Sequence record: LR990704 | DNA from: Escherichia phage vB_Eco_NR1 | Direction: 5' to 3' (one strand) | DNA length: 64,000 nt | Shown here: piece by piece, positions 1 to 64,000 of the stretch | Layout of the letters: every line of letters begins with the position of its first letter | How positions within the stretch are numbered: position 1 is the first letter of the stretch | The notes under the pieces: model-generated | What the model was told of the DNA's origin: nothing | Database searches by the model: none | The model's input: the letters and a program-made list of their open reading frames with translations, nothing else | Made by a program: the position numbers and the translations under genes

Positions 1-1
1 T

Positions 2-1317
<1,316 letters not shown>

Positions 1318-1318
<1 letters not shown>

Positions 1319-1566
1319 TGGAAGGTTTAATTGAAGCTATTAAATCAAACGACCTCGTAGCCGCTCGTAAATTATTTGCTGAAGCCATGGCTGCAAGAAC
1401 GATTGATTTAATTAAAGAAGAAAAAATCGCTATCGCTCGTAATTTCTTAATCGAAGGTGAAGAACCTGATGACGAGGATGATGACGAAGACGAAGATAGT
1501 GATGATAAAGACGACAAAAAAGACAAAGACTCTGATGAAGATGACGAAGACGAGGATGATGAATAA
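1318..1566 (+). CDS. 67: prohead core protein gp67 with D/E-rich acidic tail
   Basis: 82 aa ORF, ATGA overlap with gene 20 stop, C-terminal poly-Asp/Glu tract; position between 20 and 68 as in T4. Confidence 0.85.
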
Positions 1567-1991
1567 TGCTTCTGATCCCTGAAACTCATGAATTAGTTCT
1601 CGAGAATGTCGAAGCACTTATTCCTGAAGCACAGGGTCGCTTTGACGAATTGTCTTCTGCTTTAAATAAAGACGATATAAATACAATTGTCGAGAATATG
1701 CTTGATGATGAAACTGATTTAGCGGTTGCATTAGCTTCTATTAATGAAAATATGCCGCTAAATGAATTTATCGTTAAACATGTTTCCGCCCGTGGTGAAA
1801 TTACACGTACTAAAGACCGCAAGACGCGTGAACGTAATGCATTTCAAACCACTGGGCTGTCTAAAGCAAAACGTAGACAAATTGCTCGTAAAGCTACCAA
1901 AACGAAGATTGCCAATCCAGCAGGTCAATCTCGTGCTCAGCGTAAGCGTAAAAAAGCTCTTAAACGCCGTAAAGCATTAGGATTAAGCTAA
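1566..1991 (+). CDS. 68: prohead core protein gp68
   Basis: 141 aa ORF, basic C-terminus, start overlaps gene 67 stop; synteny. Confidence 0.85.
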
Positions 1992-2629
1992 TGAATGAAC
2001 CCCAATTACTAATTGAAACTTGGGGTCAACCTGGCGAAATTATTGATGGCGTGCCAATGCTTGAATCTCATGATGGAAAAGACCTAGGTTTAAAACCTGG
2101 TTTATACATCGAAGGAATATTCATGCAAGCGGAAGTCGTCAATAGAAATAAACGTCTTTATCCAAAACGTATATTAGAAAAAGCGGTAAAAGACTATATT
2201 AATGAGCAAGTTTTAACTAAACAAGCTCTCGGAGAATTAAATCATCCTCCACGCGCTAATGTTGACCCGATGCAAGCCGCTATCATTATAGAAGATATGT
2301 GGTGGAAAGGAAATGACGTATACGGACGAGCTCGTGTTATTGAAGGTGACCATGGTCCTGGAGATAAATTAGCAGCTAATATTCGTGCCGGATGGATTCC
2401 AGGAGTTTCTTCTCGTGGATTAGGTTCATTGACTGACACAAATAAAGGTTATCGTATCGTAAACGAAGGATTCAAATTAACTGTAGGTGTTGATGCAGTA
2501 TGGGGTCCAAGTGCTCCAGATGCATGGGTAACTCCTAAGGAAATTACCGAATCACAGACGGCGGAAGCCGATACAAGTGCCGATGACGCCTATATGGCTC
2601 TCGCAGAGGCCATGAAAAAAGCGTTATAA
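1991..2629 (+). CDS. 21: prohead core scaffold protein and maturation protease gp21
   Basis: 212 aa ORF in the canonical position, start overlaps gene 68 stop. Confidence 0.92.
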   Translation: MNEPQLLIETWGQPGEIIDGVPMLESHDGKDLGLKPGLYIEGIFMQAEVVNRNKRLYPKRILEKAVKDYINEQVLTKQALGELNHPPRANVDPMQAAIIIEDMWWKGNDVYGRARVIEGDHGPGDKLAANIRAGWIPGVSSRGLGSLTDTNKGYRIVNEGFKLTVGVDAVWGPSAPDAWVTPKEITESQTAEADTSADDAYMALAEAMKKAL

Positions 2630-2632
2630 ATA
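2625..2632 (+). promoter_or_regulatory. late promoter (TATAAATA) for gene 22
   Basis: Exact TATAAATA about 28 nt upstream of the gene 22 ATG. Confidence 0.7.
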
Positions 2633-2659
2633 TTATTATCTAAACAACAGGACTACAAA

Positions 2660-3469
2660 ATGCTTAAAGAACAACTGATTGCCGAAGCGCAGAAAATTGA
2701 TGCTTCCGTTGCTCTTGATAGTATTTTCGAATCAGTTAATATTTCTCCGGAAGCAAAAGAAACTTTCGGCACTGTATTCGAAGCTACCGTCAAGCAGCAC
2801 GCCGTTAAATTAGCTGAATCTCATATCGCTAAAATTGCTGAAAAAGCAGAAGAAGAAGTAGAAAAAAATAAAGAAGAAGCCGAAGAAAAAGCTGAGAAGA
2901 AAATCGCTGAGCAAGCTTCTAAATTCATTGACCATCTTGCAAAAGAATGGCTCGCTGAAAATAAATTAGCAATTGATAAAGGTATTAAAGCCGAACTGTT
3001 TGAATCCATGCTTGGTGGATTAAAAGAGCTCTTTGTTGAACACAACGTTGTTGTTCCAGAAGAATCAGTTGATGTTGTAGCTGAAATGGAAGAAGAGCTG
3101 CAAGAACATAAAGAAGAATCAGCTCGTCTGTTCGAAGAACTCAATAAGCGTGACGCATATATCAATTATGTGCAGCGTGAAGTGGCATTGAGCGAAAGTA
3201 CTAAAGATCTGACTGAGTCTCAAAAAGAAAAAGTCTCTGCTCTGGTCGAAGGTATGGATTATTCAGATGAATTCTCAAGTAAATTGAGTGCCATCGTAGA
3301 AATGGTGAAGAAGTCTAATAAAGATGAAAGCACTATTACTGAGGGTATAAATACTCCTGATACTGAAGCAGCCGGACTGAATTTCGTCACTGAAGCTGTA
3401 GAAGATAAAGCTGCACCTGGTGCAGAAGATATTGTAAGTGTATATGCGAAAGTCGCATCTCGTTTCTAA
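2660..3469 (+). CDS. 22: prohead core scaffold protein gp22
   Basis: 269 aa, highly charged helical E/K-rich protein; TATAAATA late promoter immediately upstream. Confidence 0.92.
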   Translation: MLKEQLIAEAQKIDASVALDSIFESVNISPEAKETFGTVFEATVKQHAVKLAESHIAKIAEKAEEEVEKNKEEAEEKAEKKIAEQASKFIDHLAKEWLAENKLAIDKGIKAELFESMLGGLKELFVEHNVVVPEESVDVVAEMEEELQEHKEESARLFEELNKRDAYINYVQREVALSESTKDLTESQKEKVSALVEGMDYSDEFSSKLSAIVEMVKKSNKDESTITEGINTPDTEAAGLNFVTEAVEDKAAPGAEDIVSVYAKVASRF

Positions 3470-3487
3470 TTTTAAAGGTTAACACAA

Positions 3488-5053
3488 ATGACTATCAAAA
3501 CTAAAGCTGAACTTTTGAACAAATGGAAACCATTACTGGAAGGTGAAGGTTTACCGGAAATTGCTAATAGCAAACAAGCGATTATCGCTAAAATCTTTGA
3601 AAACCAGGAAAAAGATTTCCATACAGCTCCAGAGTACAAAGACGAAAAAATCGCTCAGGCGTTTGGTTCTTTCTTAACAGAAGCTGAAATCGGTGGTGAC
3701 CACGGTTACAACGCTACTAACATCGCTGCTGGTCAGACTTCTGGCGCAGTAACTCAGATTGGCCCAGCTGTTATGGGTATGGTACGTCGTGCTATTCCTA
3801 ACCTGATTGCTTTCGATATTTGCGGTGTTCAGCCGATGAACAGCCCGACTGGTCAGGTATTCGCACTGCGCGCTGTATACGGTAAAGACCCAATCGCTGC
3901 CGATGCTAAAGAAGCATTCCACCCAATGTATGGCCCAGATGCAATGTTCTCTGGTCAGGGTGCTGCTAAGAAATTCCCAGCTCTGGCTGCTAGCACACAA
4001 ACCACAGTAGGTGATATCTATACTCACTTCTTCCAGGACACTGGTACTGTGTATCTGCAGGCTTCTGCTCAAGTAACAATTGATGCTGGTGCGACTGATG
4101 CTGCTAAATTAGATGCTGAAATTAAGAAACAAATGGAAGCAGGTGTACTGGTAGAAATCGCTGAAGGTATGGCTACTTCTATCGCTGAACTTCAGGAAGG
4201 TTTTAACGGTTCTACCGATAACCCATGGAATGAAATGGGCTTCCGTATCGATAAACAAGTTATCGAAGCTAAATCTCGTCAGCTGAAAGCTGCTTACTCT
4301 ATTGAATTAGCACAAGACCTTCGCGCTGTTCACGGTATGGATGCTGATGCTGAACTGTCCGGTATTCTGGCTACCGAAATTATGCTGGAAATCAACCGCG
4401 AAGTTGTTGATTGGATTAACTACTCCGCTCAGGTTGGTAAATCTGGTATGACCCTGACTCCGGGTTCTAAAGCTGGTGTATTTGACTTCCAGGACCCAAT
4501 CGATATTCGTGGTGCTCGCTGGGCGGGTGAATCCTTTAAAGCTCTGTTGTTCCAGATTGACAAAGAAGCAGTTGAAATTGCTCGTCAGACCGGTCGTGGT
4601 GAAGGTAACTTCATTATCGCTTCCCGTAACGTAGTTAACGTTCTGGCTTCAGTTGATACTGGCATTTCTTATGCTGCACAGGGTCTGGCTACCGGCTTTA
4701 ACACTGATACTACCAAGTCAGTATTTGCTGGTGTTCTGGGTGGTAAATACCGTGTATATATCGACCAGTATGCTAAACAGGATTATTTCACTGTAGGTTA
4801 TAAAGGTCCGAACGAAATGGATGCTGGTATTTACTATGCTCCATATGTAGCTCTGACTCCGCTGCGTGGTTCCGATCCGAAGAACTTCCAACCAGTAATG
4901 GGATTCAAAACTCGTTACGGTATCGGTATCAACCCATTTGCAGAATCCGCTGCTCAGGCTCCGGCTTCTCGCATCCAGAGCGGTATGCCTTCTATTCTGA
5001 ATAGCCTTGGTAAAAACGCTTACTTCCGCCGTGTATATGTTAAAGGTATCTAA
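3488..5053 (+). CDS. 23: major capsid protein gp23
   Basis: 521 aa; N-terminus MTIKTKAELLNKWKPLLEGEG.. recognised as T4 gp23; strong SD; stem-loop terminator downstream. Confidence 0.97.
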   Translation: MTIKTKAELLNKWKPLLEGEGLPEIANSKQAIIAKIFENQEKDFHTAPEYKDEKIAQAFGSFLTEAEIGGDHGYNATNIAAGQTSGAVTQIGPAVMGMVRRAIPNLIAFDICGVQPMNSPTGQVFALRAVYGKDPIAADAKEAFHPMYGPDAMFSGQGAAKKFPALAASTQTTVGDIYTHFFQDTGTVYLQASAQVTIDAGATDAAKLDAEIKKQMEAGVLVEIAEGMATSIAELQEGFNGSTDNPWNEMGFRIDKQVIEAKSRQLKAAYSIELAQDLRAVHGMDADAELSGILATEIMLEINREVVDWINYSAQVGKSGMTLTPGSKAGVFDFQDPIDIRGARWAGESFKALLFQIDKEAVEIARQTGRGEGNFIIASRNVVNVLASVDTGISYAAQGLATGFNTDTTKSVFAGVLGGKYRVYIDQYAKQDYFTVGYKGPNEMDAGIYYAPYVALTPLRGSDPKNFQPVMGFKTRYGIGINPFAESAAQAPASRIQSGMPSILNSLGKNAYFRRVYVKGI

Positions 5054-5066
5054 TCTTTGACGATTT

Positions 5067-5097
5067 AAGGGACCTTCGGGTCCCTTTAGTTGTTTTT
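5067..5097 (+). terminator. intrinsic terminator after gene 23
   Basis: AAGGGACC-TTCG-GGTCCCTT stem-loop followed by a T-rich tract. Confidence 0.8.
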
Positions 5098-5101
5098 ATG
5101 G

Positions 5102-5109
5102 TATAAATA
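5102..5109 (+). promoter_or_regulatory. late promoter (TATAAATA) for gene 24
   Basis: Exact TATAAATA 28 nt upstream of the gene 24 ATG, just after the gene 23 terminator. Confidence 0.75.
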
Positions 5110-5136
5110 AATCATATAAACCAAAAGGAAAGCGCA

Positions 5137-6420
5137 ATGGCTAAAATCAACGAACTTCTGCGCGAATCAACCACAACGAATAGCAACTCAATCGGTCGCC
5201 CAAATCTCGTTGCTTTGACTCGCGCTACCACTAAATTAATATATTCTGACATTGTAGCAACGCAAAGAACTAATCAACCTGTTGCTGCTTTTTATGGTAT
5301 CAAATACCTTAACCCAGACAATGAATTTACATTTAAAACTGGTGCTACTTATGCTGGCGAAGCTGGATATGTAGACCGAGAACAAATCACAGAATTAACA
5401 GAAGAGTCTAAATTAACTCTCAATAAAGGCGATTTATTCAAATATAATAATATTGTTTATAAAGTATTAGAAGATACACCATTTGCTGATATTGAAGAAA
5501 GCGATTTAGAATTAGCTCTTCAGATTGCAATTGTTCTTTTAAAGGTTCGTTTATTTTCTGATGCTGCAGTAACAAGCAAATTTGAAAGCTCTGATAGTGA
5601 AATTGCGGATGCTAGATTCCAGATTAATAAATGGCAAACTGCAGTTAAATCTCGTAAACTTAAAACTGGCATTACGGTTGAATTAGCACAAGATTTAGAA
5701 GCAAATGGATTCGATGCTCCTAATTTCTTGGAAGATTTGCTTGCAACTGAAATGGCAGATGAAATCAATAAAGATATTCTGCAATCTTTGATTACAGTAT
5801 CAAAACGCTATAAAGTTACAGGAATTACTGATACTGGATTCATTGATTTGAGTTATGCATCTGCACCTGAAGCTGGTCGTTCATTATACCGAATGGTATG
5901 TGAAATGGTTTCGCATATCCAAAAAGAATCAACTTATACTGCAACGTTCTGTGTTGCTTCAGCTCGTGCCGCTGCGATTCTTGCTGCATCAGGTTGGTTA
6001 AAACATAAACCAGAAGATGACAAATATCTTTCACAAAATGCCTATGGGTTCTTAGCTAATGGTTTACCGCTTTATTGCGATACTAACAGCCCATTAGATT
6101 ATGTAATCGTTGGCGTAGTAGAAAATATTGGCGAAAAAGAAATTGTTGGATCAATTTTCTATGCTCCATATACAGAAGGTCTTGACTTAGATGACCCTGA
6201 ACATGTAGGTGCATTTAAAGTTGTAGTTGATCCAGAAAGTTTGCAGCCATCTATCGGTTTATTAGTTAGATATGCTTTATCAGCAAATCCTTATACCGTA
6301 GCAAAAGATGAAAAAGAAGCAAGAATAATTGACGGTGGAGACATGGATAAAATGGCGGGTCGTTCAGATTTGTCTGTTTTATTAGGTGTTAAGCTACCAA
6401 AAATTATCGTTGATGAATAA
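5137..6420 (+). CDS. 24: capsid vertex protein gp24
   Basis: 427 aa gp23 paralogue in canonical position; late promoter upstream; terminator downstream. Confidence 0.95.
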   Translation: MAKINELLRESTTTNSNSIGRPNLVALTRATTKLIYSDIVATQRTNQPVAAFYGIKYLNPDNEFTFKTGATYAGEAGYVDREQITELTEESKLTLNKGDLFKYNNIVYKVLEDTPFADIEESDLELALQIAIVLLKVRLFSDAAVTSKFESSDSEIADARFQINKWQTAVKSRKLKTGITVELAQDLEANGFDAPNFLEDLLATEMADEINKDILQSLITVSKRYKVTGITDTGFIDLSYASAPEAGRSLYRMVCEMVSHIQKESTYTATFCVASARAAAILAASGWLKHKPEDDKYLSQNAYGFLANGLPLYCDTNSPLDYVIVGVVENIGEKEIVGSIFYAPYTEGLDLDDPEHVGAFKVVVDPESLQPSIGLLVRYALSANPYTVAKDEKEARIIDGGDMDKMAGRSDLSVLLGVKLPKIIVDE

Positions 6421-6426
6421 AACAAA

Positions 6427-6451
6427 GGGACCTTTCGGTCCCTTTTTATTT
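6427..6451 (+). terminator. intrinsic terminator after gene 24
   Basis: GGGACC-TTTC-GGTCCC stem-loop followed by TTTTTATTT. Confidence 0.8.
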
Positions 6452-7454
6452 AACTTACCAATTCAATCCAAGCCGGACGAAGTACATCTTGTACCATTTT
6501 AACTAATTCCTTTTTAATCAAAGAAGGATTATCCGCTTGAGTTAGAGTAATACCTTCACGAGAAGTTTCTTCCAAAATATCTTGAACAGTTAGTCCCATC
6601 ACCTTTCCAAAATCTTTTGGACCAATTTCGCCAATTTTAGAAATAACGTTATTTACTCGGTTTAGTGTAACGTAACAAGCTAAAATCCCCACCAATTTGT
6701 TATCAGCTTCTGACAGTTCAACTTTAGCTTTAATAGGCTTATCAGACTTTTTCTTTTCACTAAATTTAGAATTCTTGCATTTGATGGCTACACGATTGCG
6801 ATTAGGCAGCCAAGAAGGATAACAAGGTTTCAATACATATCCTTCAGCGGTAAATACTTCGCCTTTTGCTTCGGCATTCCAAACGCATTTATTTGCATCA
6901 ACTAATCCAGCATGGTCTACTGTAAAATTATAATCTTGGACGACAGAATCTAAATCATTTGGCAATTTAATAAGTTCTTCAAATTTACCGCGACCTAAAA
7001 GTGGAGCCATTTTAAATTTAAACGTATTACAGAATGATTCCATCATATAATCATCGACATAAGTCACATCACCACTTTCTGTAGTAACAATAATGTCAAA
7101 TACATAAAAATCTTTATCGCCATAATCAACATTCTTCTGAATGCCAGGTCCAGCGAATTCGCCAAAGACTTGATAAGATACAACCGCTGAGGTTTCCATA
7201 ATATCTTGTACTGCTTTAATGGAATCAGCGTAATTCTTCAAAATAATTTCATACCCAAAGAAATCTTCAGCAGGAAGAATCGGTCCAGTACGTTTAGCAC
7301 AAGTTACTTTATCACGCTCAATAATCAATGAAAAGTTTGTACCATGAATCTTTTCACGAGCTACCCATTCGCCGCCAGTCAATCCTAAACTGTAAAGTTT
7401 TTCAATAAATTTAGAGTTGTAATGATTTTCAAGACTGCTATACTTTTTAAACAT
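6450..7454 (-). CDS. rnlB: RNA ligase 2
   Basis: 334 aa; nucleotidyltransferase lysine motif (..EKIHGTNFS..) and length match T4 Rnl2. Confidence 0.9.
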
Positions 7455-7463
7455 AATTAATCC

Positions 7464-7742
7464 TCAAAATGTAATTTCTAACCAATCACCATCACGCTGA
7501 TCACTATTGACTTTAAAGCTAAATCCTTCTTTTCTCAGCCAATCACCAATTTCTTCAGTAATCAATTTATCGCGAGCAGTACAATAATAACTAAAATATG
7601 TTTTACCTTGTTCAGCTGCTTTATTAGCAAGTTCCGAAAAATCTTTAATAAAACACTCTAGTTTAAACTGTTTACTTTTAAGTGCTTTTTCGCGTAATTG
7701 ATTAGCAAAAGATTCATTTTCATAAAGATCATACTGTTCCAT
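7464..7742 (-). CDS. 24.2: hypothetical protein (T4 24.2 position)
   Basis: 92 aa ORF between rnlB and hoc on the minus strand. Confidence 0.7.
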   Translation of the reverse strand: MEQYDLYENESFANQLREKALKSKQFKLECFIKDFSELANKAAEQGKTYFSYYCTARDKLITEEIGDWLRKEGFSFKVNSDQRDGDWLEITF

Positions 7743-7944
7743 TTTTCACCTTTTTATTAATATGTCTTTTTCTATAGACAACTTTTTCTCGAGTCTCAAA
7801 TTTATTTTTAGCAGTCATAGCTCGAGCCCATAATACAGCCACTTCTTTTGCCTGTAAGTTCAATTCACGAGCAATTTCAATGAATGACTTTCCAGACTCA
7901 TGAAGAGTAAACACCACAACCTCAGTTCTCATAATCAATCTCAT
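7729..7944 (-). CDS. 24.3: hypothetical small protein, possible helix-turn-helix (T4 24.3 position)
   Basis: 71 aa ORF overlapping the 24.2 start. Confidence 0.65.
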   Translation of the reverse strand: MRLIMRTEVVVFTLHESGKSFIEIARELNLQAKEVAVLWARAMTAKNKFETREKVVYRKRHINKKVKNGTV

Positions 7945-8002
7945 GTTATCGAGTTGGTGCCATTATATACATCATTTTCTGATTGTGTTTTGTGTGCTTT
8001 CA

Positions 8003-8027
8003 AAATGAAGAAAGGGGCCGAAGCCCC
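8003..8027 (-). terminator. intrinsic terminator after hoc
   Basis: GGGGC-UUCG-GCCCC stem-loop followed by a U-rich tract on the minus strand. Confidence 0.7.
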
Positions 8028-8032
8028 TAAGA

Positions 8033-9163
8033 TTATGGATAGGTATAGATGATACCAGTTTCTAAAGCAGTTTTATGAATGATGTATCCATTGCGCGATT
8101 CTTGAACATCAACTTCTGGGTAGTCTTTCATCATCTTCTGAAGAGTGTAACGATGCAAGTAGTACTTACTATCTGGGTCGTCAGTTTTCCAATCTTTACC
8201 TTCTTCAGTCATTTTTTGGATTTCATCCATAACCCACCAACCGCACCAGATATAAGCTGAAGTACGATGTGGAAGAGGATGAACATAAGGTAATTCACCT
8301 TCTGGTTCCGGAGCAACTTTATCAGTCACTTGAACTTGGCCTTCTGCTGTAATAGTTTTGCTATCATAATCAGCGGCGGTAACAGTTGCAGTAACTTCAA
8401 TGGTTTGACTTCCAATAGATGATGTATCAACGGTGTATACATTAGTTGACCCTTCTACAGGAGAAGAATCTTTCTTCCATGAATATTCGATTTGTGCTTC
8501 TTCTGGAGCATCCGTAACATTAGCCGTAAATGTAGCCGAAGCATCTTGCTGGACGTTAATAGAAGGAGGAGTCAATGTAACCTGTGGATTCATTGTTTTC
8601 TTATTAACTGTCAATGACACTTCATTAGAAGTAACTTCCTTTGCATCATAATCTGTCGCTGTTACTTGGGCTACGCATTTAATTCTTTTTACTCCACTTG
8701 TAGTTGGAGTATAGCTAAATGTAGCGGAAGTTGCTTCACTAACAGGAGAATCATCTACATACCACTGATACGTAGCAGATACACTTGGTGGCTGTGAATC
8801 TAAAGCAGCGGTAAATTCAACAGCTGTTCCGATTACTCCAGCATCAGGGCTACCAGGAGTTACTGCCAAGGTAGTTGTTTGTGTCTTATTTTGAACTGTG
8901 ATAGTTGTACTAATTTCAGCTGTTTCGGGACTACTATCGGCAACTTGATTGGTTGCAACTACTTTAATAGTTTTTTGACCGGCAGGTCCTTTTAGTACAT
9001 AACTAAAAGTTGCTGACGTTTCTTCCTGTGGTGCATCATCAACAGTCCAAGCATATGTAATAGGTCCATCTCCAGTTTGACCACTGGGTGTAGCAGTAAA
9101 CTGCTGAGTCTGATCTATAACTCCAGTAGGTGTTTTAGGAGTTATATCAACTGTAAAAGCCAT
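8033..9163 (-). CDS. hoc: highly immunogenic outer capsid protein Hoc
   Basis: 376 aa; three tandem Ig-like segments (..ATFSY..TATDYD..) and conserved C-terminal capsid-binding region. Confidence 0.93.
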   Translation of the reverse strand: MAFTVDITPKTPTGVIDQTQQFTATPSGQTGDGPITYAWTVDDAPQEETSATFSYVLKGPAGQKTIKVVATNQVADSSPETAEISTTITVQNKTQTTTLAVTPGSPDAGVIGTAVEFTAALDSQPPSVSATYQWYVDDSPVSEATSATFSYTPTTSGVKRIKCVAQVTATDYDAKEVTSNEVSLTVNKKTMNPQVTLTPPSINVQQDASATFTANVTDAPEEAQIEYSWKKDSSPVEGSTNVYTVDTSSIGSQTIEVTATVTAADYDSKTITAEGQVQVTDKVAPEPEGELPYVHPLPHRTSAYIWCGWWVMDEIQKMTEEGKDWKTDDPDSKYYLHRYTLQKMMKDYPEVDVQESRNGYIIHKTALETGIIYTYP

Positions 9164-9172
9164 AAGTTATCC

Positions 9173-9853
9173 TTATTTTAATGTTACGAAAGAAGAATTG
9201 CGTGTTTCACGAATTAAAACTGATCCGTCACGGTTAATGTAATAAATTAAGCTAAATAAAGTTTGGTGTGCTGACGCGTGTTCAAAACTAGTTGGGTGAG
9301 ATTTCCAATCAGGAGTTTCAGCAATCCATTGATAAATCCACCAAGGAACAGTGCAGAATCCTGGATTTTTTCCAATCAGCTGAAGATTTGGGCTAAAGTT
9401 TTCTGGAAGAGTAAATACAGACGGCTTTTCAGATTCAATAATCTCAGCTACAGCCTGTTCGAATTTTTCTTCAACAAAAGGAGTATCTTCAATCAAAACA
9501 TCGGTATTTTCAGGAATTTTATCCGTTTCTACTACTTCAATTTTAATGTCAGATTTAACCGGAGAATCAATCAGAAGTGCTGCCTCTGGATTGACTTCTT
9601 CATCGTCATATTTTAATCCGTCTGCAGCATCAGCAGCATCAATTAAGTCTTTAATAGATAACCCATCAGTCTCTGGCATAGGTTCACTAGCGAGCTTCTG
9701 GAGGGCTTCTTCAATATCATTAACGATATTATCAAAAGATTTATTCTTTTTGACCTTTATACCAAACTGTTCAGCATATTCAGCTAATTTAGCTTTAGCT
9801 TCTTTATTATCATCAAGAGCCTTCAGCTCTGCAATATAATCTTTATCTATCAT
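9173..9853 (-). CDS. inh: inhibitor of prohead protease Inh
   Basis: 226 aa acidic protein in the hoc-inh-uvsW arrangement. Confidence 0.85.
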   Translation of the reverse strand: MIDKDYIAELKALDDNKEAKAKLAEYAEQFGIKVKKNKSFDNIVNDIEEALQKLASEPMPETDGLSIKDLIDAADAADGLKYDDEEVNPEAALLIDSPVKSDIKIEVVETDKIPENTDVLIEDTPFVEEKFEQAVAEIIESEKPSVFTLPENFSPNLQLIGKNPGFCTVPWWIYQWIAETPDWKSHPTSFEHASAHQTLFSLIYYINRDGSVLIRETRNSSFVTLK

Positions 9854-9866
9854 AATATTTCCTCAG

Positions 9867-9874
9867 TATAAATA
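9867..9874 (+). promoter_or_regulatory. late promoter (TATAAATA) for uvsW
   Basis: Exact TATAAATA 30 nt upstream of the uvsW ATG. Confidence 0.7.
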
Positions 9875-9903
9875 TAGATATATTTATTACATGGTATTTA
9901 GAC

Positions 9904-11415
9904 ATGACTGACATTAAAGTACATTTTTATGATTTTAGTCACGTGAGAATTGATTGTGAAGAAAGTACATTTCATGAACTCCGTGATTTCTTTAGCTTTG
10001 AAGCTGATGGGTATCGTTTTAATCCGAAATACAAATATGGCCACTGGGATGGACGAATCCGTCTTTTAGATTATAATCGTCTTCTTCCATTCGGCTTAGT
10101 CGGGCAAATTAAAAAGTTCTGTGATAACTTTGGCTATAAAGCCTGGATTGACCCACAGATTAACGAAAAAGAAGAATTATCAAGAAAAGATTTTGATGAA
10201 TGGCTTTCTAAATTAGAAATCTATTCAGGAAATAAAAGAATTGAACCGCACTGGTATCAAAAAGATGCAGTGTTCGAAGGATTAGTTAATCGTCGTAGAA
10301 TTCTTAATCTTCCAACATCTGCAGGTAAATCTTTAATTCAAGCTTTGCTTGCGCGATATTATTTGGAAAATTATGAAGGTAAAATTCTTATCATTGTTCC
10401 AACAACTGCCTTAACAACTCAGATGGCTGATGACTTCGTTGACTATCGTTTATTCAGTCATGCAATGATAAAGAAAATTGGTGGCGGAGCATCAAAAGAT
10501 GATAAATATAAAAATGATGCACCAGTCGTTGTTGGTACATGGCAAACTGTAGTAAAACAACCGAAAGAATGGTTCTCACAGTTTGGAATGATGATGAATG
10601 ATGAATGTCATCTTGCTACAGGAAAAAGTATTTCATCCATCATATCAGGTTTAAATAACTGCATGTTCAAATTTGGTCTATCAGGTTCATTACGTGATGG
10701 CAAAGCCAATATCATGCAGTATGTTGGGATGTTTGGTGAAATATTTAAACCAGTAACGACTTCTAAATTAATGGAAGATGGACAAGTAACTGAGCTAAAA
10801 ATTAATAGTATTTTTCTTCGCTATCCCGATGAGTTCACTACTAAATTAAAGGGAAAAACTTATCAAGAAGAAATAAAAATTATTACTGGGCTTAGTAAAA
10901 GAAATAAATGGATCGCTAAATTAGCTATTAAGCTTGCACAAAAAGATGAAAACGCTTTTGTCATGTTTAAACATGTATCACATGGTAAAGCTATTTTCGA
11001 TTTAATTAAAAATGAATACGATAAAGTTTATTACGTATCAGGGGAAGTTGATACCGAAACGCGCAATATAATGAAAACCTTAGCTGAAAATGGTAAAGGA
11101 ATAATTATAGTAGCGAGTTATGGTGTATTTTCTACTGGTATTTCAGTTAAAAATCTGCATCACGTTGTTTTAGCGCACGGTGTTAAATCAAAAATCATTG
11201 TATTACAAACAATCGGTCGTGTATTACGTAAGCATGGTTCTAAGACAATAGCAACAGTCTGGGACCTCATAGATGATTGTGGTGTTAAGCCAAAATCTGC
11301 TAATACGAAAAAGAAATATGTTCATTTGAACTATCTTTTAAAACACGGCATTGATCGTATTCAGCGCTACGCAGATGAAAAATTTAATTACGTAATGAAA
11401 ACAGTTAATTTATAA
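9904..11415 (+). CDS. uvsW: UvsW DNA/RNA helicase
   Basis: 503 aa; Walker A (..LNLPTSAGKS..) and DEAH-like (..MMMNDECHLA..) motifs; late promoter upstream. Confidence 0.93.
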   Translation: MTDIKVHFYDFSHVRIDCEESTFHELRDFFSFEADGYRFNPKYKYGHWDGRIRLLDYNRLLPFGLVGQIKKFCDNFGYKAWIDPQINEKEELSRKDFDEWLSKLEIYSGNKRIEPHWYQKDAVFEGLVNRRRILNLPTSAGKSLIQALLARYYLENYEGKILIIVPTTALTTQMADDFVDYRLFSHAMIKKIGGGASKDDKYKNDAPVVVGTWQTVVKQPKEWFSQFGMMMNDECHLATGKSISSIISGLNNCMFKFGLSGSLRDGKANIMQYVGMFGEIFKPVTTSKLMEDGQVTELKINSIFLRYPDEFTTKLKGKTYQEEIKIITGLSKRNKWIAKLAIKLAQKDENAFVMFKHVSHGKAIFDLIKNEYDKVYYVSGEVDTETRNIMKTLAENGKGIIIVASYGVFSTGISVKNLHHVVLAHGVKSKIIVLQTIGRVLRKHGSKTIATVWDLIDDCGVKPKSANTKKKYVHLNYLLKHGIDRIQRYADEKFNYVMKTVNL

Positions 11416-11430
11416 GGGCTTCGGCCCTTT
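11415..11430 (+). terminator. GC stem-loop between uvsW and uvsW.1 (weak terminator or RNA structure)
   Basis: AGGGC-TTCG-GCCCT followed only by TTT. Confidence 0.45.
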
Positions 11431-11440
11431 GGAGAAAAAG

Positions 11441-11671
11441 ATGTTACTAGAATTTAAACAATTTCTTTATGAAGCTTCTATTGATGAATTTATGGGTAAA
11501 ATTGCCTCTTGTCAAACATTAGAAGGTTTAGAAGAACTTGAAGCTTATTATAAGAAAAGAGTTAAAGAAACTGAATTAAAAGATACTGATGACATCTCTG
11601 TGAGAGATGCTTTGGCAGGAAAAAGAGCTGAATTAGAAGATTCAGACGATGAAGTAGAAGAAAGCTTTTAA
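11441..11671 (+). CDS. uvsW.1: UvsW.1 small acidic protein
   Basis: 76 aa from the ATG at 11441 (the provided ORF starts at an upstream TTG); separate frame from uvsW, after its stop and a GC hairpin. Confidence 0.75.
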   Translation: MLLEFKQFLYEASIDEFMGKIASCQTLEGLEELEAYYKKRVKETELKDTDDISVRDALAGKRAELEDSDDEVEESF

Positions 11672-11680
11672 ATTAAAAAA

Positions 11681-11710
11681 GGCCCAACCGAAAAGGAAGG
11701 GCCAAAACTA
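11681..11710. terminator. stem-loop between uvsW.1 and the uvsY.-2-like ORF, probably bidirectional
   Basis: GGCCC .. GGGCC stem with A-run on one side and T-run on the other. Confidence 0.5.
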
Positions 11711-11726
11711 TAGACTAAAGGTCACA

Positions 11727-11894
11727 CTATAGCAAAAGTTGTGTTTCATTTAATTGTTCTTCCGAACTTTCTGAAACTGGTAGTTCTTTAATGTAATTAT
11801 AGCAAGGCCCAGGATGTACAGGACCTTTGTCTGTTTCAACAACCAATGCAGAATCGATTGGAGTTTTACAGACAACACAAATCTTATCTGACAT
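11727..11894 (-). CDS. uvsY.-2: small Cys-containing protein, 55 aa (T4 uvsY.-2 position)
   Basis: Hand-translated: MSDKICVVCKTPIDS..PGPCYNY..; TATAAATA-type late promoter about 25 nt upstream on the minus strand; not in the ORF track (under 60 aa). Confidence 0.5.
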   Translation of the reverse strand: MSDKICVVCKTPIDSALVVETDKGPVHPGPCYNYIKELPVSESSEEQLNETQLLL

Positions 11895-11919
11895 GATTGT
11901 CTCCTCTGAATTATATATC

Positions 11920-11927
11920 TATTTATA
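11920..11927 (-). promoter_or_regulatory. late promoter (TATAAATA on minus strand) upstream of the uvsY.-2-like ORF
   Basis: Reverse-complement TATAAATA about 25 nt upstream of the ATG at 11894. Confidence 0.5.
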
Positions 11928-12147
11928 CAACTCTCATATGCATATCAATGCCCATATCTTTAGAATAAAAATATTCATCAAGATATCCGGCAAATTTTCC
12001 TTTAATATAAAGGACATCTTCACCGCACGGGTGGTCGGCCAGGATACGAATATCCTGACGCTTAAGATTATGCTTTTTCATTAAGAATTGAATTTCCGTT
12101 TCAAATTCTTCTTCATAATTAAAAGCATCATCAATGCTATATCTCAT
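11923..12147 (-). CDS. uvsY.-1: hypothetical protein (T4 uvsY.-1 position)
   Basis: 74 aa ORF immediately downstream of uvsY. Confidence 0.7.
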   Translation of the reverse strand: MRYSIDDAFNYEEEFETEIQFLMKKHNLKRQDIRILADHPCGEDVLYIKGKFAGYLDEYFYSKDMGIDMHMRVV

Positions 12148-12560
12148 TATTTTCCAGCCTCAAATGCCCGCATGTCTTGAATATGCTTAATAGCAAATCC
12201 ACGTGATTTGATAGCATCAAGAGCTCCGCTACAGAAATCTAATAAAATTCCCCAATATTGTAATGAAGTATCAACCTTTAAAACATCCTTATCAGCTGAT
12301 AGAACTGTCTTCATTTCTGATTTCTCATAACGATCCATACTAAATTCATCACCATCTCCTCGTCCCGAGTAGTAGTCTAATTTAGCTTTAAGAGCAACTT
12401 TTTTCTGCGCGTCAATTCTAAGCATTTCCTTTTTAATACTTGAATGCTTATTGAGCCATTTACTATATAACATTACGTTATTAGCTGCTTCATACTGTAA
12501 TTTAGTCGAATCTATAAACACATCTTTCTTCAATTCTTCTTGAAGATCTTCTAATTTCAT
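12147..12560 (-). CDS. uvsY: recombination mediator UvsY
   Basis: 137 aa; sequence and length as T4 UvsY. Confidence 0.93.
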   Translation of the reverse strand: MKLEDLQEELKKDVFIDSTKLQYEAANNVMLYSKWLNKHSSIKKEMLRIDAQKKVALKAKLDYYSGRGDGDEFSMDRYEKSEMKTVLSADKDVLKVDTSLQYWGILLDFCSGALDAIKSRGFAIKHIQDMRAFEAGK

Positions 12561-12626
12561 ATTGTTCTCTATTCAATTGTTATTGGATGGACTTAGATTC
12601 ATTATACCACGTTTATACGTGAAGCA

Positions 12627-13025
12627 TTATACTCTGTTACTGGAAGCCAGTTGTAGTTTTATCTGCTCAATATCATCAGGGTTATCGATGACTGAAAAGC
12701 GTATTTCTACTATCAGAGTATAATCATCATAAACTGGTATTACATTAACTGCTAATTTATCAATACGTGGCTCGTAGTTTCTTACTGCGCTTTCAATGTT
12801 ACGCTCAACAGTATCAGCAGTAAGAGGAGTCATATTCTCAAAAAGCTGATCAGATAAATCGCATCCAAATTCTGGGTCAAATGGCCTTGACCCTTTCCTG
12901 GTTGTAATAATTCCTAAAAGACTATTTTTAATTGACCTTAATCCAAGAGATCTGGAAACGTCTTTGTCCCAATCCATTTTCATTTCTGGGTCAATGTCAG
13001 AATAAAGCTTATTAATATTTGCCAT
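12627..13025 (-). CDS. 25: baseplate wedge protein gp25
   Basis: 132 aa; gp25/GPW-like. Confidence 0.93.
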   Translation of the reverse strand: MANINKLYSDIDPEMKMDWDKDVSRSLGLRSIKNSLLGIITTRKGSRPFDPEFGCDLSDQLFENMTPLTADTVERNIESAVRNYEPRIDKLAVNVIPVYDDYTLIVEIRFSVIDNPDDIEQIKLQLASSNRV

Positions 13026-13651
13026 TACAATAGCTCAAAGAATTCTTTGAGTCCTCTTATTACATGAGCGTGAGATTTTCCACACTCTGGACACTTAATT
13101 GGAACAGCCAAATAAACAGTAGGCTTTAAAAGCATATCTTTTATAGCTACAATATCTGACTCTGTGATGATAGAATATAAATCTTCCAACTCTTTTTCAT
13201 TTAAGTCTTCAACTGGAATGCTTTCACCGTTAGCATGAATCGTTTCTATACATGATACTATCATGTGGGCTATATTTTTATCATCAAAAATTTTAGGGTA
13301 ATGGAACTTAATTTTAATGTCACCCAGTGTATACCAGAGGTCTTCTGGTGCATCTATTTGTGTATGTAATAGATTTATATGGGTTGGTATTTCAGTTCCA
13401 CAGGTGCACTTCCAGGAGTTTTCGTGATTAACTTCTCCAAGAGAATGTGCCCATAAATGAATCAATAGTAGTTCTGATTCTTGGCGGTTTAAATCTTTTG
13501 CATTTGTGCATTCTTTGATTAGCTTTTTAACGATCTCTTCTACTGAACCGTTCTTTTTAGCAGTAATAAGTTCTAGATATTCTTTAAGAGTAAATGCGCG
13601 ACAGTTGATTATTTTAGAACCAACTCTCACATCAAATTTGTATTCATACAT
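13025..13651 (-). CDS. 26: baseplate hub protein gp26
   Basis: 208 aa; start-overlap with gene 25; divergent from gene 51. Confidence 0.9.
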
Positions 13652-13672
13652 ATTTAGCTCCTTTATTTATCA

Positions 13673-13680
13673 TATTTATA
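13673..13680 (-). promoter_or_regulatory. late promoter (minus strand) for gene 26
   Basis: Reverse-complement TATAAATA 21 nt upstream of the gene 26 ATG; overlaps the plus-strand promoter of gene 51. Confidence 0.6.
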
Positions 13681-13684
13681 AATA
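13677..13684 (+). promoter_or_regulatory. late promoter (TATAAATA) for gene 51
   Basis: Exact TATAAATA 17 nt upstream of the gene 51 ATG with AAGGAG SD between. Confidence 0.7.
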
Positions 13685-13701
13685 GAATAAAAGGAGCATC
13701 T

Positions 13702-14451
13702 ATGGCAAACATTATTCGTTGTAAATTACCAGATGGTGTTCATCGTTTTAAACCATTTACGGTAGAAGATTATCGAGATTTTTTGTTAGTTCGAAACGAT
13801 ATAGAACATCGGTCACCGCAAGAACAAAAAGAAATAATTGCTGATTTAATTGCTGATTATTTTGGAGACTATCCGAAGACTTGGCAACCATTTATATTTT
13901 TGCAGGTATTTGTAGGGTCAATAGGTAAAACTAAAGTACCGGTCACATTTGTATGTCCAAAATGTAAAAAAGAAAAGACAGTTCCATTTGAAATATATCA
14001 AAAAGAATTAAAGGAACCTGTTTTTGATGTAGCTAATGTTAAAATTAAATTAAAGTTTCCTTCTGAGTTTTATGAAAATAAAGCAAAGATGATTACTGAA
14101 AATATTCATTCCGTTCAAGTAGATGAAATGTGGTATGATTGGAATGAAATTAGCGAATCAAGTCAAATAGAACTTGTTGATGCCATCGAGATAGAAACAT
14201 TAGAAAAAATTCTCGATGCAATGAATCCTATTAATTTAACATTGCATATGTCATGTTGTAATAAGTATGTAAAAAAATACACTGATATAGTAGATGTGTT
14301 TAAGCTATTAGTTAACCCAGATGAAATATTTACTTTTTATCAAATCAATCACACGCTCGTAAAAAGTAATTATAGCTTAAATTCAATAATGAAAATGATT
14401 CCTGCTGAGCGCGGATTCGTATTAAAACTGATTGAGAAGGATAAACAATAA
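13702..14451 (+). CDS. 51: baseplate hub assembly protein gp51
   Basis: 249 aa; late promoter upstream. Confidence 0.9.
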
Positions 14452-15626
14452 TGAGTATGTTGCAACGCCCAGGATATCCAAATCTCAGCGTTAAATTATT
14501 TGATAGCTACGACGCTTGGAGTAATAATAGATTTGTTGAATTAGCTGCTACTATTACCACATTAACTATGCGGGATTCTCTTTATGGCCGAAATGAAGGA
14601 ATGCTGCAGTTTTATGATTCTAAAAATATCCATACAAAAATGGATGGAAATGAAATAATTCAGATTTCTGTAGCTAATGCAAACGATATTAATAATGTTA
14701 AAACACGAATTTATGGATGTAAGCATTTTTCCGTGTCAGTAGATTCAAAGGGTGATAACATCATTGCTATTGAATTGGGAACTATTCATTCTATAGAAAA
14801 TCTTAAATTTGGCAGACCGTTTTTCTCTGATGCAGGTGAATCTATAAAGGAAATGCTTGGTGTCATTTATCAGGATCGCACGTTATTAACTCCAGCAATA
14901 AATGCTATAAATGCTTATGTTCCTGATATTCCATGGACTAGCACATTTGAAAACTATTTGTCGTATGTCAGAGAAGTTGCTCTAGCTGTAGGAAGTGACA
15001 AATTTGTATTTGTGTGGCAAGACATCATGGGAGTTAACATGATGGACTATGATATGATGATAAATCAAGAACCGTATCCAATGATTGTCGGTGAGCCATC
15101 TTTAATAGGTCAATTCATCCAAGAATTAAAATATCCATTAGCATATGATTTCGTTTGGTTGACTAAATCAAATCCTCACAAACGTGACCCAATGAAAAAC
15201 GCTACTATCTATGCTCATTCATTTTTAGATTCTTCATTGCCAATGATTACTACAGGAAAGGGCGAAAACTCTATTGTAGTATCAAGGTCAGGTGCTTATT
15301 CTGAAATGACTTATAGGAATGGATATGAAGAAGCTATTCGTCTTCAAACTATGGCACAATACGATGGCTATGCTAAATGTTCTACTGTCGGTAATTTTAA
15401 CTTGACACCTGGCGTTAAAATTATTTTTAACGATAGTAAAAACCAATTTAAAACAGAATTTTACGTTGATGAAGTCATCCATGAATTATCAAATAATAAT
15501 TCAGTAACTCATCTATATATGTTCACTAATGCAACGAAACTGGAAACAATAGACCCAGTTAAGGTTAAAAATGAATTTAAATCTGATACTACCACTGAAG
15601 AAAGTAGTTCTTCCAATAAGCAATAA
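14451..15626 (+). CDS. 27: baseplate hub protein gp27
   Basis: 391 aa; canonical position. Confidence 0.93.
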
Positions 15627-16104
15627 AGAAGTTTCTATTCCTAAAATGGGTCTTAAACATTATAACATTTTAAAAGATGTTAAAGGTCCTGATGAAAATT
15701 TAAAACTTCTTATTGATTCTATTTGTCCGAATTTATCACCGGCAGAAGTTGATTTCGTTTCTATTCATCTATTGGAATTTAATGGAAAGATTAAATCTCG
15801 TAAAGAAATAGATGGTTATACTTATGACATTAATGATGTTTATGTATGCCAAAGATTGGAATTTCAATACCAAGGAAATACATTTTATTTTAGACCTCCT
15901 GGAAAATTTGAACAATTTTTAACGGTGAGCGATATGTTATCCAAATGCTTGCTTAAGGTCAATGATGAAGTTAAAGAAATTAATTTTCTTGAGATGCCAG
16001 CATTCGTTTTAAAATGGGCAAATGATATTTTTACAACTTTAGCAATTCCTGGCCCTAATGGTCCAATAACCGGAATTGGCAATATTATTGGATTATTTGA
16101 ATGA
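15571..16104 (+). CDS. 28: baseplate hub distal subunit gp28
   Basis: 177 aa ORF overlapping the 3' end of gene 27. Confidence 0.85.
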
Positions 16105-17873
16105 AAAAGCCACAAGAAATGCAAACGATGCGTAGAAAAGTTATTTCAGATAATAAACCAACACAGGAAGCGGCTAAATCCGCTTCTAACACTTTATCTG
16201 GACTTAACGATATATCTACGAAATTGGATGATGCTCAAGCTGCTTCTGAATTAATTGCTCAAACTGTCGAAGAAAAATCGAATGAAATAATTGGAGCAAT
16301 TGACAACGTAGAAAGCGCAGTGAGTGATACTACTGCCGGTTCTGAGTTAATTGCTGAAACTGTCGAAATTGGCAATAATATTAATAAAGAAATCGGTGAA
16401 TCACTCGGGAGCAAATTAGATAAATTAACAAGTTTACTAGAGCAAAAAATTCAGACAGCTGGAATTCAACAGACGGGAACTAGTTTAGCTACGGTTGAAA
16501 GCGCTATTCCTGTTAAAGTTGTTGAGGACGATACAGCTGAATCTGTGGGTCCTTTATTACCGGCTCCTGAAGCAGTTAATAATGATCCTGATGCTGATTT
16601 TTTCCCTACCCCTCAGCCAGTCGAACCTAAACAAGAATCGCCAGAAGAAAAACAGAAAAAAGACGCATTTAACTTAAAATTATCTCAAGCTTTAGATAAA
16701 TTAACAAAGACTGTTGATTTCGGATTTAAGAAATCTATTTCAATTACTGATAAAATATCAAGCATGCTATTTAAGTATACCGTCAGTGCTGCTATTGAAG
16801 CTGCTAAAATGACTGCAATGATATTGGCTGTTGTTGTTGGAATAGATCTGCTGATGGTTCACTTTAAATATTGGTCAGATAAATTTTCGCAGGCTTGGGA
16901 TTTGTTTAGTTCAAACTTTACTAAATTCTCTAGCGAAACCGGAACATGGGGTCCTTTATTACAGAGCATCTTTAGTTCTATTGATGAAATTAAAAAATTC
17001 TGGGAAGAGGGAGATTGGGGCGGTTTGACGGTAGCTATTGTAGAAGGGCTTGGAAAGGTTCTTTATAATTTAGGAGAACTTATTCAGCTTGGAATGGCTA
17101 AATTATCTGCTGCAATTCTTCGAGTCATTCCTGGCATGAAGGATACCGCTGATGAAGTAGAAGGAAGAGCACTAGAAAATTTCCAAAATTCTACTGGAGC
17201 ATCTCTCAATAAAGAAGACCAGGAAAAAGTTGCAAATTATCAAGATAAACGAATGAACGGAGACCTTGGTCCGATAGCAAAAGGATTAGATAAAATTGCT
17301 AATTGGAAAACTCGTGCATCTAACTGGATTCGTGGCGTTGATAATAAAGAAGCACTAACTACCGACGAAGAACGCGCAGCAGAAGAAGAAAAATTAAAGC
17401 AACTTTCACCAGAAGAAAGAAAAAATGCTTTAATGAAGGCTAATGAAGCTCGGGCCGCGATGATTCGTTTTGAAAAATATGCTGATTCAGCTGATATGAG
17501 TAAAGACTCAACGGTTAAATCAGTTGAAGCTGCCTATGAAGACCTTAAAAAACGGATGGATGACCCGGATTTAAATAATTCACCGGCAGTTAAAAAAGAA
17601 CTTGCTGCTAGATTTTCTAAAATTGATGCTACTTATCAAGAGCTCAAGAAAAATCAGCCTAATGCCAAACCTGAAACTTCTGCTAAATCGCCAGAAGCAA
17701 AACAAGTCCAGGTAATAGAAAAGAACAAAGCACAGCAAGCTCCTGTTCAACAAGCATCTCCTTCGATCAATAATACTAATAATGTTGTTAAGAAAAATAC
17801 TGTCGTTCATAATATGACACCCGTAACGAGCACGACTGCTCCTGGTGTATTTGACGCGACTGGAGTTAATTAA
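16101..17873 (+). CDS. 29: tail tube length determinator / baseplate hub gp29
   Basis: 590 aa; canonical position. Confidence 0.93.
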   Translation: MKKPQEMQTMRRKVISDNKPTQEAAKSASNTLSGLNDISTKLDDAQAASELIAQTVEEKSNEIIGAIDNVESAVSDTTAGSELIAETVEIGNNINKEIGESLGSKLDKLTSLLEQKIQTAGIQQTGTSLATVESAIPVKVVEDDTAESVGPLLPAPEAVNNDPDADFFPTPQPVEPKQESPEEKQKKDAFNLKLSQALDKLTKTVDFGFKKSISITDKISSMLFKYTVSAAIEAAKMTAMILAVVVGIDLLMVHFKYWSDKFSQAWDLFSSNFTKFSSETGTWGPLLQSIFSSIDEIKKFWEEGDWGGLTVAIVEGLGKVLYNLGELIQLGMAKLSAAILRVIPGMKDTADEVEGRALENFQNSTGASLNKEDQEKVANYQDKRMNGDLGPIAKGLDKIANWKTRASNWIRGVDNKEALTTDEERAAEEEKLKQLSPEERKNALMKANEARAAMIRFEKYADSADMSKDSTVKSVEAAYEDLKKRMDDPDLNNSPAVKKELAARFSKIDATYQELKKNQPNAKPETSAKSPEAKQVQVIEKNKAQQAPVQQASPSINNTNNVVKKNTVVHNMTPVTSTTAPGVFDATGVN

Positions 17874-17881
17874 GGAATAAT

Positions 17882-18976
17882 ATGGCAATTGTTAAAGAAA
17901 TAACTGCTGATTTAATTAAAAAGTCCGGTGAGAAAATTTCAGCCGGACAGAGTACTAAATCAGAAGTAGCAACTAAAACATACACTGCCCAGTTTCCAAC
18001 TGGGCGTGCTAGTGGTAATGACACTACAGGGGACTTCCAGGTAACAGATCTATATAAGAATGGATTATTATTTACTGCATACAATATGTCATCTAGGGAT
18101 TCTGGAAGTCTTAGATCGATGAGATCTAACTACTCTTCTTCATCTTCGAGTATTTTAAGTACAGCTAGAAACACTATTAGTAGTACAGTATCAAAACTAT
18201 CAAATGGATTAATATCAAACAATAATTCAGGAACAATAAGTAAAGCTCCTGTCGCAAACATTCTTTTACCGAGATCTAAATCTGACGTTGATACATCATC
18301 ACATAGATTTAACGATGTTCAAGAAAGTCTTATCAGCAGAGGCGGAGGTACTGCTACTGGTGTGCTAAGTAATATTGCTTCAACTGCAGTATTTGGAGCA
18401 CTGGAAAGTATAACACAAGGTATAATGGCTGATAATAATGAACAAATATACACTACGGCTCGAAGTATGTATGGTGGTGCTGAAAATAGAACTAAAGTGT
18501 TTACTTGGGATTTGACTCCACGTTCAACAGAAGATTTAATGGCTATTATTAATATCTATCAATATTTTAACTATTTTTCTTATGGTGAAACTGGTAAATC
18601 TCAATATGCTGCTGAAATAAAGGGGTATTTAGATGATTGGTATCGTTCTACGTTAATTGAACCTTTATCTCCGGAAGACGCAGCTAAAAATAAAACACTA
18701 TTTGAGAAAATGACATCGAGTTTAACTAACGTTCTAGTAGTTTCAAACCCGACAATTTGGATGGTGAAAAACTTTGGTGCAACATCTAAGTTTGATGGAA
18801 AAACGGAAATATTTGGCCCATGCCAAATACAAAGCATCAGATTTGATAAAACACCTAATGGTAACTTTAACGGATTAGCTATTGCTCCAAACCTCCCTAG
18901 TACATTTACTCTTGAGATTACTATGAGAGAAATTATCACGTTAAACCGTGCTTCTTTATATGCGGGGACTTTTTAA
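17882..18976 (+). CDS. 48: baseplate tail-tube junction protein gp48
   Basis: 364 aa; canonical position. Confidence 0.93.
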   Translation: MAIVKEITADLIKKSGEKISAGQSTKSEVATKTYTAQFPTGRASGNDTTGDFQVTDLYKNGLLFTAYNMSSRDSGSLRSMRSNYSSSSSSILSTARNTISSTVSKLSNGLISNNNSGTISKAPVANILLPRSKSDVDTSSHRFNDVQESLISRGGGTATGVLSNIASTAVFGALESITQGIMADNNEQIYTTARSMYGGAENRTKVFTWDLTPRSTEDLMAIINIYQYFNYFSYGETGKSQYAAEIKGYLDDWYRSTLIEPLSPEDAAKNKTLFEKMTSSLTNVLVVSNPTIWMVKNFGATSKFDGKTEIFGPCQIQSIRFDKTPNGNFNGLAIAPNLPSTFTLEITMREIITLNRASLYAGTF

Positions 18977-19941
18977 TGTATTCTTTAGAGGAATTTAATA
19001 ATCAAGCAATAAACGCAGATTTCCAACGTAATAATATGTTTAGCTGCGTTTTTGCGACAACTCCATCAACTAAAAGCTCTTCGTTGATAAGTTCAATTAG
19101 CAACTTTTCTTATAATAACTTGGGCCTAAATTCAGATTGGTTAGGATTGACTCAAGGTGATATTAATCAGGGAATTACCACGCTAATTACTGCTGGCACA
19201 CAAAAACTGATAAGAAAATCAGGGGTTAGTAAATATCTTATTGGTGCCATGAGTCAACGTACAGTTCAAAGTTTATTAGGCTCATTTACAGTTGGTACAT
19301 ATTTAATTGACTTCTTTAACATGGCATATAACTCATCTGGATTGATGATATACTCTGTAAAAATGCCAGAGAATAGATTATCCTATGAAACTGACTGGAA
19401 CTACAATTCTCCTAATATTCGCATAACCGGGAGAGAATTAGACCCTTTGGTTATTTCATTTAGAATGGATTCAGAAGCTTGTAACTATCGTGCAATGCAA
19501 GACTGGGTTAACGCTGTTCAAGACCCAGTAACTGGATTGCGTGCTTTGCCACAGGATGTCGAGGCAGATATTCAGGTTAATCTTCATTCTCGTAATGGAT
19601 TGCCTCATACTGCGGTGATGTTCACCGGATGCATTCCAATATCAGTGAGCGCTCCTGAGTTATCATATGATGGAGATAACCAAATAACTACATTTGATGT
19701 TACTTTTGCGTATAGAGTCATGCAGGCTGGAGCAGTTGATAGACAAGCTGCGCTTGAATGGCTTGAATCTGCTGCTATAAATGGTATTCAAAGCGTTCTC
19801 GGAAATAGTGGAGGTGTTACTGGACTATCTAATTCGCTTTCACGACTCAGTAGATTAGGTGGAACTGCAGGAAGCATTTCAAACATTAATACTATGACAG
19901 GAATTGTCAATTCGCAAAGTAAAATATTAGGAGCAATATAA
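18976..19941 (+). CDS. 54: baseplate tail-tube initiator gp54
   Basis: 321 aa; followed by a strong stem-loop terminator. Confidence 0.93.
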   Translation: MYSLEEFNNQAINADFQRNNMFSCVFATTPSTKSSSLISSISNFSYNNLGLNSDWLGLTQGDINQGITTLITAGTQKLIRKSGVSKYLIGAMSQRTVQSLLGSFTVGTYLIDFFNMAYNSSGLMIYSVKMPENRLSYETDWNYNSPNIRITGRELDPLVISFRMDSEACNYRAMQDWVNAVQDPVTGLRALPQDVEADIQVNLHSRNGLPHTAVMFTGCIPISVSAPELSYDGDNQITTFDVTFAYRVMQAGAVDRQAALEWLESAAINGIQSVLGNSGGVTGLSNSLSRLSRLGGTAGSISNINTMTGIVNSQSKILGAI

Positions 19942-19943
19942 CA

Positions 19944-19975
19944 ATGGGGACCTTTCGGTCCCCATATTTTTATTT
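19944..19975 (+). terminator. intrinsic terminator after gene 54
   Basis: ATGGGGACC-TTTC-GGTCCCCAT stem-loop followed by ATTTTTATTT. Confidence 0.85.
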
Positions 19976-20260
19976 ACGGAATGAAATAAAAGCAGCAACT
20001 GAAGCAACTAAACTGTCTTCAATATAAACCTCAATTTTTACCGGAGCTTCTGACTCAAATTTACCTGTTACTACACCTTGGAAAATACTTTCAGTCTGTT
20101 CTGGCTTTGAAAAATTTTCAGAAGGAAAAATTCCGAACTTTTTATCTGTTCCAAAAATTTTGATAAATTCATCGTAAACTGCTTCATTAAAAGCATTATC
20201 AGCAGGAATAACGCCTTCAACTACAAGTTCTTGACCTAAAAAGCGTAAAGAAGATTTCAT
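19970..20260 (-). CDS. hypothetical protein, 96 aa
   Basis: ORF directly downstream of the repeated early-promoter/leader cassette (20268..20321), GAGGA Shine-Dalgarno. Confidence 0.65.
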   Translation of the reverse strand: MKSSLRFLGQELVVEGVIPADNAFNEAVYDEFIKIFGTDKKFGIFPSENFSKPEQTESIFQGVVTGKFESEAPVKIEVYIEDSLVASVAAFISFRK

Positions 20261-20267
20261 TTTGTGT

Positions 20268-20321
20268 TCCTCATGTTATGTCAGTAAGACTACTATAACA
20301 CAACACGAGGGACTTGTAAAC
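20268..20321 (-). repeat. 54 bp early promoter/5' leader cassette, copy 1
   Basis: 53 of 54 nt identical to 35115..35168; minus strand GTTTACA, 17 nt, TATAGT, then leader ending in GAGGA. Confidence 0.85.
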
Positions 20322-22378
20322 TACATTTTGAACTTTTTAGACATTCCGTTGATGTTAACCAAAGAAGCTAAGATTTGAGAAACTTCATTTTCCTCTTCTT
20401 TTGATTCTTCTACAAGGAATTGATTAAATCCAGCCATTGGACGAACTTCACCAGTTTCCATTAAATGGTCGCCATCATATACTGATTCTTCTAATTGTTC
20501 AGAAGGAGGAACGATTGTACCTTCTATTAGATACTTGTTATAAGCAGTTTCTTTCATAAAGTACGTGCTCACTTTATTAATCTTCAGTAAAATTCCACGC
20601 GGTAGAATAACTTCAGCTTCTGATGGAAATCCTGATAAATGACCTGGAACGATAACTTTGATTCGCTCAGCTCCTTTAATTACCATACCCACGCTAATTT
20701 CAGCATCTTCATTAGCATATGTAGAATGACTACCCATATGCATCAAATCTTCTGCATCAACGGAACCTTCTCCTTCACCAGAAAATACTGCACCGGAATC
20801 ATCTAGAGCCATATAGTTTTTACCATGCTCACCGAAGATATTTGGTTTAAGCGATGTGGATACGAAGTTCTTGAAATAGAACATTTTATTTTCAATGTTA
20901 TGACGCAAAGTTTTAAAGGTAACTTCTTGCCCACGATAAAGAGTAGTTCCTGGAGGAAGAACAGAACCTTTAGCAAATGCAGAATCCAACGTCTCGATGT
21001 GTTTAATAGCTCGTTCCATATATTCTTCACGGGTAGAATCAGGTTTACCTAAAAGGAACGAGTTCATTTCAACATATGAATCTGCACAATAATCTTCAAT
21101 TACATCAGACTCAGCCTGAGTTAATCCTTTTGGAGTTACTTCAGTGCTTGCGTATTCATATGCCTGAGCGGCAGATTCATTAATCAATTTATAAATGCCA
21201 TTCATGACAAATTGAATAATAGCTGTCTTTTCATCTGGTGTAGCTTTAGAACCTTTAACTAAATCATTGATAATTTTCTTAATAACATCAAAGCTATTAG
21301 AAATATTAATGTCAGCAAGATCGCTTAAAATTTTATCAGTTTTATAATCAAAGAATTCTTTATTCTTTAAATATTCTTGAGAACCTTGATATGTTATATC
21401 GCTCTGCAACTTGATAGATGGATCACGTAAACGTGCATGGGCTAATGCAATATGATTTCGGAAACTTTCTAGTTCATAATCGTTAGATTTAAAACGAGAA
21501 GCACTTCTCATACCACCGATAGCTCCTTTGCTAAAGTTTGAACCAATCTGAATAACGCCAGAGTTCATCGGACCTTCTGCTTTATATACCGGAACTTTAG
21601 ATTCAAACTCTTGATATTTCTTAGCAGCGAAGCTATCACCCTGAAGTGAAGCATCAACAGTAGAATATTGAGCTTGTGCTGCTAATCGACGACTAATTTT
21701 AGTTTTCTGAATAACAGCTTGGTCCGTGCGCTTATCATTTTCTAAAGCAATAGAAGCAGCAACAGCAACAGCTTTAGGAACAGCATTACCTGTTTTAACA
21801 TCTACATAAACATCACCAATCTTTGATTCAACTTTTGCGAATAACTCAGTTGAAATAGGAGGTACACCTGGAATGTCTTCTAAATTGGCATTTTTACGGT
21901 AAACCATAATATATGCGTACTTTTTATCATAATCCCAGATTTCCTTTAAAAGAACATATCGACCTGCTCCTTTAGTACGTACTAAACGGTCAGCAATAAC
22001 TTGCATTTGACGAGCTGCGCCATTTGTTTTACTTTTTAGTACGCGGAATAGGCATGCGTCGATTTTATACTGTTTCATTGTTTGAAGAGCAGTATCAAAA
22101 ACAGCATTAATGACGCCAATTGGATTTCCACCCAAGTTTCTAAGCTTGACTAACGATAATTTCTCGTTGACACCTATCATTACGATATGCATCATTTTGT
22201 CGCCTGGCTTAACGTTTTTATTCGTATCACCGCCAGAGGTGTATGTACAAAATCTAAATCCAGGAAGCACGCTTTCTTCACCGGCTTGAATAGCAAAAAT
22301 TTGTGGTATTTTATGCTTAGGATTTAAGTTAACAACCGGCGCCGAAGCGCCGTCAAATAATTCTGTAATAAGTTCCAT
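20321..22378 (-). CDS. Alt-like ADP-ribosyltransferase, second paralogue (685 aa)
   Basis: N-terminus MELITELFD.. almost identical to Alt; C-terminal region has Arg (YRGQ), STS (FVSTSL) and EAE (PSEAEVILPRG) ART motifs. Confidence 0.85.
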   Translation of the reverse strand: MELITELFDGASAPVVNLNPKHKIPQIFAIQAGEESVLPGFRFCTYTSGGDTNKNVKPGDKMMHIVMIGVNEKLSLVKLRNLGGNPIGVINAVFDTALQTMKQYKIDACLFRVLKSKTNGAARQMQVIADRLVRTKGAGRYVLLKEIWDYDKKYAYIMVYRKNANLEDIPGVPPISTELFAKVESKIGDVYVDVKTGNAVPKAVAVAASIALENDKRTDQAVIQKTKISRRLAAQAQYSTVDASLQGDSFAAKKYQEFESKVPVYKAEGPMNSGVIQIGSNFSKGAIGGMRSASRFKSNDYELESFRNHIALAHARLRDPSIKLQSDITYQGSQEYLKNKEFFDYKTDKILSDLADINISNSFDVIKKIINDLVKGSKATPDEKTAIIQFVMNGIYKLINESAAQAYEYASTEVTPKGLTQAESDVIEDYCADSYVEMNSFLLGKPDSTREEYMERAIKHIETLDSAFAKGSVLPPGTTLYRGQEVTFKTLRHNIENKMFYFKNFVSTSLKPNIFGEHGKNYMALDDSGAVFSGEGEGSVDAEDLMHMGSHSTYANEDAEISVGMVIKGAERIKVIVPGHLSGFPSEAEVILPRGILLKINKVSTYFMKETAYNKYLIEGTIVPPSEQLEESVYDGDHLMETGEVRPMAGFNQFLVEESKEEENEVSQILASLVNINGMSKKFKM

Positions 22379-22381
22379 GAT

Positions 22382-24478
22382 TTATCCTTGAACGAACTTG
22401 TAAGGCATGTTTGTAATATCTATGCAAGACGCAATAATTCCAAGAGATGATTCTACTTTCTGTTTAATATTTGATGAAACAAATGATGCAAAGTCAACTC
22501 TGTCTTCTATTTCAATATCACCTGTCATTGCAACTACTTCGCCAGTTTCCATTAAACGGTCACCGTCATAAATTACCGATTCGGTGAGTTCTTCGGTGGT
22601 CATAACTTCAGCTTGAATGAGTTTTGTATTATTAGACGTGGTTCCGTCATTATTAGAAGCATCAGTTATTTTATTAACTTTGACCATCAATCCGCGCGGT
22701 AGAATAACTTCGGCTTCTGTTGCTATTCCGAGACTTCCTGGATATACAACATTAACTTTATGAGCTCCATCAATTGCCCATCCTATTTGAACTTTAACGT
22801 ATTCAGGATTTTCTTTATACGCTCTTATTTCGTTTGGATTAATAGTTATTCCTTCTTCATTTTTATCAACTGTTAATTCATTGCGAGCTTCTGGTTCTAA
22901 AAGACCAATACCAGCATGTGTAATTCCAAAACGTCCAAAAATGATAGGAGTTAAAGAAGTAGATACAAAATTTCTGAAATAGAACACTTTATTTTTAACT
23001 AGTGCTTCGTATATAGGAGCAGTCATACTTTGAGCACGATAAACTGTAATGCCTTCCGGTATACGGTCACCATTTTCAAAAGCTGAATCTAAATTATTTA
23101 TAGCAGATTCAATTTCTTTTTCACTCATTATATCATATCGTTCTGGATTGTAACGACCTAAAAGAAGATTATTGATGTCTGTATATCCTGAACCACAATA
23201 CTCTCTAATGCCGCGCTTTTGTGATGGAGTATATTTAGAACCATCACGGGCAATAGTAATATCAATCATTGGACCTGCACCAATTCCGGAAAAGCTATAA
23301 ATCATTCGTTTGAGGAATTTAGTTTTTGCTGCATTCCAGGCATTTTTAGTTATTTCTCCCCAGACTTCATCTGGTTGCCCTTTACGAGTTTTATTATGTT
23401 TATCAAGCCAATTATCTTTATATTCTTCAAAGAATTTATTAACAGCTGCTGCGTATTTCTCTAAACATTTTATTGAAGTAGTTGGTTCATTTTTGATTGC
23501 GTTAAAAATTACATCTTTAATTTTTTCGGAAACTTCATCAACCTCACTTTTTGAAAAGAATTTATAGTCATAGTGAAGTTCATTCGCAGTTCCTTCGGCA
23601 ATAATTTTTGCTGCCTTAGTTTTAGAAGCTAATGAATTAATTCCAAGCTTCATTTCTTCTGCTTCGGGAATTAAAGGAGCGGTAGCAGGTTTATTGAAAT
23701 TAGCTGCGGTAGATTCATACTTCTGGAATAATTCACTTTCAAATCTAGAAGACTCTAACGATTGACTTTGTGCAATTGCTCTACGGGAAATTTTAACTTT
23801 AACGATTACAGCTTGGTCAGAACGTTTATCGTTTTCTTGTGCAATAGATGCTGCAATTGCCTCATTTTTAGTTACTTGAGCCCCAGTATCTTTATTGATA
23901 TAAACATCACCGACCTTCGATTCAACTTTAGTAAAGAGCTCGGTACTAATTTCCGGAACTCCTGGAATGTCTTCTAGTGATACATTTTTGCGATGTATAA
24001 GAATATATGCATACTTTTTATCATAATCCCAGAGTTCCTTAAGAAGGACGTATCTGCCACCTGAACGACTACGGATAAGTCTATCAGCAATAACTTGAAT
24101 TTGTCGAGCTTGACCAGCGGTTTTAGACTTAAGAATACGGAGCATACAGGCATCAATTTTATACTGACGCATTGTTTGCATTGCAACAGTAAAAACTGAA
24201 TTGATATAATTAATTGGGCTTGGACCAAGACCTTTTAATTTAGCAATTGAACCTTTAGCAGTTAATGTAAAAGGAACAATATGCATCATTTTATCGCCCA
24301 TCTTTAAATCGCGATTAGTATCACCTCCAGATGTATAGGTACATAAACGAAAGCCTGGCTGTTCAATTGCATCATCAACGTGAACTGAAAAAATTTGCGG
24401 TATTTTCTTCTTTGGATTTAAGTTTGTAATCGGAAGAGTAGTATCTTCGTCAAATAATTCTGTAATAAGTTCCATCAT
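22382..24478 (-). CDS. alt: Alt ADP-ribosyltransferase (capsid-packaged, injected)
   Basis: 698 aa; MMELITELFDEDTTLPITNLNPKKKIPQIF.. recognised as T4 Alt; R / STS / EAE motifs; late promoter and SD upstream. Confidence 0.9.
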   Translation of the reverse strand: MMELITELFDEDTTLPITNLNPKKKIPQIFSVHVDDAIEQPGFRLCTYTSGGDTNRDLKMGDKMMHIVPFTLTAKGSIAKLKGLGPSPINYINSVFTVAMQTMRQYKIDACMLRILKSKTAGQARQIQVIADRLIRSRSGGRYVLLKELWDYDKKYAYILIHRKNVSLEDIPGVPEISTELFTKVESKVGDVYINKDTGAQVTKNEAIAASIAQENDKRSDQAVIVKVKISRRAIAQSQSLESSRFESELFQKYESTAANFNKPATAPLIPEAEEMKLGINSLASKTKAAKIIAEGTANELHYDYKFFSKSEVDEVSEKIKDVIFNAIKNEPTTSIKCLEKYAAAVNKFFEEYKDNWLDKHNKTRKGQPDEVWGEITKNAWNAAKTKFLKRMIYSFSGIGAGPMIDITIARDGSKYTPSQKRGIREYCGSGYTDINNLLLGRYNPERYDIMSEKEIESAINNLDSAFENGDRIPEGITVYRAQSMTAPIYEALVKNKVFYFRNFVSTSLTPIIFGRFGITHAGIGLLEPEARNELTVDKNEEGITINPNEIRAYKENPEYVKVQIGWAIDGAHKVNVVYPGSLGIATEAEVILPRGLMVKVNKITDASNNDGTTSNNTKLIQAEVMTTEELTESVIYDGDRLMETGEVVAMTGDIEIEDRVDFASFVSSNIKQKVESSLGIIASCIDITNMPYKFVQG

Positions 24479-24498
24479 AGCCTCTCTAGTGTTTATTC

Positions 24499-24506
24499 TA
24501 TTTATA
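24499..24506 (-). promoter_or_regulatory. late promoter (minus strand) for alt
   Basis: Reverse-complement TATAAATA about 20 nt upstream of the alt ATG; fits Alt being a late, capsid-packaged protein. Confidence 0.65.
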
Positions 24507-24529
24507 AAATTAAAGGCCCGAAGGCCTTT
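24500..24529 (-). terminator. intrinsic terminator upstream of alt
   Basis: AAAGGCC-UUCG-GGCCUUU stem-loop followed by a U-rich tract on the minus strand. Confidence 0.65.
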
Positions 24530-24716
24530 AGTAATCTAGTGGTAAGAGAGTACGATATATTTCAAACTTTGGTCCTTTTTCATAGGCATCAAATGTTTCT
24601 GTAAATTTATTATAAGCGTATGCATCTACAAATTCGAGAATGACTTGTGATACAGAAGTAGAAACATCTCCACCTTCTTTTTGAGCAATGACAATTGTTT
24701 CTAAGTAAGCTTTCAT
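24528..24716 (-). CDS. hypothetical protein, 62 aa (alt.1-like position)
   Basis: Small ORF whose start overlaps the ligase stop; terminator hairpin downstream. Confidence 0.6.
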   Translation of the reverse strand: MKAYLETIVIAQKEGGDVSTSVSQVILEFVDAYAYNKFTETFDAYEKGPKFEIYRTLLPLDY

Positions 24717-26176
24717 AGACCAGTTACCTCATGAAAATCACCAAATACATCCTCGAATGTATTAGCTTTAGTTTTATCTTCACGTAAACGAATCGCAATC
24801 GGAAGAAATAATTTAACGTAATCAGTGCGGCCATCAGATTTTAACCAACCGTTGCATTCGCACTCTAGAATTTTTCCAATATAATAATTTTGGTTTTCCA
24901 TAATGCGAGTACGGTCAAGCTCATGTGATTTTACGCCGGCTTTATCTTTTAAGCCTGAACCAGCATTTACTTTAATTTTTCCACATTCTGATTCAAGAAT
25001 AAATCCACCCGCTTTAGTAGGGTCTTTACGGTGAGGATAAATTCCTACAATTTTTAAATCAACATCAATTACTTCTTTAAATTTATAAAGATTTTTTGAA
25101 CGAGCATTTTCCCATAATCCATCGATATTTTTGAGAATAATACCTTCAAGACCTTGGTCAATATACTTTTTATAAATTACCTTAGCTTCATCTAGGTTAT
25201 TTACTACCTGGTTTTCAATTAAAATTACTTTATCATATCCTGATGTCATTTGTTCTAGTTTAGAAAAACGTACATCATATTTTAAACGAAACGCCGGAAG
25301 ACCATATATTTCTACTAACGGGACATAATCCCAGACCTGAAACTTCATGCATTGAGCTTCTTTTTCAGAAATGGTTCCTTTTAAGGATTTATTGGCGATT
25401 CCATTAGAAGTAGTACGAGATTCCGCTACTTCAGCAAACTCTTTAGCTTTACTAATTTCAGGATAAGCATCAAAAAGAAAATCTAGGCCTTCTGGCTCCT
25501 TTTTAACTTGCTCATGGTATACCAATTCGCCATCAATTAACACACCTTCTGGATGAATCTGGCGGGCTTCAGCGGTCATTTTGATTAACTCTTCCTTAAG
25601 AAGATCTAATCCTAGATATTCATTACCAGCTCGTGATAAAAGACGGACATCATCTAATTCATCACCTCTAACTTCAGCAAAACACCGAGCTCCATCTGCT
25701 TTTAATTGTGCAAAGGCTGGAAATTTGATATTCTTACTAATGCCTTTTTCATCATAAGAACTTGCGAGCATTTGAGGTTGTTCAGGAATTAAACCTGGCC
25801 AAACTTTGTTTGCAATAGATACTGAAGCACCACATTCAAGGTCTCGCATCATCACTCGACGCAAAACTTCAACATCATCTTTTTTACCATCAGTGATATA
25901 TCCAGATAATTCCTCAATTGCCGCATTTCCGGTCAATTTCCGAGTAGCTAACGTGAATTCAATGAAGTCAAGCATATCGGTAAGAGTCAACATTCCAAAA
26001 CTCTGGGTAGCAATACCAGATTTAGGCCATTTCTTGATATAATACTGCAACCCACGAGAATAAGTCAGACGATATACTCGTTTAAGCAATTCATTATCTT
26101 TATTCTTTTCAAGAATTGCTTGCTTCTGCTTAGTTGAACCAATAGATGCTATTTCGTTCAGAATTTTAAGAATCAT
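24713..26176 (-). CDS. 30: ATP-dependent DNA ligase gp30
   Basis: 487 aa; N-terminus MILKILNEIASIGSTKQKQ.. and adenylation lysine motif (..AQLKADGAR..). Confidence 0.95.
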   Translation of the reverse strand: MILKILNEIASIGSTKQKQAILEKNKDNELLKRVYRLTYSRGLQYYIKKWPKSGIATQSFGMLTLTDMLDFIEFTLATRKLTGNAAIEELSGYITDGKKDDVEVLRRVMMRDLECGASVSIANKVWPGLIPEQPQMLASSYDEKGISKNIKFPAFAQLKADGARCFAEVRGDELDDVRLLSRAGNEYLGLDLLKEELIKMTAEARQIHPEGVLIDGELVYHEQVKKEPEGLDFLFDAYPEISKAKEFAEVAESRTTSNGIANKSLKGTISEKEAQCMKFQVWDYVPLVEIYGLPAFRLKYDVRFSKLEQMTSGYDKVILIENQVVNNLDEAKVIYKKYIDQGLEGIILKNIDGLWENARSKNLYKFKEVIDVDLKIVGIYPHRKDPTKAGGFILESECGKIKVNAGSGLKDKAGVKSHELDRTRIMENQNYYIGKILECECNGWLKSDGRTDYVKLFLPIAIRLREDKTKANTFEDVFGDFHEVTGL

Positions 26177-26442
26177 TGTTCATCCTTTAGAGTTTGGTTT
26201 ACAGCTCTATTATAAATCAATTCATCATTAAGCTCAGTCAAAGACCTATGGTACGTGGTTCTAACTTTATTTCCTTGCATCCAGTGTTTGACGTAAATGA
26301 AACCTTGCTCTACACATTTTTTAAAAATTCGTTCGTCTTTTTGAGCTCGGAATTCTGGATTGCATCTAAAAAATTGATTTACGTGACCGTAATCACGTGT
26401 AGTATTACCTTCATTTTCATAAATAGTGTGAACAACAAACAT
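26173..26442 (-). CDS. 30.1: hypothetical protein (T4 30.1 position)
   Basis: 89 aa ORF with ATGA overlap to the ligase start. Confidence 0.65.
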   Translation of the reverse strand: MFVVHTIYENEGNTTRDYGHVNQFFRCNPEFRAQKDERIFKKCVEQGFIYVKHWMQGNKVRTTYHRSLTELNDELIYNRAVNQTLKDEQ

Positions 26443-27278
26443 TAGAATGCTCCTTGGAAAATATTATCACCACTAGTAGGTCTATTATACAAATACTCTA
26501 TGCCACCAGGTTTAATATAGTTCCATGTCTGAAACGGATGTGTCTGATATGGATGATATGGATTATAAGGATTAAATCCAGGAGTTCTCCAGGTAGTGTT
26601 CCAACGAAAAGAATCATTTTTAATCATCTTTTCAATTACATCTTTTATAGCTTTTTCACTATCAAAACTTTCTTTATTTTCCTTTGGTGAAAAAAGCTTA
26701 TTCTCTACATCGTTCCATGTATAAACTCGCTGAGCGGTTTTTGGAATACTGTCACGTTCCCCTCGAGCCATCCAATACACAGGAACACGTAATATTTCAC
26801 TCGCATGATCGCAGTGGTGAGCGAGATCGTCAATATAACAAATTACGTTATATTTCTCTTTTGCCTTTTTGAACAACTCTTCTTTTGAAGAATCATGACC
26901 ACACATCATTACTTCTGAGAAGGCACCAGGAAAAAGAGCATTCAAATTAAATTGACGATTCAGCAGAGCGTCAATAGAATCACCCAATGCTGTAACAGCT
27001 ACAAAATTATAATCTTCTTTTAATTTGTTAATTACACACAGAGCATCTTTATATGGAGACAAATAACGAATAAAATCTGATCGATTGTATTTTTCAATTA
27101 GCTTAACGCCAAGTTCTTCATCACAGTTAAAGAGTTTACCAGGAGAAATAAATTTCTCATCCTGGATCATTTTTAAAATATGTTCTAACGGAAGATTATA
27201 TTTCTGAGCAAAATAAGGAAGGCCTGATTGCCAGCTTAAACATACTCCATCAATATCAGTTAAAATAGTAGGCTTCAT
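26442..27278 (-). CDS. 30.2: HAD-superfamily hydrolase-like protein (T4 30.2 position)
   Basis: 278 aa; N-terminal DIDGV motif (HAD motif I). Confidence 0.75.
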   Translation of the reverse strand: MKPTILTDIDGVCLSWQSGLPYFAQKYNLPLEHILKMIQDEKFISPGKLFNCDEELGVKLIEKYNRSDFIRYLSPYKDALCVINKLKEDYNFVAVTALGDSIDALLNRQFNLNALFPGAFSEVMMCGHDSSKEELFKKAKEKYNVICYIDDLAHHCDHASEILRVPVYWMARGERDSIPKTAQRVYTWNDVENKLFSPKENKESFDSEKAIKDVIEKMIKNDSFRWNTTWRTPGFNPYNPYHPYQTHPFQTWNYIKPGGIEYLYNRPTSGDNIFQGAF

Positions 27279-27598
27279 AGAGAGTCTCTTAATAGGTTTA
27301 ACACATCAATAAATTCAGCTTCGGTTAGTATTGTATCATCTTTTGTTAGACCACTAGCCATGCTGTGCTTCAAAACTTTTCCTTTCGAGGCTTGTAATGC
27401 ATCACGAAAGCCCTTGTTTTGGATCGCTGCTTCAAAATATGCATTTGTGTATAATTCTTTCCACGCCGGGGAGTATCTTGAAAATGGAACTCCAAGCCAG
27501 AAGAAGGGTCCCACGGTCCTGAGCTCTAGCATAAGACCTTCCAGCTTGTTGAGCGGCAAGCCCGGATAACCCAAATATACGACGTTGTTGTTCAACAT
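27275..27598 (-). CDS. 30.3: NADAR-like domain, C-terminal segment (T4 30.3 position)
   Basis: 107 aa ORF; ..SRYSPAWKELYTNAYFEAAIQNKGFRDALQ.. resembles the C-terminal half of YbiA/NADAR proteins. Confidence 0.55.
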   Translation of the reverse strand: MLNNNVVYLGYPGLPLNKLEGLMLELRTVGPFFWLGVPFSRYSPAWKELYTNAYFEAAIQNKGFRDALQASKGKVLKHSMASGLTKDDTILTEAEFIDVLNLLRDSL

Positions 27599-27740
27599 TT
27601 TTCACCTTGCACCCTTGGAGGAATCCTTCAAGACCTCCAAATTGAATACCATCCATAACGAAAGGCCATTGGGCGAAATTACTTAATGCGCATGATGGCC
27701 ATCTAAAATTACTTCTAATCTCTAACTCAGACATTTTCAA
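27432..27740 (-). CDS. 30.3': NADAR-like domain, N-terminal segment in an overlapping frame (T4 30.3' position)
   Basis: 102 aa ORF; ..LSNFAQWPFVMDGIQF..EGFLQGCK.. resembles the N-terminal NADAR motif; overlaps 27432..27598 in a different frame. Confidence 0.5.
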   Translation of the reverse strand: MKMSELEIRSNFRWPSCALSNFAQWPFVMDGIQFGGLEGFLQGCKVKNVEQQRRIFGLSGLAAQQAGRSYARAQDRGTLLLAWSSIFKILPGVERIIHKCIF

Positions 27741-27933
27741 TGCTTATAATTTCAACATCAGCCCAATGACCATAGCAAGGAAGACGAAATTCAACTGGCC
27801 AGTTAGGGTCCTTTTCTAATATAATAGACTCAACTTTCGGTTCTTCGTGTTCATCAGTATACGGATTTTTATCTGTTACTTTATATGTGACCTTAATGTA
27901 CTGAATTCCAAAAATCTTATTAATTATATTCAT
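27727..27933 (-). CDS. 30.4: hypothetical protein (T4 30.4 position)
   Basis: 68 aa ORF, overlapping-start chain typical of phage early operons. Confidence 0.6.
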   Translation of the reverse strand: MNIINKIFGIQYIKVTYKVTDKNPYTDEHEEPKVESIILEKDPNWPVEFRLPCYGHWADVEIISIENV

Positions 27934-28127
27934 ACTAATTCCTTTAATCCGTAAATAGGAGATAATTCATCACCCATACGAAGGTCTTCATTTCCATCTA
28001 CCCAGGAAACAATATAAGCCTCTTTTATTTGAATACCACTCCATTTAAATGGAGGTAGAACCTTAGAAATTAATCCAGGTATACCAACTCCCTTTAATTC
28101 AACAGTTTGACCTAAAAAGAATTTCAT
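27930..28127 (-). CDS. 30.5: hypothetical protein (T4 30.5 position)
   Basis: 65 aa ORF, ATGA coupling to neighbours. Confidence 0.6.
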   Translation of the reverse strand: MKFFLGQTVELKGVGIPGLISKVLPPFKWSGIQIKEAYIVSWVDGNEDLRMGDELSPIYGLKELV

Positions 28128-28414
28128 TAGAACCTCATCTGAAAACCGTGCGATTTAACATTACCGCCGCCAATATCAGAAATGTTAATTTCGCGCGCAA
28201 TTGAAGGGTCAATGTCAATTTCACGATTGAGTTTAGTGATAGCTAAAGTATCGCGCCCATTTACAGTACGGAACTCTAAAGGACAAACCACATCAACGTA
28301 GTTTTTAATCGATTCGCTAGTAGGTTGCAAATGTGCAGGAAGGTCTTTAGGCGACTTTGAGAAAACTACTTCGCAGAAGTTTTTACGGGTATCAAAATAA
28401 GTAGTCATAAACAT
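28127..28414 (-). CDS. 30.6: hypothetical protein (T4 30.6 position)
   Basis: 95 aa ORF. Confidence 0.65.
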   Translation of the reverse strand: MFMTTYFDTRKNFCEVVFSKSPKDLPAHLQPTSESIKNYVDVVCPLEFRTVNGRDTLAITKLNREIDIDPSIAREINISDIGGGNVKSHGFQMRF

Positions 28415-28455
28415 AACATTTTCCTCAGTAAGGGGCCAAAGCCCCTCATTTTATT

Positions 28456-28821
28456 TTAAATATCAAATTCATTAAGAACTACATCAAAGATTGCTTCAAG
28501 ATGCTCAGGTTTGGCTTTGTTACTCAGAATATGACGAATCCAAGTTTTAACTAAAAGTTTACGATTAACACCATTCCAGCAAGGATGAGTCCCTAAATCG
28601 CGTTGACGGAAATCATCATCCAGAGCGATTTTAAAGTTGGAACCTTCCATCGTGATTGAAACCGTGATACCGTTTTCAAATCGCATATAAACGTAGTTAG
28701 GAGTCATATACTGTTCAATTTCGCATACTGAACCATTTTGATGTTTCCAAAGGCAGATGGTATCAATAGAACCTGCAATACCATTAGAAACATATTTACG
28801 TTCAAAGTTGATGTAGTTCAT
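28456..28821 (-). CDS. 30.7: hypothetical protein (T4 30.7 position)
   Basis: 121 aa ORF downstream of an early promoter with dyad symmetry. Confidence 0.7.
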   Translation of the reverse strand: MNYINFERKYVSNGIAGSIDTICLWKHQNGSVCEIEQYMTPNYVYMRFENGITVSITMEGSNFKIALDDDFRQRDLGTHPCWNGVNRKLLVKTWIRHILSNKAKPEHLEAIFDVVLNEFDI

Positions 28822-28858
28822 TTTTATTCTCCGGGATGTTTAATTGCGGTACAGGTAT

Positions 28859-28887
28859 ATAATATCATATCCTGTACCAAAGTAAAC
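28859..28887 (-). promoter_or_regulatory. sigma70-type early promoter upstream of 30.7, -10 bracketed by an 8 bp inverted repeat
   Basis: Minus strand GTTTAC, 17 nt, TATTAT; inverted repeat GGTACAGG / CCTGTACC at 28848..28878. Confidence 0.5.
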
Positions 28888-29032
28888 AATTATTTTACTA
28901 CTTTCCAGTGCTTCATGTCAAGTTTACCAACTTTTTTCATCTTCTCAATTAAGCGTTCGGCACGTTGGCGAGCTGTAACATAATGCCATTCACCTAATTC
29001 ATTTTGTTCAATTTTTCCAACGATTACTGTAT

Positions 29033-29221
29033 TCAATTCATAAATCCAACCAGTAAAGAAATTATGAACTTGAATTGTAAAGGTGAAATCTGTTCCATAC
29101 CTTCTGCTGTTTCTACTTCAATAATATCACCTTCAACTGCCATTAAGAACCACATAGTTTCATCATATTTACCATTGAAGCATTTAGTTTTAACTGTAGC
29201 GTTCAGATTAATCGTTTTCAT
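29033..29221 (-). CDS. 30.8: hypothetical protein, 62 aa, possibly the N-terminal part of a frameshifted 30.8
   Basis: ORF with SD (AAGGAG) and early promoter upstream; the -1 frame stays open for about 46 more codons to 28890. Confidence 0.55.
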   Translation of the reverse strand: MKTINLNATVKTKCFNGKYDETMWFLMAVEGDIIEVETAEGMEQISPLQFKFIISLLVGFMN

Positions 29222-29294
29222 TTTATTCTCCTTTGTTTGTGTAAGATAATACTATCACAAAGGAGCTATACTGTAAACAACTTTATGCAATCTT

Positions 29295-29327
29295 TGGAAA
29301 ATAAAAAAGGACTCCCGAAGGAGTCCT
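29295..29327 (-). terminator. intrinsic terminator after 30.9
   Basis: AGGACUCC-UUCG-GGAGUCCU stem-loop followed by UUUUUUAUUUU on the minus strand. Confidence 0.8.
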
Positions 29328-29331
29328 CAAC

Positions 29332-29508
29332 TTATGCTTTCTGCTTACCAAAACGAGAAGCATCATCTCGAAGAACCGCACGTGCTCGGCGCATGATCTT
29401 CTCAACAGTTTGATTGATACGAGAGTTCGACCCACGCTTGTAGCCAGCGCGTTTAGAATCACCAACTTTCTTTTCAACTGCTTTCTTTGCTTTAACTTGT
29501 TTTGCCAT
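29332..29508 (-). CDS. 30.9: small basic protein (T4 30.9 position)
   Basis: Likely start is the internal ATG (MAKQVKAKKAVEKK..); the provided ORF 29332..29550 starts upstream inside a hairpin; terminator downstream. Confidence 0.6.
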   Translation of the reverse strand: MAKQVKAKKAVEKKVGDSKRAGYKRGSNSRINQTVEKIMRRARAVLRDDASRFGKQKA

Positions 29509-29628
29509 TATAAATTCTCTTTTAAATGAAAATGCAGGACTTATTGGCATTGCCTGCGCAAGCCCTCAAAGGGGTACTTAGGTTTTGAATATTTACCGAC
29601 AGGATAACCATAAACCTCGTCAACATAA

Positions 29629-29877
29629 TTACTTCAGTGTTACCACAAAGTGACGAACTGCTTTTCGTGCAGCGGAAGCCAGAGGCTTAGCATATTTAAG
29701 TTCATCTTTTTCCTGAAGCTCAGCAGCTAATGCAGTTTGAGCAGGATTCAGATGTTTGAAATAACGCAGGATTTCAAGAGCTTCGGCTTCAACATCAATA
29801 GATGCGCCATAGTTTTCGTGACCATTATTCCATGCGTTTCGTTGCAGTTCAAGAGCGTGTTGTAATTGTTTAATCAT
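29629..29877 (-). CDS. rIII: lysis inhibition accessory protein rIII
   Basis: 82 aa; MIKQLQHALELQRNAWNNG.. recognised as rIII. Confidence 0.9.
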   Translation of the reverse strand: MIKQLQHALELQRNAWNNGHENYGASIDVEAEALEILRYFKHLNPAQTALAAELQEKDELKYAKPLASAARKAVRHFVVTLK

Positions 29878-30016
29878 TTAAAAATTCTCGTTAGAGATTA
29901 AAACTCGGTAGTCACGTTCTTCTGAATTTCATCTTCTTTCGACAGATCTCTCAGTTGTAGACTACCACATAGAATTGTTCGGTTAACTTATTATTCCGAC
30001 ACCCAATTCATATTAT

Positions 30017-30024
30017 TATTTATA
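30017..30024 (-). promoter_or_regulatory. possible late promoter (minus strand) reading toward rIII
   Basis: Reverse-complement TATAAATA abutting the gene 31 stop, about 140 nt upstream of the rIII ATG. Confidence 0.3.
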
Positions 30025-30360
30025 TCACTTATAAAGACACGGAATAGCTTTATAGTGACAAGTAACGAATTTTTGTTTAATTTCTTTTGGCTGCTTAAGA
30101 CCCAGAGCTACAAAAGGATGCGGAACGTTTCGAATTTGACCAACTGGAAGAGAAGTCAAATCACCGACTTCGCAGAAACCTTCAGGAACATCAGGACCAA
30201 CAGAGTGAACTACACACAGTTCAGGAACTTCACCTTGAACACGTTTACCGATAATAAGTCCTGATTCTGTAACTTCTTCATCACCGGCTTGTGCAGGTTC
30301 AGAAACTAAAATAACATATTCACCGACAGCACGAATTGGTAGCTGTTGTACTTCAGACAT
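30025..30360 (-). CDS. 31: co-chaperonin gp31 (GroES analogue)
   Basis: 111 aa; [21 protein letters not shown].. recognised as gp31. Confidence 0.95.
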
Positions 30361-30416
30361 CGTTTTTCCTTTTTGTTAACAGATGAATTAATAATAACAA
30401 ATAATTCTTAAAGCAT

Positions 30417-30725
30417 TTATTTACCAATAAATTGGAGCAAATGCTCAACTTTCATACCATTAACAGAAATCAATTTGTCAATAGAAAAACCTCGCCATGC
30501 ACCAAGCTCAACATCAAACACTGGAATCATGTCAGTAGATTCTTTCCGAGTAGATTCAGTCAATTTACCAGTTTGCATGGTTGGCATAAAGTCTGCATCA
30601 CGAGTACCTTTCATAGTACGAATAGTACCATCAGACTTTTCAAAAACTACGTTTGAAACACCCATGGACAATTTAGTTTTCAAAATTTCACGAATTGCTA
30701 CTTTCTGCTCAGTTGTCAGTTTCAT
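30417..30725 (-). CDS. 31.1: hypothetical protein (T4 31.1 position)
   Basis: 102 aa ORF. Confidence 0.7.
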   Translation of the reverse strand: MKLTTEQKVAIREILKTKLSMGVSNVVFEKSDGTIRTMKGTRDADFMPTMQTGKLTESTRKESTDMIPVFDVELGAWRGFSIDKLISVNGMKVEHLLQFIGK

Positions 30726-30962
30726 TTATTTACCTATCACAGTTTTAATATGAGTTGTTCCACGTTCTTTAAGGGTGGAAAGTAATTTTTGGCATTTTTC
30801 TAAATCAGATTTCCAACTATATGGTCTATCAATACTAGTCCAATCAGTTTTATAATACTGTTTCCATTTAGAGAAAAAATATTTCTTATACTCTACAGCA
30901 AATGAGATGTTCTCGTTAGAATAAGAACTAATTGCTGTGAGCTTTACCAAACGAAATTTCAT
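30726..30962 (-). CDS. 31.2: hypothetical protein (T4 31.2 position)
   Basis: 78 aa ORF. Confidence 0.65.
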   Translation of the reverse strand: MKFRLVKLTAISSYSNENISFAVEYKKYFFSKWKQYYKTDWTSIDRPYSWKSDLEKCQKLLSTLKERGTTHIKTVIGK

Positions 30963-31543
30963 TATTCACCACAGAATTCGTTGATATTTTCCCAGTTTAA
31001 CTTATTCAAGTTTTTCTTAGGAACATTAAACACTTCAATACCTGCATTTCGCAGAATATCATCCCAGCCAGGTTTATTTTTATCGTATGTTTCACAATAA
31101 ACCAGCTTTTTAATACCAGATTGAGCTATCGCTTTTGCGCAATCTGGACAGGGAGAAAGTGTTACATACATAGTAGCACCTTCAATAGAAGAACCATTTC
31201 GTGCAGCAAACAAAATTGCATTTAGTTCAGCATGAATTTCATTTTTAGACGACCATTCAGAGTGAGCGCTACGGTGTTCTTTCGCCAAAACAAAACGATC
31301 AGTTGAACCAAACGATACACATTCAGGCTTATGACCTTGAATGATAGTATGTTTAGGCTTATTCAGCAACCAACCTTGCTCAGCAGCATAATCGCAGCAG
31401 TTCACACCCCCGGCAGGTGAACCATTATATCCGGTAGAAATAATACGTCCATTCTTTTCAATTACTGCTCCTACTTTCCAGGAGCAACATTTTGATTCTT
31501 GTGATACTAAATATGCAATTTGAAGTACTGTACTCGCTTTCAT
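30962..31543 (-). CDS. cd: dCMP deaminase
   Basis: 193 aa; cytidine/dCMP deaminase zinc motifs (..HAELNAILFAA.. and ..PCPDCAKAI..). Confidence 0.93.
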   Translation of the reverse strand: MKASTVLQIAYLVSQESKCCSWKVGAVIEKNGRIISTGYNGSPAGGVNCCDYAAEQGWLLNKPKHTIIQGHKPECVSFGSTDRFVLAKEHRSAHSEWSSKNEIHAELNAILFAARNGSSIEGATMYVTLSPCPDCAKAIAQSGIKKLVYCETYDKNKPGWDDILRNAGIEVFNVPKKNLNKLNWENINEFCGE

Positions 31544-31878
31544 TTCATAATCACCAGATAAGCAGATTTAGCAGTTTCAACACGATAAATTTCGTGACGA
31601 AGTTTAGTTATACTTTTAATAACAGAACTAATTATATTCTGCCCATCTTTAAAGCGGTTTTTCTTATCAATAAAAATTGCACCAGCCATCTTTTTGTGAA
31701 GCTCAACTGGATACTTCGTCACAATAATAGCATCATACACAGAAGGATGAATACTATTCACTAGAGTATCATTCATTAAAGTTATTCTAATGAACTGTGC
31801 TGTTTCAGAATCAAGCGCTCTATGATCGCCAGTATCATTTTCAAGACAATTATCAATTATATCAGTTAAATTCATCAT
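31540..31878 (-). CDS. hypothetical protein, 112 aa (cd.x cluster)
   Basis: ORF with ATGA overlap to cd. Confidence 0.65.
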   Translation of the reverse strand: MMNLTDIIDNCLENDTGDHRALDSETAQFIRITLMNDTLVNSIHPSVYDAIIVTKYPVELHKKMAGAIFIDKKNRFKDGQNIISSVIKSITKLRHEIYRVETAKSAYLVIMK

Positions 31879-32111
31879 AGTACGCCATACACCCTTTGTG
31901 CTTCAACTAATCCATCAAAATCCAGTTTAAGATGCGATATTTGATCGCCATCACCTGGATTCACAATTACTAATACTGAACGAGGAGTTTCGGTAATAAC
32001 ACGAACCGATGTTTCAGGAAATCGTTCAGAAACCTTATTTACCAATTCCTGCGCAAATAGTTTAACTTTTTCTTGGAATTCTTTAACAGTAATTGGTTTT
32101 TCACTTAGCAT
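31875..32111 (-). CDS. hypothetical protein, 78 aa (cd.x cluster)
   Basis: ORF downstream of an early promoter with dyad symmetry. Confidence 0.6.
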   Translation of the reverse strand: MLSEKPITVKEFQEKVKLFAQELVNKVSERFPETSVRVITETPRSVLVIVNPGDGDQISHLKLDFDGLVEAQRVYGVL

Positions 32112-32139
32112 TTTGTTTTCCTCATTTGTTTTGGTAGAG

Positions 32140-32171
32140 CTATAATATCACAACTCTACCATAAAGTAAAC
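32140..32171 (-). promoter_or_regulatory. sigma70-type early promoter upstream of the 78 aa cd.x ORF, -10 bracketed by a 7 bp inverted repeat
   Basis: Minus strand GTTTAC .. TATTAT; inverted repeat GGTAGAG / CTCTACC at about 32133..32160. Confidence 0.5.
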
Positions 32172-32173
32172 TG

Positions 32174-32479
32174 TTAAATTGCCTTGAATTCTGATGTCTG
32201 TGATTCAAAACGAATATCGCCTTTGATGACTAGCTCAGCATCAAGACCAAATACGACAATGATATGCGCGGAACCTGGATACAACGTAATGGCAATAGAA
32301 TCCACCTGGTCTGGAAGCAAAGTGTTCAATACATGAGTCACTTGAGCATGGATTCGAAGCTCGGCTGCGTTATCAAGCTTTTCAAACATATTATTAGCGA
32401 TAATTTGACTAAACACTACTTCTACGATTTTAGAATAAGTCGGAAACATATTTACCTCACATAATTTTCTTCGAGCCAA
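32174..32479 (-). CDS. hypothetical protein, about 91 to 101 aa (cd.x cluster)
   Basis: ORF between pseT and the cd cluster; start ambiguous (internal Met at residue 11). Confidence 0.6.
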   Translation of the reverse strand: MARRKLCEVNMFPTYSKIVEVVFSQIIANNMFEKLDNAAELRIHAQVTHVLNTLLPDQVDSIAITLYPGSAHIIVVFGLDAELVIKGDIRFESQTSEFKAI

Positions 32480-32513
32480 TTAATAATATCCCAAGTTTCA
32501 TGATGCCACGCCA

Positions 32514-33739
<1,226 letters not shown>

Positions 33740-33973
33740 TTATTTTTTCTCAACTAATGATTGAATATAATCATGTAGGTCTTTAGATGCTTTACCCCAC
33801 TTATTTTGATATTCATTTTTGAGATTAGCACGTGATTGAGCTAATAAAACATCATTAGTTGGAGGTAAAGATTCTAATCGTTGAATCTGACGTCCATAAA
33901 TCATTGCTGCCATCTCGGATTCATAAATCAATCCTTTGAGATGTTCAAATTGATGCCATGAAATCATTTGCAT
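33740..33973 (-). CDS. hypothetical protein, 77 aa
   Basis: ORF between the 106 aa ORF and the lipoprotein gene. Confidence 0.55.
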   Translation of the reverse strand: MQMISWHQFEHLKGLIYESEMAAMIYGRQIQRLESLPPTNDVLLAQSRANLKNEYQNKWGKASKDLHDYIQSLVEKK

Positions 33974-34263
33974 TTATCCTCTTTTAACTCTTGACGATAA
34001 TAACATATCATAGTTTTCTGATCATGTACATATCGTTTTACATCATTAAGCCAAATACGAAATTCCTGAGAATCTTCAAATGGCATACCGACCCAAGCTT
34101 TACCATCAATAACTTTAACTTGCCAAGATAGTTTAGCTTCGTCATATGACTTTATTTGCACAGGCCAATTAGGATGAACTGTTTCTTTCTTTACTTCTAG
34201 AGGCTTTGTAGAACAACCAACTAGAAGACCAATAGATAATATTACTGCTGATAGTTTAATCAT
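33964..34263 (-). CDS. outer-membrane spanin (lipoprotein; T4 pseT.2-like)
   Basis: 99 aa; signal peptide with lipobox LLVGC. Confidence 0.7.
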   Translation of the reverse strand: MIKLSAVILSIGLLVGCSTKPLEVKKETVHPNWPVQIKSYDEAKLSWQVKVIDGKAWVGMPFEDSQEFRIWLNDVKRYVHDQKTMICYYRQELKEDKCK

Positions 34264-34613
34264 TTAGAAAGGTCCTGGATGTCTTCTGCGAACTTGTTGA
34301 AGGAATTGTTGATTTGTTTTTCAACCAATCCTGGCTTACGAGCCACCACATCCGCCTTCTTTGCGTCTTTGCGCAGCTTTTCATTTTCACGCTCAATAGC
34401 AGCAATTGCCTCACGATTTTTAGTATTCATCGCATCAATATAATTATACTGAATTCGCAAATTATTTAATGCTAAAGCGTTTTCATTGGCTGTTTTTGTA
34501 ATTTCAGTAACTGATGTTTCTAATCTTTCTACCTTATTTTTTAAAATAATAGATGTTCCGCCAAATGCTATTACAAGTAATAGCAATCCAGCTGTTGTAT
34601 TACTTAATTGCAT
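34260..34613 (-). CDS. inner-membrane spanin (T4 pseT.3-like)
   Basis: 117 aa; N-terminal transmembrane helix followed by coiled-coil; ATGA coupling to the o-spanin. Confidence 0.7.
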   Translation of the reverse strand: MQLSNTTAGLLLLVIAFGGTSIILKNKVERLETSVTEITKTANENALALNNLRIQYNYIDAMNTKNREAIAAIERENEKLRKDAKKADVVARKPGLVEKQINNSFNKFAEDIQDLSK

Positions 34614-35107
34614 AAAGTTTTAATAACCTCTATAATATCGTCTTGAGAAAGACCGTTAATTAAAATATGATGTTCAGCCGGAGATTTAGAAATTTTAAAG
34701 CATGCCTCAACATCTTCTGCCATATCCGATGCACTACGATTTGGATTACTAATTCCAAGACGATGCTTTCCAGTCAAAGGATTAACGATGATATAGCATT
34801 TGCAGCTATTGATATGAACATTAGGCTGAGTCTGATTAATGAACACTTCGCAATCATACTTAGCGAGTTGATTTTCTAAAAAGACTTTCATCTCTTCAAC
34901 CGCATCAGGAAGCATATCACGGGCTTGCTCAAGACGACGATTTCGATATTCTTTAATGGTCGTTTTCCGCTTGACTTGCTTAGCTAAATCTTTCTTAAGA
35001 TCGGTGATATATCCAACTCGACGATTTCCTTTGAATACAGAAATCCCATCTGTAGTATCACCGTATGCTTCAACGACCATTTCAGTAGTAATAAGTTGTA
35101 AATCCAT
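34604..35107 (-). CDS. alc: Alc, inhibitor of host transcription elongation
   Basis: 167 aa from the second Met; preceded by the repeated early promoter/leader cassette. Confidence 0.85.
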   Translation of the reverse strand: MDLQLITTEMVVEAYGDTTDGISVFKGNRRVGYITDLKKDLAKQVKRKTTIKEYRNRRLEQARDMLPDAVEEMKVFLENQLAKYDCEVFINQTQPNVHINSCKCYIIVNPLTGKHRLGISNPNRSASDMAEDVEACFKISKSPAEHHILINGLSQDDIIEVIKTLCN

Positions 35108-35114
35108 CATAAAG

Positions 35115-35168
35115 TCCTCATGTTATGTCAGTAAGACTACTGTAACACAACACGAGGGACTTGTAAAC
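35115..35168 (-). repeat. 54 bp early promoter/5' leader cassette, copy 2 (upstream of alc)
   Basis: 53 of 54 nt identical to 20268..20321; starts 3 nt after the rnlA stop. Confidence 0.85.
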
Positions 35169-35171
35169 AGC

Positions 35172-36759
<1,588 letters not shown>

Positions 36760-36760
36760 A

Positions 36761-36781
36761 ATAAAATGGGCCTTGCGGCCC
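36761..36781 (-). terminator. GC stem-loop between nrdB and denA
   Basis: GGGCC-GCAA-GGCCC stem-loop followed by AUUUUAUU just before the denA ATG. Confidence 0.5.
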
Positions 36782-36786
36782 ACTCC

Positions 36787-37965
36787 TTAAAAGTATTTTT
36801 TAAAACTCATCATAACTTTATCATCAACATCATTATCAATCTGTGCAACAAGGTAAGATGACAGTTCTACTTCTTGTGGCGCGGATTGAACATTATCAGA
36901 ATTAAGATATTCACGAATCCAAGGATATGGATGTTTAACCGGAGCATCGGTAATCGGGCATGGAAGACCACACTGTTTCATACGAGATACAGTTAAGTAA
37001 TCAATAAAGCTCCACATGCTATTTGTATTTAATCCAGGAACATCGCCATCTTTAAATAAATGAACTGCCCAATCTTTTTCTTGGCGGTTAACTTCCATGA
37101 AAATATCAACTGCTTCTTGTTCACACTCTTGAGCAATTTTAACCCATTGATCGCCATCAGTACCAGATTGAAGTTGACGAATAATATATTGGGTGCCTTT
37201 AAGGTGAAGCTGTTCATCGCGTGCAATGAACTTCATAATCTTGGCATTACCTTCCATGATTTCCATGTTCTTATGGAAGTTAAAGGTACATGCGAAAGAT
37301 ACATAAAAACGAATAGCTTCCAATGCGTTAATTACATGCAAACAGAGGTAAAGAGATTTCATTAGCTCACGCTTCCAATATGTCTCATGCTCAATAGCAT
37401 CTTCAATAACGTCTTCGTCTGCATTAATTTCTTTTTGGTATTCGATATCAGCTTTAGCGTTTTCCCAATAACGAGTTTTAATCAGAACATCATCATAATA
37501 ACGTCCAATGGATTCAGCACGTTTCATAATAGCTTCATCTAATACAATTTCATCAAATACCTTCGATGGATCAGTATAAAGATTTCGCATGATATGTGTA
37601 TATGAACGGCTGTGAATAGTTTCACTAAAAGTCCATGTAGCAACCCATGTATCAAGGCTTGGGTCTGAAATTAATGACATAAGTACAGCAGATGGCGCAC
37701 GACCCTGAATGCTATCCAAAAGTGATTGATACTTCAGGTTATTAGTAAAAATATTTTGCTGATACTGAGGAAGCTTGTTAAATTGTGCAGCATCCATCAT
37801 TAAGTTTACTTCTTCAGGACGCCAGAAAAATGACAATTGCTTTTCGGTTAAATCTTCAAAAACTTTATGGCGTTGAATATCATAACGCGCAATACCAAGA
37901 CCTGAACCGAAGAACATAGGTTCTTTTAAAACATCAACTGGATTTGTATTAAAAACTGTAGACAT
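36787..37965 (-). CDS. nrdB: ribonucleotide reductase beta subunit, uninterrupted
   Basis: 392 aa contiguous ORF; no intron. Confidence 0.95.
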   Translation of the reverse strand: MSTVFNTNPVDVLKEPMFFGSGLGIARYDIQRHKVFEDLTEKQLSFFWRPEEVNLMMDAAQFNKLPQYQQNIFTNNLKYQSLLDSIQGRAPSAVLMSLISDPSLDTWVATWTFSETIHSRSYTHIMRNLYTDPSKVFDEIVLDEAIMKRAESIGRYYDDVLIKTRYWENAKADIEYQKEINADEDVIEDAIEHETYWKRELMKSLYLCLHVINALEAIRFYVSFACTFNFHKNMEIMEGNAKIMKFIARDEQLHLKGTQYIIRQLQSGTDGDQWVKIAQECEQEAVDIFMEVNRQEKDWAVHLFKDGDVPGLNTNSMWSFIDYLTVSRMKQCGLPCPITDAPVKHPYPWIREYLNSDNVQSAPQEVELSSYLVAQIDNDVDDKVMMSFKKYF

Positions 37966-37999
37966 ATTATTCTCGCTTATTATGGTTTAAATTATTTAA

Positions 38000-38791
38000 T
38001 CACATATTGTGTATAAGCACTTCGGTCTGAAATGATGCACCCTTCTTTTGCTTCCTATACATGGTTTCAAAATATTCAATTTTGAAATTATTAGAAAGGG
38101 CCCAATCTTTTAAAATATAATTATTAATATCGTCTGATAGATTATTAGTGATAATAAATTTAGACTTCGATTGTTTAATTTTGTCTAATAATTCTAATTC
38201 ATCCTTTTCTTCCCAGCCTGAATATTTAAATTTAGTAGAAAGATACGGCGGGTCAATGAATAAATTTTTGTTTTCAAAATCCAAATCTCTGAATGATTTA
38301 TTACTAAATGTAAATCGGTGCTGTCTATTTTTAAATTCAGAAAATTTATCCTGCTGAGACTTATTAAAAGAAGTTCTGGAATACTTGGCTCTATTGGCGA
38401 AAGCCGCGTTATAATTCCCATTACTAGAAAATCGGATTAACGAACTGAATGAAAATAAATGTAGAACATAAAGATATAATCCGTTTTTGGTTTTATCGTA
38501 TTCTTTTGACAGATTATAAAAAGGTGCTGAATCTTTGTCATTCAAATTAAAATCTTCAATAATTTTAACTATATCATTAATTGAAGATGATTTCATCTTT
38601 TTATACATGTCTATAAGAGGAGTATTAATATCATTACATATAACATCTCTCTGACAATTCATAGAAAATCCAAGACCACCACAAAAAGCATCCAAAACAG
38701 GCTTATCGTCAAAGCGGTTTGAAAATTGTCTAATAAATGGCATATACTTATGTTTTGCACCTGGATATGTTATGGCAGGTAGGTCTTTCAT
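38000..38791 (-). CDS. Dam-family N6-adenine DNA methyltransferase-like protein
   Basis: 263 aa; N-terminal YPGAK, motif I DAFCGGLGF (FxGxG) and motif IV IDPPYL in alpha-class order; AT-rich relative to the flanking nrd genes. Confidence 0.8.
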   Translation of the reverse strand: MKDLPAITYPGAKHKYMPFIRQFSNRFDDKPVLDAFCGGLGFSMNCQRDVICNDINTPLIDMYKKMKSSSINDIVKIIEDFNLNDKDSAPFYNLSKEYDKTKNGLYLYVLHLFSFSSLIRFSSNGNYNAAFANRAKYSRTSFNKSQQDKFSEFKNRQHRFTFSNKSFRDLDFENKNLFIDPPYLSTKFKYSGWEEKDELELLDKIKQSKSKFIITNNLSDDINNYILKDWALSNNFKIEYFETMYRKQKKGASFQTEVLIHNM

Positions 38792-38834
38792 ATTATTTCT
38801 CGTTGTTGGTGACTCGTCCGTGAGTCAAATTATA

Positions 38835-41099
38835 TCATAATTTACAGGATGAACAATCTTCAGCTTTTGGAGTTTCTATTTCATAATCATCAGTACCAGA
38901 ACCATCACGGGTATTATGATAATAGAAATTTTTTCCGCCAAAATACCAAAAGTACAAAAGGTCATCAATCATTACAGACATTGGAACCTTTCCTTTTGGA
39001 AAAATCTGCGGGTCATAATATGTATTTGCTGAAGCTGATTGACATACCCATTTAAGCATAATAGCTACCTGCGTAAGATAAGGTTTATTACCTTTCTTAG
39101 CTAATTTCCATGTATAATCATAGAGGTCTATGTTATGCTCAATATTGGGCACGACTTGATTAAAGGAGCCCTCTTTTGATTCTTTAACAGAGACTGGTCC
39201 ACGTGGAGGCTCGATACCGTTTGTACTGTTAGAAACTTGGGAAGATGACTCACATGGCATAAGTGCTGATAATGTGCTATTACGGATGCCAAAGAGCTTA
39301 AGGTCTTCCCGCAGCGACGACCAGTCACAAACGTATTTTGGAGCTGCGATTTGGTCAATCTTTTTATTGTACCAGTCGATAGGTAATTCGCCTCGAGACC
39401 AACGAGTGTCTGAATAATATTCGCAAGGTCCTTTTTCTTTGGCGAGCTTAATGGATGCTTTAATGAGTCCATACTGTAATCTCTCAAATAGTTCATGTGT
39501 TAAATCGTTAGCATCTTCATAAGAAGCAAAGTTACTTGCCAGCCAAGCTGCATAGTTAGTAACACCTACACCGAGGTTACGACGCTTTTTAGCTTTTTCT
39601 GCTTCAGGAACTGGATATCCTTGGTAATCCAAAAGATTATCAAGAGCACGAACTTGGACTTCTGCCAATTCATTAATTTTATCTTGGTCTTGCCAGTCAA
39701 AATTATCCAGTACGAATGCAGATAACGTACACAATCCAATTTCAGCATCAGGACTATTCACATCATTTGTTGGAATAGCAATTTCACAACACAAGTTACT
39801 CTGACGAATAGGTGCCTTTTCACGAATAAACGGAGTATAGTTATTCGTATTATCAATGAACTGTACATAAATCCTTGCTGTTCCTGAACGTTCAGTCATG
39901 AGCAATTCAAATAGTTCACGGGCTTTAATACGCTTTTTACGAATATTAGGGTCTTTTTCTGCTGCTTCGTATAATTCACGGAAACGGTCTTGGTCTTTAA
40001 AATAAGAATAATAAAGCTCTCCACCCATTTCATGTGGACTGAACAAAGTAATGTAATCGTTCTTTCCAAATCGTTCCATCATCAAATCATTCAGCTGAAC
40101 GCCATAATCCATATGACGAATGCGGTTTTCTTCTACGCCTTTGTTATTTTTCAAAACGAGAAGATTTTCAACTTCCAAATGCCAAATAGGATAATAAGCA
40201 GTAGCAGCGCCGCCACGAATTCCACCCTGTGAACATGATTTAACTGCAGTCTGAAAATGTTTCCAAAAAGGAATAACACCAGTATGACGTACTTCACCCA
40301 TGCCAATCTTAGAACCTTCAGCACGAATCATACCAACATTAATACCAATTCCAGCGCGTTTAGAGATATATTCAACAATTGAAGCGGAAGCCTTATTGAT
40401 AGACTTCAATGAATCACCTGCCTCAATAACAACACATGAACTAAACTGTCGAGTTGGAGTACGGCAACCAGCCATAATAGGAGTTGGCAATGAAATCTGT
40501 CGAGTAGATACTGCTTCATAAAAACGGATAACATGTTTTAATCTATCAACAGGTTCATCTTGATGCAGTGCCATTCCAATAGTCATAAATGCAAACTGCG
40601 GAGTTTCATAAATTTGACCAGTGGTTTTATCTTTAACTAGATATTTTTCTTTTAATTGCATCGCACCGGAATAAGTAAATTCCATATCCCGCTCGTGCTT
40701 AATTTTTGATTCTAAAAATGTAATTTCTTCTGCTGAATATTTTGACAATAATTCAGGGTCATATTTACCTGCATTTACACAGTAAGAAATATGGTCAATA
40801 AATGAACGCGGTTCATACTGCCCGTAAACATGCTTACGAAGAGCAAACATTAAACAGCGTGCAGCTACATATTGATAATCAGGCTCTTCAACCGAAATAG
40901 AATTCGCAGCAGCCTTAATTACAATAGTTTGAATGTCATCAGTGGTCATTCCATCACGGAGATATGATTTAATATTTTCATATAATTCATAAGGATCTAC
41001 AGATGTTCCTTCAGCTGCCCAAGATAAAACTTTAATAATTTTTTGTGGGTCAAAGCTCTGAGAAACACCACTACTTTTGATAACATTAATTAATTGCAT
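38835..41099 (-). CDS. nrdA: ribonucleotide reductase alpha subunit
   Basis: 754 aa; [22 protein letters not shown].. recognised as T4 NrdA. Confidence 0.97.
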   Translation of the reverse strand: MQLINVIKSSGVSQSFDPQKIIKVLSWAAEGTSVDPYELYENIKSYLRDGMTTDDIQTIVIKAAANSISVEEPDYQYVAARCLMFALRKHVYGQYEPRSFIDHISYCVNAGKYDPELLSKYSAEEITFLESKIKHERDMEFTYSGAMQLKEKYLVKDKTTGQIYETPQFAFMTIGMALHQDEPVDRLKHVIRFYEAVSTRQISLPTPIMAGCRTPTRQFSSCVVIEAGDSLKSINKASASIVEYISKRAGIGINVGMIRAEGSKIGMGEVRHTGVIPFWKHFQTAVKSCSQGGIRGGAATAYYPIWHLEVENLLVLKNNKGVEENRIRHMDYGVQLNDLMMERFGKNDYITLFSPHEMGGELYYSYFKDQDRFRELYEAAEKDPNIRKKRIKARELFELLMTERSGTARIYVQFIDNTNNYTPFIREKAPIRQSNLCCEIAIPTNDVNSPDAEIGLCTLSAFVLDNFDWQDQDKINELAEVQVRALDNLLDYQGYPVPEAEKAKKRRNLGVGVTNYAAWLASNFASYEDANDLTHELFERLQYGLIKASIKLAKEKGPCEYYSDTRWSRGELPIDWYNKKIDQIAAPKYVCDWSSLREDLKLFGIRNSTLSALMPCESSSQVSNSTNGIEPPRGPVSVKESKEGSFNQVVPNIEHNIDLYDYTWKLAKKGNKPYLTQVAIMLKWVCQSASANTYYDPQIFPKGKVPMSVMIDDLLYFWYFGGKNFYYHNTRDGSGTDDYEIETPKAEDCSSCKL

Positions 41100-41416
41100 A
41101 AGTCCTCAACTTGAAAATCGTCTTTAAACAATCGGTTAACTATATGAGCTATTATATCACCATGACACGGCTTTGGTTTACATGTGCATCCTAGCCTCAT
41201 TCCACGTAAAGGCTCTAAATGTGCTTTAGTTATTTCTCCGGATTTAATTCGACGTATAAAATCTTTTTTGAATAATTCAATGGCAGCCTCCCGGCTGCCA
41301 GCATCTTTACCGACGTAATTTCCCCAAAATGTACCACGGTGAATATTAACATCAAAGTCGGATTTGTATTTATTCACTACCCGGCATAGACGGCCCACGC
41401 TGGAATAATTCGTCAT
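41090..41416 (-). CDS. small protein with DUF4326-like C-terminal Cys/His motif
   Basis: 108 aa; ..[39 protein letters not shown]..; overlaps nrdA start by 10 nt. Confidence 0.6.
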
Positions 41417-41633
41417 ATTGTTTTTCCGTTAAAACAGTAATATCGTAGTAACAGTCAGAAGAAGTTTTAACTGTGGAAATTTTATTATCAAAATACTCAC
41501 GAGTCATTTTATGAGTATAATATTTTTTACCATAAATGATAATAGGCTGTTCTGGTCCTGGAACTTCTAACTCGCTTGGGTTAGGAAGTGTAAAAAGAAC
41601 AACGCCAGAAGTATCTTTAAATCGTAAAATCAT
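41370..41633 (-). CDS. hypothetical protein, 87 aa
   Basis: ORF with ATGA coupling to the td stop; overlaps the next ORF by 47 nt in another frame. Confidence 0.5.
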
Positions 41634-42490
41634 ATTGCCATTTTCCCTTTAATTGCTGGATGCGATTCATAATTTTCAAGGATAAAATCTTTCGGTTTCA
41701 TGTATTCAGTTAACCAGTAAAGCTGTGTTTCGGTGTCACAATTTCCAAACTCTATAGGCCAATCAATTTTAAGTTCACATAGTTCTTTAGGCTCACGACG
41801 TAAAATTTCTTTACATTGCTCAGTATGATTCATATAGATGTGAGTATTACCACCAGAAAATATCAAATCTCCTGGGATAAGATTACACATCTTAGCCACA
41901 ATATGCGTCAAGGCAGCGTACGAGGCAATGTTGAATGGCAATCCCAAGAAAACATCTACACTTCTTTGGTACCATTGTAAATCAAGATAACCATTACGCA
42001 CATTAAACTGATAGAACATATGACAGGGCGGTAATGCCATTTGATTGATTTCAGCTGGATTCCATGCTGAAACGATTTGACGTCGATCAGTTGGTAATTT
42101 TTTAATACGATCAATAGTTTCAACTAATTGATCCACACCACCGAAATCACGCCATTGTTTACCGTATATAGGACCAAGTTCACCACTATGATATCCTAGG
42201 TCTTTAGCCTGGTTTTCATAGTTATCGTCCCAAATAGTTTTGCCTTGAATAAGACTACCATGAGTGCGAAGACGTAAATCATTAACATTGGTAGAACCGG
42301 AAATAAACCATAAAAGCTCAGCAATGCATGCATTCCAGGCGAGCTTCTTAGTTGTTACTGCAGGAAAACCTTTACTTAAATCCCAGCGTAATTTAGTACC
42401 GAACAAAGCAATTGTTCCTGTGCCCGTTCGGTCATCGGTTTCATAGCCATTTTCAAAAATGTCTTTAATTAAATCTTGGTATTGTTTCAT
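41630..42490 (-). CDS. td: thymidylate synthase, uninterrupted
   Basis: 286 aa contiguous ORF (..[10 protein letters not shown]..); no group I intron. Confidence 0.97.
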
Positions 42491-42535
42491 TTAGTACCTT
42501 ATATAAATTATAATACATTTTATGAAGCTAAATAA

Positions 42536-42883
42536 TCAATACGGTTTAGCATCAAATTTTCTCTCAATTTCAGGCGTGAAATATAATTCTTTACCGCGTT
42601 TGGAAAAGCGACCAATAATATGATAATTATTCTCATCAAACGTGATATTACCAATATCCATAGCTTTCAACCAAATATCGATATTTCTATCCAACTTTAT
42701 GTCAAAATTCCAATACGGAGAACTATTACCGAAAATACTGCAAGCGGATTCAGTAAAACAACTACTATAAATCTTGTCTTTAGGAACTACTAATTGATAA
42801 ACGCCTTTAATAAACTGAGGACCCTGCCACTTTGGCTGTTTCTCATCTTTTTCTAATAGAATAGGGTAATAATTAAAATTCAT
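42536..42883 (-). CDS. hypothetical protein, 115 aa, between frd and td
   Basis: ORF filling the frd-td interval; AT-rich. Confidence 0.6.
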   Translation of the reverse strand: MNFNYYPILLEKDEKQPKWQGPQFIKGVYQLVVPKDKIYSSCFTESACSIFGNSSPYWNFDIKLDRNIDIWLKAMDIGNITFDENNYHIIGRFSKRGKELYFTPEIERKFDAKPY

Positions 42884-42902
42884 ATTTCCGCCACGCGTTA
42901 TT

Positions 42903-43729
<827 letters not shown>

Positions 43730-43739
43730 ATTATTTTCC

Positions 43740-43982
43740 TTAAACAGACTTTTTCACAATTTTCCAATCGGCTTTAAACTGCTCGACGTCAGAATGGTAA
43801 ATCCAAAATCCTGCGCTTTCACCGTCTTCATAAAGCGGACACCCATCACATTCATCTTCCCATCCCATGCCACGTAAAAGGTGTTCAGCTTTTTCAACAA
43901 GTTCAGAATCTTTACCGATGATATTAAAATACCATTTACCTCTAACTTCCGAATCTTTGATGCTCTGACGTTGTAATCTCAT
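43740..43982 (-). CDS. hypothetical protein, about 80 aa (frd.2-like)
   Basis: ATG with AAGGAG SD at 43982; the provided ORF extends to an upstream TTG at 44039. Confidence 0.6.
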   Translation of the reverse strand: MRLQRQSIKDSEVRGKWYFNIIGKDSELVEKAEHLLRGMGWEDECDGCPLYEDGESAGFWIYHSDVEQFKADWKIVKKSV

Positions 43983-44009
43983 TTTATTCTCCTTAGTTGA
44001 TAAGGCTAT

Positions 44010-44037
44010 AGTATCATTACCATAGCCCGTTGTAAAC
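44010..44037 (-). promoter_or_regulatory. sigma70-type early promoter upstream of the frd.2-like ORF, with 6 bp inverted repeat
   Basis: Minus strand GTTTACA, 17 nt, TACTAT; inverted repeat GGCTAT / ATAGCC at about 44004..44027. Confidence 0.45.
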
Positions 44038-44039
44038 AA

Positions 44040-44342
44040 TTATTTTTGAATTTTATCGAGCCACTTACCAAGCTTAATCATTTCTTTAGTAGCCTTTTCC
44101 ATACTTCTGAACTTGACCAATAGAGGATAGGTATCGACACCCATAACTAAACTGGTTACAAGACTGTGTTCACCCACAAGCCATAACGAATACGTTTGAA
44201 TATCGAGCCCGTAATTTCTGTCTTTATGGACCCGTACACCCATCACTTCAAATTTCTCACTAGCTTTTTCTACCGCATCCAGGAAATCATCTTTAGTCAT
44301 ATTAGGCCTTAAAAGTTTTTCGCAAAAGTTCAATGATTTCAT
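44040..44342 (-). CDS. hypothetical protein, 100 aa
   Basis: ORF. Confidence 0.6.
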   Translation of the reverse strand: MKSLNFCEKLLRPNMTKDDFLDAVEKASEKFEVMGVRVHKDRNYGLDIQTYSLWLVGEHSLVTSLVMGVDTYPLLVKFRSMEKATKEMIKLGKWLDKIQK

Positions 44343-44682
44343 CTACATTGTTTTCATCTACAATGCAGTGAATTTTTGTTACGCCAGAAACCTTGTCTTT
44401 GACTTCATCTTCTTCAGAAGTCGGTTCTTTATACTCACGAAAACAATGAAATTCATCTTCGCAAATTTCTAAAAGTCTATCTTTGAGGTAAAAATGCTTT
44501 CCATTTGCGCATTCAATGTGTTTTACTGCTTTATATCCATTAGCGACGGAAACTTCTTTAACTTCAAACCATCCGCCATTATCTCGAATAGCTTTAACGA
44601 TTGATGAATTAGAACGTGGGCTATAATTAATAAATGTATCAATAAGTCTTGGAACAAGTTCATACTTTTTACCGGTATACAT
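44302..44682 (-). CDS. hypothetical protein, 126 aa (frd.3-like)
   Basis: ORF with SD upstream. Confidence 0.65.
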   Translation of the reverse strand: MYTGKKYELVPRLIDTFINYSPRSNSSIVKAIRDNGGWFEVKEVSVANGYKAVKHIECANGKHFYLKDRLLEICEDEFHCFREYKEPTSEEDEVKDKVSGVTKIHCIVDENNVDEIIELLRKTFKA

Positions 44683-44726
44683 TACGGTTTCCTCATTTTA
44701 ATAGGGGCTTGATAGCCCCTTGATAA

Positions 44727-44957
44727 TTATTGTTCAATCAGTCCCATGTAAAATTCTGCGTCTTCAGAATCCATGCCATCACAATATTCATTAGCCATAA
44801 AGCGGGTAAGGTCTTCAAGAGGACCTTCAATGACAATAGAAAAATTGCAATAATTGGGATCATCGTGAATACTTGTGATACTAAGTTCAGGATAACGATT
44901 ACGAATAATTTCTTCGATATATTCAAAATCAACGATGTCAATATCAACTTTAGCCAT
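44727..44957 (-). CDS. hypothetical acidic protein, 76 aa
   Basis: Internal ATG with GAGGA SD ([11 protein letters not shown]..); the provided ORF extends upstream across the gene 32 terminator. Confidence 0.55.
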
Positions 44958-45051
44958 ATTATTTTCCTCTTTAATCATCAGCAGTATTGCCGATAGTTGT
45001 ATAGTACCATAGAAGGACAAGGATGTAAACCATTTTGTGAAAAAATTTTTG

Positions 45052-45081
45052 AAATAAAAAAAGGGGACCCTAGAGGTCCCC
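45052..45081 (-). terminator. intrinsic terminator after gene 32
   Basis: GGGGACC-UCUAG-GGUCCCC stem-loop followed by UUUUUUUAUUU on the minus strand. Confidence 0.85.
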
Positions 45082-45103
45082 AATTAATTAGTAATATAAT
45101 CTA

Positions 45104-46012
45104 TTAAAGGTCATTCAAAAGGTCATCCAGGTCCGTGTCATCAGCACTAGATGAACTGCCAGAGCTTGAGCTCATAAAATCATCTTCAGTTTTTGTATTG
45201 AAGTCATCAACATTGAATGCATCCAAATCATCAGCAACTTTATCAGCTTTCTTAGCGGCAGTTGCAGCGGCACCGCCCATCACAGCAGTTCCCATAACTT
45301 GACCGAATTTAGTGCTCAGTTCTTCAAATGATTTGAATTTATCTTTAGAAGTCATTTCAGAAAGGTCAACCATTTGTTCGAACAGTTCTTTCTGGAAAGA
45401 TTCATCGTCAATGTTTGGAATCGCAGATTGATTCAGGAATTTAGATTCATCGTAGTTACTAAATCCAGAAACCTGTTTAACTTTCAGTACAAAGTTAGCA
45501 CCTTCCCACGGACAAGTTACATCAACCGGAGTTTCACCCATTTCAACATCAACCGCAATCATCGCGTTGATTTTATCCCAGATTTTCTTACCGAAACGAT
45601 ATTTAAATACTTTACCTTCATTTTCTGGAGCAGCTGGGTCTTTTACAACAAGGATATTAGCCCAGTAAGAAGTTTTACGTTTAACAAGACTGTACTCTTT
45701 ATTGTCAGTGTTGTACAGATCATTTTTACTGATGTATTGACATACTGGGCAAGAATCGTAATCACCGTGGGTAGATGAACAATTTTCGATATACCATTTA
45801 CCATTTTTCTTGAAACCGTGATTTACAAGAATTGCGAATGGTGCTTGTTCATCATTTTTAGACGGAAGAAAACGAATTACTGCTTGACCGTTACCCGCAT
45901 TGTCGAGTTTCAGTTTCCACTCGCCTTTATCTTCAGAAGAAAAACCACCTTTATTTCCAGCCAGTTTAGCCATTTGTGCAGCGAGTTCAGCAGTAGATTT
46001 ACGTTTAAACAT
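45104..46012 (-). CDS. 32: single-stranded DNA-binding protein gp32
   Basis: 302 aa; [23 protein letters not shown].. and acidic C-terminal tail; autoregulatory leader upstream. Confidence 0.97.
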
Positions 46013-46080
46013 TTTTATTTCCTTTTTAATTTAATTAACAGTTGGTGCTATGACGATGTATGACCTCATAGCTGGTCAGT
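46013..46080 (-). promoter_or_regulatory. gene 32 autoregulatory leader (dyad with pseudoknot potential plus A/U-rich tract)
   Basis: mRNA-sense GCUAUGAGGUCAUACAUCGUCAUAGC dyad followed by UUAAAUUAAAAAGGAAAUAAAA directly before the ATG. Confidence 0.7.
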
Positions 46081-46095
46081 GAGATAATTATAATC

Positions 46096-46103
46096 TATTT
46101 ATA
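46096..46103 (-). promoter_or_regulatory. late promoter (minus strand) for gene 32
   Basis: Reverse-complement TATAAATA about 85 nt upstream of the gene 32 ATG. Confidence 0.6.
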
Positions 46104-46111
46104 ATAAGCAA

Positions 46112-46765
46112 TTAATATTTGCAAGATTTCACAGTTTCAATAAAAACACTTTTAGCTTTCTGTGAATCAATATTTAAAATTTTTCTATAAGCCTTTAACT
46201 TTATAGAATAATTATTCCAGACTAAATTATCAGTCTGTTCATCATGTTTATCAATTATATTTAAAAATGAATCAAGCAAGATAAACGTCTCAAACGAAAT
46301 TATATTCGATTGAAGTAGTTTAAAAATATAACTTGATTGAACTTTTGGATTATACTCAAAGATTTCTTTAAAAGCAGAAACTTCAACTTTTTTACTAAAA
46401 TAATAGATATTCCTAATATCTTCTTCAAATTTAAATTTAACTTGCTTTAAGCGACCGATATATTCACGATAAAACACAAGTGCATCAGCGTCAGAGATAT
46501 CACCAATCCAAGCATCTTGGTTAGCAACCAAATTGCTTATAAAGATTAAAGCAAGTTCCTTTAATTTATATTTTTCTGATAACTTCTGGAAAAAATACTT
46601 ATCCCTTCGCTTTTGATAAGCAGCATCAGACACCCGCATGCACCAATTATACTTAATAACATCATACTTTCCATTCATATGCTGTTTTATCATTAAGTAT
46701 AATTTATAAACTGATTTACCATCAATGTATCTTTCACCACCAGCAGGCATGCGGAGTTTAATCAT
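46112..46765 (-). CDS. 59: helicase loader gp59
   Basis: 217 aa; MIKLRMPAGGERYIDGKSVYKLY.. Confidence 0.93.
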   Translation of the reverse strand: MIKLRMPAGGERYIDGKSVYKLYLMIKQHMNGKYDVIKYNWCMRVSDAAYQKRRDKYFFQKLSEKYKLKELALIFISNLVANQDAWIGDISDADALVFYREYIGRLKQVKFKFEEDIRNIYYFSKKVEVSAFKEIFEYNPKVQSSYIFKLLQSNIISFETFILLDSFLNIIDKHDEQTDNLVWNNYSIKLKAYRKILNIDSQKAKSVFIETVKSCKY

Positions 46766-47100
46766 AGCAGAAAATCTAATGTATTAGTTTTTTCACAACG
46801 AACAACAGAAGGACGTAAAAGATTTTCGTCAATAGCTTCTGACTGAATTTTTTCAATTATACCCGAAGGAATAAATTTAGCAAATTGAGTTTCAGGAATA
46901 GAATTTTCTTCCAAGAATGCTGTTGTAGCTTCAAGATAACTCATTCCAAACTCTTCTACCATTTTTTCAATAATAAATCCGTTTTCTTGACGATCAAGAA
47001 GCTTTGCTATTTCATCCTTTTCTTTCTTGATTGAAAGTTCTTTTTCTGAAAGACCGGTCTCATCGACCGGACGAATATCATTTAGAGAAAACTGTGTCAT
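46762..47100 (-). CDS. 33: late transcription co-activator gp33
   Basis: 112 aa from MTQFSLNDIRPV.. Confidence 0.88.
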   Translation of the reverse strand: MTQFSLNDIRPVDETGLSEKELSIKKEKDEIAKLLDRQENGFIIEKMVEEFGMSYLEATTAFLEENSIPETQFAKFIPSGIIEKIQSEAIDENLLRPSVVRCEKTNTLDFLL

Positions 47101-47347
47101 AAAGTTCAACTACCTCTTCAGTTTCAGCTTCAAACACATCACGGTTATCTTTATGATACAAAGCTAATAGACGATTAAACATCTTACCATCAACGCCAAG
47201 TTCATCTTTGGCACGAATTCGAATATCTTTAATCAGTTCATTATAACCGGAAATTTTCAGTTTATGATCAGATGCTTCTTTAATAAATTTAGCCAAGTCT
47301 TCGCCATGGATAGCTTCATCAAATTCAACCATTTCTTTTTTAGCCAT
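47078..47347 (-). CDS. dsbA: dsDNA-binding protein DsbA
   Basis: 89 aa. Confidence 0.85.
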   Translation of the reverse strand: MAKKEMVEFDEAIHGEDLAKFIKEASDHKLKISGYNELIKDIRIRAKDELGVDGKMFNRLLALYHKDNRDVFEAETEEVVELYDTVFSK

Positions 47348-47355
47348 TATTCACC

Positions 47356-48273
47356 TCAAAATTCATTAATGCTATTAGTTAATTTAGAAAGACCCGCTTT
47401 TACAAAATATGAATAAATTTTGCCACGCGGTGGTAATTTATATGAATTATAGTAATTCACAATGTTTGAAGCAATATTATCAGGAATATAATCAAAATCA
47501 ATTAGAACTAAATTTTCTTTATAACGATTATATTCAGATTCAGTGAGAAGCACTTTAGCTTGCTCACGGTCATTAGCAATAGCTTCAACGATTGAAGTTT
47601 TCATTGAAGGAGTTCGTTCACCTTCAACTCTGGTAAACCAAAAGTCAGATCGTACTTTAACTGAAGCAACGTTGTCCTTTTTGTCGCCTTTAAGGATTTT
47701 AGTCATACAGTCAATTTCAGCAGAACCGCTTTTAATTTTAACCCATTTCTTATGCATCGGTGACCATTGCTTAACATTTGGGTATTTATGAAGCTGTGTA
47801 AAGTCACCATCCGATGAAATGATTAAAATCTTGTGTCCTTCTAAAGAGAACTTTTTAACAAGAACAGCAATGTGGTCATCTGCTTCATACTTATCAATAT
47901 CCATAACAATGTATGGCATATAAGCTTTCAATTCATCTATAACTTTATGACTGGATTCAAAATAACCTTCCCAGTCCCAAGTCGATTCTTCTCGTGCTTT
48001 TCCACGGTTTTTCTTATAATAATAAGCGAAATCACGACGCCAGTATCCAGATTTCGCGTTATCAATACACAGTACAATTTTAGTGTATCCAAGCGTTTTT
48101 GCTTTTTTGACATTAAACTTAATTGAGTTCAATATCAAATGACGAACCATTGATAAATTAATTTTTTCTTTATCTGGGAAGTTTACCAGAGCAGTTGAAA
48201 GCGCAATTTGACTAAAGTCAATAAAGCAAATTCCTTCTTTGTAATCTTCATCCAGCATCATTTCTAAATCCAT
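47356..48273 (-). CDS. rnh: RNase H (5'-3' exonuclease / flap endonuclease)
   Basis: 305 aa from MDLEMMLDEDYKEGI.. Confidence 0.93.
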   Translation of the reverse strand: MDLEMMLDEDYKEGICFIDFSQIALSTALVNFPDKEKINLSMVRHLILNSIKFNVKKAKTLGYTKIVLCIDNAKSGYWRRDFAYYYKKNRGKAREESTWDWEGYFESSHKVIDELKAYMPYIVMDIDKYEADDHIAVLVKKFSLEGHKILIISSDGDFTQLHKYPNVKQWSPMHKKWVKIKSGSAEIDCMTKILKGDKKDNVASVKVRSDFWFTRVEGERTPSMKTSIVEAIANDREQAKVLLTESEYNRYKENLVLIDFDYIPDNIASNIVNYYNSYKLPPRGKIYSYFVKAGLSKLTNSINEF

Positions 48274-48335
48274 ATGAACCTCGTTCAATTAGTGAGATTT
48301 CTATTATATACCATCCGAATCTTAAAGTAAACAAG

Positions 48336-48343
48336 TATAAATA
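48336..48343 (+). promoter_or_regulatory. late promoter (TATAAATA) for gene 34
   Basis: Exact TATAAATA about 35 nt upstream of the gene 34 ATG. Confidence 0.7.
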
Positions 48344-48377
48344 CTTATTATTGAAAACACAATAGGAGCCCGGGAGA

Positions 48378-51300
48378 ATGGCCGAGATTAAAAGAAAGTT
48401 CAGAGCAGAAGACGGTCTGGACGCAGGTGGCGATAAAATAATCAACGTAGCTTTAGCTGATCGTACCGTAGGAACTGACGGTGTTAACGTTGATTACTTA
48501 ATTCAAGAAAACACAGTTCAACAATACGATCCAACTCGTGGATATTTAAAAGATTTTGTAATCATTTATGATAACCGCTTTTGGGCTGCTATAAATGATA
48601 TTCCAAAACCAGCAGGAGCTTTTAATAGCGGACGCTGGAGAGCATTACGTACCGATGCTAACTGGATTACGGTTTCATCTGGTTCATATCAATTAAAATC
48701 CGGTGAAGCTATTTCGGTTAACACTGCAGCTGGAAATGACATCACGTTTACTTTACCATCTACTCCAATTGATGGTGATACTATCGTTCTCCAAGATATT
48801 GGAGGAAAACCTGGAGTTAACCAAGTTTTAATTGTAGCTCCAGTGCAAAGTATTGTAAACTTCAGAGGTCAACAAGTACGTTCAGTACTAATGACTCATC
48901 CAAAATCGCAGATAGTTTTAATTTTTAGTAATCGTCTGTGGCAAATGTATGTTGCTGATTATAGTAGAGAAGCTGTAGTTGTAACACCAGCAAGTCTCTA
49001 TCAGGCGCAATCTAATGATTTTATCGTACGTAGATTTACTTCTGCTGCACCAATTAATGTTAAACTTCCAAGATTTGCTAATCATGGCGATATTATTAAT
49101 TTCGTTGATTTAGATAAACTGAATCCACTTTATCATACAATTGTTACTACATACGATGAAACGACTTCAGTACAAGAAGTTGGAACTCATTCCATTGAAG
49201 GCCGTACATCAATTGACGGTTTCTTGATGTTTGATGATAATGAGAAATTGTGGAGATTGTTTGACGGGGATAGTAAAGCACGTTTACGCATTATAACGAC
49301 TAATTCTAATATTCGTCCAAACGAAGAAGTCATGGTATTTGGTGCGAATAACGGAACAACTCAAACAATTGAGCTTCAGCTTCCAACTAATATTTCTGTT
49401 GGTGATACTGTTAAAATTTCCATGAATTACATGAGAAAAGGACAAACAGTTAAAATCAAAGCTGCGGGCGAAGATAAAATTGCTTCTTCAGTTCAATTAC
49501 TGCAATTCCCAAAACGCTCAGAATATCCACCTGAAGCTGAATGGGTTACAGTTCAAGAATTAGTTTTTAACGGTGAAACTAATTATGTTCCAGTTTTACA
49601 ACTTGCTTATATAGAAGATTCTGATGGAAAATACTGGGTTGTACAGCAAAACGTTCCAACTGTAGAAAGAGTTGATTCTTTAAATGATTCTACTAGAGCA
49701 AGATTAGGCGTAATTGCTTTAGCTACACAAGCTCAAGCTAATGCCGATTTAGAAAATTCTCCACAAAAAGAATTAGCAATTACTCCAGAAACATTAGCTA
49801 ACCGTACTGCTACTGAAACTCGCAGAGGTATTGCAAGAATAGCAACTACTGCTCAAGTGAATCAGAACACCACATTCTCTTTTGCAGATGACCTTATCAT
49901 TACTCCTAAAAAGCTGAATGAAAGAACTGCTACAGAAACTCGCAGAGGTGTTGCTGAAATTGCTACGCAGCAAGAAACTAATGCAGGAACCGATGATACT
50001 ACAATCATCACTCCTAAAAAGCTTCAAGCTCGCCAAGGTTCTGAATCATTATCTGGTATTGTAACTTTTGTATCTACTGCAGGTGCTACTCCAGCTTCTA
50101 GTCGTGAATTAAATGGTACGAATGTTTATAATAAAAACACTAATAATTTAGTTGTTTCACCTAAAGCTTTGGATCAGTATAAAGCTACTCCAACACAGCA
50201 AGGTGCAGTAATTTTAGCAGTTGAAAGTGAAGTAATTGCTGGACAAAGCCAAGAAGGATGGGCAAATGCGGTTGTAACGCCAGAAACGTTACATAAAAAG
50301 ACATCAACTGATGCAAGAATTGGTTTAATTGAAATTGCTACGCAAAGTGAAGTTAATACAGGAACTGATTATACTCGTGCAGTCACTCCTAAAACTTTAA
50401 ATGACCGTAGAGCAACTGAAAGTTTAAGTGGTATAGCTGAAATTGCTACACAAGTTGAATTCGACGCAGGCGTCGACGATACTCGTATCTCTACACCATT
50501 AAAAATTAAAACCAGATTTAATAGTACTGATCGTACTTCTGTTGTTGCTCTATCTGGATTAGTTGAATCAGGAACTCTCTGGGACCATTATACCCTTAAT
50601 ATTCTTGAAGCAAATGAGACACAGCGTGGTACACTTCGTGTAGCTACACAGGTCGAAGCTGCTGCAGGAACATTAGATAATGTTTTAATAACTCCTAAAA
50701 AGCTTTTAGGTACTAAATCTACCGAATCGCAAGAAGGTGTTATTAAAGTTGCAACTCAGTCTGAAACTGTGGCTGGAACGTCAGCAAATACTGCTGTATC
50801 TCCAAAAAATTTAAAATGGATTGCGCAGAGTGAACCTACCTGGGCAGCTACTACTGCGATAAGAGGTTTTGTTAAAACTTCATCTGGTTCAATTACATTC
50901 GTTGGTAATGATACAGTCGGTTCTACCCAAGATTTAGAACTGTATGAGAAAAATAGCTATGCAGTATCACCATATGAATTAAACCGTGTATTAGCAAATT
51001 ATTTGCCGTTAAAAGCAAAAGCTGCTGATACAAATTTATTGGATGGTCTAGATTCATCTCAGTTCATTCGTAGGGATATTGCACAGACAGTTAATGGTTC
51101 ACTAACCTTAACTCAACAAACGAATCTGAGTGCCCCTCTTGTATCATCTAGTACTGCTACGTTTGGCGGATCAGTTTCGGCAAACAGCACATTAACTATT
51201 TCTAATACTGGAACGGCAACTCGTCTGATTTTTGAGAAAGGACCTCAAACTGGAACTAACCCAGCGCAGACGATGACTATCAGAGTTTGGGGAAATCAGT

Positions 51301-52247
51301 TTGGTGGCGGTTCAGATACAATGCGTTCTACTGTATTTGAAGTTGGTGATGAAACGTCTAATCACTTTTATTCTCAACGCAATAAAGCTGGGAATATAAC
51401 GTTTAGTATCAATGGTACTGTAATGCCAATAAATGTTAATGCTTCGGGTTCTTTGAATGCGAACGGCGTTGCAACATTTGGTAGTTCAGTTACTGCTAAT
51501 GGTGAATTCATCAGCAAGTCTGCAAATGCTTTCAGAGCAATAAATGGCGACTATGGATTCTTTATTCGCAATGATGCTGCTAACACCTATTTTATGCTTA
51601 CTGCATCGGGTGATCAGACTGGCGGATTTAATGGATTACGTCCTTTAGCTATTAATAATGCATCTGGTCAAGTAACGATTGGTGAAAGCTTAATCATTGC
51701 CAAAGGTGCTACTATAAATTCAGGTGGTTTAACTGTTAACTCGAGAATTCGTTCTCAGGGCACTAAAACATCTGACTTATATACCCGTGCGCCAACGTCT
51801 GATACTGTAGGATTCTGGTCAATCGATATTAATGATTCAGCTACTTATAACCAGTTCCCAGGTTATTTTAAAATGGTTGAAAAAACTAATGAAGTGACTG
51901 GGCTTCCATACTTAGAACGTGGCGAAGAAGTTAAATCTCCTGGTACATTGACTCAGTTTGGTAACACACTTGATTCGCTTTACCAAGATTGGATTACTTA
52001 TCCAACGACTCCAGAAGCACGTACCACTCGCTGGACACGTACATGGCAGAAAACCAAAAACTCTTGGTCAAGTTTTGTTCAGGTATTTGACGGAGGTAAC
52101 CCTCCTCAGCCGTCTGATATCGGTGCTTTACCATCTGATAATGCTACAATGGGGAATCTTACTATTCGTGATTTCTTACGAATTGGTAATGTTCGCATTA
52201 TTCCTGACCCAGTGAATAAAACGGTTAAATTTGAATGGGTTGAATAA
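48378..52247 (+). CDS. 34: long tail fibre proximal subunit gp34
   Basis: 1289 aa; late promoter upstream; internal tandem repeats. Confidence 0.95.
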   Translation: MAEIKRKFRAEDGLDAGGDKIINVALADRTVGTDGVNVDYLIQENTVQQYDPTRGYLKDFVIIYDNRFWAAINDIPKPAGAFNSGRWRALRTDANWITVSSGSYQLKSGEAISVNTAAGNDITFTLPSTPIDGDTIVLQDIGGKPGVNQVLIVAPVQSIVNFRGQQVRSVLMTHPKSQIVLIFSNRLWQMYVADYSREAVVVTPASLYQAQSNDFIVRRFTSAAPINVKLPRFANHGDIINFVDLDKLNPLYHTIVTTYDETTSVQEVGTHSIEGRTSIDGFLMFDDNEKLWRLFDGDSKARLRIITTNSNIRPNEEVMVFGANNGTTQTIELQLPTNISVGDTVKISMNYMRKGQTVKIKAAGEDKIASSVQLLQFPKRSEYPPEAEWVTVQELVFNGETNYVPVLQLAYIEDSDGKYWVVQQNVPTVERVDSLNDSTRARLGVIALATQAQANADLENSPQKELAITPETLANRTATETRRGIARIATTAQVNQNTTFSFADDLIITPKKLNERTATETRRGVAEIATQQETNAGTDDTTIITPKKLQARQGSESLSGIVTFVSTAGATPASSRELNGTNVYNKNTNNLVVSPKALDQYKATPTQQGAVILAVESEVIAGQSQEGWANAVVTPETLHKKTSTDARIGLIEIATQSEVNTGTDYTRAVTPKTLNDRRATESLSGIAEIATQVEFDAGVDDTRISTPLKIKTRFNSTDRTSVVALSGLVESGTLWDHYTLNILEANETQRGTLRVATQVEAAAGTLDNVLITPKKLLGTKSTESQEGVIKVATQSETVAGTSANTAVSPKNLKWIAQSEPTWAATTAIRGFVKTSSGSITFVGNDTVGSTQDLELYEKNSYAVSPYELNRVLANYLPLKAKAADTNLLDGLDSSQFIRRDIAQTVNGSLTLTQQTNLSAPLVSSSTATFGGSVSANSTLTISNTGTATRLIFEKGPQTGTNPAQTMTIRVWGNQFGGGSDTMRSTVFEVGDETSNHFYSQRNKAGNITFSINGTVMPINVNASGSLNANGVATFGSSVTANGEFISKSANAFRAINGDYGFFIRNDAANTYFMLTASGDQTGGFNGLRPLAINNASGQVTIGESLIIAKGATINSGGLTVNSRIRSQGTKTSDLYTRAPTSDTVGFWSIDINDSATYNQFPGYFKMVEKTNEVTGLPYLERGEEVKSPGTLTQFGNTLDSLYQDWITYPTTPEARTTRWTRTWQKTKNSWSSFVQVFDGGNPPQPSDIGALPSDNATMGNLTIRDFLRIGNVRIIPDPVNKTVKFEWVE
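49698..50898 (+). repeat. about nine degenerate 35 to 40 aa tandem repeats within gp34
   Basis: Recurring ..ITPKKL..R.ATE..RG.A.IATQ.E...GTDDT.. units visible in the translation. Confidence 0.7.
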
Positions 52248-52255
52248 GAGGTATT

Positions 52256-53371
52256 ATGGAAAAATTTATGGCAGAGTTTGGACAAGGATATGTCCAAACG
52301 CCATTTTTATCGGAAAGCAATTCAGTAAGATACAAAATAAGTATAGCGGGTTCTTGCCCGCTTTCTACTGCAGGACCATACGTTAAATTTCAGGATAATC
52401 CTGTAGGAAGTCAAACATTTAGCGCAGGACTTCATTTAAGAGTTTTTGACCCTTCCACCGGAGCATTAGTTGATAGTAAGTCATATGCTTTTTCGACTTC
52501 AAATGATACTACATCAGCTGCTTTTGTTAGCTTCATGAATTCTTTGACAAATAATAGAATTGTTGCTATATTAACTAACGGAAAGGTTAATTTTCCTCCT
52601 GAAGTAGTATCTTGGCTAAGAACTGCAGGAACGTCTGCTTTTCCATCTGATTCTATATTGTCAAGATTCGACGTATCATATGCTGCTTTTTATACTTCTT
52701 CTAAAAGAGCTATCGCATTAGAGCATGTTAAATTAAGTAATAGAAAAAGCACAGATGATTATCAAACTATTTTAGATGTTGTATTTGACAGTTTAGAAGA
52801 CGTTGGAGCTACCGGGTTTCCAAGAAGAACGTATGAAAGCGTTGAGCAATTCATGTCAGCGGTTGGTGGAACTAATAACGAAATTGCGCGATTGCCAACT
52901 TCAGCTGCTATAAGTAAATTATCTGATTATAATTTAATTCCTGGCGATGTTCTTTATCTTAAAGCTCAGTTATATGCTGATGCTGATTTACTTGCGCTTG
53001 GAACTACGAATATATCCATTCGATTTTATAATGCATCAAATGGATATATTTCCTCAACACAGGCTGAATTTACCGGGCAAGCTGGATCTTGGGAATTAAA
53101 GGAAGATTATGTAGTTGTTCCAGAAAACGCTGTAGGATTTACGATATATGCACAAAGAACTGCACAAGCTGGCCAAGGTGGCATGAGAAATTTAAGCTTT
53201 TCTGAAGTATCAAGAAACGGCGGCATTTCAAAACCTGCTGAATTTGGCGTCAATGGTATTCGTGTTAATTATATCTGTGAATCTGCTTCACCTCCGGATA
53301 TAATGGTACTTCCTACACAAGCATCGTCTAAAACTGGTAAAGTGTTTGGGCAAGAATTTAGAGAAGTATAA
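52256..53371 (+). CDS. 35: long tail fibre hinge protein gp35
   Basis: 371 aa. Confidence 0.9.
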   Translation: MEKFMAEFGQGYVQTPFLSESNSVRYKISIAGSCPLSTAGPYVKFQDNPVGSQTFSAGLHLRVFDPSTGALVDSKSYAFSTSNDTTSAAFVSFMNSLTNNRIVAILTNGKVNFPPEVVSWLRTAGTSAFPSDSILSRFDVSYAAFYTSSKRAIALEHVKLSNRKSTDDYQTILDVVFDSLEDVGATGFPRRTYESVEQFMSAVGGTNNEIARLPTSAAISKLSDYNLIPGDVLYLKAQLYADADLLALGTTNISIRFYNASNGYISSTQAEFTGQAGSWELKEDYVVVPENAVGFTIYAQRTAQAGQGGMRNLSFSEVSRNGGISKPAEFGVNGIRVNYICESASPPDIMVLPTQASSKTGKVFGQEFREV

Positions 53372-53376
53372 ATTGA

Positions 53377-53402
53377 GGGAGCCTTCGGGTTCCCTTTTTC
53401 TT
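53377..53402 (+). terminator. intrinsic terminator after gene 35
   Basis: GGGAGCC-TTCG-GGTTCCC imperfect stem-loop followed by TTTTTCTTTAT. Confidence 0.7.
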
Positions 53403-53410
53403 TATAAATA
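53403..53410 (+). promoter_or_regulatory. late promoter (TATAAATA) for gene 36
   Basis: Exact TATAAATA 24 nt upstream of the gene 36 ATG. Confidence 0.7.
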
Positions 53411-53433
53411 CTATTAAAATAAAGGGGCATACA

Positions 53434-54096
53434 ATGGCTGATTTAAAAGTAGGTTCAACAACTGGAGGCTCTGTCATTTGGCATCAAGGAAATTTTCCAT
53501 TGAATCCAGCCGGTGACGATGTACTCTATAAATCATTTAAAATATATTCAGAATATAACAAACCACAAGCTGCAGATAACGATTTCGTTTCTAAAGCTAA
53601 TGGTGGTACTTACGCCGCGACTGTTCGATTTAATGGAGGCGTACATGTTCCTACTATAGGTAGTAGTCAACAGTGTGGTGTTTATCCAGGTAACGGTGAT
53701 GCAGCTACTTTTGCTATGGCAAATATTGACATCGTTTCGTGGAATGGTATTGGTTTTAAATCATCACAAGGTTCAGCAGACCGAACTGTTGTAATTAATG
53801 CACGTAATGGTGATATTAGTACAAAAGGCGTTGTGACAGCAGTAGGTCAAATAAGAAGTAATGCAGTTTCTCCTGTATCAGCAAATGACCTTACTAGAAA
53901 GGACTATGTTGATGGAGCAATAAATACTGTTACAGCAAATGCGAACTCTAGAGTGTTGCGTTCTGGCGACACTATGATAGGTAATTTAACCGCGCCAAAC
54001 TTTTTCTCACAGAATCCTGCATCTCAACCTTCACATGTTCCACGATTTGACCAAATCGTAATTAAGGATTCTGTTCAAGATTTCGGCTATTATTAA
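53434..54096 (+). CDS. 36: long tail fibre distal connector gp36
   Basis: 220 aa; late promoter upstream. Confidence 0.9.
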   Translation: MADLKVGSTTGGSVIWHQGNFPLNPAGDDVLYKSFKIYSEYNKPQAADNDFVSKANGGTYAATVRFNGGVHVPTIGSSQQCGVYPGNGDAATFAMANIDIVSWNGIGFKSSQGSADRTVVINARNGDISTKGVVTAVGQIRSNAVSPVSANDLTRKDYVDGAINTVTANANSRVLRSGDTMIGNLTAPNFFSQNPASQPSHVPRFDQIVIKDSVQDFGYY

Positions 54097-54104
54097 GAGG
54101 ACTT

Positions 54105-57100
54105 ATGGCTACTTTAAAACAAATACAATTTAAAAGAAGCAAAACCGCAGGTGCACGTCCTGCTGCTTCAGTATTAGCCGAAGGTGAATTGGCTATAAAC
54201 TTAAAAGATAGAACACTTTTTACTAAAGATGATTCAGGAAATATCATTGATTTAAGCATTTCCACTGGCGGTAATATCAGTGGAAATATCACTCAAACTG
54301 GAGATTATTTACAGAACGGTACATATAATCTCAATGGAAATCAGTTTGTTTATGCAGGAAAATATATTGAATTTTTACCTAAAACTGCAGGTAATGGCGC
54401 TTGGGCAAATCAACACCTAAATAAAGCCCCTATTTTTACAGATTTAAGTTCAACTACTTCTACTTCAGAATACCATCCGCTAATTAAACAGCGTTATAAA
54501 GATGGGACTTTTTCTGTTGGTACGCTAGTAAACGAAGGAAGTTTTAAAATTCATTATATCAATGAATCGGGAACTTCAAAATACTGGACATTTCGTAGAG
54601 ATGGTGGATTTGTTGTTGATACAGGAAGTTTGACAGTAACAGATGGAAATATTTCTGCTTCTGGTAATATTAATTCGGCTACTGGGGTAGTTTCTGCGCC
54701 ACGTGTCAACACAAAAAATATTAACATAAGCACGAAAACCTTTATCCCGAATAATGACGCGGGTTATGACATTGTTTCTTTACCTACCTGGGTTTATAAC
54801 CCACCGGCCGATGGTTCCGACAATACTACAAATGGATTGAACTATTTGCGTAAATTACGTGCATCAAGCGCATCAAGTATTTTCCATGAAATTGTTGATT
54901 GTCGAAAAGGTAAGCCGCAAGAAATTTCTTGGTGGACTGGTGTAGGACCTTCGTCTTTCCAGTGGGCGTTTGATACCTCTGGACGTATTACTGCAGGTAA
55001 ATCTATTTCTGTAGGTCTTCCTGATAGTGGTACAAATGGTCGTTATCCTTTAGATTCTGCAATTTCTATTGGTATTGCGATTGGCGATAACGATACCGGT
55101 ATTAAATGGGTCCGCGATGGCGTTTATGACCTGATGGCTAACGGTATTTCATCTGCTACCATTTTGAATAATGGTATTAATAGTACTAAAAAATTGATGG
55201 TTGGTTATAGTCGAGATTCCGGTTCTACTTGGGATTTCCCAAATAATAACCAAGCAATGTTTACTGCGCGTACCGATGTTGATGGTAATAATAACGGCGA
55301 TGGACAGACTCATATCGGATATAGCAGCAATGCTAAGATGTATCACTATTTCCGTGGTACAGGTCGTATGTCCGTTAGTATGGGTGATGGGCTTCTTGTT
55401 GAGCCTGGCATTTTAGATATTAAAACCGGTTCTAATAGCGTTGCTATTAGAGCAGACGGAACAATTAACTCCACCCAGCGTATTTCTATGCGTACGGGCT
55501 TGTTTTTAAATGGTGATGATAATACTAATGCTTTATCGTTTAAAGCTCCTTCCGGTGTAGATGGTACCAAAACCATTAACTGGGATGCAGGTACTCGTAA
55601 TGGTCAGAATAAAAATACCGTAACCATTAAAGCATGGGGTAATTCATTTAACGCTGAAAAGGGTAATAGAGAAACTGTATTCGAAGTTTCAGATTCACAA
55701 GGTTATTATTTCTACGCTCAACGTACTAATCCTGCGTCAGGTCAAACAGTAGGTCCGGTTAACTTTAAATTTAACGGAACTGTCGAAACAGGCCATATCA
55801 TAGGCCTTGGTAATATAAGTGCCTCCGGTACAGGTTCTTTTGGTGGCAATGTTACTATGTCTAACGGTTTGTTTGTCCAAGGTGGTTCTTCTATTACAGG
55901 CCAAGTAAAAATTGGTGGAACAGCTGACGCATTAAGAATTTGGAATGCTGAATACGGCGCAATTTTCCGTCGTTCTGAAAGTAACTTTTATATTATTCCA
56001 ACTCTTAAAGATGCTGGAGAATCAGGTGGTATAAGTAATCTTAGACCATTGATAATAGAACTGAACACCGGCACAGTTAAAATGTCGCATGATGTTCATT
56101 TAGGAGATTCTGGATCTGGTACAGGATTATTACAAGTAAGTAATAGTCTTAAAACTATTAAAATGATATGTCCAGTAACTATTAATGAACGTAATGCAGC
56201 GCTTACTCTAGATTCTCCTTCATCTTCTTCTGCTAATTATTTACAAGGTTCTAAAGCTGGAATTAGATCGTGGTATGTTGGTCTTGGTGGCGCTGGAAGT
56301 GATTTATCGCTTTATAGTCAATCATATGGACACGGTCTTGTTATAAGCGATAATTTCGTGTCAATCAGTAAACCTCTTAAAGTCGGAAATGCCCAACTAG
56401 GAACTGACGGTAATATTACCAACGGTTCTGGTAATTTTGCTAACTTAAACACCACGCTAAATCGTAAAGTTAATTCTGGATTTATTACTTATGGAGCAAC
56501 TGCTGGATGGTATAAGTTTGCAACAGTAACAATGCCACAATCCACTTCTACGGTCTTCTTTAAAATAGCCGGTGGTTCTGGATTTAATAGTGGATTATTC
56601 ACACAATGCAATATTGCTGAAATTGTTTTACGTACTAGTAATGAAAGACCTGCTGACTTAAATGCTGTATTATACACAAGAACAATTGCAGCTGCATTTA
56701 AAAATATTGCAGTTAATAACGTCTCTGGAGATACATATGACATTTATGTTTATGCCGGAACATATTGCAATCAATTAACTTGTGAATGGTCATGTACCGA
56801 AAATGCTACTGTTAGCGTTATTGGTATTAACTCATCTACCCAATCACCTGTGGATGCTCTTCCAGATACAGCAGTTGATGGGCAAGTTGCTAATGTTCTT
56901 AATAACTTGGTTGATCGCGGCAAAGTTAAGCGTTATGAAGCCGATTCTGAAATAGCTATTAATAACCAAACTGGTATTCGTATTAGAAGCAACAGCGATA
57001 AAACTGGTTCTGTTGCTACAATGCTACGAAATGATGGCAGTAGTTTTTATATTCTGTTTACAGATAAAAATGCCACCGATGGCGAAGCAACTGTTAACGG

Positions 57101-57905
57101 TGATTGGAATAGTAAGCGTCCTTTCGCAATTAACTTAACAACAGGCGAAGTATTAATGAATAACGGCATAGCTGTTCGCAGTGCTGCTTTATTCTATAAT
57201 AGCATAAATGTCAAAGATAATGGTTCTATTAACTTTGATAAGTCTGGTGCTAACCCAAGAAATATGAGAATATTTCATGCTGGCGATGCTTCTCGTGGTA
57301 ACCGTATTGAAATTGCCGATGAAACTAACTATATTGCTTACTTTGAAAAAGCTCCAGGTGGAGCTAACCGCTTTGTAGTAAATAATGCTACTGTAGCTGG
57401 TGTTAACCAAATGAATTCATTTGGTATTAATATCAATAACGCACTTGGTGGAAATAGTATAGCATTTGGTGATAGCGATACTGGTATTAAGCAAAATGGC
57501 GATGGATTATTAGACATATATGCGAACAGCGTACAAGTATTCCGTTTCCAAAACGGTGATTTGTACTCATATAAAAATATAAATGCTCCAAACGTTTATA
57601 TTCGTTCTGATATTCGCTTAAAATCTAATTTCAAACCTATCGAAAATGCACTTGATAAAGTTGAAAAACTCAATGGTGTCATTTATGATAAAGCTGAATA
57701 CATCGGTGGAGAGGCAATTGAAACTGAAGCGGGTATTGTAGCTCAAACGTTACAAGACGTTTTACCAGAAGCCGTCCGTGAAACAGAAGACAGCAAGGGT
57801 AATAAAATACTCACTGTTTCTTCTCAAGCCCAGATTGCTCTTCTGGTTGAAGCTGTGAAAACGCTTTCTTCTCGTGTAAAAGAACTTGAATCTAAACTTA
57901 TGTAA
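54105..57905 (+). CDS. 37: long tail fibre distal subunit gp37 with C-terminal intramolecular chaperone-like domain
   Basis: 1266 aa; conserved N-terminus (MATLKQIQFKRSKTAGARPAAS..); C-terminal ..NAPNVYIRSDIRLKSNFKPIENALDKVEKLNGVIYDKAEY.. resembles self-cleaving chaperone domains. Confidence 0.93.
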   Translation: MATLKQIQFKRSKTAGARPAASVLAEGELAINLKDRTLFTKDDSGNIIDLSISTGGNISGNITQTGDYLQNGTYNLNGNQFVYAGKYIEFLPKTAGNGAWANQHLNKAPIFTDLSSTTSTSEYHPLIKQRYKDGTFSVGTLVNEGSFKIHYINESGTSKYWTFRRDGGFVVDTGSLTVTDGNISASGNINSATGVVSAPRVNTKNINISTKTFIPNNDAGYDIVSLPTWVYNPPADGSDNTTNGLNYLRKLRASSASSIFHEIVDCRKGKPQEISWWTGVGPSSFQWAFDTSGRITAGKSISVGLPDSGTNGRYPLDSAISIGIAIGDNDTGIKWVRDGVYDLMANGISSATILNNGINSTKKLMVGYSRDSGSTWDFPNNNQAMFTARTDVDGNNNGDGQTHIGYSSNAKMYHYFRGTGRMSVSMGDGLLVEPGILDIKTGSNSVAIRADGTINSTQRISMRTGLFLNGDDNTNALSFKAPSGVDGTKTINWDAGTRNGQNKNTVTIKAWGNSFNAEKGNRETVFEVSDSQGYYFYAQRTNPASGQTVGPVNFKFNGTVETGHIIGLGNISASGTGSFGGNVTMSNGLFVQGGSSITGQVKIGGTADALRIWNAEYGAIFRRSESNFYIIPTLKDAGESGGISNLRPLIIELNTGTVKMSHDVHLGDSGSGTGLLQVSNSLKTIKMICPVTINERNAALTLDSPSSSSANYLQGSKAGIRSWYVGLGGAGSDLSLYSQSYGHGLVISDNFVSISKPLKVGNAQLGTDGNITNGSGNFANLNTTLNRKVNSGFITYGATAGWYKFATVTMPQSTSTVFFKIAGGSGFNSGLFTQCNIAEIVLRTSNERPADLNAVLYTRTIAAAFKNIAVNNVSGDTYDIYVYAGTYCNQLTCEWSCTENATVSVIGINSSTQSPVDALPDTAVDGQVANVLNNLVDRGKVKRYEADSEIAINNQTGIRIRSNSDKTGSVATMLRNDGSSFYILFTDKNATDGEATVNGDWNSKRPFAINLTTGEVLMNNGIAVRSAALFYNSINVKDNGSINFDKSGANPRNMRIFHAGDASRGNRIEIADETNYIAYFEKAPGGANRFVVNNATVAGVNQMNSFGININNALGGNSIAFGDSDTGIKQNGDGLLDIYANSVQVFRFQNGDLYSYKNINAPNVYIRSDIRLKSNFKPIENALDKVEKLNGVIYDKAEYIGGEAIETEAGIVAQTLQDVLPEAVRETEDSKGNKILTVSSQAQIALLVEAVKTLSSRVKELESKLM

Positions 57906-57907
57906 AA

Positions 57908-57935
57908 GAGGGCTTCGGCCCTCTAAGGATTTTTA
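57908..57935 (+). terminator. stem-loop after gene 37
   Basis: AGAGGGC-TTCG-GCCCTCT stem-loop, short T-tract, directly before the gene 38 start. Confidence 0.55.
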
Positions 57936-58721
57936 ATGGCAATTGTAGGTGTTCCTGGCTGGATTGGTGAATCTGCCGTGAATGAAACTGGACAGCGTTG
58001 GATGGATGCTGCGATGAGAGCAGTTCGTGTTTCAGTTCCTGGTTGGATGAGCTCAATGGCTGGGCAATCTAAAGAAGTATATTATAGCATTGGTGCTAGC
58101 AATTCTTACAATAAAGACACACTAATAAATTGGATAAAAGCCCAAGGAAGTACTCCTGTTGTTATTACTATTACAGGAAATATCGTTTCTTCATCGACAG
58201 GTCAACCATGCTTAGATTTTCCTAGCTCATTAACTAATGCATACGTGACACTTAATATCAATTCAGGCGTGCATGTTTGGGGTCGCGGCGGGAATGGTGG
58301 AAATAACTCTGCTGGCGGAGCAGGAGGAACTGCAATAAATAACGGAATTGGAACTAGATTACGTATTAATAACAATGGTGTTATCGCAGGTGGCGGTGGC
58401 GGCGGTGGCGGCGGATACTACTCTCCTTTTTCACAAATGAGATTGACTTTTGGCGGTGGAGGTGGTCGTCCATTTGGTGCTGCTGGTGGGTCTGCTAATA
58501 TGGAACAGGGTGCTACTGCTGGTACTATTTCTGCGCCCGGTAAAGGGTCTGTCAATGGTATCTATAATGGCGGGAATGGTGGTGATGCCGGTGCCGCAGG
58601 AGGTAAATGTAATATTCGCGGTCAAGGATCAGAATATAACGGCGGCGCTGCTGGTAAAGCTGTTACTGGTAATGCTCCAACTTGGACTAAAGTTGGCACA
58701 ATATATGGTTCAAGAGTATAA
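57936..58721 (+). CDS. 38: gp38 receptor-recognising adhesin (T2-type) with glycine-rich motifs
   Basis: 261 aa; conserved N-terminus MAIVGVPGWIGESAVNETGQRWM..; glycine-rich motifs and a G9 run separating variable segments. Confidence 0.88.
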   Translation: MAIVGVPGWIGESAVNETGQRWMDAAMRAVRVSVPGWMSSMAGQSKEVYYSIGASNSYNKDTLINWIKAQGSTPVVITITGNIVSSSTGQPCLDFPSSLTNAYVTLNINSGVHVWGRGGNGGNNSAGGAGGTAINNGIGTRLRINNNGVIAGGGGGGGGGYYSPFSQMRLTFGGGGGRPFGAAGGSANMEQGATAGTISAPGKGSVNGIYNGGNGGDAGAAGGKCNIRGQGSEYNGGAAGKAVTGNAPTWTKVGTIYGSRV

Positions 58722-58753
58722 TTTTTGAATAAATATCCTTAAAAGGAGGGTCT

Positions 58754-59410
58754 ATGGCAGCACCTAGAATATCATTTTCGCCCTCTGATATTCTATTTGG
58801 TGTTCTAGATCGCTTGTTCAAAGATAACGCTACCGGGAAAGTTCTTGCTTCCCGGGTAGCTGTCGTAATTCTTTTATTTATGATGGCGATTGTTTGGTAT
58901 AGGGGAGATAGTTTCTTTGAGTACTATAAGCAATCAAAGTATGAAACATACAGTGAAATTATTGAAAAGGAAAGAAATGCACGCTTTGAATCTGTCGCCC
59001 TGGAACAACTCCAGATAGTTCATATATCATCTGAGGCAGACTTTAGTGCGGTGTATTCTTTCCGCCCTAAAAACTTAAACTATTTTGTTGATATTATAGC
59101 ATACGAAGGAAGATTACCTTCAACAATAACTGAAAAATCACTTGGAGGATATCCTGTTGATAAAACTATGGATGAATATATAGTTCATTTAAATGGACGT
59201 CATTATTATTCTGACTCAAAATTTGCTTTTTTACCAACTAAAAAGCCTACTCCCGAAATAAACTACATGTACAGTTGTCCATATTTTAATTTGGATAATA
59301 TCTATGCTGGAACGATAACCATGTACTGGTATAGAAATGATCATATAAGTAATGACCGCCTTGAATCAATATGCGCTCAGGCGGCCAGAATATTAGGAAG
59401 GGCTAAATAA
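58754..59410 (+). CDS. t: holin T
   Basis: 218 aa; MAAPRISFSPSDILFGVLDRLF.. with a single transmembrane helix. Confidence 0.95.
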   Translation: MAAPRISFSPSDILFGVLDRLFKDNATGKVLASRVAVVILLFMMAIVWYRGDSFFEYYKQSKYETYSEIIEKERNARFESVALEQLQIVHISSEADFSAVYSFRPKNLNYFVDIIAYEGRLPSTITEKSLGGYPVDKTMDEYIVHLNGRHYYSDSKFAFLPTKKPTPEINYMYSCPYFNLDNIYAGTITMYWYRNDHISNDRLESICAQAARILGRAK

Positions 59411-59683
59411 TTATTTGTTCGTATACATCTCTAGATATCGATATACACCCTCAAAACCCTCGTTGAATTCGTCGATGAGGGTTTTCTTATCTTCTTGAGT
59501 TAATTCAGAAACAATTTTACGGAATGAATTCTGATTTAATTTTCTACCTTCATGCGTTACTCCAATCTCATTCAGAAATGCAATAAAATTAGCACGATTC
59601 TCAACAATATCTTCTCTGGAAAATTTAATCAAAATAGACGCAACAGTAATAATTTCACGAACTGTATCAATATTTTTATTCAT
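59411..59683 (-). CDS. asiA: anti-sigma70 factor AsiA
   Basis: 90 aa; MNKNIDTVREIITVASILIKFSRED.. Confidence 0.95.
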   Translation of the reverse strand: MNKNIDTVREIITVASILIKFSREDIVENRANFIAFLNEIGVTHEGRKLNQNSFRKIVSELTQEDKKTLIDEFNEGFEGVYRYLEMYTNK

Positions 59684-59695
59684 TAACTATACCAC

Positions 59696-59848
59696 TCAAT
59701 TAGTTGACTTTGTTATAATATCATCAGACGCTTGATTTGTAAACTGGTCTGTGTTATTTTCTTCAAAAATTTTTTCTACGAATTCCTTGAACGACTTACG
59801 TTCCTGAGCTACATTATGCTCGATTACCTTTTCAAGATTATGACTCAT
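59696..59848 (-). CDS. small ORF, 50 aa (asiA.1-like position)
   Basis: Hand-translated MSHNLEKVIEHNVAQERKSF..; ATGA overlap with the arn stop; contains the predicted asiA early promoter. Confidence 0.4.
   Translation of the reverse strand: MSHNLEKVIEHNVAQERKSFKEFVEKIFEENNTDQFTNQASDDIITKSTN
59715..59744 (-). promoter_or_regulatory. sigma70-type early promoter for asiA
   Basis: Minus strand GTTTACA, about 17 nt, TATTAT, roughly 30 nt upstream of the asiA ATG. Confidence 0.5.
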
Positions 59849-60123
59849 TCGAAATAATCTTCAATTTCATAATCATGGACATAAATCATTATAGTTTTTA
59901 ATACATCATCGATACTTTTTCCTGGAGCTGGAATTACGTAAAAATATCCTGCTTTTGAGAGGTCTTTATAAGTTCCAATCAAGAAATCATTATTCTCGAG
60001 ATGTAGTTCTTCAACTAATTCATTAACAATTGAGTGGTATAAATTTGGTAGAAACTTATATAGCTTTTCTAGAATATCAATTTTGATTGTGTATTGAACC
60101 ACGGATTGAGAATCAATAATCAT
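59845..60123 (-). CDS. arn: anti-restriction nuclease Arn (McrBC inhibitor)
   Basis: 92 aa acidic protein; MIIDSQSVVQYTIKIDILEKLY.. Confidence 0.88.
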   Translation of the reverse strand: MIIDSQSVVQYTIKIDILEKLYKFLPNLYHSIVNELVEELHLENNDFLIGTYKDLSKAGYFYVIPAPGKSIDDVLKTIMIYVHDYEIEDYFE

Positions 60124-60206
60124 AGACCTTCCCCTTATGTTTCTGTTTGCGATTAGATTCTTTAAACGCTTTCTTCTTATCCTTATGGACAGAAGCTTTA
60201 TTAAAA

Positions 60207-60425
60207 TTATGTTTTGCGACTAAATTGTTCATAGTGCTGAATTACCTCTCTTAAACACTTGCATGTGAATGAAAACTTTTTAGCTACACCACATTCAAAT
60301 ATATGTTCTCTTAAATCGCGTGTATCAGTATATCCCATCTCAACAATAAAATGCCGTATTAGATTTTTATCTTTATCATTGAGAGAATTAAAATAATCAG
60401 ATTTTGAATTAATTTCCCTGGCCAA
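60207..60425 (-). CDS. hypothetical protein, 72 aa (arn.x cluster)
   Basis: ORF. Confidence 0.6.
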   Translation of the reverse strand: MAREINSKSDYFNSLNDKDKNLIRHFIVEMGYTDTRDLREHIFECGVAKKFSFTCKCLREVIQHYEQFSRKT

Positions 60426-60705
60426 ATTGAATCACCTTCAGTTGACGTTTTAACTCTTTTATCATCTCTTCGTTCATCGCAATATAAAGATCGCGTAGAG
60501 CAGGTTTTAGCATTCCATTTACCGGAGAACTAAATGGGCATACATAATCTTTTCCTACAAGCTTTTTGGTGAATTCCATATTACAGAACTTAAATCCCGG
60601 CTCATTGGTATAAATTCCCCAATTAGTTGACATCATTTTATTAGCATATTCCAGCGCCTGGATTTGATTCATAATTCCATCAATTTGAAACTTTTTAATA
60701 TTCAT
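60409..60705 (-). CDS. hypothetical protein, 98 aa (arn.x cluster)
   Basis: ORF. Confidence 0.65.
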   Translation of the reverse strand: MNIKKFQIDGIMNQIQALEYANKMMSTNWGIYTNEPGFKFCNMEFTKKLVGKDYVCPFSSPVNGMLKPALRDLYIAMNEEMIKELKRQLKVIQFGQGN

Positions 60706-61166
60706 TAGTAAAGGTCCTCAGAGTAAAGCTCTTTTTCATTACCACCACGTTCAATACGTACTTGTCCAGCGTAAGTTGCAATAATCATTGCTTCTTCACG
60801 CGTCCAATAATTACTATATTGATCAATAAACCCTTGGTCATCATCACAAACTTGTTGAGTAACTAATTGAGGTTTAACTACATCTAAAACTTCTGCCATA
60901 TCTTTAGAATAATGACGAGCACCTGGAATAATAAGAGTTCGTCCATCTTTTAATTTAAAACGATTAGCTGCACAGACAATTCGTCGTTGATACTTTTGGT
61001 TTTCATCCCAATACACAGTCTGCCAACAGATTTCAGGAACTTCATCTAAAACATTTTGTTCTGTATATTCACCACCGTAAGAAGCTAATTTAGCAGCCAG
61101 ACTTTCCGGAGTCTCACGAGATAAAGCTTTATCTAACAGAGCTAAACGTTCTTTAAAAGTTTTCAT
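60705..61166 (-). CDS. hypothetical protein, 153 aa (arn.x cluster)
   Basis: ORF with start/stop coupling to neighbours. Confidence 0.7.
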
Positions 61167-61492
61167 TTAAACCATCCTTTAATACGTTGCCACAAAGTTT
61201 TCTGTTGAGCTTTGTTAACACCAATTGAACGAATAACCGGTTGAGATTCCTGGAATTCTTTATAATCGGCAAGGTAAATTTCGTAAGCTGCATCTGTAAA
61301 GGAACTTATCGCTGCCATGAAATTATTGCGAATACCTACTGGAGCATCTTTACTTTCACGAATAATCATGTATTTACCAGTCTTAATCTTTACGATAGTT
61401 CCAAGATAAGCTCCGTGGTACCAGATGTCCCAACCCTCTTGAGTAGGTTCTGCACAACGACGAAGTTCATTAACAATTTCTAACTTGTTCAT
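61163..61492 (-). CDS. hypothetical protein, 109 aa (arn.x cluster)
   Basis: ORF. Confidence 0.7.
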
Positions 61493-61502
61493 TATTTATT
61501 CC

Positions 61503-62138
61503 TCACAGTTCAGATGCTACAGTGATTACTGCTTCAATGTTTTCTACCGAGCGTTTAATGTCAAGATACACATTACCGTTTTTAGCGATTTTACATGACA
61601 TTCCGATGTCAGTAAATTTCTGAATATGATGTTCCATCATTTTGTATCCAAAAATTCGCATGTTTCCATTGTTGTTAATTTCAAAATTACGAATTCCGTG
61701 AGTGCGTTTTTCTAAAATGGCAAGATAATTACTACGATAAGTTTCAACCTTTTTAAGAACAAATCCATTTTCATCTAAAAGTTTTAACATGAGGTCTTTA
61801 TCTTCTTCCATATCGGAAGTAATCTCGCGAGCTTTACGAGTTGCTCGTTTTTTCAGTAGTTCCGGAGCATTTTCCTGTGCATATAAAGTTGCTGCATTTG
61901 AAATAATATCCTGAGCTTCACCAGTAATGATTAATCCATCACCAGATTTCTCCACCAGGCCTTTTTTAATCAATACCCCAATATTACTATTAACTACTGC
62001 GTTACCTAAATCTGGATGCACCTCACGAACTTCTGCAGCTGTAATGAAATCTTTCTTAGCAATAGTAATTAAAATCGCAGCAGTTTTTTCATTCAGAACA
62101 TCGTTAGAAGCTTTGATGATGTAAGTTACTTTAGACAT
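61503..62138 (-). CDS. motA: middle transcription activator MotA
   Basis: 211 aa; MSKVTYIIKASNDVLNEKTAAIL.. Confidence 0.95.
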   Translation of the reverse strand: MSKVTYIIKASNDVLNEKTAAILITIAKKDFITAAEVREVHPDLGNAVVNSNIGVLIKKGLVEKSGDGLIITGEAQDIISNAATLYAQENAPELLKKRATRKAREITSDMEEDKDLMLKLLDENGFVLKKVETYRSNYLAILEKRTHGIRNFEINNNGNMRIFGYKMMEHHIQKFTDIGMSCKIAKNGNVYLDIKRSVENIEAVITVASEL

Positions 62139-62235
62139 TTTCTAATCTCCGTAATTCTGTATCAGTAGTTGATAGTTGTATAGTACCACAGTATGCTTTG
62201 GTTGTAAACCGTTTTGTGAAAAAAAAAAAATTTTG

Positions 62236-62266
62236 AAATAAAAAAGGGAGAGCCTCGGCTCTCCCT
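62236..62266 (-). terminator. intrinsic terminator after the small membrane-peptide gene
   Basis: GGGAGAGCC-GAG-GGCUCUCCC stem-loop followed by a long U-rich tract on the minus strand. Confidence 0.85.
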
Positions 62267-62270
62267 AAAA

Positions 62271-62420
62271 TTACTGCATGACTGTGATAACTGTCATGAT
62301 AACACGTTGAATGCCGAACGCAAGAAGACCTCCTGCTACGGCTGGAACAACACCTACCCCCGCTAGTAAAATGCTACCAGATACTAATGCAGCGCTTGTA
62401 ATACCAATGAATGGACTCAT
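62271..62420 (-). CDS. small hydrophobic membrane peptide, 49 aa
   Basis: Hand-translated MSPFIGITSAALVSGSILLAGVGVVPAVAGGLLAFGIQRVIMTVITVMQ; ATGA overlap with gene 52 stop; strong terminator downstream; not in the ORF track. Confidence 0.5.
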   Translation of the reverse strand: MSPFIGITSAALVSGSILLAGVGVVPAVAGGLLAFGIQRVIMTVITVMQ

Positions 62421-63745
62421 TTGATTTCCTCTAAATCTTTGGTGTATTCGGTAACTACATCAGTAGTTTTCCAATATTCGTTTTCTTCTTTTTTAGCTTT
62501 AGCTTCTTCATCAAGTTTCTTTGCTTCATCGGAAGTCATATGAAAAATATTCATTCCAACTAGTTTATCAACATAAGAAGAATACATATCGATTTTCGAA
62601 AGTTCTTCGGTCAGTTCTTTACGAGTTTTACCCTGTACAACGATTTCACCTGAAATTACTTTCTTAATGAAATGTGCTTTGGCAAAGGCTAAACGAAAAG
62701 CTGACTCAGTTTCTTTAATTTTGTTATCAATTCGTTTTTGGACATAAGTTTTACGAACTTCAACAAAGTCTTTAATTAAATCAACTACGTTATCGTAAAC
62801 TTGTAGTTTTCCTTTCTCATTAATAACCGTAATATTCTGAGAACGACGCTCAATCAACCCGAAGTCTTTCATAATTTTTGCATGGCGTTCTTCTTCGTTA
62901 TCGCCCAAAGAGTATTCTTTGCGGAATTTAACTTTGAAGCCAAAACCGTGCTCACCGCAAGCATCATCCCATGTAATGAAGCCTTTATCTTCAAGTGGGT
63001 CTAAGATTTTACTCACGTAAGTTTCACGATCATACTTATATGGAATCTCAGTGATATGCATTTGAGTTCGTGAAGTAAACTTATATGTTCCACGAATTTC
63101 ATACTGCCCATCAATTTCAACGACTTCACCACGAAATTCTGGGAATTCTACCTTCGGTTTAGTTACTTTCTTTCCTTGAAGAGCTTGCAGTACAGCTTTC
63201 TTGACAGAAGAAACACTATGAGGAAGAATGTAAGTTGCATAACCAGTTGCAATACCGGAAACACCATTAAGAAGAACAGTAGGAATAATAGGCAAATAGA
63301 AAGCAGGCGGAATGTGTTCTTTATCTTGATGTACCGGAGCATATTCAGTATCTTTATATACGTTATAGAAATTTTTACTTACACGAGCAAAAATATAACG
63401 ACTAGCTGCTGCCTTTTGGACAGTACGAGAACCGAAGTTTCCTTGACCATCTAACAAAGGAAAGTTATTATTCCAAGTATTAGCCATCAAAGCCCCTGCA
63501 TCTTGTGCAGAGTTTTCACCATGGTGATATCCAAGGTCCGCTACACCACCTGCAATAGAAGCAAGTTTGTGAAACTTATCTTTATTTCCTCGTGCCAAAT
63601 CAAGAGCTCGAGCAATAACAAATCGTTGAACTGGCTTAAATCCATCAATCATATTTGGAATAGCACGATTTTCAACCGTGTACATAGCATAAGCCAATGC
63701 TTCATTATCAATGATACTTTTTAAATCGCGATTATTCAGTTGCAT
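62417..63745 (-). CDS. 52: DNA topoisomerase II medium subunit gp52
   Basis: 442 aa; MQLNNRDLKSIIDNEALAYAMYTVENRAIP.. Confidence 0.95.
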   Translation of the reverse strand: MQLNNRDLKSIIDNEALAYAMYTVENRAIPNMIDGFKPVQRFVIARALDLARGNKDKFHKLASIAGGVADLGYHHGENSAQDAGALMANTWNNNFPLLDGQGNFGSRTVQKAAASRYIFARVSKNFYNVYKDTEYAPVHQDKEHIPPAFYLPIIPTVLLNGVSGIATGYATYILPHSVSSVKKAVLQALQGKKVTKPKVEFPEFRGEVVEIDGQYEIRGTYKFTSRTQMHITEIPYKYDRETYVSKILDPLEDKGFITWDDACGEHGFGFKVKFRKEYSLGDNEEERHAKIMKDFGLIERRSQNITVINEKGKLQVYDNVVDLIKDFVEVRKTYVQKRIDNKIKETESAFRLAFAKAHFIKKVISGEIVVQGKTRKELTEELSKIDMYSSYVDKLVGMNIFHMTSDEAKKLDEEAKAKKEENEYWKTTDVVTEYTKDLEEIK

Positions 63746-63882
63746 AAATTTACCATACTAGTGAATGTAGTGCCATAATAACATCAGAAATGAAAAGCAC
63801 GACTTGAATCAATCCGAACATTACTCCATAATATAGTGCTACTAATAAAGTAGCAAGGGCTAATGAATAGCCCAAGATTTTC

Positions 63883-63999
63883 TTAATCATTAGTAGATAA
63901 CAACACAAATGTTAAATATGCACACATACCCTGAGCTAAAGCTTGCGAAAACACACTGCTAGCATCGATACAGATAGTTAAAACACATGCTACTATCCA
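63883..63999 (-). CDS. hydrophobic small protein, 3' part only (start beyond window end)
   Basis: Frame open from the window edge to a TAA at 63883..63885; translated ..WIVACVLTICIDASSVFSQALAQGMCAYLTFVLLSTND. Confidence 0.3.
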   Translation of the reverse strand, partial: WIVACVLTICIDASSVFSQALAQGMCAYLTFVLLSTND

Positions 64000-64000
64000 A

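Follow-up and report, generated by a model that had tools for sequence, protein, structure and literature searches.

The nrdA–nrdB locus

The window, that is, the whole 64,000-nt stretch of the Escherichia phage vB_Eco_NR1 genome analysed here, is a Tequatrovirus (T4-like) segment, its first 25 kb being up to 97.8% identical to T4-like phages. It corresponds approximately to the T4 map positions 99–163 kb, and the canonical dam slot between genes 56 and 61 lies outside it. The minus strand carries, in this order, nrdA, a 263-aa ORF, nrdB, denA and rnlA (Table 1). The ORF had been reported between nrdB and nrdA in an earlier note made from the letters of the sequence, and it is indeed found there, the gap between the nrdA stop codon and its start being 43 nt, and that between its end and the nrdB start, 34 nt. 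The nrdB, nrdA and td (41630–42490) genes are all uninterrupted here; unlike T4, the window has no I-TevIII/I-TevI intron and no mobE.

Table 1. Coordinates of the features at the nrdA–nrdB locus of the window
Feature	Coordinates	Strand	Basis or remark
Methyltransferase CDS, 263 aa	38000..38791	-	ORF; TGA stop codon 38000–38002 included
nrdA, 754 aa, uninterrupted, upstream flank	38835..41099	-	ORF
nrdB, 392 aa, no intron, downstream flank	36787..37965	-	ORF
Cassette 5' junction and translation-initiation region, CCAACAACGAGAAATAAT before ATG	38792..38808	-	Alignment with the empty site of RB27
Methyltransferase–nrdB spacer, TTAAATAATTTAAACCATAATAAGCGAGAATAAT, with the nrdB ribosome-binding region	37966..37999	-	Differs from the insert-free nrdB leader
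TATAAT box (38834..38829), then hairpin (38827..38810)	38810..38834	-	nrdA 3' backbone, outside the cassette

The GC content of the ORF is 29.2%, compared to 36.1% in the window, 35.9% in nrdB and 37.3% in nrdA, and belongs to the lowest 1.2% of all 792-bp segments, in agreement with the earlier observation that the ORF is more AT-rich than its nrd neighbours. We considered this composition as a sign of foreign origin setting the gene apart from dam, and dropped it: as the GC content of the canonical T4 dam is 27.7%, AT-richness is not distinctive for a dam gene.

A small dyad, TGACTC..GAGTCA, with a 6-bp stem and a 6-nt loop, follows a TATAAT box located directly 3' of the nrdA stop codon. 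The empty site of phage RB27 and every genus examined (Tequatrovirus, Gelderlandvirus and Marfavirus-type loci) also have the dyad, which hence belongs to the 3' backbone of nrdA and not to the methyltransferase cassette. Thus, the sequence and position of the dyad (38810..38827) are as described in the earlier note, and the dyad has no relation to the methyltransferase. The Marfavirus-type stem is GGCTC..GAGCC instead of GACTC/GAGTC, a change on both sides that preserves pairing; among seven sequences, two of the six pairs are changed. The hairpin fold is weak (-7.5 kcal/mol, z=-1.1), and the stem is not followed by a T-run, so it is not an intrinsic terminator. Given its presence in the insert-free site, the missing T-run and the weak fold, the dyad was rejected both as a part of the gene and as a terminator. 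The TATAAT box and the hairpin might together serve either as a promoter plus a 5' stem or to stabilise the 3' end of the mRNA.

Family assignment

All elements of the Dam signature claimed previously for the ORF product are present in the order of the alpha class: Y9-P-G11-A-K13 (YxGxK, residues 9–13), D34-A-F-C-G-G-L-G-F42 (DAFCGGLGF, residues 34–42) and I179-D-P-P-Y-L184 (IDPPYL, residues 179–184), with F36-C-G-G39 followed by the hairpin region (residues 111–143) and then by D180-P-P-Y183. The catalytic and cofactor motifs FxGxG, NDI and DPPY and the N-terminal lysine are all intact, and a T4Dam-like target-recognition hairpin is present in the protein.

Comparison with profiles of the MethyltransfD12/Dam families yields a match to Pfam PF02086 (MethyltransfD12) with E=5.5e-24, covering profile positions 1–251 of 253, the score of 85.7 bits being above the gathering threshold (cutoff 22). 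The protein also matches the phrog_56 'DNA methyltransferase' profile (E=9e-36), and the best PADLOC model is the orphan methyltransferase (oMTase) PDLC03722 (E=9e-40). No domain besides the D12 methyltransferase was detected with the Pfam and PHROG profiles; in particular, HNH and GIY-YIG nuclease domains were not found. The top-scoring protein of solved structure is T4 Dam (E=4e-38 over residues 4–252), with DpnM (E=3e-6) and E. coli Dam (E=1e-4) far behind. The AlphaFold (AF2) model of the protein, with pLDDT 86.8, was compared by Foldseek with the T4Dam–DNA complexes (1YF3, 1YFJ, 1YFL; TM 0.81–0.83, E=1e-21) and with EcoDam and DpnM (TM 0.70–0.76). The profile, PADLOC, solved-structure and model matches therefore assign the protein to T4Dam-like alpha-class N6-adenine DNA methyltransferases, and the Dam-class (D12, alpha) identity proposed at first reading stands, given PF02086, the E-value with T4 Dam and TM of 0.83. 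Several GenBank records already label the gene in the nrdA–nrdB interval as 'DNA adenine methylase'; no dedicated description of it was found in the literature searched.

The score of the window protein with NCBIfam TIGR00571, the curated Dam subfamily, is 94.1 bits, below the cutoff of 114.85. The allele of the type seen in phage BGP (71.5 bits) and Dam of the Alcaligenes phage Afa-NA1 (91.4 bits) are below the cutoff as well, and the controls, T4Dam and Dam of Krischvirus ECD7, score 239.5 and 152.4 bits, respectively.

The pairwise dN/dS ratios among six alleles are 0.06–0.18, with dS up to about 1.3, and therefore the protein is maintained by purifying selection. The low score relative to the curated Dam threshold and the AT-rich accessory nature of the DNA might be taken to indicate that the gene is decaying or its product has lost catalysis, or that the substrate of the methyltransferase is not DNA. 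We consider both extremely unlikely, as the catalytic and SAM-binding motifs are all intact, the dN/dS ratios stay in this range over alleles diverged to dS of about 1, and the full-length fold, as modelled, matches T4Dam including the DNA-binding hairpin.

Relation to T4 dam and other known systems

The T4 dam gene is located at 16846–17625, between genes 56 and 61, and the nrdA–nrdB interval of T4 holds mobE and nrdB.1; hence the T4 layout described in the earlier note is right. T4Dam (PDB 1Q0S, 1YF3, 1YFJ, 1YFL), an orphan GATC N6-adenine methyltransferase, has the same fold as the window protein and almost the same size (259 vs 263 aa), and shares with it the alpha-class order of motifs, the N-terminal lysine, the beta-hairpin recognition loop and the DPPY active site. 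Both are orphan enzymes of T-even phages encoded by AT-rich genes (28% GC in T4, 29% here). On the other hand, the two differ in the genomic slot (gene 56–gene 61 vs nrdA–nrdB) and in the branch of the tree, the window protein scores below the TIGR00571 cutoff, and its hairpin has alanine in place of both Pro126 and Gly128, as well as an insertion of six residues.

The identity between the window protein and T4Dam is about 34%, compared to 46–62% between canonical Dam orthologues from other Straboviridae genera and T4Dam. In the neighbour-joining tree, the protein and its close homologues group with Afa-NA1 Dam, outside the canonical Straboviridae group comprising Dam of T4, KP179 and ECD7. 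An exhaustive search among 1.84 billion representative proteins shows that the lineage is a single 50%-identity cluster, with the next best match being 34% identical. It is this search that establishes the isolation of the lineage; a word-indexed protein search retrieved just 20 relatives, T4Dam not being among them.

The nearest relative outside the clade is annotated as 'DNA adenine methylase Dam' of Afa-NA1 (PV550095.1; 40% identity, E=6e-40). Like the window protein, it has alanine at the position of Pro126, an insertion at the same place and a score below the curated Dam cutoff. However, Afa-NA1 is an unrelated 78-kb phage of a betaproteobacterium, and its dam adjoins a topoisomerase gene rather than nrdA or nrdB. 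E. coli Dam and DpnM (GATC, TIGR00571 subfamily) belong to the same D12 class and read DNA with the hairpin and the N-terminal lysine, but are only 15–18% identical to the window protein in structural alignment.

It might be suggested that the canonical dam has simply been translocated to the nrdA–nrdB interval, since the carriers usually have no gene in the canonical slot (see below) and T4Dam is the closest solved structure. This explanation is barely credible: the canonical orthologues cluster together without the window protein, which is far less similar to T4Dam than they are; RB27, having neither the insert nor dam, demonstrates that dam is lost independently of the cassette; and BGP carries both genes. 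The earlier suggestion of a relocated dam is thus contradicted by the level of identity and by the placement in a different branch. On the strength of the sequence comparisons, the methyltransferase is a non-orthologous substitute for T4 dam and not a moved copy, and in annotation the nrdA–nrdB methyltransferase should not be equated with T4 dam.

In the Klebsiella phage KP179 (Jiaodavirus), the gene immediately ahead of the canonical dam is annotated as 'modification methylase MjaIII'. Hence tandem methyltransferases occur in other T4-like genera.

Distribution among T4-like phages

A 3-kb query around the gene matched 1023 phage records, and the insert was spanned in only seven of them. By tblastn, we identified eight carrier phage genomes from at least three genera; the gene is also present on three metagenome contigs. 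The alleles of T4_ev240, 236Ecol005PP, ECO07P2 and EP02SG are at least 98.5% identical to the window protein; the identity is 79.5% for BGP, about 78% for the Salmonella phage CF-SP2 (Gelderlandvirus) and fDHCT2, and 76% for the Klebsiella phage PhiKpNIH-6 (Marfavirus). The order nrdA–methyltransferase–nrdB is observed in all eight genomes and all three contigs. No gene for a cognate restriction enzyme or nuclease adjoins the methyltransferase at any examined locus, as it is directly flanked by nrdA and nrdB. In all instances found, the methyltransferase is an orphan (solitary) one, restricted to the nrdA–nrdB slot of T4-like phages.

Two of the carriers have mobile elements in the adjacent genes: nrdA of 236Ecol005PP is split by a mobile endonuclease, and nrdB of BGP has an intron with a homing endonuclease.

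The slot between genes 56 and 61 contains no dam in T4_ev240 and 236Ecol005PP, both carrying the allele of the window. Six carrier genomes yield a single Dam-like tblastn match genome-wide, and the two matches in PhiKpNIH-6 are read as halves of one gene split by the ends of the record. BGP has both the canonical dam, BGP_066, in the 61–56 slot and an intact nrdA–nrdB allele, and the paper on this phage (PMC13390438) is consistent with the presence of two Dam-type genes. In the window, whose boundaries leave the canonical slot outside, there is no second Dam-like ORF. Since the canonical dam slot is empty, the methyltransferase is the only Dam-family enzyme in most carriers, and sole Dam is the more common state among them. 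A second methyltransferase, suggested in the earlier note as one possibility, is thus not the usual state: among the carrier genomes examined, it applies to BGP only, and does not apply to T4_ev240 and 236Ecol005PP with their empty slots or to the six genomes with one match. RB27, whose nrd flanks are the closest to those of the window, has neither the canonical dam nor the nrdA–nrdB methyltransferase.

Mutual exclusion between the cassette and the canonical dam was considered, but the numbers are too small: four out of five Tequatrovirus carriers have no canonical dam, compared to about 64% of Tequatrovirus overall. Dam with an identity to T4 Dam of 90% or more is present in about 182 records, compared to about 507 Tequatrovirus-level nrdA/nrdB matches. 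The presence of dam is optional among T-even phages, and the nrdA–nrdB locus would provide them with a second, non-orthologous route to a Dam-type enzyme.

The canonical dam of BGP is immediately preceded by BGP_065 (186 aa; positions 4404–4964 of the examined BGP locus), with a weak match to the PADLOC REase_II model (E=9e-5). In the Durham-collection paper BGP_065 is described as 'restriction enzyme-like'.

Exchange of the cassette

The degree of similarity of the insert does not follow that of its flanks. The methyltransferase genes of the window and T4_ev240 are 98.7% identical, whereas the identity of the adjoining nrdB is just 91.1%. Conversely, the window and the insert-free RB27 are 98.3% identical in the 3' 1500 nt of nrdA and 98.6% identical in nrdB. 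Between BGP (Tequatrovirus) and CF-SP2 (Gelderlandvirus), the identity is 91.5% in the methyltransferase and 81–83% in the flanks. This discordance indicates spread by recombination. The earlier view of the gene as accessory cargo in the slot occupied by mobE in T4 is upheld by the discordance and by the presence of the insert in only seven of the 1023 related records.

In the alignment with the RB27 empty site, divergence starts immediately past the dyad. The leader following the dyad and the 34-nt spacer are common to all carriers, across genera. Moreover, codon 2 of nrdB (Ser; 37960–37965 in the window) reads TCT in every carrier, compared to AGC in RB27, and this multi-step synonymous difference implies that the exchanged segment reaches the first codons of nrdB. 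The simplest reading is that an approximately 830-bp cassette, which contains no endonuclease, has been swapped among phages and genera, presumably via homologous recombination in the conserved nrd flanks. The slot is a known hypervariable interval; the cassette is confined to it and crosses genera by recombination in the flanks.

The spacer is CCTATAATAAG in T4_ev240, 236Ecol005PP and BGP. The window variant, CCATAATAAG, has a 1-nt deletion (37975–37980) that removes T of a TATAAT-like box.

The mobE/hef homing endonuclease genes occupy the same slot and are also promoter-less, AT-rich, optional and patchily distributed among T-even phages. Unlike them, the cassette encodes a methyltransferase and not an HNH or GIY-YIG nuclease, and there is no sign of self-driven spread. 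Still, the gene might have a selfish or immunity role connected with homing endonucleases, either by taking up the slot of mobE/hef or through methylation of the endonuclease target in nrdB; in this case the cassette would resist or exploit endonuclease-driven gene conversion. Its exact position at the insertion place of mobE (in T4) and hef, its movement independent of the flanks, and the endonucleases near some carriers (in nrdA of 236Ecol005PP and in the nrdB intron of BGP) are compatible with this possibility. It nevertheless seems very unlikely, as the cassette has no endonuclease domain, the nrdA, nrdB and td genes of the window are uninterrupted, GATC occurs just twice in nrdB and nowhere in the cassette, and ordinary homologous recombination in highly conserved flanks suffices.

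Target site

Horton et al., in 2005, are said to have shown that residues K11, F111, S112, M114, R116, P126 and R130 of T4Dam contact GATC. The numbering of these positions was confirmed by alignment, and nothing specific on the roles of the T4Dam residues was found in the literature searched. In the window protein, K13, F115, S116, L118, R120 and R134 align to T4Dam K11, F111, S112, M114, R116 and R130, respectively. In EcoDam (PMC4417163), guanine is contacted by R124 and the adjacent A:T pair by L122 and P134; Y119 is intercalated, N120 forms a hydrogen bond, and recognition of the first base pair involves K9 and Y138. As most of the residues contacting GATC in T4Dam and EcoDam are kept in the window protein, its likeliest target site is GATC, an assignment that we regard as somewhat better than an even bet. 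If the specificity is plain GATC, the gene would be a routine accessory one.

Three features distinguish the recognition hairpin. First, Pro126 is replaced by alanine. We considered this replacement as evidence of a new specificity, and downgraded it: the position is variable in a survey of 146 relatives (P in 75, S in 29, A in 16, T in 13), and hence the replacement is not diagnostic. Second, Gly128, retained as glycine in 139 of the 146 relatives, is replaced by alanine. Third, a 6-aa insertion is located right after the Arg130 equivalent, so that the segment has 25 residues, compared to the modal 19 to 21; the insertion is modelled by AF2 at low confidence.

An alternative, unlikely but deserving attention, is an enzyme of the same class with a changed or relaxed target instead of plain GATC, producing a methylation pattern unlike that of canonical Dam. 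It is suggested by the two replacements in the hairpin and by the placement of the insertion beside the equivalent of T4Dam R130 and EcoDam Y138, implicated in recognition of the first base pair. The hairpin features are common to the sole near relative, Afa-NA1 Dam, scores are below the curated Dam cutoff throughout the branch, and BGP keeps both the nrdA–nrdB gene and the canonical dam intact. Against that, the equivalents of K11, F111, S112, R116 and R130 are kept without exception, residue 126 varies across the family as a whole, and a single genome with both genes may be explained by mosaic recombination alone. A hint of possible non-redundancy between the nrdA–nrdB enzyme and canonical Dam comes from their coexistence in BGP; the paper describing BGP reports cytosine modifications only (PMC13390438).

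In a more specific and rather doubtful version, the nrdA–nrdB methyltransferase and its Afa-NA1 relative might constitute an offshoot of Dam, in which the remodelled hairpin would read a site other or broader than GATC and thus provide a second, non-redundant layer of adenine methylation. If true, this would explain both the retention of two genes by BGP and the passage of the cassette between T4-like genera.

The frequency of GATC was also considered as a clue to specificity. In the window, 72 sites are observed vs about 222 expected (O/E 0.32), but the homologous 50 kb of T4 (100000–149999) shows the same (0.28), and the depletion was judged uninformative. It is much stronger than that of other 4-bp palindromes (0.61 for CTAG, 0.70 for CATG) and appears to be a property of the lineage, independent of which dam gene is present.

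Proposed function

Our main reading, to which we assign a probability of approximately 0.8, is that the product of the gene would be a functional orphan enzyme with the T4 Dam fold, using SAM to methylate DNA at N6 of adenine and representing a small divergent lineage of the nrdA–nrdB slot. It is probably co-transcribed with nrdA and nrdB, as suggested by the common strand, the short gaps of 43 and 34 nt, its own weak Shine–Dalgarno sequence and the lack of a terminator, with nrdA being the probable source of read-through transcription. The enzyme is predicted to act on replicating phage DNA, flipping out adenine at a short site and methylating it, and the resulting Dam-type mark would block methylation-sensitive nucleases.

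Adenine methylation by phages can prevent restriction, and some defences can be triggered by it. Hence the Dam type of a therapeutic T4-like phage and the site that it marks are of practical value. One example of such triggering is the activation of retron Ec86 by a phage-encoded methyltransferase (cited in PMC12871103).

Follow-up and report, generated by a model that had tools for sequence, protein, structure and literature searches.

The two small genes that lie between td and nrdA in Escherichia phage vB_Eco_NR1 (sequence record LR990704) are orthologues of the phage T4 genes nrdA.2 and nrdA.1, and are part of the frd-td-nrdA nucleotide-synthesis block of a T4-like (Tequatrovirus) genome. 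Both are already known as long-annotated T4 genes. As both genes carry names in the best-studied of all phages, and their Pfam families had been assigned before, the finding itself contributes little. Its residual value is as a pointer to the family of NrdA.1, DUF4326, which is large and without a solved structure, and whose Cys/His centre is near-invariant. NrdA.1 is most likely a small enzyme, built round this Cys/His centre, whose substrates are phospho-ribose or derivatives of ADP-ribose. The best explanation as a whole, in which the T4 orthologues are expressed in a coupled manner, the Cys/His domain of NrdA.1 acts on an ADP-ribose-type substrate and NrdA.2 is a variable-slot protein, is tentative, with slightly under an even chance of being right.

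The td-nrdA region

The window (the whole 64,000-nucleotide stretch of DNA that was analysed) contains the following genes and gene overlaps.

41630..42490, minus strand: td, thymidylate synthase, an intron-less single ORF of 286 amino acids (Pfam Thymidylat_synt, E 4.7e-96)
41630..41633, minus strand: td/nrdA.2 stop/start overlap ATGA, 4 nt (from the ORF coordinates)
41370..41633, minus strand: nrdA.2 orthologue, 87-aa DUF5496 protein (ORF with ATG start; PF17600 match; likeness to T4 NP_049847)
41370..41416, minus strand: out-of-frame nrdA.2/nrdA.1 overlap, 47 nt, which codes for a tail of each protein, C-terminal in NrdA.2 and N-terminal in NrdA.1
41090..41416, minus strand: nrdA.1 orthologue, 108-aa single-domain DUF4326 protein (ORF with ATG start; PF14216 match; identity to T4 NP_049846)
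41090..41099, minus strand: nrdA.1 stop/nrdA start overlap, 10 nt, ATGCAATTAA (from the ORF coordinates)
38835..41099, minus strand: nrdA, class Ia ribonucleotide reductase large subunit (Pfam ATP-cone, Ribonuc_red_lgN and Ribonuc_red_lgC)

The two overlapping ORFs in different frames are located where the initial annotation had placed them, and the peptide motifs that it quoted are found in the ORF translation. Its statement that T4 has no gene between td and nrdA was mistaken. In the T4 RefSeq genome NC_000866 exactly the matching position is occupied by nrdA.1 (327 nt) and nrdA.2 (264 nt), whose lengths, order and overlap geometry are all as in the window. NrdA.1 is identical to its T4 counterpart (108/108 residues; NP_049846, UniProt P32279) and NrdA.2 nearly so (86/87; NP_049847, UniProt P32280). 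The 87-aa ORF is ORF 'Y' of the original T4 nrdA GenBank record, J03968. By its own terms the initial annotation would be refuted by identical ORFs that were both present and characterised in T4; such ORFs are present and named there, but they are not functionally characterised, and no functional study was found in the literature searched for nrdA.1, nrdA.2 and DUF5496.

The window differs from T4 in some details. The T4 td/nrdA.2 junction is a 20-nt spacer containing GAGGA, whereas the window has the ATGA overlap; junctions of both types are found among relatives. The td gene of T4 is split by the I-TevI intron, whereas that of the window is intron-less and has a divergent 3' end. A synonymous T>C change at 41366 alters the late-promoter-like TATAAAT annotated for T4 in J03968.

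Both nrdA.2 and nrdA.1 are real genes, neither of them a chance ORF. Among eight distinct Tequatrovirus sequences, synonymous variable codons outnumber nonsynonymous ones in the part of the region that is nrdA.2 only (12 versus 4) and in the part that is nrdA.1 only (6 versus 1). The most variable stretch in these sequences is the 47-nt overlap, in which seven of the eight variable sites change an amino acid of NrdA.2 and seven of the eight change one of NrdA.1. The NrdA.1 residues N-terminal of C11 are missing from other genera.

Expression and regulatory signals

In T4-infected cells, NrdA.1 and NrdA.2 have both been detected by mass spectrometry, with nrdA.2 in the early RNA/middle protein class, as td, and nrdA.1 in the early RNA/late protein class, as nrdA and nrdB (PMC9697503 supplement). 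CRISPRi-ART knockdown in T4 gave scores of -0.116 and -0.349 for the two genes, both 'Not Fit', the grade also given to nrdA (PMC11879866). Both proteins are produced in T4, and growth on a laboratory host requires neither gene.

According to record J03968, the present-day nrdA.1 contains a late promoter, two stem-loops, -35/-10 signals and a ribosome-binding site. Those that were located in the window are as follows.

41281..41300, minus strand: G+C-rich hairpin UGGCAGCC-GGGA-GGCUGCCA within nrdA.1 (J03968 stem_loop 467-486)
41253..41280, minus strand: nrdA promoter TTGAAT-16-TATACG within nrdA.1 (J03968 -35/-10 at 487-492 and 509-514; sequence as in T4)
41104..41107, minus strand: GAGG ribosome-binding site of nrdA, in the 3' end of nrdA.1 (J03968 660-663; sequence as in T4)

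The hairpin has a predicted 8-bp stem (z = -2.1 for the 81-nt fold), and no terminator-like T tract was found at it. A consensus promoter scan missed the nrdA promoter. Across 40900-41900 there was no excess of promoter-like sites over shuffled sequence, nor was any terminator found; Rfam gave no matches over 38000-44000.

These annotations, together with the stable fold of the hairpin, could be taken to mean that the ORFs are non-functional and that the region is solely regulatory DNA for nrdA, with its promoters and hairpins. The deep conservation of DUF4326, with its near-invariant residues, and the lack of Rfam matches speak against such a reading, which retains next to no probability. Spurious ORFs and purely regulatory DNA are ruled out by the mass spectrometry of both T4 proteins and by the excess of synonymous over nonsynonymous changes in each frame.

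The nrdA promoter annotated in J03968 lies within nrdA.1 and therefore cannot express nrdA.1. NrdA.2 and NrdA.1 would instead be translated from long mRNAs begun upstream, in frd/td, and the stop/start overlaps would link each small gene with its larger neighbour, nrdA.2 with td and nrdA.1 with nrdA. The translational coupling proposed by the initial annotation stands in part: the overlaps of 4, 47 and 10 nt are of the kind that permits coupling, and it is from this geometry that we infer it, while J03968 gives nrdA a promoter and a ribosome-binding site of its own.

NrdA.1 and the DUF4326 family

The assignment of the 108-aa protein to DUF4326, suggested earlier from its Cys/His motif, was confirmed by profile search. 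NrdA.1 matches PF14216 with 78.7 bits (cutoff 25; E 5.5e-22) over profile positions 1-81 of 82, a full-length domain match, and carries the family signature VVN...D..I.RG...GN...LGCxCxPxxCHGD. At E<=1e-3 the family numbers 10,570 cluster representatives (clusters at 50% identity). Among 155 domain instances the residues of the Cys/His loop are near-invariant (C77 in 154, C79 in 152, C84 in 154 and H85 in 153), as are N33 (153), R27 (148), D87 (143), D22 (142) and N15 (139). NrdA.1 has all the family-wide residues: the C-x-C-x-P-x2-C-H-G-D loop and the N, D, R and N of the N-terminal half. The Tequatrovirus protein departs from the family in having WGNY where 139 of the 155 members have WGNP, and in its additional, clade-specific Cys11. 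All 72 close homologues of NrdA.1 are DUF4326 alone by Pfam; the T4-like proteins are stand-alone domains, in contrast to the fused forms found elsewhere in the family. Neither the PADLOC defence-system models nor NCBIfam gave a match to NrdA.1 or NrdA.2.

The AlphaFold2 model of NrdA.1 is confident (pLDDT 87.9, pTM 0.80). A strand (residues 74-77) leads through a loop into a helix (85-96), and C77, C79 and C84 are in or adjoining the loop. The fold comparison proposed in the initial annotation found no solved structure that resembles this model, and the DUF4326 sequence profile gave only noise against all PDB chains (best E 0.63). NADAR domains (PF08719), such as E. coli YbiA, are ADP-ribosyl-guanine hydrolases; NrdA.1 has neither a sequence/profile match nor a significant fold match to NADAR. 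Rhodanese/Cdc25-type cysteine phosphatases have a strand, Cys-loop, helix arrangement, and the NrdA.1 model resembles this in having a conserved Cys at the C-terminal strand end, a short loop and a helix. In those enzymes the active-site Cys is followed by a CX4-5[R/T] anion-binding loop; the NrdA.1 loop is closed by no Arg and carries His85 in that place. Significant structural similarity of the model to rhodanese, Cdc25 or PTP folds was not found. The published assignment of DUF4326 to the rhodanese/Cdc25-type cysteine phosphatase superfamily (PMC9503650) was not reproduced, because no solved structure resembles the NrdA.1 model.

NrdA.1 would be a catalytic or ligand-binding domain of about 90 residues. 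Its centre would be the C77-x-C79-x-P-x2-C84-H85-G-D87 loop, between the beta strand and the helix, with N15, D22, R27 and N33, and the three Cys and the His may be either ligands of a metal ion or the source of a nucleophilic thiol.

Gene neighbours

The order td, DUF4326, nrdA is kept in all 24 T4-like loci in which the junction was compared, as the initial annotation had proposed doing, and in 18 of the 23 with a called DUF4326 ORF that ORF runs 1-14 nt past the start of nrdA. The label 'accessory', which had been given to both genes, suits NrdA.2, found as it is in a single genus and in a variable slot, but is less apt for NrdA.1 because the latter is conserved beside nrdA in every T4-like locus examined.

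This synteny is one argument for regarding NrdA.1 as an accessory to the phage ribonucleotide reductase/dNTP-synthesis complex, for instance a Cys3His metal or redox protein that assembles, reduces or regulates NrdA/NrdB. The three invariant Cys of the family and the kinetic class that T4 NrdA.1 shares with NrdA and NrdB would suit such a role, as would some of the loci outside the close relatives of T4, where the DUF4326 gene overlaps an NrdA-like gene directly (L027) or has one within about 2 kb (L061, L074). The genes near DUF4326 at non-T4-like loci also include NrdD- and NrdG-type proteins (two each), IMPDH/GMP reductase (two) and ThyX (one), and the DUF4326 gene adjoins nrdB in the KP15 group and a reductase-activating protein in phage G17. 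However, most non-T4-like loci have no reductase nearby: NrdA, Td or Frd is matched in only 5 of 56. The DUF4326 fusions examined point to ADP-ribose, SLOG and nucleic-acid enzymes, none being to a reductase, and the synteny could be mere inheritance within one phage family. The nrdA.1 knockdown is uninformative on this point because nrdA itself is 'Not Fit'. We consider a reductase-accessory role unlikely.

Domain fusions and the proposed function of NrdA.1

The fusion partners of DUF4326 in 45 multidomain representatives include mSLOG (7), YAcAr-SLOG (6), DprA (4), NADAR (3, and NADAR-DarT1 in one more), Macro (1) and TIR (1); the Macro partner matches DarG (E 1.7e-67). Fusions to DNA polymerase A, RNase H, 3'-5' exonuclease and RNA polymerase also occur. 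The SLOG, Macro, NADAR and replication-enzyme fusions have been published (PMC7824862, PMC9503650) and were recovered here too. Iyer, Burroughs and Aravind, who discussed DUF4326, predicted that it processes terminal phosphates on the ribose of ADP-ribose derivatives (PMC9503650, PMC7824862).

The fusions to nucleic-acid enzymes, and the replication genes (Toprim, 5'-3' exonuclease, gp32-like) that are frequent neighbours of DUF4326 in other phages, are consistent with NrdA.1 being no enzyme at all, and instead a small zinc-binding, nucleic-acid-binding regulator or replication/repair accessory. Judged from sequence, the near-invariant C77, C79, C84 and H85 of the C-x-C-x4-C-H motif could make a Cys3His zinc site. 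The near-invariant polar residues N15, D22, R27, N33 and D87 lie, however, outside the Cys/His cluster and resemble an active or ligand site, SLOG, NADAR, Macro and TIR partners are commoner than nucleic-acid enzymes, and NrdA.1 has no fold match to known zinc fingers. A zinc-binding regulator of this kind is distinctly unlikely.

Since SLOG, NADAR, DarG-type Macro and TIR domains recur as fusion partners of DUF4326, we prefer to regard NrdA.1 as an enzyme, most likely one that acts on a phosphorylated ribose or on a small molecule or nucleic-acid adduct derived from ADP-ribose. The part it plays would then be a conditional one, in which an NAD+/ADP-ribose-derived product is cleared or converted during infection, in counter-defence or salvage. 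A bolder form of this proposal, which we regard as possible though somewhat improbable, is that NrdA.1 shows a new enzyme fold, unlike any solved structure, in its minimal and stand-alone form, and that its Cys/His loop removes or converts a phospho-ribosyl group or one derived from ADP-ribose, carried either by a small-molecule immune signal or by ADP-ribosylated DNA or nucleotides. In that case a counter-defence or repair enzyme would form part of the dNTP-synthesis operon of T4-like phages.

T4 offers a tractable model of DUF4326, with an expressed protein and a non-essential gene. Once the chemistry of the family is solved, thousands of proteins of phages, giant viruses and bacteria would gain an annotation, and the suggested connection with NAD+/ADP-ribose conflict systems could be put to the test.

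NrdA.2

NrdA.2 matches PF17600 (DUF5496) with 208.2 bits (cutoff 27; E 1.4e-62) over positions 1-87 of 87. Its homologues form only 12 clusters, with at least 87% identity wherever the whole protein was matched; NrdA.2 is confined to Tequatrovirus, in a fast-evolving slot. Most other T4-like genera have a small ORF in the td-DUF4326 slot, which may be a remote homologue of NrdA.2 (hhalign probability 58%, E 9.9e-5). The structure model of NrdA.2 is of low confidence (pLDDT 63), and with it Foldseek (BFVD) gave weak, suggestive matches to T4-like phage proteins of 60-68 aa, one of them a 66-aa protein from Serratia phage Muldoon.

These matches and the possible remote homologues, together with the invariable adjacency and overlap of the two genes in Tequatrovirus, would agree with NrdA.2 and NrdA.1 acting as a pair, in which NrdA.2 is a regulator, inhibitor or adaptor of NrdA.1. 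Against this, td abuts the DUF4326 gene with no ORF between them in three T4-like loci (L006, L014 and L016), the two T4 proteins belong to different temporal classes, and the NrdA.2 model is poor. A functional pair is very unlikely, and we prefer to regard NrdA.2 as a variable-slot protein that would be small, rich in beta structure and fast to evolve.

Identity of the two genes

The two small ORFs between td and nrdA are, with certainty, the T4 genes nrdA.2 and nrdA.1. The RefSeq T4 genome (NC_000866) has nrdA.2 (264 nt) and nrdA.1 (327 nt) annotated at this position, and the premise in the initial annotation that T4 has no gene there was wrong. The 87-aa product matches T4 NrdA.2 at 86 of 87 residues and the 108-aa product is identical to T4 NrdA.1 (108/108). 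Re-derivation of the ORFs and junctions returned the same coordinates, lengths and motifs for both small ORFs as had been read from the sequence:

Genes of the td-nrdA region
41630-42490, minus strand: td (thymidylate synthase), 286 aa, uninterrupted, Pfam-confirmed
41370-41633, minus strand: 87-aa ORF, nrdA.2
41090-41416, minus strand: 108-aa ORF, nrdA.1
38835-41099, minus strand: nrdA, 754 aa, Pfam-confirmed

The td stop and the nrdA.2 start have the ATGA at 41630-41633 in common. The two small ORFs, which are in different frames, share 47 nt, and nrdA.1 with its stop extends 10 nt into the start of nrdA (ATGCAATTAA); the 47- and 10-nt overlaps are the same in T4. Such an arrangement from td to nrdA is compatible with translational coupling, which overlaps do not in themselves prove.

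The 108-aa protein, suspected from its Cys/His motif to belong to DUF4326, is indeed a member (Pfam E 5.5e-22, 78.7 bits against a cutoff of 25; phrog_464), and the 87-aa protein belongs to DUF5496 (E 1.4e-62; phrog_2458). The original T4 nrdA record, J03968, already lists the 87-aa ORF as 'Y'. The feature is already known, as T4 nrdA.1/nrdA.2 with DUF4326 and DUF5496 previously assigned in Pfam. The 1.2-kb region is matched over at least 80% in 292 phage records, nearly all of Tequatrovirus-type coliphages. No record is identical over 10 kb, and the window therefore represents a mosaic T4 relative.

Expression and dispensability

Both genes are real, as proteomics, the substitution pattern and the overlap agree. 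In the supplementary tables of a time-resolved T4 transcriptome and proteome, nrdA.2 is classed as early RNA and middle protein, like td, and nrdA.1 as early RNA and late protein, like nrdA and nrdB (PMC9697503); since both are given protein classes, both T4 proteins were detected. Among eight distinct Tequatrovirus sequences, the variable codons are 12 synonymous to 4 nonsynonymous in the nrdA.2-only segment and 6 to 1 in the nrdA.1-only segment. Variation is highest in the 47-nt overlap: of its 8 variable sites, seven alter NrdA.2 and seven alter NrdA.1 at the amino-acid level. What it encodes is, in NrdA.2, the unconstrained C-terminal tail and, in NrdA.1, the N-terminal tail. DUF4326 proteins from other genera begin directly ahead of Cys11.

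J03968 places a late promoter, two stem-loops, a -35/-10 pair and the nrdA ribosome-binding site within the present nrdA.1. Three of these elements are identical in T4 and window DNA:

Elements annotated in J03968
41281-41300, minus strand: G+C-rich hairpin, folding as an 8-bp stem
41253-41280, minus strand: -35/-10 pair
41104-41107, minus strand: GAGG ribosome-binding site of nrdA

Lying within the gene, such a promoter cannot drive nrdA.1 itself, and we infer that NrdA.1 is therefore translated from longer upstream transcripts. A T>C change at 41366 (minus strand, within 41361-41374), synonymous at NrdA.1 Tyr17, turns the late-promoter element TATAAAT of T4 into TACAAAT; judged by sequence, this probably weakens the promoter in the window, if it functions in T4.

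In a genome-wide dCas13d knockdown of T4, nrdA.1 (-0.116) and nrdA.2 (-0.349) were both scored 'Not Fit', as were nrdA, td and frd (PMC11879866). By these scores, nrdA.1 and nrdA.2 are dispensable in laboratory conditions.

Distribution and gene order

NrdA.1 has 72 close homologue clusters, mostly of about 100 aa, in phages of Serratia, Pectobacterium, Yersinia, Providencia and Acinetobacter among others; DUF4326 stands alone in 70/70 of those with a precomputed Pfam match. The domain occurs in 1,960 phage records (tblastn). Comparison of the td-nrdA junction showed the order frd, td, DUF4326, nrdA to be kept in all 24 T4-like loci compared (L003-L026). A DUF4326 ORF was called in 23 of them; in 18 of these 23 it extends 1-14 nt into nrdA. 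The main rival reading of NrdA.1, an accessory of the reductase or a dNTP complex, draws on this strict, overlapping linkage to nrdA in T4-like phages and on sporadic reductase neighbours elsewhere. In 56 non-T4-like viral loci the neighbours are chiefly replication and nucleotide-metabolism genes, including DuOB, DUF488, Toprim, 5'-3' exonuclease, NrdD/NrdG, IMPDH/GMP reductase and ThyX.

In one metagenomic contig outside the close T4 relatives (IMGVR_UViG_3300007790_000242, 3989-7991), with a gp32-like gene upstream, the DUF4326 ORF extends 11 nt into an NrdA-like ORF of 1,223 aa, against 754 aa for T4 NrdA; the extra length is possibly an intein or a fusion. Partial DUF4326 matches in OL656106.1 and OP562383.1, from genomes of about 148 kb, are labelled 'putative ribonucleoside-diphosphate reductase 1 alpha subunit', and phrog_24867 bears a 'NrdA-like' label. 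These labels are probably errors spread from the gene name nrdA.1.

Conservation, predicted structure and possible function of NrdA.1

An exhaustive profile search gave 10,570 DUF4326 cluster representatives (E<=1e-3). Conservation was counted over 155 domain instances, and partner domains over 45 multidomain representatives.

Conservation of NrdA.1 residues in DUF4326
C77: 154/155
C84: 154/155
H85: 153/155
N33: 153/155
C79: 152/155
P81: 152/155
R27: 148/155
D87: 143/155
D22: 142/155
N15: 139/155
C11: 26/155, clade-specific

Partner domains of DUF4326
mSLOG: 7/45
YAcAr-SLOG: 6/45
DprA: 4/45
NADAR: 3/45
NADAR-DarT1: 1/45
Macro: 1/45
TIR: 1/45
DNA polymerase A: 1/45
RNase H: 1/45
RNA polymerase: 1/45

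Position 34 is Tyr in Tequatrovirus and Pro in 139/155 members. Explicit architectures include DUF4326-Macro, DUF4326-NADAR, NADAR-DUF4326, DUF4326-SLOG and DUF4326-RNase H, and the Macro partner matches the DarG antitoxin model (E 1.7e-67). The tally reproduces the fusion observations of Iyer, Burroughs and Aravind, by whose proposal DUF4326 is a divergent clade of the rhodanese-phosphatases that processes terminal phosphates carried by the ribose of ADP-ribose derivatives (PMC7824862, PMC9503650).

The AlphaFold2 model of NrdA.1, from an alignment of 37 sequences, is confident (pLDDT 87.9, pTM 0.80). The predicted strands are 12-15 and 74-77, and the helices 42-59, 64-70, 85-96 and 103-106, so that the Cys/His loop joins a strand to a helix. 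This placement of the Cys is compatible with the rhodanese-phosphatase assignment, which was not reproduced by Foldseek (no match below E 1.2) or by the DUF4326 profile against the PDB (no match); the CX5R arginine is absent. A NADAR lead failed the profile test (probability 0.2%).

The evidence best supports a reading of NrdA.1 as a small enzyme or ligand-binding domain, in which the Cys3His loop would be a metal site or furnish a thiol nucleophile, the invariant Asn, Asp and Arg would cooperate with it, and the substrate may be phospho-ribose or ADP-ribose-derived. The role would be conditional, which fits the dispensability in the laboratory. A zinc-finger protein binding nucleic acid is less likely.

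NrdA.2 and neighbouring genes

NrdA.2 has only 12 homologue clusters, all in T4-type coliphages or contigs, with at least 87% identity wherever the whole protein is matched. At this position other T4-like genera (loci L007-L021) have dissimilar 57-77-aa ORFs, and three loci have none. Profile comparison of NrdA.2 with these ORFs (probability 58%, E 9.9e-5, 50 columns) hints at fast-diverged homologues. The low-confidence NrdA.2 model (pLDDT 63) gives weak BFVD matches to small proteins (60-68 aa) from other T4-like phages, one of them a 66-aa protein of Serratia phage Muldoon. From the profile score and these matches, small proteins of one fast-evolving family may occupy the slot.

Exactly upstream of the nrdA.2 start codon, T4 homology drops from about 99% to clearly divergent, and T4 has a 20-nt spacer with GAGGA in place of the ATGA overlap. 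On sequence grounds a recombination breakpoint seems to lie here, at a gene boundary. The td gene is intron-less (3' end 41630-41720, minus strand).

Directly downstream of nrdA, in the place occupied in T4 by mobE, a homing endonuclease gene, lies a 263-aa ORF (38000-38791, minus strand) for a Dam-like D12-class N6-adenine DNA methyltransferase (MethyltransfD12 E 5.5e-24; phrog_56; TIGR00571, below its cutoff). It is rare, being found at >=95% identity in 4 of 50,697 phage records, e.g. T4_ev240 (LR597657), and is only about 35% identical to annotated DNA adenine methylases of other T4-like phages. Between frd and td, which overlap directly in T4, a 115-aa ORF is interposed (42536-42883, minus strand; phrog_1928; no Pfam or NCBIfam match); phage FriedrichMiescher has an ORF of equal length there, under the annotation 'putative homing endonuclease'. 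The longest frd ORF has 202 aa (42903-43511, minus strand), against 582 nt and 193 aa in T4 and FriedrichMiescher, and translation probably begins at an internal ATG, nine codons further on.

Follow-up and report, generated by a model that had tools for sequence, protein, structure and literature searches.

Introns and homing endonucleases of the T-even phages

Whether td and nrdB contain introns varies among the T-even phages, a variation recognized from the late 1980s onward (papers cited in PMC2988022). The load of homing endonuclease genes varies as well. The number of these genes is 15 in T4, 2 in RB14, 1 in T2, and zero in RB26 (PMC2993671, Table 5), and in the literature on this subject, "T4 remains the outlier" (PMC2988022). 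The original prediction for the DNA considered here took T4 to carry introns with I-TevI in td and I-TevIII in nrdB. Both T4 introns are indeed present, but the T4 I-TevIII is a truncated, inactive relic (T4 annotation; PMC1865063).

Work with the individual enzymes has defined what they need in a target. I-TevI requires the sequence 5'-CNNNG-3', in which position -27 is C and position -23 is G (PMC5009752, PMC2988022), and the class of A/T-rich, single-substitution triplets within this motif has been reported to be well tolerated (PMC4065259, PMC5009752). Among natural phage substrates, the motif plus spacer of RB32 td alone gave reduced activity with a Tev-TALE nuclease (PMC4065259). I-TevIII cleaves at -14/-16 (PMC1865063). 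In crosses between T4 and T2, the nrdB intron moves by way of MobE, which nicks T2 nrdB at nt 122-126; a polymorphic codon of nrdB, codon 42, reads AAG in every phage lacking mobE and is followed by a conserved FFWRPEE block (PMC2790892).

Anatomy of td and nrdB in phage vB_Eco_NR1

The window, meaning the whole 64-kb stretch of Escherichia phage vB_Eco_NR1 DNA that was analyzed, is collinear with T4 positions 101,464-165,456, which span genes 20 to 52 (blastn against NC_000866), and its DNA identity with T4 is mostly 94-98% outside variable spots. The phage is T4-like, a member of Tequatrovirus, and a mosaic of known alleles. The GenBank phage collection contains no record identical to the window; its best matches, at ~96-97% over 25 kb, are vB_Eco_BGP, 303Ecol101PP, teqsoen, JK38, and RB18. 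Orthologous genes and overall synteny are shared with T4, and the insertion sites of the T4 elements can be placed with single-base precision. The genes and intron sites in question are as follows:

41630..42490, minus strand: td, thymidylate synthase, 286 aa; a single uninterrupted ORF of 861 nt, with no gaps against spliced T4 Td
41931..41968, minus strand: empty td intron site, between 41942 and 41941, with the equivalent of the 38-bp I-TevI homing site (-27 to +11); T4 intron boundary mapped by alignment
36787..37965, minus strand: nrdB, small subunit of ribonucleotide reductase (RNR), 392 aa; a single uninterrupted ORF of 1179 nt
[quoted passage not shown]
38835..41099, minus strand: nrdA, 754 aa; uninterrupted and collinear with T4 nrdA

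When T4 is spliced in silico, the td intron of 1017 nt lies after CDS nt 549 (...TTCTTGGGT then CTACCG...), and the nrdB intron of 598 nt lies after CDS nt 664 (...TTTTGCGT then GTACC...). Collinearity by blastn breaks exactly at these two introns: window 41938/41943 corresponds to T4 143543/144565 in td, and window 37289/37292 corresponds to T4 138457/139058 in nrdB. An intron is absent from both td nt 549 and nrdB nt 664, where the window reads through base for base in comparisons with spliced T4, T2, and RB32. The td DNA is 100% identical to that of slur07 and JK38 and 99.2% identical to that of RB14 (GenBank phage collection). The nrdB gene is equal in length to those of T2 and RB32 and aligns with them without gaps, at 93% and 91% nt identity, respectively. 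Thus, the original prediction that td and nrdB are uninterrupted is borne out: each is a single ORF, the T4 introns are missing exactly at their insertion sites, and the alignment to T4 that had been proposed as a check places both empty sites to the base.

A hidden short intron had been expected to show itself as a gap in the alignment of Td or NrdB with its T4 counterpart. The Td alignment is gapless. NrdB does contain a variable patch at aa ~163-200, with a net gain of 4 aa relative to T4. This patch was considered as a hidden intron and rejected, since it is in frame and the NrdB proteins of T2 and RB32 have the length of the window protein. Because T2 and RB32 also align with the window NrdB without gaps, T4 is the variant within this patch, and there is no intron in it. 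A scan at the Rfam gathering threshold yielded no group I intron in the window; it also yielded none in a T4 control that holds both introns. Taken together, the alignments establish that td and nrdB of the window are intron-free, are of the T2/RB32/RB14 type, and have nothing hidden inside.

Empty sites of homing endonuclease genes

The homologous interval of T4 contains six homing endonuclease genes: segD, segE, the I-TevIII relic, mobE, I-TevI, and segG. All six elements are missing from the window by tblastn, blastn collinearity, and HMM profiles. When all 15 T4 homing endonucleases were compared with the window by tblastn, there was no match below E = 0.01, and profile HMMs for the seg/I-Tev and mob proteins of T4 found none below E = 0.03 in its six-frame translation. 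As a positive control, the same profiles were run on the homologous T4 stretch, where they recovered segD, segE, I-TevI, segG, and mobE with E values between 1e-29 and 1e-75. All segments of the window of at least 30 bp without a T4 counterpart were also listed, and their ORFs, together with some neighbors, were scanned with Pfam and, for some, with PHROGs. These segments encode a second Alt ADP-ribosyltransferase, a gp37/gp38 adhesin cassette, a D12 methyltransferase, and four small ORFs with no assigned function; Pfam found no nuclease domain in the ORFs of these non-T4 segments. The sites at which T4 carries free-standing seg genes are short intergenic gaps, and one gene for a GIY-YIG protein is found elsewhere in the window:

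5054..5136, strand not applicable: intergenic region between genes 23 and 24, the empty segD site; an 83-bp gap where T4 has segD
9854..9903, strand not applicable: intergenic region between inh and uvsW, the empty segE site; a 50-bp gap where T4 has segE
46013..46111, strand not applicable: intergenic region between genes 32 and 59, the empty segG site; a 99-bp gap where T4 has segG; the RB32 gap is also 99 bp
36349..36783, minus strand: denA, endonuclease II (EndoII), 99.3% identical to T4 DenA; Pfam GIY-YIG at E = 5.4e-6

DenA is the only GIY-YIG protein in the window, and it is not a homing enzyme. The earlier statement that no seg- or mob-like ORF is present therefore agrees with tblastn, the HMM profiles, and Pfam, with the caveat of wording that denA does have a GIY-YIG domain. 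The same can be said of the intervals that had been described as compact, which measure 50 bp (inh-uvsW), 99 bp (32-59), and 83 bp (23-24). Every site within the interval at which T4 has an intron or a free-standing endonuclease gene is an empty allele in the window.

Distribution of the intron-free state

In the GenBank phage collection, td is matched in 668 records, a number that is inflated, as is every record count given here, by RefSeq/GenBank duplicates. Matches to the T4 td intron occur in 260 records and span at least 80% of the intron length in 197; only ~30% of sequenced T4-like records have a full-length td intron. The T4 nrdB intron is matched over at least 80% of its length in 118 records (~18% of T4-like records), and the remaining matches to it include short pieces in records of Pectobacterium and Klebsiella phages. 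Homing-site haplotypes were counted with short junction queries against the same collection. A 100-nt query across the empty td site of the window is uninterrupted in 219 records, and a query across the intron-deleted td junction of T4 is uninterrupted at 91-93% identity in 134 records, T2 included (T2-type), although these two sets of records may overlap. A survey of IMG/VR with Td returned 80 loci, mostly of distant relatives, and was unsuited to counts of homing-site haplotypes.

The closest likeness is to T2 and RB32, which also have an intron-free td of 861 nt, an nrdB of 1179 nt, no mobE, and a 348-nt ORF between frd and td. The gene order denA-nrdB-nrdA-nrdA.1-nrdA.2-td-ORF-frd is common to the window and to T2 and RB32; RB14, slur07, and JK38 also belong with these closest intron-free counterparts. 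RB32 further resembles the window in its 99-bp gap between genes 32 and 59, which lacks segG. In contrast, T4 carries the td and nrdB introns, I-TevI, the defective I-TevIII, segD, segE, mobE, and segG, none of which is found in the window. Intron-free td and nrdB genes, together with few homing endonuclease genes, are the majority condition of T4-like phages, and T4 is the exception. Since this state is usual among the relatives of T4 and has long been known, the absence of introns and endonucleases from the window, while correct, is ordinary, already known, and not notable.

The td site as a possible target of I-TevI

The 38-bp I-TevI site of the window (-27 to +11) differs from that of T4 at 10 of 38 positions, all synonymous: -24, -22 to -19, -1, +1, +3, +6, and +9. 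Four of these changes fall in the spacer at -22 to -19, where Arg CGC becomes AGA and Ser TCA becomes AGT, and five (-1, +1, +3, +6, and +9) lie around the insertion point. T2 differs from T4 at 6 of the 38 positions, and the td allele is further from T4 in the window, with an identity of ~83% over nt 1-720, than in T2, with an identity of 96% over the whole gene. The cleavage motif CNNNG is present as CAAAG at -27 to -23 and retains both critical bases (C-27 and G-23), and its inner triplet, AAA at -26 to -24, belongs to the A/T-rich, single-substitution class. The window and RB32 td have a motif/spacer variant in common, CAAAGAAGT, to which RB32 adds three extra spacer changes. I-TevI tolerates variation in its target sequence, although activity was reduced with this related RB32 variant (PMC4065259).

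Two further features bear on the repair that would follow cleavage. Both the I-TevI site and its flanking exons depart from the T4 sequence by about 17-23%, and because the identity of the flanking exon is low (~83%), repair from a T4 donor should be lowered. In addition, the base at -1 is A in the window and T in T4. The P1 helix of a group I intron requires U at -1, and thus, a homing event must co-convert the -1 base.

The divergence of the site from T4 (26%, 10/38) was compared with that in the rest of td (16.6%). The excess is not significant (one-sided binomial p = 0.086), and targeted recoding of the I-TevI site was rejected on this account, with selected resistance kept only as a minor alternative, which is weighed below. 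By its sequence, the site is recognizable but diverged, not "intact", and the efficiency with which it would be cleaved is uncertain. Susceptibility of td to I-TevI is plausible, then, but not assured, and it may be reduced.

The nrdB site as a probable target of I-TevIII and MobE

The I-TevIII homing site is better conserved. Compared with intron-deleted T4 nrdB, it shows no change between -31 and -6 or between +1 and +30, and its only differences from T4 are at -2, -5, -32, -35, and -38. The site is thus nearly intact, with T4-identical sequence around -14/-16. The check for intact recognition sequences that had been proposed therefore gives a nearly intact sequence for I-TevIII and a diverged one for I-TevI, with its 10 differences in 38.

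Since the I-TevIII of T4 is defective, the relevant enzyme for the nrdB intron in a cross with T4 is MobE, for which the target region in the window is:

37816..37852, minus strand: MobE target region, nrdB nt 114-150, with codon 42 = AAG and the FFWRPEE block; from comparison with T2 (PMC2790892)

Over the larger region of nt 91-165, only 2 of 75 positions differ from T2, the mapped target, and codon 42 is the AAG found in phages without mobE. It is likely from these similarities that nrdB would be susceptible both to a MobE nick in its 5' region and to the intact I-TevIII of RB3-type phages.

Introns in relatives with window-type backbones

Introns are found exactly at the empty sites of the window in three relatives with window-type backbones, U5 (td), vB_Eco_BGP (nrdB), and 236Ecol005PP (td). 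They differ from the window in having the intron and in having T4-like sequence immediately around it. The td gene of U5 (AY262155) contains a 1016-nt intron with an I-TevI-type ORF, and its exon 1 is 97.1% identical to that of the window and 83.8% identical to that of T4. T4-like sequence spans -28 to +1, the base at +3 agrees with neither allele, and the sequence beyond, upstream of -34 and downstream from ~+6, is of the window type. Because this T4-like tract brackets both the cleavage and the insertion sites, it is as expected for homing with limited co-conversion. In vB_Eco_BGP, nrdB has a full-length intron of ~1.1 kb with a 269-aa ORF annotated "homing endonuclease"; it is inserted exactly at the position corresponding to window 37289|37290, and the adjoining exon is T4-like.

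The third case is less direct. The td gene of 236Ecol005PP has a 254-nt intron without an ORF at the same insertion site, and its exon 1 is 98.2% identical to that of the window. Window-type markers are kept between the cleavage and insertion sites. Later, ordinary recombination within a 17-nt identical stretch (-18 to -2) would fit this arrangement better than direct homing by I-TevI. An endonuclease gene splits the nrdA homologue of the same phage. An exact junction of window-type exon and intron is present in 3 records.

Introns without an ORF are also seen at the T4 td insertion site in other phages; besides the 254-nt intron of 236Ecol005PP, there is one of 320 nt in HP3 and one of 446 nt in vB_EcoM_F1. 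In all three records, td is annotated as two separate CDS, of which the F1 record gives a name to the 5' part alone. These introns look like stages in the loss of the endonuclease ORF.

The exon sequence just 5' of each empty site departs from that of T4, with identity falling from ~94-97% to ~84-85% (nrdB, 37292-37960; td, 41943-42493); next to the sites, exon identity is 83-85%, compared with ~97%. Among the phages sampled in the junction survey, those with introns resembled T4 in their flanks (94-100% over 50-nt halves), and the intron-free phages had no more than ~93% identity across the 100-nt junction. This pattern fits the idea that exon sequence hitch-hikes with the introns.

Proposed homing and the alternatives

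It is very probable that the window consists of empty alleles throughout, with td and nrdB genes like those of T2, RB32, and RB14, that this state is the common one in the group, and that homing enzymes of co-infecting relatives act on such sites. In the proposed sequence of events, a homing enzyme from a co-infecting relative would cut or nick near an empty site, the break would be repaired from the intron- or endonuclease-bearing genome, and this repair would copy the element, together with a short flanking stretch of donor DNA, into the recipient. Cutting and conversion of vB_Eco_NR1 itself would be expected by extension from the anatomy of its sites, the absence of the elements, the frequency of this state, and the invaded relatives. 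The original prediction called the phage a likely target of homing, a suggestion that is reasonable and partly supported. For nrdB, this view draws on the MobE region and the I-TevIII site; for td, it is weakened by the divergence of the I-TevI site. The introns in BGP nrdB and in the td genes of U5 and 236Ecol005PP are in its favor as well.

The td allele might instead be resistant to I-TevI ("immune") and a poor recipient, in which case its intron-free state would be maintained, and not merely uninvaded. In the stretch of cleavage site and spacer that encodes Gln-Arg-Ser, T4 has CAA CGC TCA and the window has the synonymous CAA AGA AGT, with a switch of codon family for both Arg and Ser right beside the cut, and the 10 differences in the site include the five binding-region changes and the A at -1. 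Moreover, RB32, whose td is the sole natural phage td with reduced Tev nuclease activity (PMC4065259), has the same motif/spacer variant, and the junction survey found zero intron-free records with a site at least 99% identical to that of T4. Nevertheless, the excess divergence of the site falls short of significance, the window lacks the three further spacer changes of RB32, and C-27 and G-23 are kept next to a triplet of the tolerated A/T-rich class (PMC4065259). The td of U5, furthermore, belongs to the same allele family and received the full intron. Resistance of the td allele thus appears unlikely. Somewhat more doubtful still is the idea that the window-type td is a selected escape variant, made I-TevI-resistant or splicing-incompatible by CAA-AGA-AGT, the five binding-region changes, and the A at -1. 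If it were true, intron-free T-even phages would persist beside carriers through target-site immunity, not through lack of exposure.

Loss of former introns would also leave sites like these. A lineage that once had introns could have lost them precisely, by recombination with an intron-free allele or through a copy derived from spliced RNA, so that the empty sites would be secondary. Such a history matches the published cycle of gain, degeneration, and loss of homing elements (PMC2988022, PMC5009752), and degenerate introns are common in relatives, as seen in the ORF-less td introns of 254-446 nt and in the truncated I-TevIII of T4. No feature of the window separates loss from never having gained an intron, but the exon flanks are of the intron-free type (T2/RB32/RB14) and not of the T4-like type that travels with introns, which argues against a recent loss. 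This explanation is improbable. A short intron or an unrecognized nuclease gene hidden among the small ORFs at the junctions is scarcely credible by comparison. The ORF-less introns of relatives show that a td intron can be as short as 254 nt, the Rfam scan, having missed the T4 introns in the control, cannot exclude introns, and ORFs without an assigned function are present at 33419-33739, 42536-42883, 43484-43729, and 44040-44342. However, td and nrdB have the gene lengths of T2 and RB32 and match base for base across both sites, which refutes a hidden intron in these two genes. The ORFs in question encode 81-115 aa with no Pfam nuclease domain, at least the one between frd and td is also present in the endonuclease-poor T2 and RB32, and the gaps at the seg sites are just 50-99 bp.

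Other genes at the junctions

Two of the junctions discussed above contain genes other than endonuclease genes:

38000..38791, minus strand: D12-class N6-adenine DNA methyltransferase at the nrdA-nrdB junction, a place taken in T4 by nrdB.1 and mobE; Pfam PF02086, E = 5.5e-24
42536..42883, minus strand: 115-aa ORF with no assigned function between frd and td (overlapping genes in T4); phrog_1928, no Pfam match

The methyltransferase is 33.6% identical to T4 Dam, which is also its closest solved structure (E = 4e-38). It is present in only 7 phage records, four of them at ~98% identity, with BGP at 82% and fDHCT2 and CF-SP2 at ~79%. Two of the intron-bearing relatives, BGP and 236Ecol005PP, resemble the window in having this gene (82% and 98.6% identity, respectively). 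The insertion begins right after ...GAGTCACCAAC within the intergenic sequence common to the window and RB32.

At the nt level, the ORF between frd and td is 96.6% identical to RB32ORF229c, and in T2 its position is occupied by a 348-nt ORF. It is flanked by a 12-nt direct repeat with 11 of 12 positions matching (42482-42493 and 42898-42909; TAAATGAAA(C/T)AA on the coding strand), and the td-proximal copy of the repeat includes the td start codon. The RB32 counterpart is annotated as "flanked by 9 bp repeat".

Several other segments of the window differ from T4. Two tandem, full-length Alt-type ADP-ribosyltransferases are encoded on the minus strand at 20321-22378 and 22382-24478 (685 and 698 aa, both Pfam ADPrib_exo_Tox), where T4 has one alt together with alt.-1 and alt.-2, short remnants of a duplication. 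A 313-bp segment without a T4 counterpart, between pseT and pseT.1, contains a 106-aa ORF (33419-33739, minus strand; phrog_2364, no Pfam match), and near this ORF T4 cd.4 and cd.5 are missing (T4 133651-133969 is unmatched). At 54255-58728 on the plus strand, the window encodes a distal tail fiber protein, gp37 (1266 aa), which has a Peptidase_S74 chaperone domain at its C terminus, and a gp38 adhesin of the T2 type (261 aa, Pfam GP38). This gp37/gp38 cassette is unrelated or only weakly related to that of T4.

The absence of endonucleases had been thought to make the other cargo at the same junctions more notable. The cargo is real, consisting of the methyltransferase, the 115-aa ORF, and the 106-aa ORF, but most of it is already known as well. 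The rarer feature of these junctions is the Dam-like methyltransferase that occupies the mobE slot, to be judged as a finding of its own.

Implications

By itself, the empty state of these sites matters little. The practical gain is a confident intron-free annotation of the region, with the empty sites placed to the base. With such sites, vB_Eco_NR1 could act as a recipient in homing crosses, and the comparisons with U5, BGP, and 236Ecol005PP illustrate the footprints of co-conversion on a backbone of the window type.

Follow-up and report, generated by a model that had tools for sequence, protein, structure and literature searches.

Organization of the tail fiber locus

The genes at the end of the long tail fiber cluster of Escherichia phage vB_Eco_NR1 raise the question of which proteins form the distal tip of the fiber and which host receptor that tip recognizes. 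The window, in other words the whole 64,000-nucleotide stretch of DNA that was analyzed (sequence record LR990704), had the gene order of the T-even phages, 34-35-36-37-38-t, with each gene assigned by Pfam or PHROGs. Gene 38 was located directly 3' of gene 37 and 5' of the holin gene t, as judged from the open reading frame list and Pfam.

48378-52247: gp34 (Pfam or PHROGs)
52256-53371: gp35 (Pfam or PHROGs)
53375-53396: UUCG hairpin with a T-run, just before the late promoter box
53403..53410, + strand: T4-type late promoter box TATAAATA, exact match, 5' of gene 36
53434..54096, + strand: gp36, distal hinge connector, which joins the gp37 N-terminus (Pfam Phage_T4_gp36, E 3.3e-37; phrog_1425)
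54105..57905, + strand: gene 37, distal long-tail-fiber subunit precursor, 1266 aa (phrog_1699, E 1.7e-295 over aa 1-1266)
57907..57924, + strand: hairpin AGAGGGC-UUCG-GCCCUCU in the gap separating genes 37 and 38, with an AAGGA ribosome-binding site after it (identified by sequence)
57936..58721, + strand: gene 38, T2-type receptor-recognizing adhesin, 261 aa (Pfam GP38 and Gp38_N)
58754-59410: holin t (Pfam or PHROGs)

A preliminary description of this DNA, made from the letters alone, had placed a gp37 of 1266 aa and a gp38 of 261 aa at these positions, in exact agreement with the open reading frame list. The two products were identical to CAD7712074.1 and CAD7712075.1, respectively, both from phage vB_Eco_NR1, which has received only passing mentions in the literature. 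The late promoter box probably drives genes 36-37-38, which would then be co-transcribed. The same arrangement of hairpin and late promoter is annotated in the SA20RB record. The hairpin between genes 37 and 38 was terminator-like in a scan, with a weak T tail, and the corresponding hairpin in the K3 record is annotated as a potential terminator.

The locus very likely encodes the distal long-tail-fiber tip of a T2/T6-type Tequatrovirus, consisting of a gp37 with a self-cleaving chaperone and a gp38 adhesin that binds Tsx. Nothing that was found contradicts a T2-type tip. Earlier publications already cover the architecture, the chaperone that cleaves itself off, the fold of the adhesin and the rule by which the receptor is predicted from gp38 phylogeny; the locus represents known biology and raises no new question.

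The gp37 tip and its C-terminal chaperone

The C-terminus of gp37 had been described as resembling the intramolecular chaperones that are cleaved off after trimerization, and the peptide quoted in support (..NAPNVYIRSDIRLKSNFKPIENALDKVEKLNGVIYDKAEYIGGEAIETEAGIVAQTLQDVLPEA..) was present in the translation. Three adjoining features were assigned at this end of the protein.

57432..57605, + strand: distal tip of the mature fiber, gp37 aa 1110-1167, ending in NAPNVYIR; predicted gp38 docking surface
57603..57623, + strand: predicted autocleavage site R1167^S1168 with the SDIRLK motif, placed by motif position
57606..57902, + strand: C-terminal intramolecular chaperone (Peptidase_S74, PF13884), gp37 aa 1168-1266, 99 aa

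The Peptidase_S74 match (aa 1168-1225) covered profile positions 58/58 with an E value of 1.8e-15 and 57.4 bits (cutoff 22). Judged by their profile scores, this match and the GP38 and Gp38_N matches described below are no chance resemblance. Pfam also found Peptidase_S74 in the gp37 of T2, T6, FriedrichMiescher, slur07, AugustSocin and PaulHMueller, and the domain was present in all seven of the T2-type gp37 proteins tested. The segment before the chaperone (aa 1110-1167) aligned with the gp37 tip of Salmonella phage S16 (6F45_A, E 1.7e-11), and the gp38-docking role given to it here is taken from the S16 structure. Thus a full-length S74 domain, an alignment to the tip plus chaperone of 6F45 and a Ser/+5 Lys pair all bore out the chaperone-like character of the segment.

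Both Ser1168 and Lys1173 were intact in the motif NVYIR^SDIRLK, which was kept in 11 T2-type gp37 sequences. R1167^S1168 aligned with DLNVS^SDRRIKK of S16, for which cleavage at S^SDRRIKK has been published, and with DVYIR^SDGRLKI of fPS; the residues preceding the site differ between S16 (DLNVS) and the protein analyzed here (NVYIR). A Ser/+5 Lys mechanism has been described for the chaperones of T5 pb1 (Ser1264/Lys1269) and K1F, and by analogy with these Ser1168 is the predicted nucleophile and Lys1173 the predicted general base. The K1F endosialidase and T5 pb1 (MEROPS S74) share with gp37 the Pfam domain, the motif and its C-terminal position, and they release the chaperone after trimerization, as would gp37. 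What the release exposes in K1F and T5 pb1 is part of the same chain, either a receptor-binding or an enzymatic domain; in gp37 it is predicted to bare the site at which another protein, the adhesin, docks.

The last ~130 residues of gp37, comprising tip and chaperone, were nearly identical to those of T2 gp37, whose C-terminal proteolytic processing is published (Drexler 1986). Because of this near-identity and the published processing in T2 and S16, we infer that the chaperone is released. It is very improbable, and supported by nothing that was found, that the S74 domain instead stays in the mature fiber, or is inactive, with gp38 binding elsewhere: the catalytic pair is intact, the profile is covered end to end, the nearly identical T2 protein undergoes processing, and in S16 the docking surface exists only once cleavage has taken place.

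gp38 as a T2-type adhesin

Two Pfam families were matched by gp38: GP38 (PF05268, E 2e-71, 240.7 bits, cutoff 25) and Gp38_N (PF21721, E 8.2e-18, 64.6 bits, cutoff 25). The protein also matched phrog_2056 (E 1.9e-104), the S16 gp38 structure (6F45_D, E 4.6e-49, aligned over aa 8-259) and the PP01 gp38 structure (9V85, E 2.4e-32). Two regions were distinguished within it.

57936..58073, + strand: attachment domain, gp38 aa 1-46, T2 subtype, with W9, W22 and W37 (1 difference from T2)
58281..58664, + strand: predicted receptor-binding region, gp38 aa 116-243, with glycine-rich motifs and variable loops (motif coordinates and conservation pattern)

The three tryptophans were invariant in an alignment of gp38 from the window, T2, T6, S16, SA20RB and FriedrichMiescher; in the S16 structure they are the prongs that enter pockets of gp37. 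It has been published that the gp38 N-terminus has to match gp37. Alignment with T2, T6 and their relatives, which the preliminary description had called for, delimited the variable segments (~123-126, 161-172, 186-211 and 224-235) between six conserved glycine-rich motifs (116-122, 127-131, 152-160, 173-185, 212-223 and 236-243). Glycine made up 23% of the protein, with runs at G152-160 and G173-177. Tryptophan invariance, Pfam and the alignment therefore agreed on the layout previously read from the sequence, that is, a conserved attachment region followed by glycine motifs separating variable segments.

Among known systems, the S16 tip (6F45, Dunne et al. 2018) has the same two-protein architecture, with an S74 chaperone on gp37 and a gp38 combining a three-tryptophan attachment domain with a polyglycine-II sandwich, as predicted here; its gp38 is ~46% identical to the one in the window, and S16 binds Salmonella OmpC. 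In T2, for which a C-terminally processed gp37 and a gp38 adhesin were described in the work of Drexler, Riede and Henning (1985-87), the gene order is shared and gp38 aa 1-46 differ by one residue. However, the T2 gp37 is longer (1341 aa versus 1266 aa) with a different shaft, and the receptor-binding half of its gp38 is only 57% identical; T2 uses FadL.

T4 has the same locus and the same fiber scaffold (gp34-37, with the Gp34_trimer domain), but differs at the tip. Its gp37 contained Collar and Phage_fiber domains and no Peptidase_S74 when compared with Pfam, and ends in a Collar/needle/head receptor-binding domain, while its gp38 (183 aa), which matched no Pfam family, is an unrelated chaperone that acts in trans. 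These records and publications concur with the difference from T4 that had been stated at the outset. An identity of the gp38 in the window as a T4-type assembly chaperone, with gp37 itself binding the receptor, is extremely improbable and was rejected. Several GenBank records of close homologs do carry the name 'distal long tail fiber assembly catalyst', but the protein was only 11.9% identical to T4 gp38 in alignment, belongs to two adhesin families that include no T4 gp38, and has structural counterparts in the adhesins of S16 and PP01; moreover, the T4 RefSeq note calls T2-type gp38 unrelated and the adhesin. The name on T2-type gp38 is an annotation inherited from T4.

Prediction of the receptor

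The receptor-binding half of gp38 was 100% identical to that of Solly and 99.3% identical to those of Escherichia phage FriedrichMiescher (Bas39) and Shigella phage JK38 (98.9% over the full length). Both of the latter are Tequatroviruses that require Tsx, as determined by knockout for FriedrichMiescher and by RB-TnSeq for JK38. The lone difference from them in this half was R169K, and R169 is common to the gp38 of the window and the Tsx-binding gp38 of T6. In T6 the loops are closely similar (YYSPF(S/P)QMRLTF, ..GSVNGIYNGGNGG.. and CNIRGQGSEY) and aa 111-261 are 79.5% identical, but the two adhesins differ in the subtype of their N-terminal attachment half, where identity is 44.5%, and the T6 gp37 (994 aa) has a different tip. 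Since the receptor-binding half is 99.3% identical to those of two Tsx-dependent phages, the primary receptor is predicted to be the E. coli nucleoside channel/porin Tsx, an assignment that is new here. That the gp38 loops set receptor specificity, as was proposed for this locus, has been published (swapping gp38 switches the receptor), and by sequence the allele in the window belongs to the Tsx-binding group.

At the DNA level, gene 38 was only 93.8% identical to that of FriedrichMiescher, with almost all differences synonymous. The dN/dS value of 0.036 at a dS of 0.27 indicates strong purifying selection on the whole adhesin.

A single loop substitution can switch the receptor (Q206L turns OmpF into OmpW specificity), so near-identity is strong evidence for the receptor and not proof of it. 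The adhesin of the OmpA-binding phage PaulHMueller was 76% identical in the same half, about as close as some Tsx binders; among the adhesins compared, overall identity below ~80% cannot tell gp38 receptors apart. Retargeting by single substitutions, the closeness of this OmpA binder and the residual plating of some T-even phages without their main receptor leave some room for the same architecture directed at OmpA, OmpF, FadL or OmpC, or at a second receptor beside Tsx. Such a primary receptor is nevertheless quite unlikely given the identity to Solly and to the two Tsx-dependent phages, and an R169 shared with T6.

Under the preferred explanation, a T2-type tip that recognizes Tsx, gp37 would be synthesized as a 1266-aa precursor whose last 99 residues, an S74-type intramolecular chaperone, would help three gp37 chains register into a beta-structured fiber. 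Once a correct trimer had formed, Ser1168, activated by Lys1173, would cut the R1167-S1168 bond and the chaperone would leave, exposing a flat trimeric gp37 tip ending in NVYIR. A single copy of gp38 would dock there through the N-terminal domain, whose W9, W22 and W37 would serve as prongs, and would be carried on the virion with its loops, borne on a polyglycine-II sandwich, binding the primary receptor, predicted to be Tsx. The call of Tsx, made without experiment, confirms that sequence can reveal which receptor a T-even-like phage uses, which is useful in picking phages for cocktails.

Mosaic origin and internal module of gp37

The shaft of gp37, a protein 93.5% identical in amino acid sequence to SA20RB gp37, contained the following features.

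55653..56057, + strand: Gp34_trimer-like shaft domain, gp37 aa 517-651 (Pfam PF21446, E 9.6e-10)
56202..56420, + strand: gp37_trimer domain, gp37 aa 700-772, T7 gp17 pyramid-like (Pfam PF20744, E 7.4e-10)
56436..56452, + strand: recombination crossover within gene 37, aa ~778-783 (slur07-like 5', FriedrichMiescher-like 3')
56472..56909, + strand: uncharacterized beta-sandwich module, gp37 aa ~790-935 (AlphaFold2 all-beta model, low confidence)

According to Pfam, the Gp34_trimer-like domain is common to the gp37 of T4, T2 and T6. A match to slur07 spanned 54010-56452 with 1 mismatch in 2443 nt, and a match to FriedrichMiescher spanned 56436-57994 with 0 mismatches over 1559 nt. On these alignments, slur07-like and FriedrichMiescher-like DNA meet cleanly within gene 37, which is a chimera with its joint at 56436-56452, a finding new here. 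The FriedrichMiescher gp37 was only 78% identical overall, aa ~27-777 of the gp37 in the window being slur07-type.

The module at aa ~790-935 was the only piece of the locus without an explanation. It matched no Pfam family, and its alignment profile gave a lone match among PDB sequences, to the WceF C-terminus, which was not significant (E 0.66). A word-indexed protein search with a 161-aa internal fragment gave no matches, and one with a 36-sequence profile gave only 4 partial prophage fiber proteins, too few for a deep alignment. The AlphaFold2 models of this region had pLDDT values too low to trust (48.1 from a single sequence, 55.6 from five sequences). Foldseek comparison of the latter model found nothing at E<=1e-3 in the PDB, where the only matches were beta-sandwiches of a generic kind (TM ~0.4), and in BFVD it found gp37-like fibers alone. 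When aa 700-935 were compared with T7 gp17, the pyramid part matched (aa 700-772 against 4a0t/4a0u, E ~5e-6; against 7boz residues 373-448, E 1.9e-5), but the module following it was without a PDB match, either by profile or by Foldseek on the low-confidence model. It is unlikely, though conceivable, that the module is a second, lateral binding site tuning host range independently of gp38; such a site may bind a surface glycan, for example.

The module directly follows the T7-fiber-like pyramid domain and lies at the recombination junction. A search at E<=1e-3 placed it in 153 representative proteins, where its internal position varied, and it was also present in Stf-like fibers of E. coli prophages. 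It is common to many unrelated fiber proteins, the lambdoid side tail fibers among them.

Organization of the tail-fibre locus

The genes for the distal long-tail-fibre subunit precursor (gp37) and the small adhesin predicted to cap its tip (gp38) are adjacent in vB_Eco_NR1, within a canonical T-even late block (genes 34-t). All members of the block were identified with Pfam and PHROGs and by synteny with annotated relatives, and the open reading frames of gp37 and gp38 had exactly the positions and lengths given in the preliminary description.

48378-52247, gp34
52256-53371, gp35
53434-54096, gp36
54105-57905, + strand, gene 37, 1266 aa
57936-58721, + strand, gene 38, 261 aa
58754-59410, holin t

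Beyond holin t, asiA, arn and motA are encoded on the minus strand. Residues 58-127 of gp35 (window 52427-52636) matched the Pfam family ILEI (E 6.2e-9). This domain is otherwise known from animal FAM3/ILEI proteins, and its link to phages has already been described, as the 'GG domain' of the LTF hinge.

Many Tequatrovirus genomes share 95-97% identity with the adjoining 24 kb. The whole 37-38 module was absent from every record of the phage collection, the best being SA20RB (89.5% at the nucleotide level). In Shigella phage JK38 (record L008), gene 37 (1501-5992) is annotated as two overlapping coding sequences, 1501-4221 and 4208-5992, which may reflect a frameshift or an error in the sequencing. 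Proteins identical to gp37 (CAD7712074.1) and gp38 (CAD7712075.1) were present at NCBI under Escherichia phage vB_Eco_NR1, of which the searchable literature held only a passing mention. The finding is genuine and had been correctly interpreted, but the module belongs to textbook biology of T2-type tail fibres, in a phage whose sequence was already deposited; this analysis adds a prediction of Tsx as receptor, an exact cleavage motif and a recombination map.

A predicted self-cleaving chaperone at the gp37 C-terminus

The gp37 C-terminus, described earlier as chaperone-like, is of the intramolecular chaperone type, as indicated by a full Peptidase_S74 ('chaperone of endosialidase') profile at aa 1168-1225 (Pfam, E 1.8e-15, profile positions 1-58 of 58), by the alignment of aa 1110-1264 to the gp37 chain of the Salmonella phage S16 gp37-gp38 crystal structure (6F45), and by a Ser/+5 Lys motif. 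The junction reads ..NAPNVYIR-SDIRLKSNF.., with Ser1168 and Lys1173 spaced as in T5 pb1, where Lys1269 activates the scissile Ser1264 (PMC4690869). The published autocleavage site of S16 is DLNVS^SDRRIKK, and the site predicted for T2-like Yersinia phages is DVYIR^SDGRLKI (PMC7917993). The motif (N/D)VYIR^SD.R.K was conserved throughout when the C-termini of eleven T2-type gp37 proteins were aligned together with S16. The last ~130 residues of the window gp37, tip included, hardly differ from those of T2 gp37, for which PMC3157838 cites Drexler et al. 1986 as having demonstrated proteolytic processing of the C-terminus. If gp37 is cut at R1167^S1168, the mature protein would have 1167 aa and the released chaperone a predicted 99 aa. 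S74 was also found in gp37 of T2, T6, FriedrichMiescher, slur07, AugustSocin and PaulHMueller, whereas T4 gp37 lacks it and has Collar and Phage_fiber domains instead.

Architecture of the gp38 adhesin

Two Pfam families cover gp38, Gp38_N at aa 1-42 (E 8.2e-18) and GP38 at aa 47-261 (E 2e-71). Together with matches of aa 8-259 to S16 gp38 (6F45_D, E 4.6e-49) and of gp38 to the receptor-binding domain of PP01 gp38 (9V85, E 2.4e-32), they confirmed a T2-type adhesin with a conserved N-terminal domain. Alignment with T2, T6 and related adhesins delimited its variable segments between the conserved glycine-rich motifs, a layout described by Trojet et al. 2011 and Lutz et al. 2025.

Glycine-rich motifs: aa 116-122, 127-131, 152-160 (nine Gly), 173-185, 212-223, 236-243
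Variable segments: aa 123-126 (short), 161-172, 186-211, 224-235

W9, W22 and W37 were invariant among all adhesins aligned; in S16, three conserved attachment-domain tryptophans fill three pockets of the gp37 trimer (PMC6851490). T4 gp38 was 12% identical to the window gp38 and matched no Pfam family, and the T4 RefSeq note calls the T2-type gp38 unrelated. The earlier interpretation, including its statement that in T4 gp37 is the receptor-binding tip and gp38 a chaperone, is therefore supported.

According to Trojet et al., each gp38 N-terminal subtype is always paired with the matching gp37 C-terminal subtype, and a study of PP01 found that function needs the N-terminal 113 aa of gp38 to match T2 gp37 (PMC12892980). 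Judged by sequence, the gp37 tip and gp38 N-terminus in the window are both of the T2 subtype, T2 gp38 differing at one residue within aa 1-46.

Predicted receptor

Identity over gp38 aa 111-261, the receptor-binding half, was compared among phages.

Identity to the window gp38 over aa 111-261, and receptor
Solly: 100%
FriedrichMiescher: 99.3%, Tsx
JK38: 99.3%, Tsx
T6: 79.5%, Tsx
PaulHMueller: 76%, OmpA
TadeuszReichstein: 75.5%, Tsx
T2: 57%, FadL
AugustSocin, PP01, S16: ~47-50%, OmpF (AugustSocin), OmpC (PP01, S16)

According to the supplementary table of Maffei et al. 2021, FriedrichMiescher (Bas39) depends on Tsx together with the deep LPS core. JK38 was assigned Tsx/Kdo by RB-TnSeq (bioRxiv 10.64898/2026.04.02.716166), and TadeuszReichstein (Bas43) is Tsx-dependent as well. 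Over the whole protein, three residues (S86Q, Q90V and R169K) set gp38 apart from its FriedrichMiescher counterpart, with R169K the sole loop difference; T6 also has Arg at this position. The primary receptor is very probably Tsx, a strong prediction that stops short of certainty because a swap of the gp38 distal half can switch a phage from Tsx to OmpA and one gp38 substitution can switch OmpF to OmpW (bioRxiv 10.64898/2026.04.02.716166).

Mosaic origin and selection

Sliding-window comparison with slur07 and FriedrichMiescher was used to map the mosaic. Window 54010-56452 had one mismatch to slur07 in 2443 nt, and 56436-57994 had none to FriedrichMiescher in 1559 nt, which places the crossover within the 17-nt overlap 56436-56452 (gp37 aa ~778-783), at the boundary of two shaft domains. 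The tract identical to FriedrichMiescher ends at a second sharp junction at ~57995, gp38 codon ~20. Both junctions lie in conserved sequence, a pattern described by Tetart and Trojet.

Past 57995, DNA identity to FriedrichMiescher was ~94%, while the gp38 proteins were 98.9% identical. Gene 38 showed 43 synonymous versus 3 non-synonymous codon differences from FriedrichMiescher (dN/dS 0.036, dS 0.27), and its closest DNA match, JLBYU22, was only 96.9% identical. The 'hypervariable' loops have thus stayed constant within this Tsx allele despite substantial synonymous divergence.

Shaft domains of gp37

Two Pfam domains and an internal module were recognized in the gp37 shaft.

aa 517-651, Gp34_trimer
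aa 700-772, window 56202-56420, gp37_trimer
aa ~790-935, window 56472-56909, internal module, predicted beta-sandwich fold

The gp37_trimer domain resembles the T7 gp17 pyramid domain (PDB 4a0t, 7boz, E ~5e-6 to 2e-5). It was present in gp37 of the window, slur07 and FriedrichMiescher and was not detected in gp37 of T2, T6, PaulHMueller or AugustSocin.

The internal module, with the motif GW.KIATV.MPQ..ST...GG.GFN.G...Q....EIV.R.GN..PKGIN...VNTSGD.YDIY, had no match in Pfam or among PDB sequences, not even when searched with a profile built from 36 sequences. Its 153 representative homologues occur at differing internal positions in fibre-like proteins, including Stf-type side tail fibres of E. 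coli/lambdoid prophages. A word-indexed protein search left a 161-aa gp37 fragment unmatched though it is encoded without nucleotide mismatch in FriedrichMiescher gene 37, and its negatives on sub-fragments are therefore untrustworthy. AlphaFold2 gave an all-beta sandwich at low confidence (pLDDT 55.6), and Foldseek with this model found no significant PDB match. The default reading of the module is a structural knob; an auxiliary binding site is quite improbable.

Expression signals

Late-promoter boxes (TATAAATA) were found at 48336, upstream of gene 34, and at 53403, upstream of gene 36, the latter following a UUCG-tetraloop hairpin with a T-run (53375-53396) 3' of gene 35. Another UUCG-loop hairpin (57907-57924) lies between genes 37 and 38, directly 5' of the gp38 ribosome-binding site; in the K3 record, the hairpin between these genes is annotated as a potential terminator. 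We speculate that the hairpin at 57907-57924 may lower gp38 output relative to gp37, three chains of which are present per gp38.
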